From Pseudobdellovibrionaceae bacterium (lineage in GTDB: Bacteria; Bdellovibrionota; Bdellovibrionia; Bdellovibrionales; Bdellovibrionaceae): a stretch of DNA of 17,753 nt. A model generated the notes under the pieces. That model made no database searches. It was given only the letters and a program-made list of their open reading frames with translations, and had not been told where the DNA came from. The stretch is from assembly GCA_044359815.1 (NCBI GenBank), contig JBIKLL010000059.1, positions 1 to 17,753 on the forward strand. Direction: 5' to 3'. Each line of letters begins with the position of its first letter. Position 1 is the first letter of the stretch. Positions 1-17,753 of this stretch are shown in pieces. A program made the position numbers and the translations under genes.

Positions 1-1184
1 GAACACAAATCACCCACCAACATCGAATCACACTGTGAATAATTTCTGGCATTTTCTGCTTGAGGCATTACTTTAACCAATCCCCTGTAAGCATTTACAG
101 AATGGCCGGTCGAAATGCCTTTAGAAATTATTGTGCTCTTGGTGTCCTTACCTATGTGAATCATTTTTGTGCCCGTATCAGCCTGCATGTAATCATGAGT
201 CAGAGCTACCGAATAAAAAGCTCCCTCTGATTGATCACCCTGCAAAATCACACTGGGGTATTTCCAGGTAATGGCCGAACCGCTTTCAACCTGTGTCCAA
301 GAAATTTTGGATTTTTTGCCAACGCACTTACCACGCTTGGTAACAAAATTATAAATCCCACCACGGCCTTCTTTATCGCCCGTGTACCAGTTTTGCACTG
401 TTGAATACCTGATTTCAGCATTGTCTTTTGCAATCAGCTCAACAACTGCCGCATGCAATTGATTTTCGTCCCTTTGCGGGGCCGTACAGCCTTCCAAGTA
501 ATTTACAAAACTGCTGGGTTCGGCAACAATCAAGGTTCGTTCAAATTGACCTGTGTCTTTGGCGTTAATTCTGAAATAGGTCGACAAATCTATGGGGCAT
601 CTGACGCCTTCTGGGATATAGCAAAAAGATCCATCTGAAAACACGGCAGCATTCAAGGCCGCATAATAATTGTCCTGATACGGAACCACAGAACCTAAAT
701 ATTTTTTAACCAAATCTTCATGGGTTTTTATCGCTTCAGATATGGAACAAAAAATAACCCCGACCTTTTCCAGATCAGCTTGATGAGTGGTTCCCAATGA
801 TACGCTATCAAAAACCACATCGACCGCTACTCCAGAAATTCGCTTTTGTTCTGAAAGCGGAATCCCCAAACGTTCAAAAGTTTTGATCAACTCTGGATCC
901 AGATCATCCAAAGATTTTGGGTTTTCGATTTTTTGCTTGGGTGCCGAATAATAAACAATGTCGTTAAAATCTATTTTGGGGTATTTCAGCCCTGCCCATT
1001 TTGGCTCTTTCAGGGTTTTCCAGTGCCTGTAGGCCTTCAAGCGACTTTCTAATAACCAAACTGGTTCTTTTTTAATTTCAGAAATTTTTCTGATCACGTC
1101 TTCGCTCAGACCCTTAGGAAAGTTTTCAGCTTCAATGTCTGTTGAAAAACCATATTTATATTCGTTTTGTCCAATCACCGACAT
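1..1184 (-). CDS. sufB: Fe-S cluster assembly scaffold SufB (3' end outside window)
   Basis: Not in the ORF track because it has no stop in the window. Manual translation from ATG at 1184 is open to the window edge: [18 protein letters not shown]...[10 protein letters not shown]...[10 protein letters not shown]...[22 protein letters not shown]...YSTVQNWY...[11 protein letters not shown]...[19 protein letters not shown]...[12 protein letters not shown]...[13 protein letters not shown], all SufB hallmark motifs. Confidence 0.97.
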
Positions 1185-1598
1185 CTAGGAAGCCCCTTTA
1201 AATAATAAATCTTTAACATTCATACTTTGGTAAAAATGATTTAATTTTGTATTCAGTGTATTGATCGGCGAAATAATATTGCAGTGATCAACCATTTCGC
1301 AGCTTTCATGAACATTTTGGCATTTTGCTATTTTGTTAGGGCCGTTAAAAATTTCGATCAGATCTAAAACAGAAATTTTAGACAGGTCTCTCTGAATCTG
1401 ATAACCTCCGTGAGCCCCCTGTTCTGATTTCAAAATTCCACTTTGAGCCAACACCTGCATGACCCGGGCAGTGACATCAAATGGACTTTTATAAGTCTCG
1501 GCAATTTCCTTAGCCGTAGTTAGCTCGCCTGGTGTCTTTTGAACCATGTGCTTTAGAGCTATCAATGAGTATTCGATCTTTCTGTGAACCTTAACCAT
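1185..1598 (-). CDS. Rrf2-family transcriptional regulator of the suf operon (IscR/SufR-like)
   Basis: Winged-HTH with 'ILKSEQGAHGGYQI' (Rrf2 signature SxxGxxGGY) and a C-terminal Cys triad C-x6-C-x5-C. Its stop (1185-1187) abuts the sufB ATG (1184). Confidence 0.92.
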   Translation of the reverse strand: MVKVHRKIEYSLIALKHMVQKTPGELTTAKEIAETYKSPFDVTARVMQVLAQSGILKSEQGAHGGYQIQRDLSKISVLDLIEIFNGPNKIAKCQNVHESCEMVDHCNIISPINTLNTKLNHFYQSMNVKDLLFKGAS

Positions 1599-1640
1599 AG
1601 ATGCCCATCCTTCTAAATGAGAACTTACTGAAAGTCTAAC

Positions 1641-1665
1641 ATATACGCATAAAAAAGTCGTATAT
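1641..1665 (-). promoter_or_regulatory. Putative Rrf2 (IscR type-1-like) operator
   Basis: 25-bp imperfect palindrome ATATACGACTTTTTTATGCGTATAT on the minus strand (ATATACG-N11-CGTATAT), 42 bp upstream of the rrf2 start. By eye it matches 18 of 25 positions of the E. coli IscR type-1 consensus ATASYYGACTRWWWYAGTCRRSTAT. Confidence 0.6.
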
Positions 1666-1782
1666 AAGGTCTAGGTGCCTGCCAATATTGTTTAAATGAT
1701 TAATATTATCATATACTTAAATATTATAATAACGCTTTTAAAAGGCTTTGTTTATTGGGATTTTTGGGTTTAAAACGAAACC

Positions 1783-2460
1783 ATGCGTTTTTTATTTTTG
1801 GTAGTCGGATCAGTCCTGGTTGTTTTTATGATTTTAATGACCTTTAGGTTTTGGGGGCTGGGCCAAACCTATGCAACCTATCCGGTAGGATTTTTTCAGC
1901 AGCAGGAGCCCCTGCAGATCAGTTATTATGGTTCCCCCGAAGCCAGTCGACGTGCAATCTGGTGGATTGATGTCAACTTCAAGGATGATCAGCTGTGGGC
2001 TGACACCCAAACTCCGCTCGAAGAAGTTTTTAAAAAGAATCCTGATAAATACTTTGTTTTGAATATTCTAAGTAATGTGCACAATATCCATATAAAGGTC
2101 GCAGACCTGGTGACTCATCACAAGCTGGCAAAAAAAATTTTAATCCAATCGGATTTTAAAAATATTTTGTCCAGCATCCGGGATTTATTACCAACAGCTG
2201 CCTTTGGCTCCAGCATTGCTGACCTGACTAAAATAAAAGTCTACCAATCTCTTTATATTCTGCCTGCGGTGACTTTTCTGGGCGATGCGCTGGTGATGCC
2301 ACTTAATCGCGAGCGCATTAAAATGTTAGATCAGGAAATCGTCGACGAATTCCATCGCCGGGGCAAAAAAATTATTGTTGCTCCAATCAATGACGCAGCG
2401 GAAATTAACGAAATAAAACAATTCGGTGTTGATGGTTGGATTGTTCCCACAATATTATAG
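1783..2460 (+). CDS. Membrane-anchored hypothetical protein with a degenerate glycerophosphodiester phosphodiesterase (GDPD)-like fold
   Basis: N-terminal hydrophobic anchor. The C-terminus 'IVDEFHRRGKKIIVAPINDAAEINEIKQFGVDGWI' resembles the GDPD C-terminal pattern (AH..G.KV.VWTVND...L...GVDGIITD). The catalytic HRG and E-x-D..H motifs are not evident. Confidence 0.6.
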   Translation: MRFLFLVVGSVLVVFMILMTFRFWGLGQTYATYPVGFFQQQEPLQISYYGSPEASRRAIWWIDVNFKDDQLWADTQTPLEEVFKKNPDKYFVLNILSNVHNIHIKVADLVTHHKLAKKILIQSDFKNILSSIRDLLPTAAFGSSIADLTKIKVYQSLYILPAVTFLGDALVMPLNRERIKMLDQEIVDEFHRRGKKIIVAPINDAAEINEIKQFGVDGWIVPTIL

Positions 2461-2480
2461 TTTATCTATTGGGGGGAAAA

Positions 2481-3218
2481 ATGAATTATGCCTTTGCCGC
2501 ACCGGCGGGTGCCAACGTTGCAGTCAACATGAGCGTGCTAGACGCCATCCTGGAAGCTTCACTGATAGTTCAATTAACCTTATTGCTTCTGGTGGGTTTG
2601 TCAGTGATTTGCTGGGCAGTGGGATTTTTTAAATATTTTCAGCTTAAAAGAATCCAATTGGCCAACGAGCCCTTTGTCGACAAATTCTGGAAGGCCACAT
2701 CCTTGGATGCCTTGTTTAAAGATTTAGATTCTTACCATGCCTCGAACGTCGCCAGAGTTTTTGAAGCCGGCTACAAAGAAATGCAAAAACTGGCTGAAAG
2801 CGCTGCCAAAAAAGGCAAAGCCAAAGGCGATGAACCAATTATGTTATCTGGCATAGACAACTTAGAACGCACGCTCAGAAAAGCAGTGGATTCTGAAATC
2901 AATTATCTGGAATCAAAACTGACTTGGCTGGCCACTACAGGCAGCACAGGTCCATTTATTGGATTGTTTGGAACCGTGTGGGGAATTATGAGTTCGTTTC
3001 ATAAAATTGGCGTAACGGGCTCTGCCAGCTTGGCAGTTGTTGCCCCTGGTATTTCAGAAGCTTTGTTCACTACTGCAATTGGATTGGTTGCCGCCATACC
3101 AGCTGTAGTGATGTTTAATAATTTTGCTTCTAAAATTCGAAAGCAAGAAGTCGAGCTCAATAATTTTTCGAATGATTTTCTAAACATTGTAAAAAGAAAT
3201 TTCTTTAAGGAATCATAG
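2481..3218 (+). CDS. tolQ: Tol-Pal inner-membrane motor subunit TolQ
   Basis: Motifs 'WLATTGSTGPFIGLFGTVWGIM' and 'VVAPGISEALFTTAIGLVAAIPA'. Start reassigned to ATG 2481, which follows a GGGGGG SD at 2471-2476. The track's 2436 start overlaps the upstream gene. Confidence 0.95.
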   Translation: MNYAFAAPAGANVAVNMSVLDAILEASLIVQLTLLLLVGLSVICWAVGFFKYFQLKRIQLANEPFVDKFWKATSLDALFKDLDSYHASNVARVFEAGYKEMQKLAESAAKKGKAKGDEPIMLSGIDNLERTLRKAVDSEINYLESKLTWLATTGSTGPFIGLFGTVWGIMSSFHKIGVTGSASLAVVAPGISEALFTTAIGLVAAIPAVVMFNNFASKIRKQEVELNNFSNDFLNIVKRNFFKES

Positions 3219-3220
3219 TC

Positions 3221-3637
3221 ATGGGAATGGGTGGGGGAACCAGAACTAACAGCCGAGTGGTCAGCGAAATCAACGTGACCCCTTTGGTGGACGTAATGTT
3301 GGTGCTGTTGATTATGTTTATGGTGACAGCACCGCTGATGCAACAAGGGATCGAGGTTGATTTACCCAAGACTTCGTCTTCGGGGGTGACTCCCTCCGAA
3401 GATCCGCTGACGTTGGTGATTCATCAGTCTCGTAAAATCACCATTTCAAATCAAGCTTTGCAGCTGGACGAGCTTAAAACTAAATTGACCAGTATTTTTG
3501 GTAGCAGAAAAAACAAACAAATTTATTTAAGGGCAGATAAGGATGTCGCCTATGGTTTTGTTGCTGAGGTGATGGCAGAAATCAGAGCAGCAGGAATAAC
3601 CAATATTGGGCTGATAACTTTACCAAAAGACCAGTGA
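3221..3637 (+). CDS. tolR: TolR (ExbD/TolR family)
   Basis: 'SEINVTPLVDVMLVLLIMFMVTAP' TM segment with the essential Asp, plus 'LRADKDVAYG'. Lies 2 bp after tolQ. Confidence 0.95.
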   Translation: MGMGGGTRTNSRVVSEINVTPLVDVMLVLLIMFMVTAPLMQQGIEVDLPKTSSSGVTPSEDPLTLVIHQSRKITISNQALQLDELKTKLTSIFGSRKNKQIYLRADKDVAYGFVAEVMAEIRAAGITNIGLITLPKDQ

Positions 3638-4353
3638 CAACAGCAGCGATTGAACAACCATTTAAAAAGTATTTAAAATATTCTGGCATATTTCATGTCG
3701 CCGTATTTTTATTTTTTATGGTGCAGTTTTATTTTGCCCCGGATACAGAAGACGACATTGTTGCGATGAAAGTCGACCTGGTCGCTTTGCCAGATAAAAT
3801 TGACGATAAGCCCTTGCCCCAAACAGCTAAGCCAGAAAAAAAACAAGAGGAAAAATCCGTCCCCGAGCCTGTAAAGCCAAAGGCAGCCCCTAAGGAAGAA
3901 GCCATCAATCTGGATAAGTCTAAAAGCAAACAAAAAGACGCCTTAGAAAAACTGAAGCAACTGGAAGCTCTGAACAAATTGGAAAAAGAGGCCAAGGAAG
4001 AATCAAAACCCAAGCCTCAGTTTAAAGGAAACGTGTTGAGTCCCGGTACCGAACTGACAGGTATTTCGAAAATTCAAGAGCAAACCTATCGGGGCAATCT
4101 GAAACGACACGTAAATAGTTTTTGGAGTTTACCGCAGTACCTGCGTGATCGCGGTTATCAGTCGTTGGTTAACATTAAGGTGGACGCTCAGGGAAATATA
4201 ATTAAAGCTGAACTGGTAAAATCCAGCGGATCGCAGGCTTATGATGAAATGGTGATGGCTGCAGTACATAAATCATCACCTGTACCTGCTCCGCCGGAAA
4301 AATTTGTGCGAATATCTGAAATAGATGGTTACTTGTTATCATTTGAACAGTGA
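3634..4353 (+). CDS. tolA: TolA (short; single TM, Lys/Glu/Pro-rich linker, TonB/TolA C-terminal domain)
   Basis: TM segment with S-x3-H motif (SGIFH), charged linker, and C-terminal 'VKSSGSQAYDEMVMAAVHKSSPVPAPP'. GTG start overlaps the tolR stop (GTGA). Sits between tolR and tolB. Confidence 0.85.
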   Translation: MTTAAIEQPFKKYLKYSGIFHVAVFLFFMVQFYFAPDTEDDIVAMKVDLVALPDKIDDKPLPQTAKPEKKQEEKSVPEPVKPKAAPKEEAINLDKSKSKQKDALEKLKQLEALNKLEKEAKEESKPKPQFKGNVLSPGTELTGISKIQEQTYRGNLKRHVNSFWSLPQYLRDRGYQSLVNIKVDAQGNIIKAELVKSSGSQAYDEMVMAAVHKSSPVPAPPEKFVRISEIDGYLLSFEQ

Positions 4354-4359
4354 GGGTGT

Positions 4360-5712
4360 ATGAAAACTTTTTTAATCCTTGGGTTGTTATTTTGCTTAAG
4401 TACCAACGCACAGATCATAAATATTGATCAGGCCAAAGCCAAAAAAACCGCATTGGCCCTTCCGCCACTGCAATTTGTTGGCAATCCCTCTTCAAATCCA
4501 AACCACAACTCTGTGGGCAGCGAATTGTTTCGCGTGATTCAAAATGATCTGACCTTTTCATCGTTTTTTAGTTTTATTCCTCAATCCTCTTTTTTGGAGG
4601 ACGTAAAAGCCGGTGTAAAACCATTCCCCGAAGCCGGTGGTTTCAAATTTGATAGCTGGAAACAAATCGGTGCAGAATTTTTGGTTAAAGGCCAATTTTC
4701 AATCGCTGGTCCTAATTTGAATATCGAAATGTTCACCTACAACGTGAATTCTCAGAAGCTGGTTTTTGGTAGAAAATATTCAGGGACTGTTAATCAAGCC
4801 CGCAGGGTCGCTCACACTTTTACAAATGATTTTTTAAAAGAACTCACTGGCAAAGAAGGCGTCTTTTTATCCCGAGTGGTGGTAGCCAGTAACCGTGGTG
4901 GCGGAAACTTTAAAGAGATTTATATTATGGATTGGGACGGCGCCAATGTAGAAAAAATCTCAAATCATAAATCCATTGCCCTGTCCCCGGCCTGGTCACC
5001 CGATGGGACCAAGGTTGCCTATACAGCCTTTGTTCAGCGAGCAAAAACCAAAACCAGAAACGCTGACTTGTTTGTTTACGAACTAAAAACCGGAGTTCGC
5101 TGGTTGGTCAGTTATAAACCCGGAATCAATTCTGGAGCGAATTTTGATCCATCAGGTAAATCAATTTATTTAACTGCATCCCAAGGTGGCAATCCGGATA
5201 TCTACAAAATTTCTACGGATGGAACCGAACAGGGCCGATTAACCAATGGTCCCAATGGAGCCATGAATGTTGAACCTGCGATCAGTCCCGACGGTAGCAA
5301 AATTGCGTTTTCATCTGATCGCCACGGTCAGCCCATGGTTTATGTAATGAACTTTGATGGCAGTGGTATCAAGCGACTGACCTTTGCTGGCAGATACAAT
5401 GCCACACCTAATTGGTCACCTGACGGAAAGCGATTGGCTTTTGCGGGATGGGAAAACGATCATTTTGATATCTTTACGGTTAATGCTGATGGCACTGATA
5501 TGGTCAGAATCACCAGTTCAAAAAAAGCTAACGGCAAATGGGCCAACAATGAAGATCCTAATTTTTCAGCAGATGGAAGGCTTTTGATGTACACCAGCAA
5601 TCGCACTGGATCATACCAAATTTACATCTCAAACCTTGATGGATCCGAGGAGCGTCGCGTAACGAGCGACAATCATGACTACTACAAGCCAAGATGGAGC
5701 GGCAATTTATAG
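4360..5712 (+). CDS. tolB: TolB periplasmic beta-propeller protein
   Basis: Signal peptide, TolB N-terminal domain (VIQNDLTFSSFF) and multiple PD40 repeats (SPAWSPDGTKVAY, PAISPDGSKIAF, PNWSPDGKRLAF, PNFSADGRLLMY). Confidence 0.96.
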   Translation: MKTFLILGLLFCLSTNAQIINIDQAKAKKTALALPPLQFVGNPSSNPNHNSVGSELFRVIQNDLTFSSFFSFIPQSSFLEDVKAGVKPFPEAGGFKFDSWKQIGAEFLVKGQFSIAGPNLNIEMFTYNVNSQKLVFGRKYSGTVNQARRVAHTFTNDFLKELTGKEGVFLSRVVVASNRGGGNFKEIYIMDWDGANVEKISNHKSIALSPAWSPDGTKVAYTAFVQRAKTKTRNADLFVYELKTGVRWLVSYKPGINSGANFDPSGKSIYLTASQGGNPDIYKISTDGTEQGRLTNGPNGAMNVEPAISPDGSKIAFSSDRHGQPMVYVMNFDGSGIKRLTFAGRYNATPNWSPDGKRLAFAGWENDHFDIFTVNADGTDMVRITSSKKANGKWANNEDPNFSADGRLLMYTSNRTGSYQIYISNLDGSEERRVTSDNHDYYKPRWSGNL

Positions 5713-5770
5713 TTTTGCTACCGACTGAACAAAGGTCCTGATAAATTGATACCAAAGATTAGGAGTACTT

Positions 5771-6436
5771 ATGCTTTCACATGTGAAACAACCGGCAGTC
5801 TTTCGCCATATCAAAATTCAAAAACAAAAAGACCTATTAAAAGCAGTATTTATTTACTTAGTGGGCTTGGTTTTAGTGTCTTTAACTTTTCATGCTCAGG
5901 CAGCTGACAATAAAAAATCAAAGGAGATCAAACAGATGAACGCTATTTTCGAAACTTCTGAAGGAACATTCAAAATCAAATTATTTCACGATAAAGCCCC
6001 TAAAACTGTGGCTAACTTTGTGGATTTGGCTGAAGGAAACAAAGTAAATGAAAAAACTAAAAAGAAAATCGACAAAAAATTCTACGACGGAATCATTTTT
6101 CACCGAGTGATCCCTGATTTTATGATTCAAGGTGGGGATCCAGATGGCAATGGTACTGGCGGACCTGGTTACAAGTTCGATGACGAAATTGCTTCAGGCT
6201 TGTCGCATAGTAAACCTGGGATTCTTTCGATGGCAAACAGTGGACCAAATACAAATGGTTCTCAGTTTTTCGTAACTGTAAAGCCCACACCTTGGCTGGA
6301 TGGTAAGCACGCAATTTTTGGTGAAGTTATCGAAGGCATGGATATCGTCACTAAGATTTCTACTGTAGCCCGAGACGGTTCTGACAAACCGAAAACTCCG
6401 GTTGTGATCAAGTCTCTCAAAATCGAAAGACTATAA
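5771..6436 (+). CDS. Cyclophilin-type peptidyl-prolyl cis-trans isomerase with N-terminal signal/anchor (alternative start at 5936)
   Basis: Motifs 'APKTVANF', 'FHRVIPDFMIQGGDP', 'GILSMANSGPNTNGSQFF' and 'WLDGKHAIFGEV'. SD AGGAG at 5761-5765 and a second SD AAGGAG at 5921-5926 before the in-frame ATG at 5936. Confidence 0.95.
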   Translation: MLSHVKQPAVFRHIKIQKQKDLLKAVFIYLVGLVLVSLTFHAQAADNKKSKEIKQMNAIFETSEGTFKIKLFHDKAPKTVANFVDLAEGNKVNEKTKKKIDKKFYDGIIFHRVIPDFMIQGGDPDGNGTGGPGYKFDDEIASGLSHSKPGILSMANSGPNTNGSQFFVTVKPTPWLDGKHAIFGEVIEGMDIVTKISTVARDGSDKPKTPVVIKSLKIERL

Positions 6437-6600
6437 AAACTAAAGCGCAAAAAAAGATCCAGAGTTTATATTATTACTTAAAACGGTTACAGCCTCATGC
6501 TTCATCCGCTCGGGCATAGCCCCCGCCATCCTGGCTCCGCGGAGAACCATTTTAAGTAATAATATAAACTCTGGATCTTTTTTTGTGCTTTGGTTTTTAT
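6433..6600. repeat. Long inverted repeat: 56-bp arms (6433-6488 and 6545-6600) around a 56-nt GC-rich core
   Basis: Arms match at 53 of 56 positions, including a perfect 36-bp stretch (6448-6483 with 6550-6585). Arm GC is 14/56 (left arm) versus 38/56 in the core. Pairing extends to AAAGACT (6426-6432) with AGTCTTT (6604-6610) across a 3-nt bulge. Confidence 0.95.
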
Positions 6601-6637
6601 TGAAGTCTTTTTTGGCGCTGGAGGAACAGGTCAAAAT

Positions 6638-6667
6638 AAAAAACCCGCTTTTTGAGCGGGTTTTTTT
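6638..6667. terminator. Bidirectional rho-independent terminator
   Basis: AAAAAA-CCCGCT-ttttg-AGCGGG-TTTTTTT, located between convergent genes (cyclophilin on +, 216-aa gene on -). Confidence 0.9.
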
Positions 6668-6695
6668 GAACATATCTTTTCTATTTACTGATTTC

Positions 6696-7346
6696 TTACT
6701 TCTTAGCGCAGTTCTGACGGATGTTTTCTAAAATCTTATCAGCTCTGTCACCGTACTCTTTTTTAACCCATACTTCGAAAGCCAGGTCTGCTTTACCGTT
6801 AACAATATAGTTTCCGCTAGCATCTTTAGCATCAGATTGAATTGTCTTAAGTGTACCATCTACAGCTTTTAACCACAAAGTTTTGTTGGAAGCGTTTTCC
6901 ATAACTGGAATATCAGGAAGGTTTCTTACAAACAGATCAAAAGTTTCGCTATTTTCTACTGAAGTTTCATTCATTCGAGACATCAAATCTACGATTGATT
7001 TCAGTTCAGCTTCTTTGATCAATGTGAAAGAAGGGTCTGTTTCCTTCAAGATTTGAAGAGTTGAAACTAGCTTTACAACTGCATCAACTTTGTTTTGACT
7101 TCCGCGATTTAAAATTGACGCTAACGCCTGAGCTTCAGTTGAACCAACAACAGTTGAAGAAGTCAGTTCTACAATTCGGGCACCATTACGTGCAGCCAAA
7201 TCAGCTTTTTTAGCTTTATTCTCAGCTTCAATTTTTGGAAGACGGTCTCTAGTTTTTATTCCTGGTCCGGCTTCTTTTGGTGAGGCCGCTATAGCTGCCA
7301 TCGGAAGAGCAATTAATAGCCCCGTTACAAATTTCATTACCTTCAT
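6696..7346 (-). CDS. Secreted hypothetical protein (216 aa, predicted alpha-helical)
   Basis: GGAGG SD at 7351-7355 and a Sec signal peptide MKVMKFVTGLLIALPMAAIA. No family recognised. An alternative ATG lies at 7337. Confidence 0.85.
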   Translation of the reverse strand: MKVMKFVTGLLIALPMAAIAASPKEAGPGIKTRDRLPKIEAENKAKKADLAARNGARIVELTSSTVVGSTEAQALASILNRGSQNKVDAVVKLVSTLQILKETDPSFTLIKEAELKSIVDLMSRMNETSVENSETFDLFVRNLPDIPVMENASNKTLWLKAVDGTLKTIQSDAKDASGNYIVNGKADLAFEVWVKKEYGDRADKILENIRQNCAKK

Positions 7347-7387
7347 AAATCCTCCAAATTATTATGGTTTCAATTACCTATTTCATA

Positions 7388-7435
7388 TTCACGTTTAATG
7401 CCAGGTTTTTACAGCATTTATGTATAAATTGCTGT
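7388..7435 (-). promoter_or_regulatory. Candidate sigma54-like -24/-12 element with adjacent inverted repeat
   Basis: Minus strand TGGCATTAAACGTGAA (7403-7388) is GG-N10-GA, one mismatch from GG-N10-GC. An inverted repeat ACAGCATTTAT..ATAAATTGCTGT lies at 7411-7435. Confidence 0.35.
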
Positions 7436-7446
7436 CTAAACTTTGG

Positions 7447-10400
7447 CTAGTTGCCACTATTTGCTAAACAATCTTTGTCAGTGGTCTTACCAGCTAATCC
7501 TTGGTTCCTGTTACAGTTTTTATGATTACCTGAGTCCAGAGCCTGGCCATCAGCAGCGTGCTTATCTTTGTAGCTAACTGCAAAAATATTTGCTCCATAA
7601 TTCATCAGTTCTGCATTGATTTCGCCTAACCCATTAATAATTTTTAGAATCATACGGGTTCTGAAATCCATCTGACCTGTCATCATTGATTCTATGTCAG
7701 GCGGAATAAATACCTTTTTTAGATTTTGGATTTCCTGATTCAAATCTTCAATAGCCTGTTTTAATTGGGCTGAGGTCACCTCTGTTTGCAGTCTCTTGTT
7801 TCCACGCTGGACAATTTTTCTGAATAAAGACTCGACTTTATCAAATGCCATTAATGCTTTAGCTTGAAAATCCAAGTTTGAGTTGTTAGGGAATTTGAAA
7901 ACCCCATTGTTTGTAATATGCCCAGAAAATTTCCGTCCAAGCCAATCTATATCCAAATAGTCCACTTGTTTAAAAATACTTAGTAAATTAAGTCCTATAG
8001 CCATTTTAACATTGGCTTCTGGCCCCAACTTTTCCACTGGGTAAGACTCTAAATTATCCTTAGTATGTTCTGGCAACAAAACTTCTGGAATTTGCCAATC
8101 AGGTTTATAAACAGGGAGCTGTCCCAAATCCGGTGCATAAATACCGGGTTCAAACTGATTCCCATATTTATAAATGTCGCCTAATACTGATAAATATAAT
8201 CTGTATTGTTGCTTCATAGATAAAATCAATCCGATTGCACCAGGGCCAGTATTGTAAGACCCAATATCATCAATGGTCCCAACGTTTTCAGCACGGAACA
8301 TCCTTTGATACAGTTCAAAAACCATATTTTTGTATTCGGACTGAAAATAGTCCCATCCTTTTAAGTATTCTGGTGCTACGTTTTGAGTCCACCAACTGGT
8401 AAATAGAACATCCGCTGATTGCCTGCTATTGCCTTTATTTGTGTTTTTTAGAAAAGAATAATTATTAACATCCATTAAATATTCTAAGATCGATGAATAG
8501 CTTTTTAGAATTTGTTGTTTATTTCTTGGATTGGAATACACACTTTGTTTGTTGCCTGATTTCATCAAATAAAATGGTGTTTGATACACGTCTGCTTCTC
8601 TGCGGGTCACAACTCTATCGGTATATGGATAACCCGCTCGAAAATCAATACCGGTAGAAGTGTTCAAATTAACTATGCTAGGTGGATTGAAAGCTCTGTA
8701 AAAACCCTGACTAAAAAATCCATCGGTATCATCAACCATTCCTGAATTGGCTTTAGGCTCGGGTCCCCAAATCATGGATACCATCATTTTTTCCCACTGA
8801 CTTTCTGTTTTGAGCCCCATTAAATTGGACTGGTTCGGCATTGTCCATTTCAATCCCTCGATCTCGGGAACTGAATTGGATTTTTTAGAATACAAAATAA
8901 AACCTTCGCCCTTATTCATTATAGGCCTCGGTGGTATGCCTGGCTCTGCTGCGAACTTCATTTGCAGATCCATAAGTGCTTTTTTATTTTCACTATTTGT
9001 ATTGTTTATTTCTGTTTGCAAACCAACAAACAATTTTCCTATATTATTAAGTCTTGTTAAAACATCGGGTCTTTGCCTAAGCCCGTCTGCTGTAGCTCCG
9101 TTTCTTTTGTCAAATTCCTTTAAGAAAGTCGCTTCAGACTTAAGTTCTTTTGCAAATTTAAAGTAAAATTTCGTTTTATCTTTTGGTTGCAGTGATTTCC
9201 CGTGCTGCAATTCAATTGCAGACAAAATCGAATCAACGTTGGAAATCAGAAAACGAATTTGCTGTACAGTAACCAAAAATGGATCTCGCAGATAAATAGA
9301 AGGGTCAGAGGTTTTCACCTGCTCCTTAATTCCATTAAGCGGATACAATAACTGAGATGATTGAGCCTTGTTTTCATTACCCGCAGCATTTGCAGCTTCT
9401 TTTACTAAATATGAATAAATCGACCGTGATACGTCATATGTCGACATATAATTTGAAATTAGGTCTTTCCAGTTTTCTGATGAATATGTGATGTCTTCGA
9501 TTTGCTTTTGACGCCATTGACCCATTTTTTTGTGTAACCGATCAAATGTAAGCTCCAATACATTCGGACACTCACCATTTAAACTGGTATCTTCCTGGTA
9601 TTGATAAAACTCAAAGGTTTCACATTTACCCTTCATCACTGTTTTAAAATCTTGATCTGAATTGAAAAACCAATTGTTGGCTTTTGCTTGCATTAAAGCC
9701 CTAACAAAATCTAGTTGCTTGGCCTGTAAATTTATTCCACCAAAAACACTGTTATAAATCCTTGCTGTGGGTTTTGCGAAAATTACCTGATCCAAACCAA
9801 CAAACAAAGCAAATATCAACACTCCACCCGAAAATGACAAACCCATTCTGGCTGCGCCAGCCACGCCGGAAGCTGTAGATTGAGCAGCTGCTGACAAACC
9901 GGTTATTCGCAATACAAAGGAAAATCCGCGGAACACCATATTCTGTGAAGCCCGCTTACTCATAATTCCTAACAACTGATTGGCTGCAAAAGCCGCAGAG
10001 GAAGTTTTGTTCAATACTGATTGGCCTACACTCATAATTACCGAAGAAGCCACATTGCTCAGAATCATCGAAGTCAATACAGGAGCCTCAGCTGACAACC
10101 TGTCACCAGAATCCCATTTCCAGAATTCATTGTAGGCCAAATCACAGCTTTTTTGATCCTTCAATTTTGGATCTTTGGGTGCGATTCCCATTACACAATC
10201 TGTAAGATGCGGAAAATAAGCAATTTCATGAACAATACTGGACGCCAAAGATCCAAAGGTCATTCCAAGATTTGAAAGAAAAAAAGTTCTAAAATTCATT
10301 CTTTGCTTTGCCATCGAATTTCGAACTTCTGCAGAATATACCATAGGAATTTCTTTGTTCATTCCGAACGCTTTATTCAGAAGCTCCACTGAAACTCCAT

Positions 10401-10995
10401 TAACAATCATAAATGTATAAAATCCGATATGGGCTACTGGGTCTGCCAATCCTTCGATTTGACGAGTGAAGGCCAAGGGGTCATTGGATTCACCAGCAAG
10501 CATCATATTAAAATAAGTCACAGATCCTATTGCTAAAAAAAACTTAAAAGATTCCATAGGAAATCTCATGGTCACGTCTTTGACGATATGTGATCCTTTG
10601 TTGCCTGCGGCTTTAACTAGGGCTTCGGCTTTTAATAATGTCTCTTCTATTTTGGAGGGACGGTAGGCTTCCTTTTCATCGGGTGTGCCTCTAGGAATTT
10701 CAATTTTTAAAGTCTCTATTCTGCCTGGATTTGTTTCCCAAGAACTTCCAGATTCTGGAAACTCTATAAGCATAAAACGTTTTGCTGAAGGATCGTTGGG
10801 ATTGTGTTTTTCAAAACGAGCACGATAATTTTTTGGATTTAAGCCCGCTTGTTCAAAAACATCCAGAATTTCTTGCTGTTCTTGCAGATGCGGTGGCAGG
10901 GGGCGCCTGTTCCCATTGGCGTTGGCCATTGGAGCAGCCGTCATGATTGAATTAAACAAAAATACAGCACTGATAAATATATTTAAAGTCTTCAT
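7447..10995 (-). CDS. Large secreted hypothetical protein (~1182 aa) with an N-terminal hydrophobic helix cluster
   Basis: 3.5-kb ORF. Start placed at ATG 10995, which follows an AGGGA SD and gives the signal peptide MKTLNIFISAVFLFNSIMTAAPMANA (track start is 11022). Contains six Cys in three local pairs. No recognisable family. Confidence 0.85.
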   Translation of the reverse strand: MKTLNIFISAVFLFNSIMTAAPMANANGNRRPLPPHLQEQQEILDVFEQAGLNPKNYRARFEKHNPNDPSAKRFMLIEFPESGSSWETNPGRIETLKIEIPRGTPDEKEAYRPSKIEETLLKAEALVKAAGNKGSHIVKDVTMRFPMESFKFFLAIGSVTYFNMMLAGESNDPLAFTRQIEGLADPVAHIGFYTFMIVNGVSVELLNKAFGMNKEIPMVYSAEVRNSMAKQRMNFRTFFLSNLGMTFGSLASSIVHEIAYFPHLTDCVMGIAPKDPKLKDQKSCDLAYNEFWKWDSGDRLSAEAPVLTSMILSNVASSVIMSVGQSVLNKTSSAAFAANQLLGIMSKRASQNMVFRGFSFVLRITGLSAAAQSTASGVAGAARMGLSFSGGVLIFALFVGLDQVIFAKPTARIYNSVFGGINLQAKQLDFVRALMQAKANNWFFNSDQDFKTVMKGKCETFEFYQYQEDTSLNGECPNVLELTFDRLHKKMGQWRQKQIEDITYSSENWKDLISNYMSTYDVSRSIYSYLVKEAANAAGNENKAQSSQLLYPLNGIKEQVKTSDPSIYLRDPFLVTVQQIRFLISNVDSILSAIELQHGKSLQPKDKTKFYFKFAKELKSEATFLKEFDKRNGATADGLRQRPDVLTRLNNIGKLFVGLQTEINNTNSENKKALMDLQMKFAAEPGIPPRPIMNKGEGFILYSKKSNSVPEIEGLKWTMPNQSNLMGLKTESQWEKMMVSMIWGPEPKANSGMVDDTDGFFSQGFYRAFNPPSIVNLNTSTGIDFRAGYPYTDRVVTRREADVYQTPFYLMKSGNKQSVYSNPRNKQQILKSYSSILEYLMDVNNYSFLKNTNKGNSRQSADVLFTSWWTQNVAPEYLKGWDYFQSEYKNMVFELYQRMFRAENVGTIDDIGSYNTGPGAIGLILSMKQQYRLYLSVLGDIYKYGNQFEPGIYAPDLGQLPVYKPDWQIPEVLLPEHTKDNLESYPVEKLGPEANVKMAIGLNLLSIFKQVDYLDIDWLGRKFSGHITNNGVFKFPNNSNLDFQAKALMAFDKVESLFRKIVQRGNKRLQTEVTSAQLKQAIEDLNQEIQNLKKVFIPPDIESMMTGQMDFRTRMILKIINGLGEINAELMNYGANIFAVSYKDKHAADGQALDSGNHKNCNRNQGLAGKTTDKDCLANSGN

Positions 10996-11059
10996 ATACA
11001 TCCCTATCATTGCAAGGCGCATACTATCAATAATTTCAATAACTTACACATTCTTATGA

Positions 11060-11153
11060 ATTGCCTAACATTGCCTATGGTTTAAATCAATCTGAGCTGA
11101 CAATGATTTAGTCAGCTTGGAAACATTTTACGTCATTCAAATAGATCTGAATG
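11060..11153. promoter_or_regulatory. Cluster of candidate regulator binding sites upstream of the large secreted gene
   Basis: Direct repeat ATTGCCTA at 11060-11067 and 11070-11077 (10-bp period). Inverted repeats AGCTGAC-N9-GTCAGCT (11095-11117) and CATTCA-N8-TGAATG (11134-11153). Confidence 0.35.
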
Positions 11154-11169
11154 CCTGGGATAAGTAAGC

Positions 11170-11925
11170 TTATTGAACTTCGGATCCGGGTTCGCCATTG
11201 GAATTTACGACCAATATTTCAATGCGGCGATTTTTTGCGCGGTTTTCATCAGAAGTATTTGGCACCAGTGGTCTGGTGTCGGCATAAGAAATCGCAGCAA
11301 TCCGCGATGGATCAATCCCGTGAAATTTCAGCAAATATCTGACGACGCTGGTAGCGCGAAGGCTTGCCAGTTCCCAGTTGCTTTCGTACTGCCCGCCCAC
11401 AGTGGCTATGTCATCAGTATGTCCTTCAACGATGATCTTGCGCTTTGACTGCAGCAACATCGGTGCAATCTTGTCCAAAGACTTCAGTGCTGCTAATTTT
11501 AGCTTCGCCGAACCTACAGGAAAAAATGTCGATGCTGATAGCGAGATTCTGACGCCGCTGCCATCATGCCTAAGGCCATTCACTGCTTGCTTTTTTTCCT
11601 CTTCGCTAAGGGCTCTGTCTAGAAGCTTATCCATGACTTCTTCCAAATCACTGTTTCCCAATCGCTGCTGTTGAATGGCTTCCAATGGATCAACGATCAC
11701 ACCAAACAATCCACCATTATCACTGGTTTTACCACCACCGGGTGTGTTCATCCGCATCTGAGATCTGATGGATTCTTCGAATTTCTTTTCTTTTTCCTCG
11801 TTTTGAGTAGAGGTCGCATAAAGCACCACAAAAAAAGCAAACATCAATGTGATAAAATCAGCGTAACTGACCAGCCAACGTTCATGGTTTTCGTGCTCTT
11901 CGTGCTTTTTATGCCTGCGGCTCAT
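11170..11925 (-). CDS. motB: Flagellar stator protein MotB
   Basis: 'HERWLVSYADFITLMFAFFVVLYA' TM motif with the essential Asp, and an OmpA-like peptidoglycan-binding domain (VEGHTD, SNWELASLRA, RAKNRRIEI). Confidence 0.95.
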   Translation of the reverse strand: MSRRHKKHEEHENHERWLVSYADFITLMFAFFVVLYATSTQNEEKEKKFEESIRSQMRMNTPGGGKTSDNGGLFGVIVDPLEAIQQQRLGNSDLEEVMDKLLDRALSEEEKKQAVNGLRHDGSGVRISLSASTFFPVGSAKLKLAALKSLDKIAPMLLQSKRKIIVEGHTDDIATVGGQYESNWELASLRATSVVRYLLKFHGIDPSRIAAISYADTRPLVPNTSDENRAKNRRIEILVVNSNGEPGSEVQ

Positions 11926-12671
11926 GCTCTGTCCGAAAAAGATCTAAGTTTAATGTCAATCTGACTGGGCGTTAAACCTGTTTGTATTCCGATGCCGCCA
12001 TCCAAAATCATGCGCTTGATCCGCATGTCGTGGGCAATGATTTTTTTAACTTTGTTCCCGATGGGCAGAAAAATTAAATTGGCCGAGCCTACACCATAAA
12101 CTGTGGCGACAAATGCAACCGCGATACCAGAACCCAATTTGGATGTGTCTGACAAATTTCCCATTACATGGATTAATCCCAACACAGCACCTATGATCCC
12201 AATCGTAGGTGCAAAGCCCCCTGCATCCGACCAGATTTTTGCAGCACTGATTTGCTTTTCTTCCTCAATATCAATTCTGTTTTCATAAATGTCTCGGACA
12301 ATGGATGCATCCACACCATCAACGATGGATCTCATCACAGCTTGTAAAAATGGATCCTTCATATTTGTGATTCTGGGTTCAATGGATAGCAATGATTCCT
12401 TACGAGCAATCCGAGCACATTCCATGATTTCACGTCTGATCTCGGCCTCTGTATCAATGCTGGTGTCGTTAAAAACTTTCTTCAAAAATTGCATTCCGAT
12501 TCTTAGATCTTGCTTTCGGTTTGACAGCATAACCGCTCCTGCCGTGCCCCCAAAAACTATCACTGCAGCTGCGAACTGTACCAAAGAGCCTGCGTGGCCG
12601 CCCTCTAGTAAATTTCCCAGCAATATGCCACCAATGCCGACAATCAGACCCAGAATTGCTGTCATGTCCAT
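11922..12671 (-). CDS. motA: Flagellar stator protein MotA
   Basis: Motifs 'AAAVIVFGGTAGA', 'ARKESLLSIE' (torque-generating R/E), 'GGFAPTIGIIGAVLGLI' and 'GIAVAFVATVYG'. ATGA overlap with motB. Confidence 0.95.
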   Translation of the reverse strand: MDMTAILGLIVGIGGILLGNLLEGGHAGSLVQFAAAVIVFGGTAGAVMLSNRKQDLRIGMQFLKKVFNDTSIDTEAEIRREIMECARIARKESLLSIEPRITNMKDPFLQAVMRSIVDGVDASIVRDIYENRIDIEEEKQISAAKIWSDAGGFAPTIGIIGAVLGLIHVMGNLSDTSKLGSGIAVAFVATVYGVGSANLIFLPIGNKVKKIIAHDMRIKRMILDGGIGIQTGLTPSQIDIKLRSFSDRA

Positions 12672-12853
12672 TGAGCATCCTTGTTGTTACGAATGTTTTT
12701 AATCTTTTCAACGATGTCTTTTGCAGAATCTTTAACGGGCATTCGGGTGCCGTCAGTAAAACACAAAATCGTATCCGGAGTTGTGTCAATTTGACGGATC
12801 AGCAAATCGTTAACGTAAACTGTTTTTCCTGCGAGTGTGGTTACTTGTATCAT
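12662..12853 (-). CDS. flbD: FlbD/SwrD-family flagellar protein (63 aa)
   Basis: MIQVTTLAGKTVYVNDLLIRQIDTTPDTILCFTDGTRMPVKDSAKDIVEKI fits the FlbD pattern MI.LT.L.G....N...I..IE.TPDT.I.L..G....V.ES. Start reassigned to ATG 12853. Overlaps the motA start. Confidence 0.85.
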   Translation of the reverse strand: MIQVTTLAGKTVYVNDLLIRQIDTTPDTILCFTDGTRMPVKDSAKDIVEKIKNIRNNKDAQWT

Positions 12854-12965
12854 GTAAACATTGTGCCATTGGTTTTTAAAAATTGTGAGTTCCAGCAAGC
12901 CTAGGATCTAGTCAAGAAAGGTAAATTCCTAGACTTTCTGTCAGAGTATTTCTATCCTCTGACTC

Positions 12966-13562
12966 ATGCTTGACGATCTATTGCAGTTATTAGGTAACGC
13001 GGATGTTGCAATGTTTGAAACTATCAACAGCCGTTGGTCAAATCCTGTGTTTGATCAGTTTTTTCCGCTGATCACGGATTTACACAAAATCCCTGTGATG
13101 TCTGTGTTGATAGTGGCTGTGTTTTTATATTTTTGCTATCGCAAGTTTGCACGCTGGGGATTTGCGGTTTTTGGGATCACCATTACCGTTATTGGAATGG
13201 GTGATGGTATTGTCGGACAATTATTAAAGCCGTTTTTTGCAAGGCTACGGCCTTTTATGGCAGGGATTGAATTGCAAACAAAAGCTCCGGTCTTTGGACA
13301 ATTTGGATTTCCATCCAATCACGCTACCAATGTTATGTGCGCTGCCATTTTGATTGGATATTTTTTCCCGAAAGCCAAGTGGTATTTATTCAGCTGGGCT
13401 TTGTTGATTGGATTTAGCCGCATCTATGTGGGTGCCCATTATCCCTTTGATGTGCTGGCAGGCTTTATTGTGGGTGGGCTGCTGGCTTTCAGTTGCATTT
13501 TTGTTTTGTCAAAATTCAAAAAAATTCCTAATCCCAATCAGACTCAGGAATCAAAATCGTGA
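12966..13562 (+). CDS. PAP2-family membrane phosphatase (undecaprenyl-PP or lipid phosphatase-like)
   Basis: All three PAP2 motifs are present: KPFFARLRP, FPSNH and SRIYVGAHYPFD, with multiple TM segments. Confidence 0.92.
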   Translation: MLDDLLQLLGNADVAMFETINSRWSNPVFDQFFPLITDLHKIPVMSVLIVAVFLYFCYRKFARWGFAVFGITITVIGMGDGIVGQLLKPFFARLRPFMAGIELQTKAPVFGQFGFPSNHATNVMCAAILIGYFFPKAKWYLFSWALLIGFSRIYVGAHYPFDVLAGFIVGGLLAFSCIFVLSKFKKIPNPNQTQESKS

Positions 13563-14548
13563 AAACTATAGTTACTGGAGCTAATGGATTTTTAGGAAGC
13601 TGGTTGTGCAAAAGATTTTTACAAGAAGGCCATGACGTATCAGCCTTGGTTCGCAAAAACAGTGATCTGACTGAACTGCAGTCGCAAAAAATTAATTTAA
13701 TTTATGGCGATGTGACCGATTACCAAAGTTTAGCTGTGGCTTTTAAGGGCTTTGATTATGTGATTCATGCAGCAGGAGTTGTTGGATATTCAAAATCCCT
13801 GCGACAAATCATGCAGCAAGTGAACGTACAAGGAACATCCAACGTCGTCAGAGCCTGCCATCAAAATCAAGTCTCCAGACTTTTGCATATCAGCAGCGTT
13901 GTCGCCATAGGTGCAGGATTCACCGAAAACGAAATTATGGATGAAGATTCAAAATATAATTTATCAGATTTAGACCTGGGATATTTTGAAACAAAACGAA
14001 TGGCCGAAGAAATTATTTTAAACGCAGTTGCTGAAAAAAAGATCGATGCGGTGATGGTAAACCCATCAACAATGTATGGTGCTGCCGATGCGAAAAAAGG
14101 CAGTCGCAAAAACCAAATCAAGGTCGCTCAAGGCCGTCTGCGAGTTTATACCCACGGTGGAGTCAACGTGGTATCAGTGAAGGATGCCGTCGATGGAGTG
14201 GTCTCGGCACTGAAGGTCGGCCGTAACGGCCAAAGATACATTTTGGCTGGTAACAATCTAACGATTCAGCAACTGTTTGCCAAAATCGCTGATTGCGCTG
14301 GTGTAAAGGCCCCTAATTCAGAATTTCCAACATGGCTGCTCAGATCATTGGGATCCGTGGGTGATACGATGATGAGTGTGGGGCTGAAATTTCCCTTTAA
14401 TCGCGAAAGCGCCTATGCTGCGACGATGTTTCATTGGTTTAAAAATAAAAAAGCCATGGATGAATTGGGTTTTCACCCCCAGCATTCTGACATCGCCATT
14501 GAGCAAAGTGTTCGCTGGATGAAGGACAATGGGTATTTGAGCAAATGA
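13559..14548 (+). CDS. NAD-dependent epimerase/dehydratase (extended SDR, dihydroflavonol-4-reductase/HpnA-like)
   Basis: TGANGFLG Rossmann motif, 'VNVQGTSNV', 'HISSV' and catalytic YFETK (YxxxK). GTG start overlaps the PAP2 stop. Confidence 0.9.
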   Translation: MKTIVTGANGFLGSWLCKRFLQEGHDVSALVRKNSDLTELQSQKINLIYGDVTDYQSLAVAFKGFDYVIHAAGVVGYSKSLRQIMQQVNVQGTSNVVRACHQNQVSRLLHISSVVAIGAGFTENEIMDEDSKYNLSDLDLGYFETKRMAEEIILNAVAEKKIDAVMVNPSTMYGAADAKKGSRKNQIKVAQGRLRVYTHGGVNVVSVKDAVDGVVSALKVGRNGQRYILAGNNLTIQQLFAKIADCAGVKAPNSEFPTWLLRSLGSVGDTMMSVGLKFPFNRESAYAATMFHWFKNKKAMDELGFHPQHSDIAIEQSVRWMKDNGYLSK

Positions 14549-15360
14549 AAGTTGTTAAATCCTCTGTAGTGATATTGTTTCAGGTGGTCGGCATTATCAC
14601 TGTGATTTTTTTAATGTTGGGATTTTTTGTGTTTTCACAGTTTCCCAGCTCCAGCAAAATAAAAGGCTGTATGGTAACAAAAATGTATCAGGTAAACCTG
14701 TGTCCTGGTTCACCTCAGTATGTGCGAATCGATTCAGTCTCTGAATATCTGAAAAAATCCATCATCATTTCCGAGGATGCAGGGTTTTATGGCCACAAGG
14801 GTTTTGATGTAGCCGAAATGCAAAAAAGCTTAGAAAAAAACATTTCAGCTGGAAAATTTGCCCGCGGTGGCTCAACGATCACTCAACAATTGGCCAAAAA
14901 TTTATTTTTATCCAAAGACAAAACCCTGATCAGAAAGGGTATGGAAGCCTTGATCACAATGCAGATTGAACGCACCTTAAGCAAAAATGAAATTTTGGAA
15001 AGATACGTGAATGTCGTTCAGTTTGGTAAAGAACTATTTGGCGTCAAGGCCGCCGCATCGTTTTATTTCAAAAAATCCCCCAGCCAGTTGGATCCGGTTG
15101 AGTCGGCTTTCTTAGCGTTTTTATTACCCAGCCCCGAGGCCTATTCTAAGTCCTTTTTTAAGAAAGAACTGACACCCTTTGCTCAGAAAAGAATCCGAGA
15201 GATCTTGGGCAAGCTTTATTCTGTTGGTAAAATCTCTGAGCCTGAATACGCATCAGCTATGGACAGTTTGCCTTATTTTCTGACCGGACAAAAGCCATCA
15301 GAAGAAATTTTGGAAGACTTGGAAATGATTGACGAAGAATCAGCACCGACAGAAATTTAG
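14545..15360 (+). CDS. mtgA: Monofunctional peptidoglycan transglycosylase (GT51)
   Basis: GT51 motifs EDAGFYGHKG, GGSTITQQLAKN, RKGME and KNEILERYVN, one N-terminal TM segment, and no transpeptidase domain. Confidence 0.92.
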   Translation: MKVVKSSVVILFQVVGIITVIFLMLGFFVFSQFPSSSKIKGCMVTKMYQVNLCPGSPQYVRIDSVSEYLKKSIIISEDAGFYGHKGFDVAEMQKSLEKNISAGKFARGGSTITQQLAKNLFLSKDKTLIRKGMEALITMQIERTLSKNEILERYVNVVQFGKELFGVKAAASFYFKKSPSQLDPVESAFLAFLLPSPEAYSKSFFKKELTPFAQKRIREILGKLYSVGKISEPEYASAMDSLPYFLTGQKPSEEILEDLEMIDEESAPTEI

Positions 15361-16130
15361 GCTTGGATTTTTTTGTTAAATCTAATTATCGCAATTTTGA
15401 AAACTATAAAAGAAAAAACCAGCAGTACAGCTAAATGAAAAACCCCGTAAGACCAGTTTATAGTTCCATAGATTAATCCCCTGCTCAGCTCAACAGCATG
15501 GGTCAGCGGAGACAAATAAGCGACATATTTAAAATATCCGGGAATAGAATCCAACGGAAAATAAGTTGAACTGAGCAACGACAATGGAATCACTATTCCA
15601 GAGCTGGGGTAAATGATTTGATCAAAGTTTTTCACCATGGTCGTAATGATTAATCCAAATGATGAAAACAAAAAAGCAATCAATGCAGCTATCAACAGCA
15701 ATAATAAGATATTAAATGAATGGGCCAATCCAAAAAACACTGCAACCATTGCTACACCGGCCGCGCTGATTGTACCTTTGGTTGTGCCCCACAAAATTTC
15801 AGCCAAAGCAATCTGAAAAGGCTCCAAGGGGGCTAACATCAAAGTGGTGTAGGTTTTTTGTATAGATAGCTTGGCAAAATTATTATAAGTCGATTCAAAG
15901 AATGACACAAACATAGCTGTTGTACAAAGCATCGATGGAAACACAAAATCCATGTAAGTCAGACCCTGTATGTTGGAAATAAAGCTGCCCACTCCAAACC
16001 CTAGAGTCAGTAATAGAATTGTGGGCTCAAAAACAATCCACAACATGTTGATCAACCAGGATTTCTGAAACAAGTTCCAGTTGCGTTTCCAAACAAAGTA
16101 AACACCGTTTTGGAATGTTGCTGTAGTCAC
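15357..16130 (-). CDS. ABC-2 type exporter permease (NodJ-like)
   Basis: About six TM segments, with 'FEPTILLLTLGFGVG', 'TYMDFVFP', 'AEILWGTTKG' and 'LSPLTHAVELSR'. GTG start overlaps the ATPase stop. Confidence 0.9.
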   Translation of the reverse strand: MTTATFQNGVYFVWKRNWNLFQKSWLINMLWIVFEPTILLLTLGFGVGSFISNIQGLTYMDFVFPSMLCTTAMFVSFFESTYNNFAKLSIQKTYTTLMLAPLEPFQIALAEILWGTTKGTISAAGVAMVAVFFGLAHSFNILLLLLIAALIAFLFSSFGLIITTMVKNFDQIIYPSSGIVIPLSLLSSTYFPLDSIPGYFKYVAYLSPLTHAVELSRGLIYGTINWSYGVFHLAVLLVFSFIVFKIAIIRFNKKIQA

Positions 16131-17065
16131 AAGGGCTCCTCGCGCAAATCATGACCAGTCAGTTTAAAAAAAACATCACTCAAATTTGCAGGCCTGATAG
16201 TCATTCTGTAGCTAGAAATAACTTCAAACACACTTTTGGCTTCTTGGTCCTTTTTGACGTAAACGTGGATTTGTTTGCCGACGACATTAAACTGAAACTT
16301 TTCTTTCGCCAGTCTGTTTGAATAATAACTGATGTCGTTAGAAGACAAATTACACTCTATAATTTCTTTACCAATTTCGCTTTCAATCAAATATTTGGGT
16401 TCGCCAATTTTCAGAATTTTAGAATTATCCATAATTGCGATTCGATCACAAATTTCCTGGGCTTCTTCCATAAAATGCGTGCTAATAATTAAGGTACCCA
16501 TTTCTTGCTTTAAACTTCTTAGGAAATTCCAGATCCACAATCTGGATTGAGGATCCAAGCCCGAACTGGGTTCATCCAAAACTAAAATTTCAGGTTTATT
16601 TAAAAGACCTCTGGCAATGGCTAATCTGCGCCTGATTCCACCACTCAGTTCTTCTACAGGTCTTTCGCTGTATTCCTCTAGGCGAAACAGTTTCAACAAT
16701 TCTTCGATTCGAAGCTTTGCTGTGTTTCCCACCAATCCAAAATACGATGCAAATAGCGCTAGGTTTTCATAAACAGAAAAATCGTGATCCAATCCGTCTT
16801 CTTGAGGCACCACTCCGATTCGGGCTTTAATATCAGTGATATTTTTTTTGGCGTTAATTCCCAGAATATACAGTTCACCACTGGTTATTGAGGCCCCACC
16901 ATACAGCATTTTCATTGTAGTTGATTTTCCAGCACCGTTTGGTCCTAGCAGACCAAAACATTCGCCTCTGCGAATTTGCAGATCAACATTTCTGACTATA
17001 ACAGAATCTCCGTATTTCTTAGTCAGTGCTTTGGATTCGATAACAATTTTTTCAGCGTCAACCAT
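16127..17065 (-). CDS. ABC exporter ATP-binding subunit (NodI/DrrA-like)
   Basis: Walker A GPNGAGKST, Q-loop 'RIGVVPQED', signature LSGGIRRR, Walker B ILVLDEP, H-loop STH and C-terminal 'RPANLSDVFFKLTG'. Confidence 0.93.
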   Translation of the reverse strand: MVDAEKIVIESKALTKKYGDSVIVRNVDLQIRRGECFGLLGPNGAGKSTTMKMLYGGASITSGELYILGINAKKNITDIKARIGVVPQEDGLDHDFSVYENLALFASYFGLVGNTAKLRIEELLKLFRLEEYSERPVEELSGGIRRRLAIARGLLNKPEILVLDEPSSGLDPQSRLWIWNFLRSLKQEMGTLIISTHFMEEAQEICDRIAIMDNSKILKIGEPKYLIESEIGKEIIECNLSSNDISYYSNRLAKEKFQFNVVGKQIHVYVKKDQEAKSVFEVISSYRMTIRPANLSDVFFKLTGHDLREEPL

Positions 17066-17067
17066 GA

Positions 17068-17753
17068 CTACTCTTTTTCTATGTTCGATTTCCTTTTACG
17101 TTTGTTTGGATCTAATTCCCGACATCTGAGTCTGATGTGATTGGGTGTTACCTCAATCAATTCATCATCATTAATCCATTCCATGGCTTGCTCAAGAGTC
17201 AGCGGTTTAACTGGCACTAAACGAATAGCTTCGTCCGAGCCAGAAGCCCTGACGTTAGTAAGCTTTTTCTCACGAGTGATGTTCACTTCCAGATCATTTT
17301 CTTTGGCGTGTTCTCCGATGATCATACCAGTATAAACTTCAGTCACTGGAATGATGAACATTCTGCCACGTTCCTGCAAATTCCAAATAGCGTAAGCTGT
17401 TGCAATACCCTGTCTGTCAGAAATCATCGATCCATTAACCCTAGAGGTAAAATCCCCTCTGTAGTCGTCATACCCATCAAATTGAGTGTTTAATAATCCT
17501 GTCCCACGGGTATCAGTTAAAAACTGAGAACGATACCCGATCAATCCCCTTGAAGGAATTCTGAATTCTAATCTGGTTCTACCAGAACCTTTGGTAGTCA
17601 TATTTGTCATGACACCTTTTCTGCGACCCAGTTCCTGAGTAACTGCACCCGTGAACTGATCTTCGATGTCGATTGTTGCCATTTCAAATGGCTCTTTCAC
17701 TGATCCATTTTCGTTTTTAAAAATAACCTGAGGCTTACTGACACAAAGTTCGA
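17068..17753 (-). CDS. typA: Translational GTPase TypA/BipA, C-terminal part (5' end outside window)
   Basis: The frame is open to the window edge (ELCVSKPQVIFK...EPFE). Motifs 'IPSRGLIGYRSQFLTDTRGTG', 'KKLTNVRASGSDEA' and 'LEQAMEWINDDELIEVTP'. Confidence 0.97.
   Translation of the reverse strand, partial: ELCVSKPQVIFKNENGSVKEPFEMATIDIEDQFTGAVTQELGRRKGVMTNMTTKGSGRTRLEFRIPSRGLIGYRSQFLTDTRGTGLLNTQFDGYDDYRGDFTSRVNGSMISDRQGIATAYAIWNLQERGRMFIIPVTEVYTGMIIGEHAKENDLEVNITREKKLTNVRASGSDEAIRLVPVKPLTLEQAMEWINDDELIEVTPNHIRLRCRELDPNKRKRKSNIEKE

Follow-up and report, generated by a model that had tools for sequence, protein, structure and literature searches.

An intergenic hairpin at the end of a cyclophilin gene in a Pseudobdellovibrionaceae genome, probably that of a lake bacterium, belongs to a dispersed repeat family, here called family A, whose members carry a conserved folded core between long inverted arms. 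The window, i.e., the whole stretch of DNA that was analyzed (17,753 nucleotides), holds one such copy. Within this genome and its relatives, the family displays a multi-copy core, mirrored copy-specific arms, joint change of the two arms, a flipped core, arms that lie in host genes, and patchy presence at orthologous sites. The account we favor, and on balance hold to be probable, is that family A is a TwoAYGGAY-like core on arms homogenized by template switching, spread non-autonomously and in trans by an HUH tyrosine transposase of the TIRYT type.

The element and its surroundings comprise the following features, numbered from the first letter of the window.

5771..6436, plus strand: cyclophilin (peptidyl-prolyl isomerase) gene, PF00160; the final 11 nt fall within the left arm and its tip
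6426..6610: whole hairpin including the arm tips, with long arms around a GC-rich core
6426..6432, plus strand: arm tip of 7 bp within the cyclophilin coding end, pairing with 6604-6610 over a 3-nt bulge
6433..6488, plus strand: left arm, 56 bp, 25% GC
6489..6544, minus strand: conserved core of family A, 56 nt; the minus strand is the TwoAYGGAY-like strand
6491..6501, minus strand: small hairpin 2, whose loop lacks GGA in the window copy
6505..6543, no strand assigned: inner stem, in which 6505-6509 pairs with 6539-6543 and closes the junction of two small hairpins
6512..6522, no strand assigned: GC hairpin with a variable loop of 2-4 nt
6525..6535, minus strand: small hairpin 1, with the minus-strand loop AGGAT (a GGA loop)
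6545..6600, plus strand: right arm, the left arm inverted (53/56)
6604..6610, plus strand: inverted partner of the arm tip
6638..6667, no strand assigned: stand-alone stem with A and T tracts on either side, a putative terminator
6696..7346, minus strand: convergent host gene, 216 aa, with no Pfam match over cut-off

Recomputed, the two arms match at 53 of 56 positions with a longest perfect run of 36 bp, and GC content rises from 25% in the left arm to 68% in the core, all as in the preliminary description. The three mismatches fall at arm positions 9, 15, and 52. The fold is a single long stem with a 7-bp extension (z = -15.8 as DNA and -17.0 as RNA), and none of 200 shuffled sequences folds as well. 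The left arm does start inside the cyclophilin gene and hold its stop codon, as had been noticed: the gene ends at 6436 and the arm begins at 6433, placing 4 nt in the main arm and 7 more in the extension, where the pairing across the bulge into the last codons was recovered in the fold. A gapped 7-bp extension of this kind would arise by chance at 1.5% of loci, and extensions of 7 bp beyond the arm ends occur in 2 of 55 copies against 0.8 expected, which is suggestive of a meaningful tip at the window copy and of no general rule for the family. Cyclophilin orthologues have their stop codon in the same position (the ending ...ERK*, for example, is found in 4 of the 14 parsed relatives), and a comparable hairpin is absent at all 14 parsed orthologues (24 fetched). 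These are distant genomes and do not provide clean empty alleles of the kind anticipated downstream of this gene. The separate terminator claimed earlier is present as the stem at 6638-6667 with its A and T tracts, although a terminator scan lists 0 sites, this stem included. Further downstream, the window contains an ORF of 1191 aa on the minus strand (7447-11022).

Short-read assemblies break at the core, and among the contigs listed none spans the whole element, as would be expected of an assembly fold-back. However, in each of runs X2 and X3 (one or the other may be the source sample), one contig carries the left flank and the arm to 6477 and another carries the right arm from 6556 and the right flank, both with 0 differences, so that both arms are joined to unique flanks. 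The arms also differ at three positions, and the same build is found in single-contig genomes. The fold-back, which the preliminary description had itself raised, can be considered practically negligible.

The core is the repeated unit, as had been proposed, and not a single-copy sequence: an iterated profile search of the 2.95-Mb assembly (91% complete) found 64 copies. After two contig-edge copies were left out, 62 were parsed, of which 58 are wrapped in their own inverted arms of 43-100 nt (median 58 nt) and four have unmatched arms. Arm identity is ~97% within a copy and 62% between copies (56% when shuffled), and the cores are 79% alike. In the 56 copies with no early indel, arm mismatch stays at 1-4% over the first 40 bp and rises beyond. 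The earlier suggestion that an arm is an inverted copy of local host sequence applies to the tips, which can mirror host coding sequence, but not to the inner ~45 bp, which obey a position-specific family consensus; closely related copies at unrelated sites have arms in common, up to 91% alike, contrary to a mainly local origin. Arm and core similarity are uncorrelated overall (Mantel rho -0.05, p = 0.77), which speaks against the two having simply descended together. Judging from these comparisons, the inner ~45 bp of the arms appear to travel with the core, the tips alone being host-derived. The window copy follows the consensus over the inner ~22 nt of its left arm, the remainder is near-unique, and the nearest other arm is 68% alike over positions 12-45.

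A minority of copies (11 of 62 loci) retain a motif at the outer ends of the arms, at a distance of 60-64 nt from the core; it has 14 hits, on the outward strand only, where 1.7 would be expected. The motif is missing at the expected place in the window copy. Direct repeats of at least 5 nt occur at 9 of 55 ends against 7.0 expected, and of at least 7 nt at 2 against 0.4, i.e., there is no excess of target-site duplications at these 55 ends, whose fuzzy boundaries could mask short ones. The contrast drawn earlier with a MITE, therefore, stands for target-site duplications and is blunted by the copies that keep the end motif. An attC-like site was also considered for family A and rejected. Integron attC sites have a fixed crossover triplet; the bases flanking the core vary in concert here, leaving no fixed triplet of that kind.

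Beyond this genome, the exact core was found in none of 60 relatives by DNA search and in none of 181 family genomes by a pattern allowing 3 mismatches, and two core patterns had 0 matches in viral contigs; core relatives in other genomes were reached by the Rfam model alone. A genome-collection scan yielded 19 loci, of which 12 were examined: none has a gene enclosed by its arms, as an autonomous version would, and the five lying outside Bdellovibrio-like records are armless at the match, with perfect pairing of 6-7 nt only. A related motif matches records titled Bdellovibrio sp. and Pseudobdellovibrionaceae. We found no published description of family A, chiefly in the open literature on TwoAYGGAY, Bdellovibrio repeats, and palindrome conversion.

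The element is not the orphan it was first taken for, since its core resembles the Rfam family TwoAYGGAY (RF01731). The model scores 24.8 bits on the minus strand of the window copy, against a gathering cut-off of 43. Its seven hits in the genome are all family A copies (best 34.5 bits, none over cut-off), and weak hits occur in 14 of 150 family genomes (best 40.2 bits). When 24 loci from relatives were folded, nearly all proved to be a GGA-loop core on long copy-specific arms, single-contig genomes included, with one or two near-exact AYGGAY loops. As described in the available text of the sources cited, TwoAYGGAY has two AYGGAY hairpins and a poorly conserved outer stem, with CsrA binding proposed (PMC4333381, Gardner and Eldai 2015); its seed alignment has the same layout as family A (PMC2864571, Weinberg 2010); and it reaches up to 202 copies per Pseudomonas genome, a mobile-like expansion without a settled mechanism (Li et al. 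2026, 10.64898/2026.09.22.753630). Like TwoAYGGAY, family A has a long outer stem of poor conservation and many copies per genome, and 32 of its 62 parsed cores carry a pair of GGA-loop hairpins on the same strand. It differs in its extra GC hairpin, its few exact AYGGAY loops, and its sub-threshold scores. The family A core is thus probably a diverged TwoAYGGAY-like repeat that falls below the Rfam threshold. The available main text of the 2026 preprint does not mention Bdellovibrio, RAYT, or gene conversion, and the TwoAYGGAY literature, in the portions at hand, contains no report of arms changing in step, inverted cores, captured host sequence, or Bdellovibrio.

Could family A be mainly an RNA element, i.e., a 3'-end mRNA structure or small RNA whose GGA loops bind CsrA and whose long stem is maintained because the RNA helix is under selection? 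GGA is found in both loops of 32 of 62 cores and in one loop of 21 (the window copy has one GGA loop), exact AYGGAY occupies the first loop of 7 of 62, and the genome encodes CsrA, the partner proposed for TwoAYGGAY. The core is conserved at fixed sites across species. Of the 57 copies with both neighbors called, on mechanical ORF calls, 35 have convergent neighbors, 21 have tandem neighbors, and 1 has divergent neighbors, compared with a convergent share of ~20% in comparable gaps. G-U pairs are biased to the AYGGAY strand over arm positions 1-15 (22 vs 2), which fits a functional single strand, although these pairs may instead be inherited; positions 16-45 show no excess (7 vs 10). Other observations are difficult to accommodate. 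The core strand bears no relation to transcription in tandem gaps (11 vs 10) and flips at a fixed site, no GGA loop was parsed in the remaining 9 of 62, and an inward-pointing sigma-70 promoter in the arms is unsupported (score 4.9 vs 4.5 +/- 1.9 shuffled). Two sibling families, B and C, are built alike and have no TwoAYGGAY match. Mirrored indels and near-neutral paired change, described below, would also be hard to obtain by compensation alone. As the main explanation, we regard the RNA element as unlikely; an RNA role for the core can, however, coexist with the account that we favor, and, given the GGA loops, the presence of CsrA, and the strand-biased G-U pairs of the innermost 15 bp, there is room for the core to act as an RNA or as a single strand.

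The arms are homogenized locally, as had been proposed, and the most direct evidence comes from their joint change. In eight closest-arm pairs (one pair per copy, at least 78% alike), mirrored changes outnumber one-sided ones: 37 substitutions and 7 indel bases appear in both arms, and 15 differences affect one side only. Fixed sites in related genomes tell the same story. At the first site, in genus g9, the element is present in 4 of 30 fetched loci, all in one clade (G098, G082, G084, and G094), and most other loci have a short gap and no hairpin, so the element was likely gained there. Between G082 and G084, both arms differ at the same positions more often than chance would give (7/44, P = 1.5e-4), and the same holds for two further pairs (P = 0.005 and 0.001); the test covered these three of the six pairs, which are not independent, the other three having fewer mirrored changes. 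Arm divergence at this site is near third-codon divergence (0.27-0.38). At the second site, the closed genomes G099, G100, G082, and G102 have four different mirrored arm pairs, and in G102 the core is inverted relative to the same flanking genes.

The third site lies upstream of pfkA. In one clade, the element is present there in 8 of 10 genomes, and its arms match at 29/34 to 35/35. G091 and G100 retain the right arm alone, and in G097 an unrelated core sits between similar distal arms. From its spacing, a -35 box of the pfkA promoter looks to be contained in the distal arm. The pfkA upstream gap is a repeated landing site (four genomes): L178, L180, L181, and L196 (G097, G072, G008, and G092) have an unrelated hairpin core with a family C-like junction. 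Two further observations concern this gap. In G082 (L174), the first loop of the core encloses a second small GGA-loop element, and in G088 (L189) there is a long run of a 9-nt tandem repeat with the codons Asn/Gly/Ala.

The joint change of the arms points to copying of one arm from the other at the DNA level, and not to RNA selection alone. Template switching between inverted repeats is described, in the available text of the sources, as producing arm homogenization, spacer inversion, and arm extension (PMC8604942, PMC13100816, PMC5941160, PMC8794818), and all three predicted outcomes are seen in family A. We prefer it to selection on an RNA helix because of the mirrored indels, the near-neutral rates, the lack of a G-U excess in the outer arms, and the lack of a link between core strand and transcription. 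We consider the following scheme quite likely: a fork would stall or a strand would fold, and the polymerase would switch to the opposite arm; copying from there would erase arm mismatches, could invert the core, and could let the arm grow over host sequence until selection on the gene halts it. Template switching is, however, a general mutational process that does not explain the dispersal of the family or its conserved core.

Arms that reach into host genes are seen in G034, where four copies have perfect, mutually unrelated arms of 87-129 bp. Two of them overlap gene ends, by 31 and 14 nt. The 14-nt overlap takes in the 3' end of a glutathione-peroxidase-like gene, and orthologues of that gene terminate at roughly the same position, implying that this stretch of the arm is host sequence mirrored onto the other side. 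The genome studied here has 12 gene ends within arms, in eight copies, and at least one of the 12 looks to have been recruited from the element instead. At C122:7263 and C39:5625, two convergent genes have their stop codons at mirrored positions on the arm tips (overlaps of 3/3 and 5/5 nt).

A sister population identified in a metagenome scan provided 12 loci, i.e., 10 distinct sites, mostly 83-97% identical to this genome. At three of them the core is absent here, and arm remnants remain with short direct repeats at the join; these are best read as losses, i.e., deletion scars, with no clean pre-insertion site among them. Such copies were likely lost by slippage between the short direct repeats. 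One coreless palindrome of this kind is C27:7139-7208, a deletion scar whose copy is intact in the sister population (L052). At three other sites, both populations have the element with unrelated arms. One site has family B here and two family A cores in the sister population. At a further site only one of the arms has been replaced, another site is rearranged, and the last has a flipped core that is possibly an assembly effect.

Family A is not alone. Of the 197 long inverted repeats in the genome, family A accounts for 58, family B for 56, and family C for 18, alongside smaller groups; at least three other core families have the same build as family A. Family B, with at least 56 hairpins (e.g., C62:1957-2238 and C46:14951-15228; L058), has a different GC-rich core, often with a nested AT-rich hairpin, and no Rfam match over cut-off. 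Family C has ~18 hairpins (e.g., C20:49812-49996 and C2:3191-3492; L059, L067). Small hairpin families have arms that overlap or abut tRNA genes: L062 (C4:63120), L066 (C30:5135), and L064 (C107:26518-26770). Rfam matches to microRNA precursors and leaders were set aside as long-stem or terminator look-alikes below their own cut-offs.

Family C is linked to an enzyme. The genome has one TIRYT-like gene (C8:9501-10136; NF047646, 72.5 bits against a cut-off of 80) with 26-bp terminal repeats, and this terminal repeat recurs in 19 of 34 family C flanks (38 hits against 0.2 expected). Plain TIR-only derivatives are also present (C106:25069, C122:22109, and C120:17341). In relatives, TIRYT-like genes occur in 65 of 120 genomes, with terminal repeats at 24 of 30 loci. 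TIRYT is classified as Y1 subclass 2.1 (PMC6006769, Quentin 2018), and repeat families derived from the TIRs of TIRtrons and TIRYT have been described (PMC3733652, Di Nocera 2013), both as given in the portions available. The resident gene with its terminal repeats, also borne by sibling family C, aligns this genome with these. Unlike family A, the described TIR repeats have conserved ends, and the accessible text reports no folded cargo on long variable arms; family A, in turn, lacks the resident repeat (1 hit in 124 flanks against 0.7 expected), and family B is likewise without it.

The preliminary description had looked to an HUH nuclease, a recombinase, or a reverse transcriptase beside the core copies; the sole case is a decayed, armless core ~900 bp from a Y1 gene. 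Cores bracket none of 38 Y1 loci and none of 30 TIRYT loci. Eight Y1 genes (PF01797, weak; C23:201, C49:93331, C48:48177, C100:636, C47:11964, C56:2996, C8:23382, and C125:2381) are 85-93% identical to the C23 copy, with upstream conservation over ~55 bp only, and several sit beside simple tandem repeats; no conserved hairpin ends or terminal repeats were found in this eight-copy family. The genome also encodes two XerC/D-like tyrosine recombinases, one 650-aa GIY-YIG protein, and 13 HNH genes, whose nearness to the copies was judged via the paralogue list only, and no multi-copy protein family is enriched next to family A. Eleven weak HNH matches (C28, C120, C107, C35, C34, C17, C48, C100, C19, C50, and C8) fall mostly near the end of ORFs of 230-480 aa, some of them paralogous. 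A reverse transcriptase (PF00078) was not found in the 91% complete assembly. REPINs mobilized by RAYTs are similar to family A in being non-autonomous extragenic hairpins with compensatory changes and a bias for gene 3' ends (PMC3116915, Bertels and Rainey 2011, in the portion available). REPINs, however, have conserved ends and a variable spacer, family A is the reverse, and its core flanks no Y1 gene.

Two further explanations bear on how family A moves. The first is an ordinary TIRYT-type MITE whose true terminal repeats, ~63-76 nt out, have decayed, the arms being old internal sequence. It would draw on the end motif ~63 nt from the core that families A and B have in common (a matrix trained on family B locates it at 62-63 nt in family A, in 9 of 17 best hits), on the intact TIRYT ends of family C, and on the TIR-derived families already described. 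But the ends are the least conserved part of family A and the core more conserved than they are, which a plain MITE does not predict; duplications are not in excess; arms at fixed sites have been exchanged or lengthened in situ; and all four perfect G034 copies examined apparently lack a shared end, which suggests the same. The repeat profile of the relatives' TIRYTs has a weak peak at the position of the A/B motif, but does not clearly recognize that motif, with 11 flanks picked against 6 on the control strand, where ~8 would be expected at random. We find a plain MITE rather improbable.

The second dispenses with a dedicated enzyme: host recombination or template switching would move cores into existing palindromes, with AT-rich, arm-like sequences as landing pads. 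Different cores or families do occupy the same site in close relatives (C92, C14, and C87 vs the sister population), G097 has the distal arms of its clade around an unrelated core, and the arms of families A and B resemble each other (36% of A arms score above the 95th percentile of shuffled sequences). The missing reverse transcriptase and the mere two tyrosine recombinases would also fit. Nevertheless, the g9 site filled in a single clade and mostly short and hairpin-free elsewhere calls for a first insertion, and the TIRYT link of family C indicates that an enzyme-linked route exists for this build. We rate this explanation as no less improbable than the plain MITE.

Returning to template-switched arms spread in trans, TIRYT-type dispersal of family A is our preferred guess, by analogy with family C and from the shared build; the end motif that families A and B have in common also counts in its favor. 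Counting against this mobilizer, family A lacks the resident TIRYT repeat, bracketing of Y1 or TIRYT genes, and clean pre-insertion sites. Tentatively, and with rather less confidence than in the favored account as a whole, the arms and their decayed outer ends may be a chassis handled by the transposase, and the folded core a selected cargo, perhaps a CsrA-binding GGA module. A broader and more doubtful proposal, which we would not put forward as probable, is that these are modular hairpins: a self-copying palindromic chassis derived from TIRYT-type ends, with interchangeable cargo cores of which TwoAYGGAY is one, spread by an HUH enzyme and kept by template switching of arms that take over gene ends and promoters.

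The orthologous series in closed genomes show joint arm change, core flip, and host capture, which makes the arm mechanism testable, and family C, with its transposase ends, offers a concrete enzyme class as a candidate. They also carry a warning, as covariation in the long stems of repeated motifs can arise by DNA copying. TwoAYGGAY is catalogued as an RNA of unknown function. If the modular-chassis proposal were true, it would supply the missing mobility route for TwoAYGGAY-type motifs, and much of the stem covariation of TwoAYGGAY would come from DNA copying and not from RNA selection.
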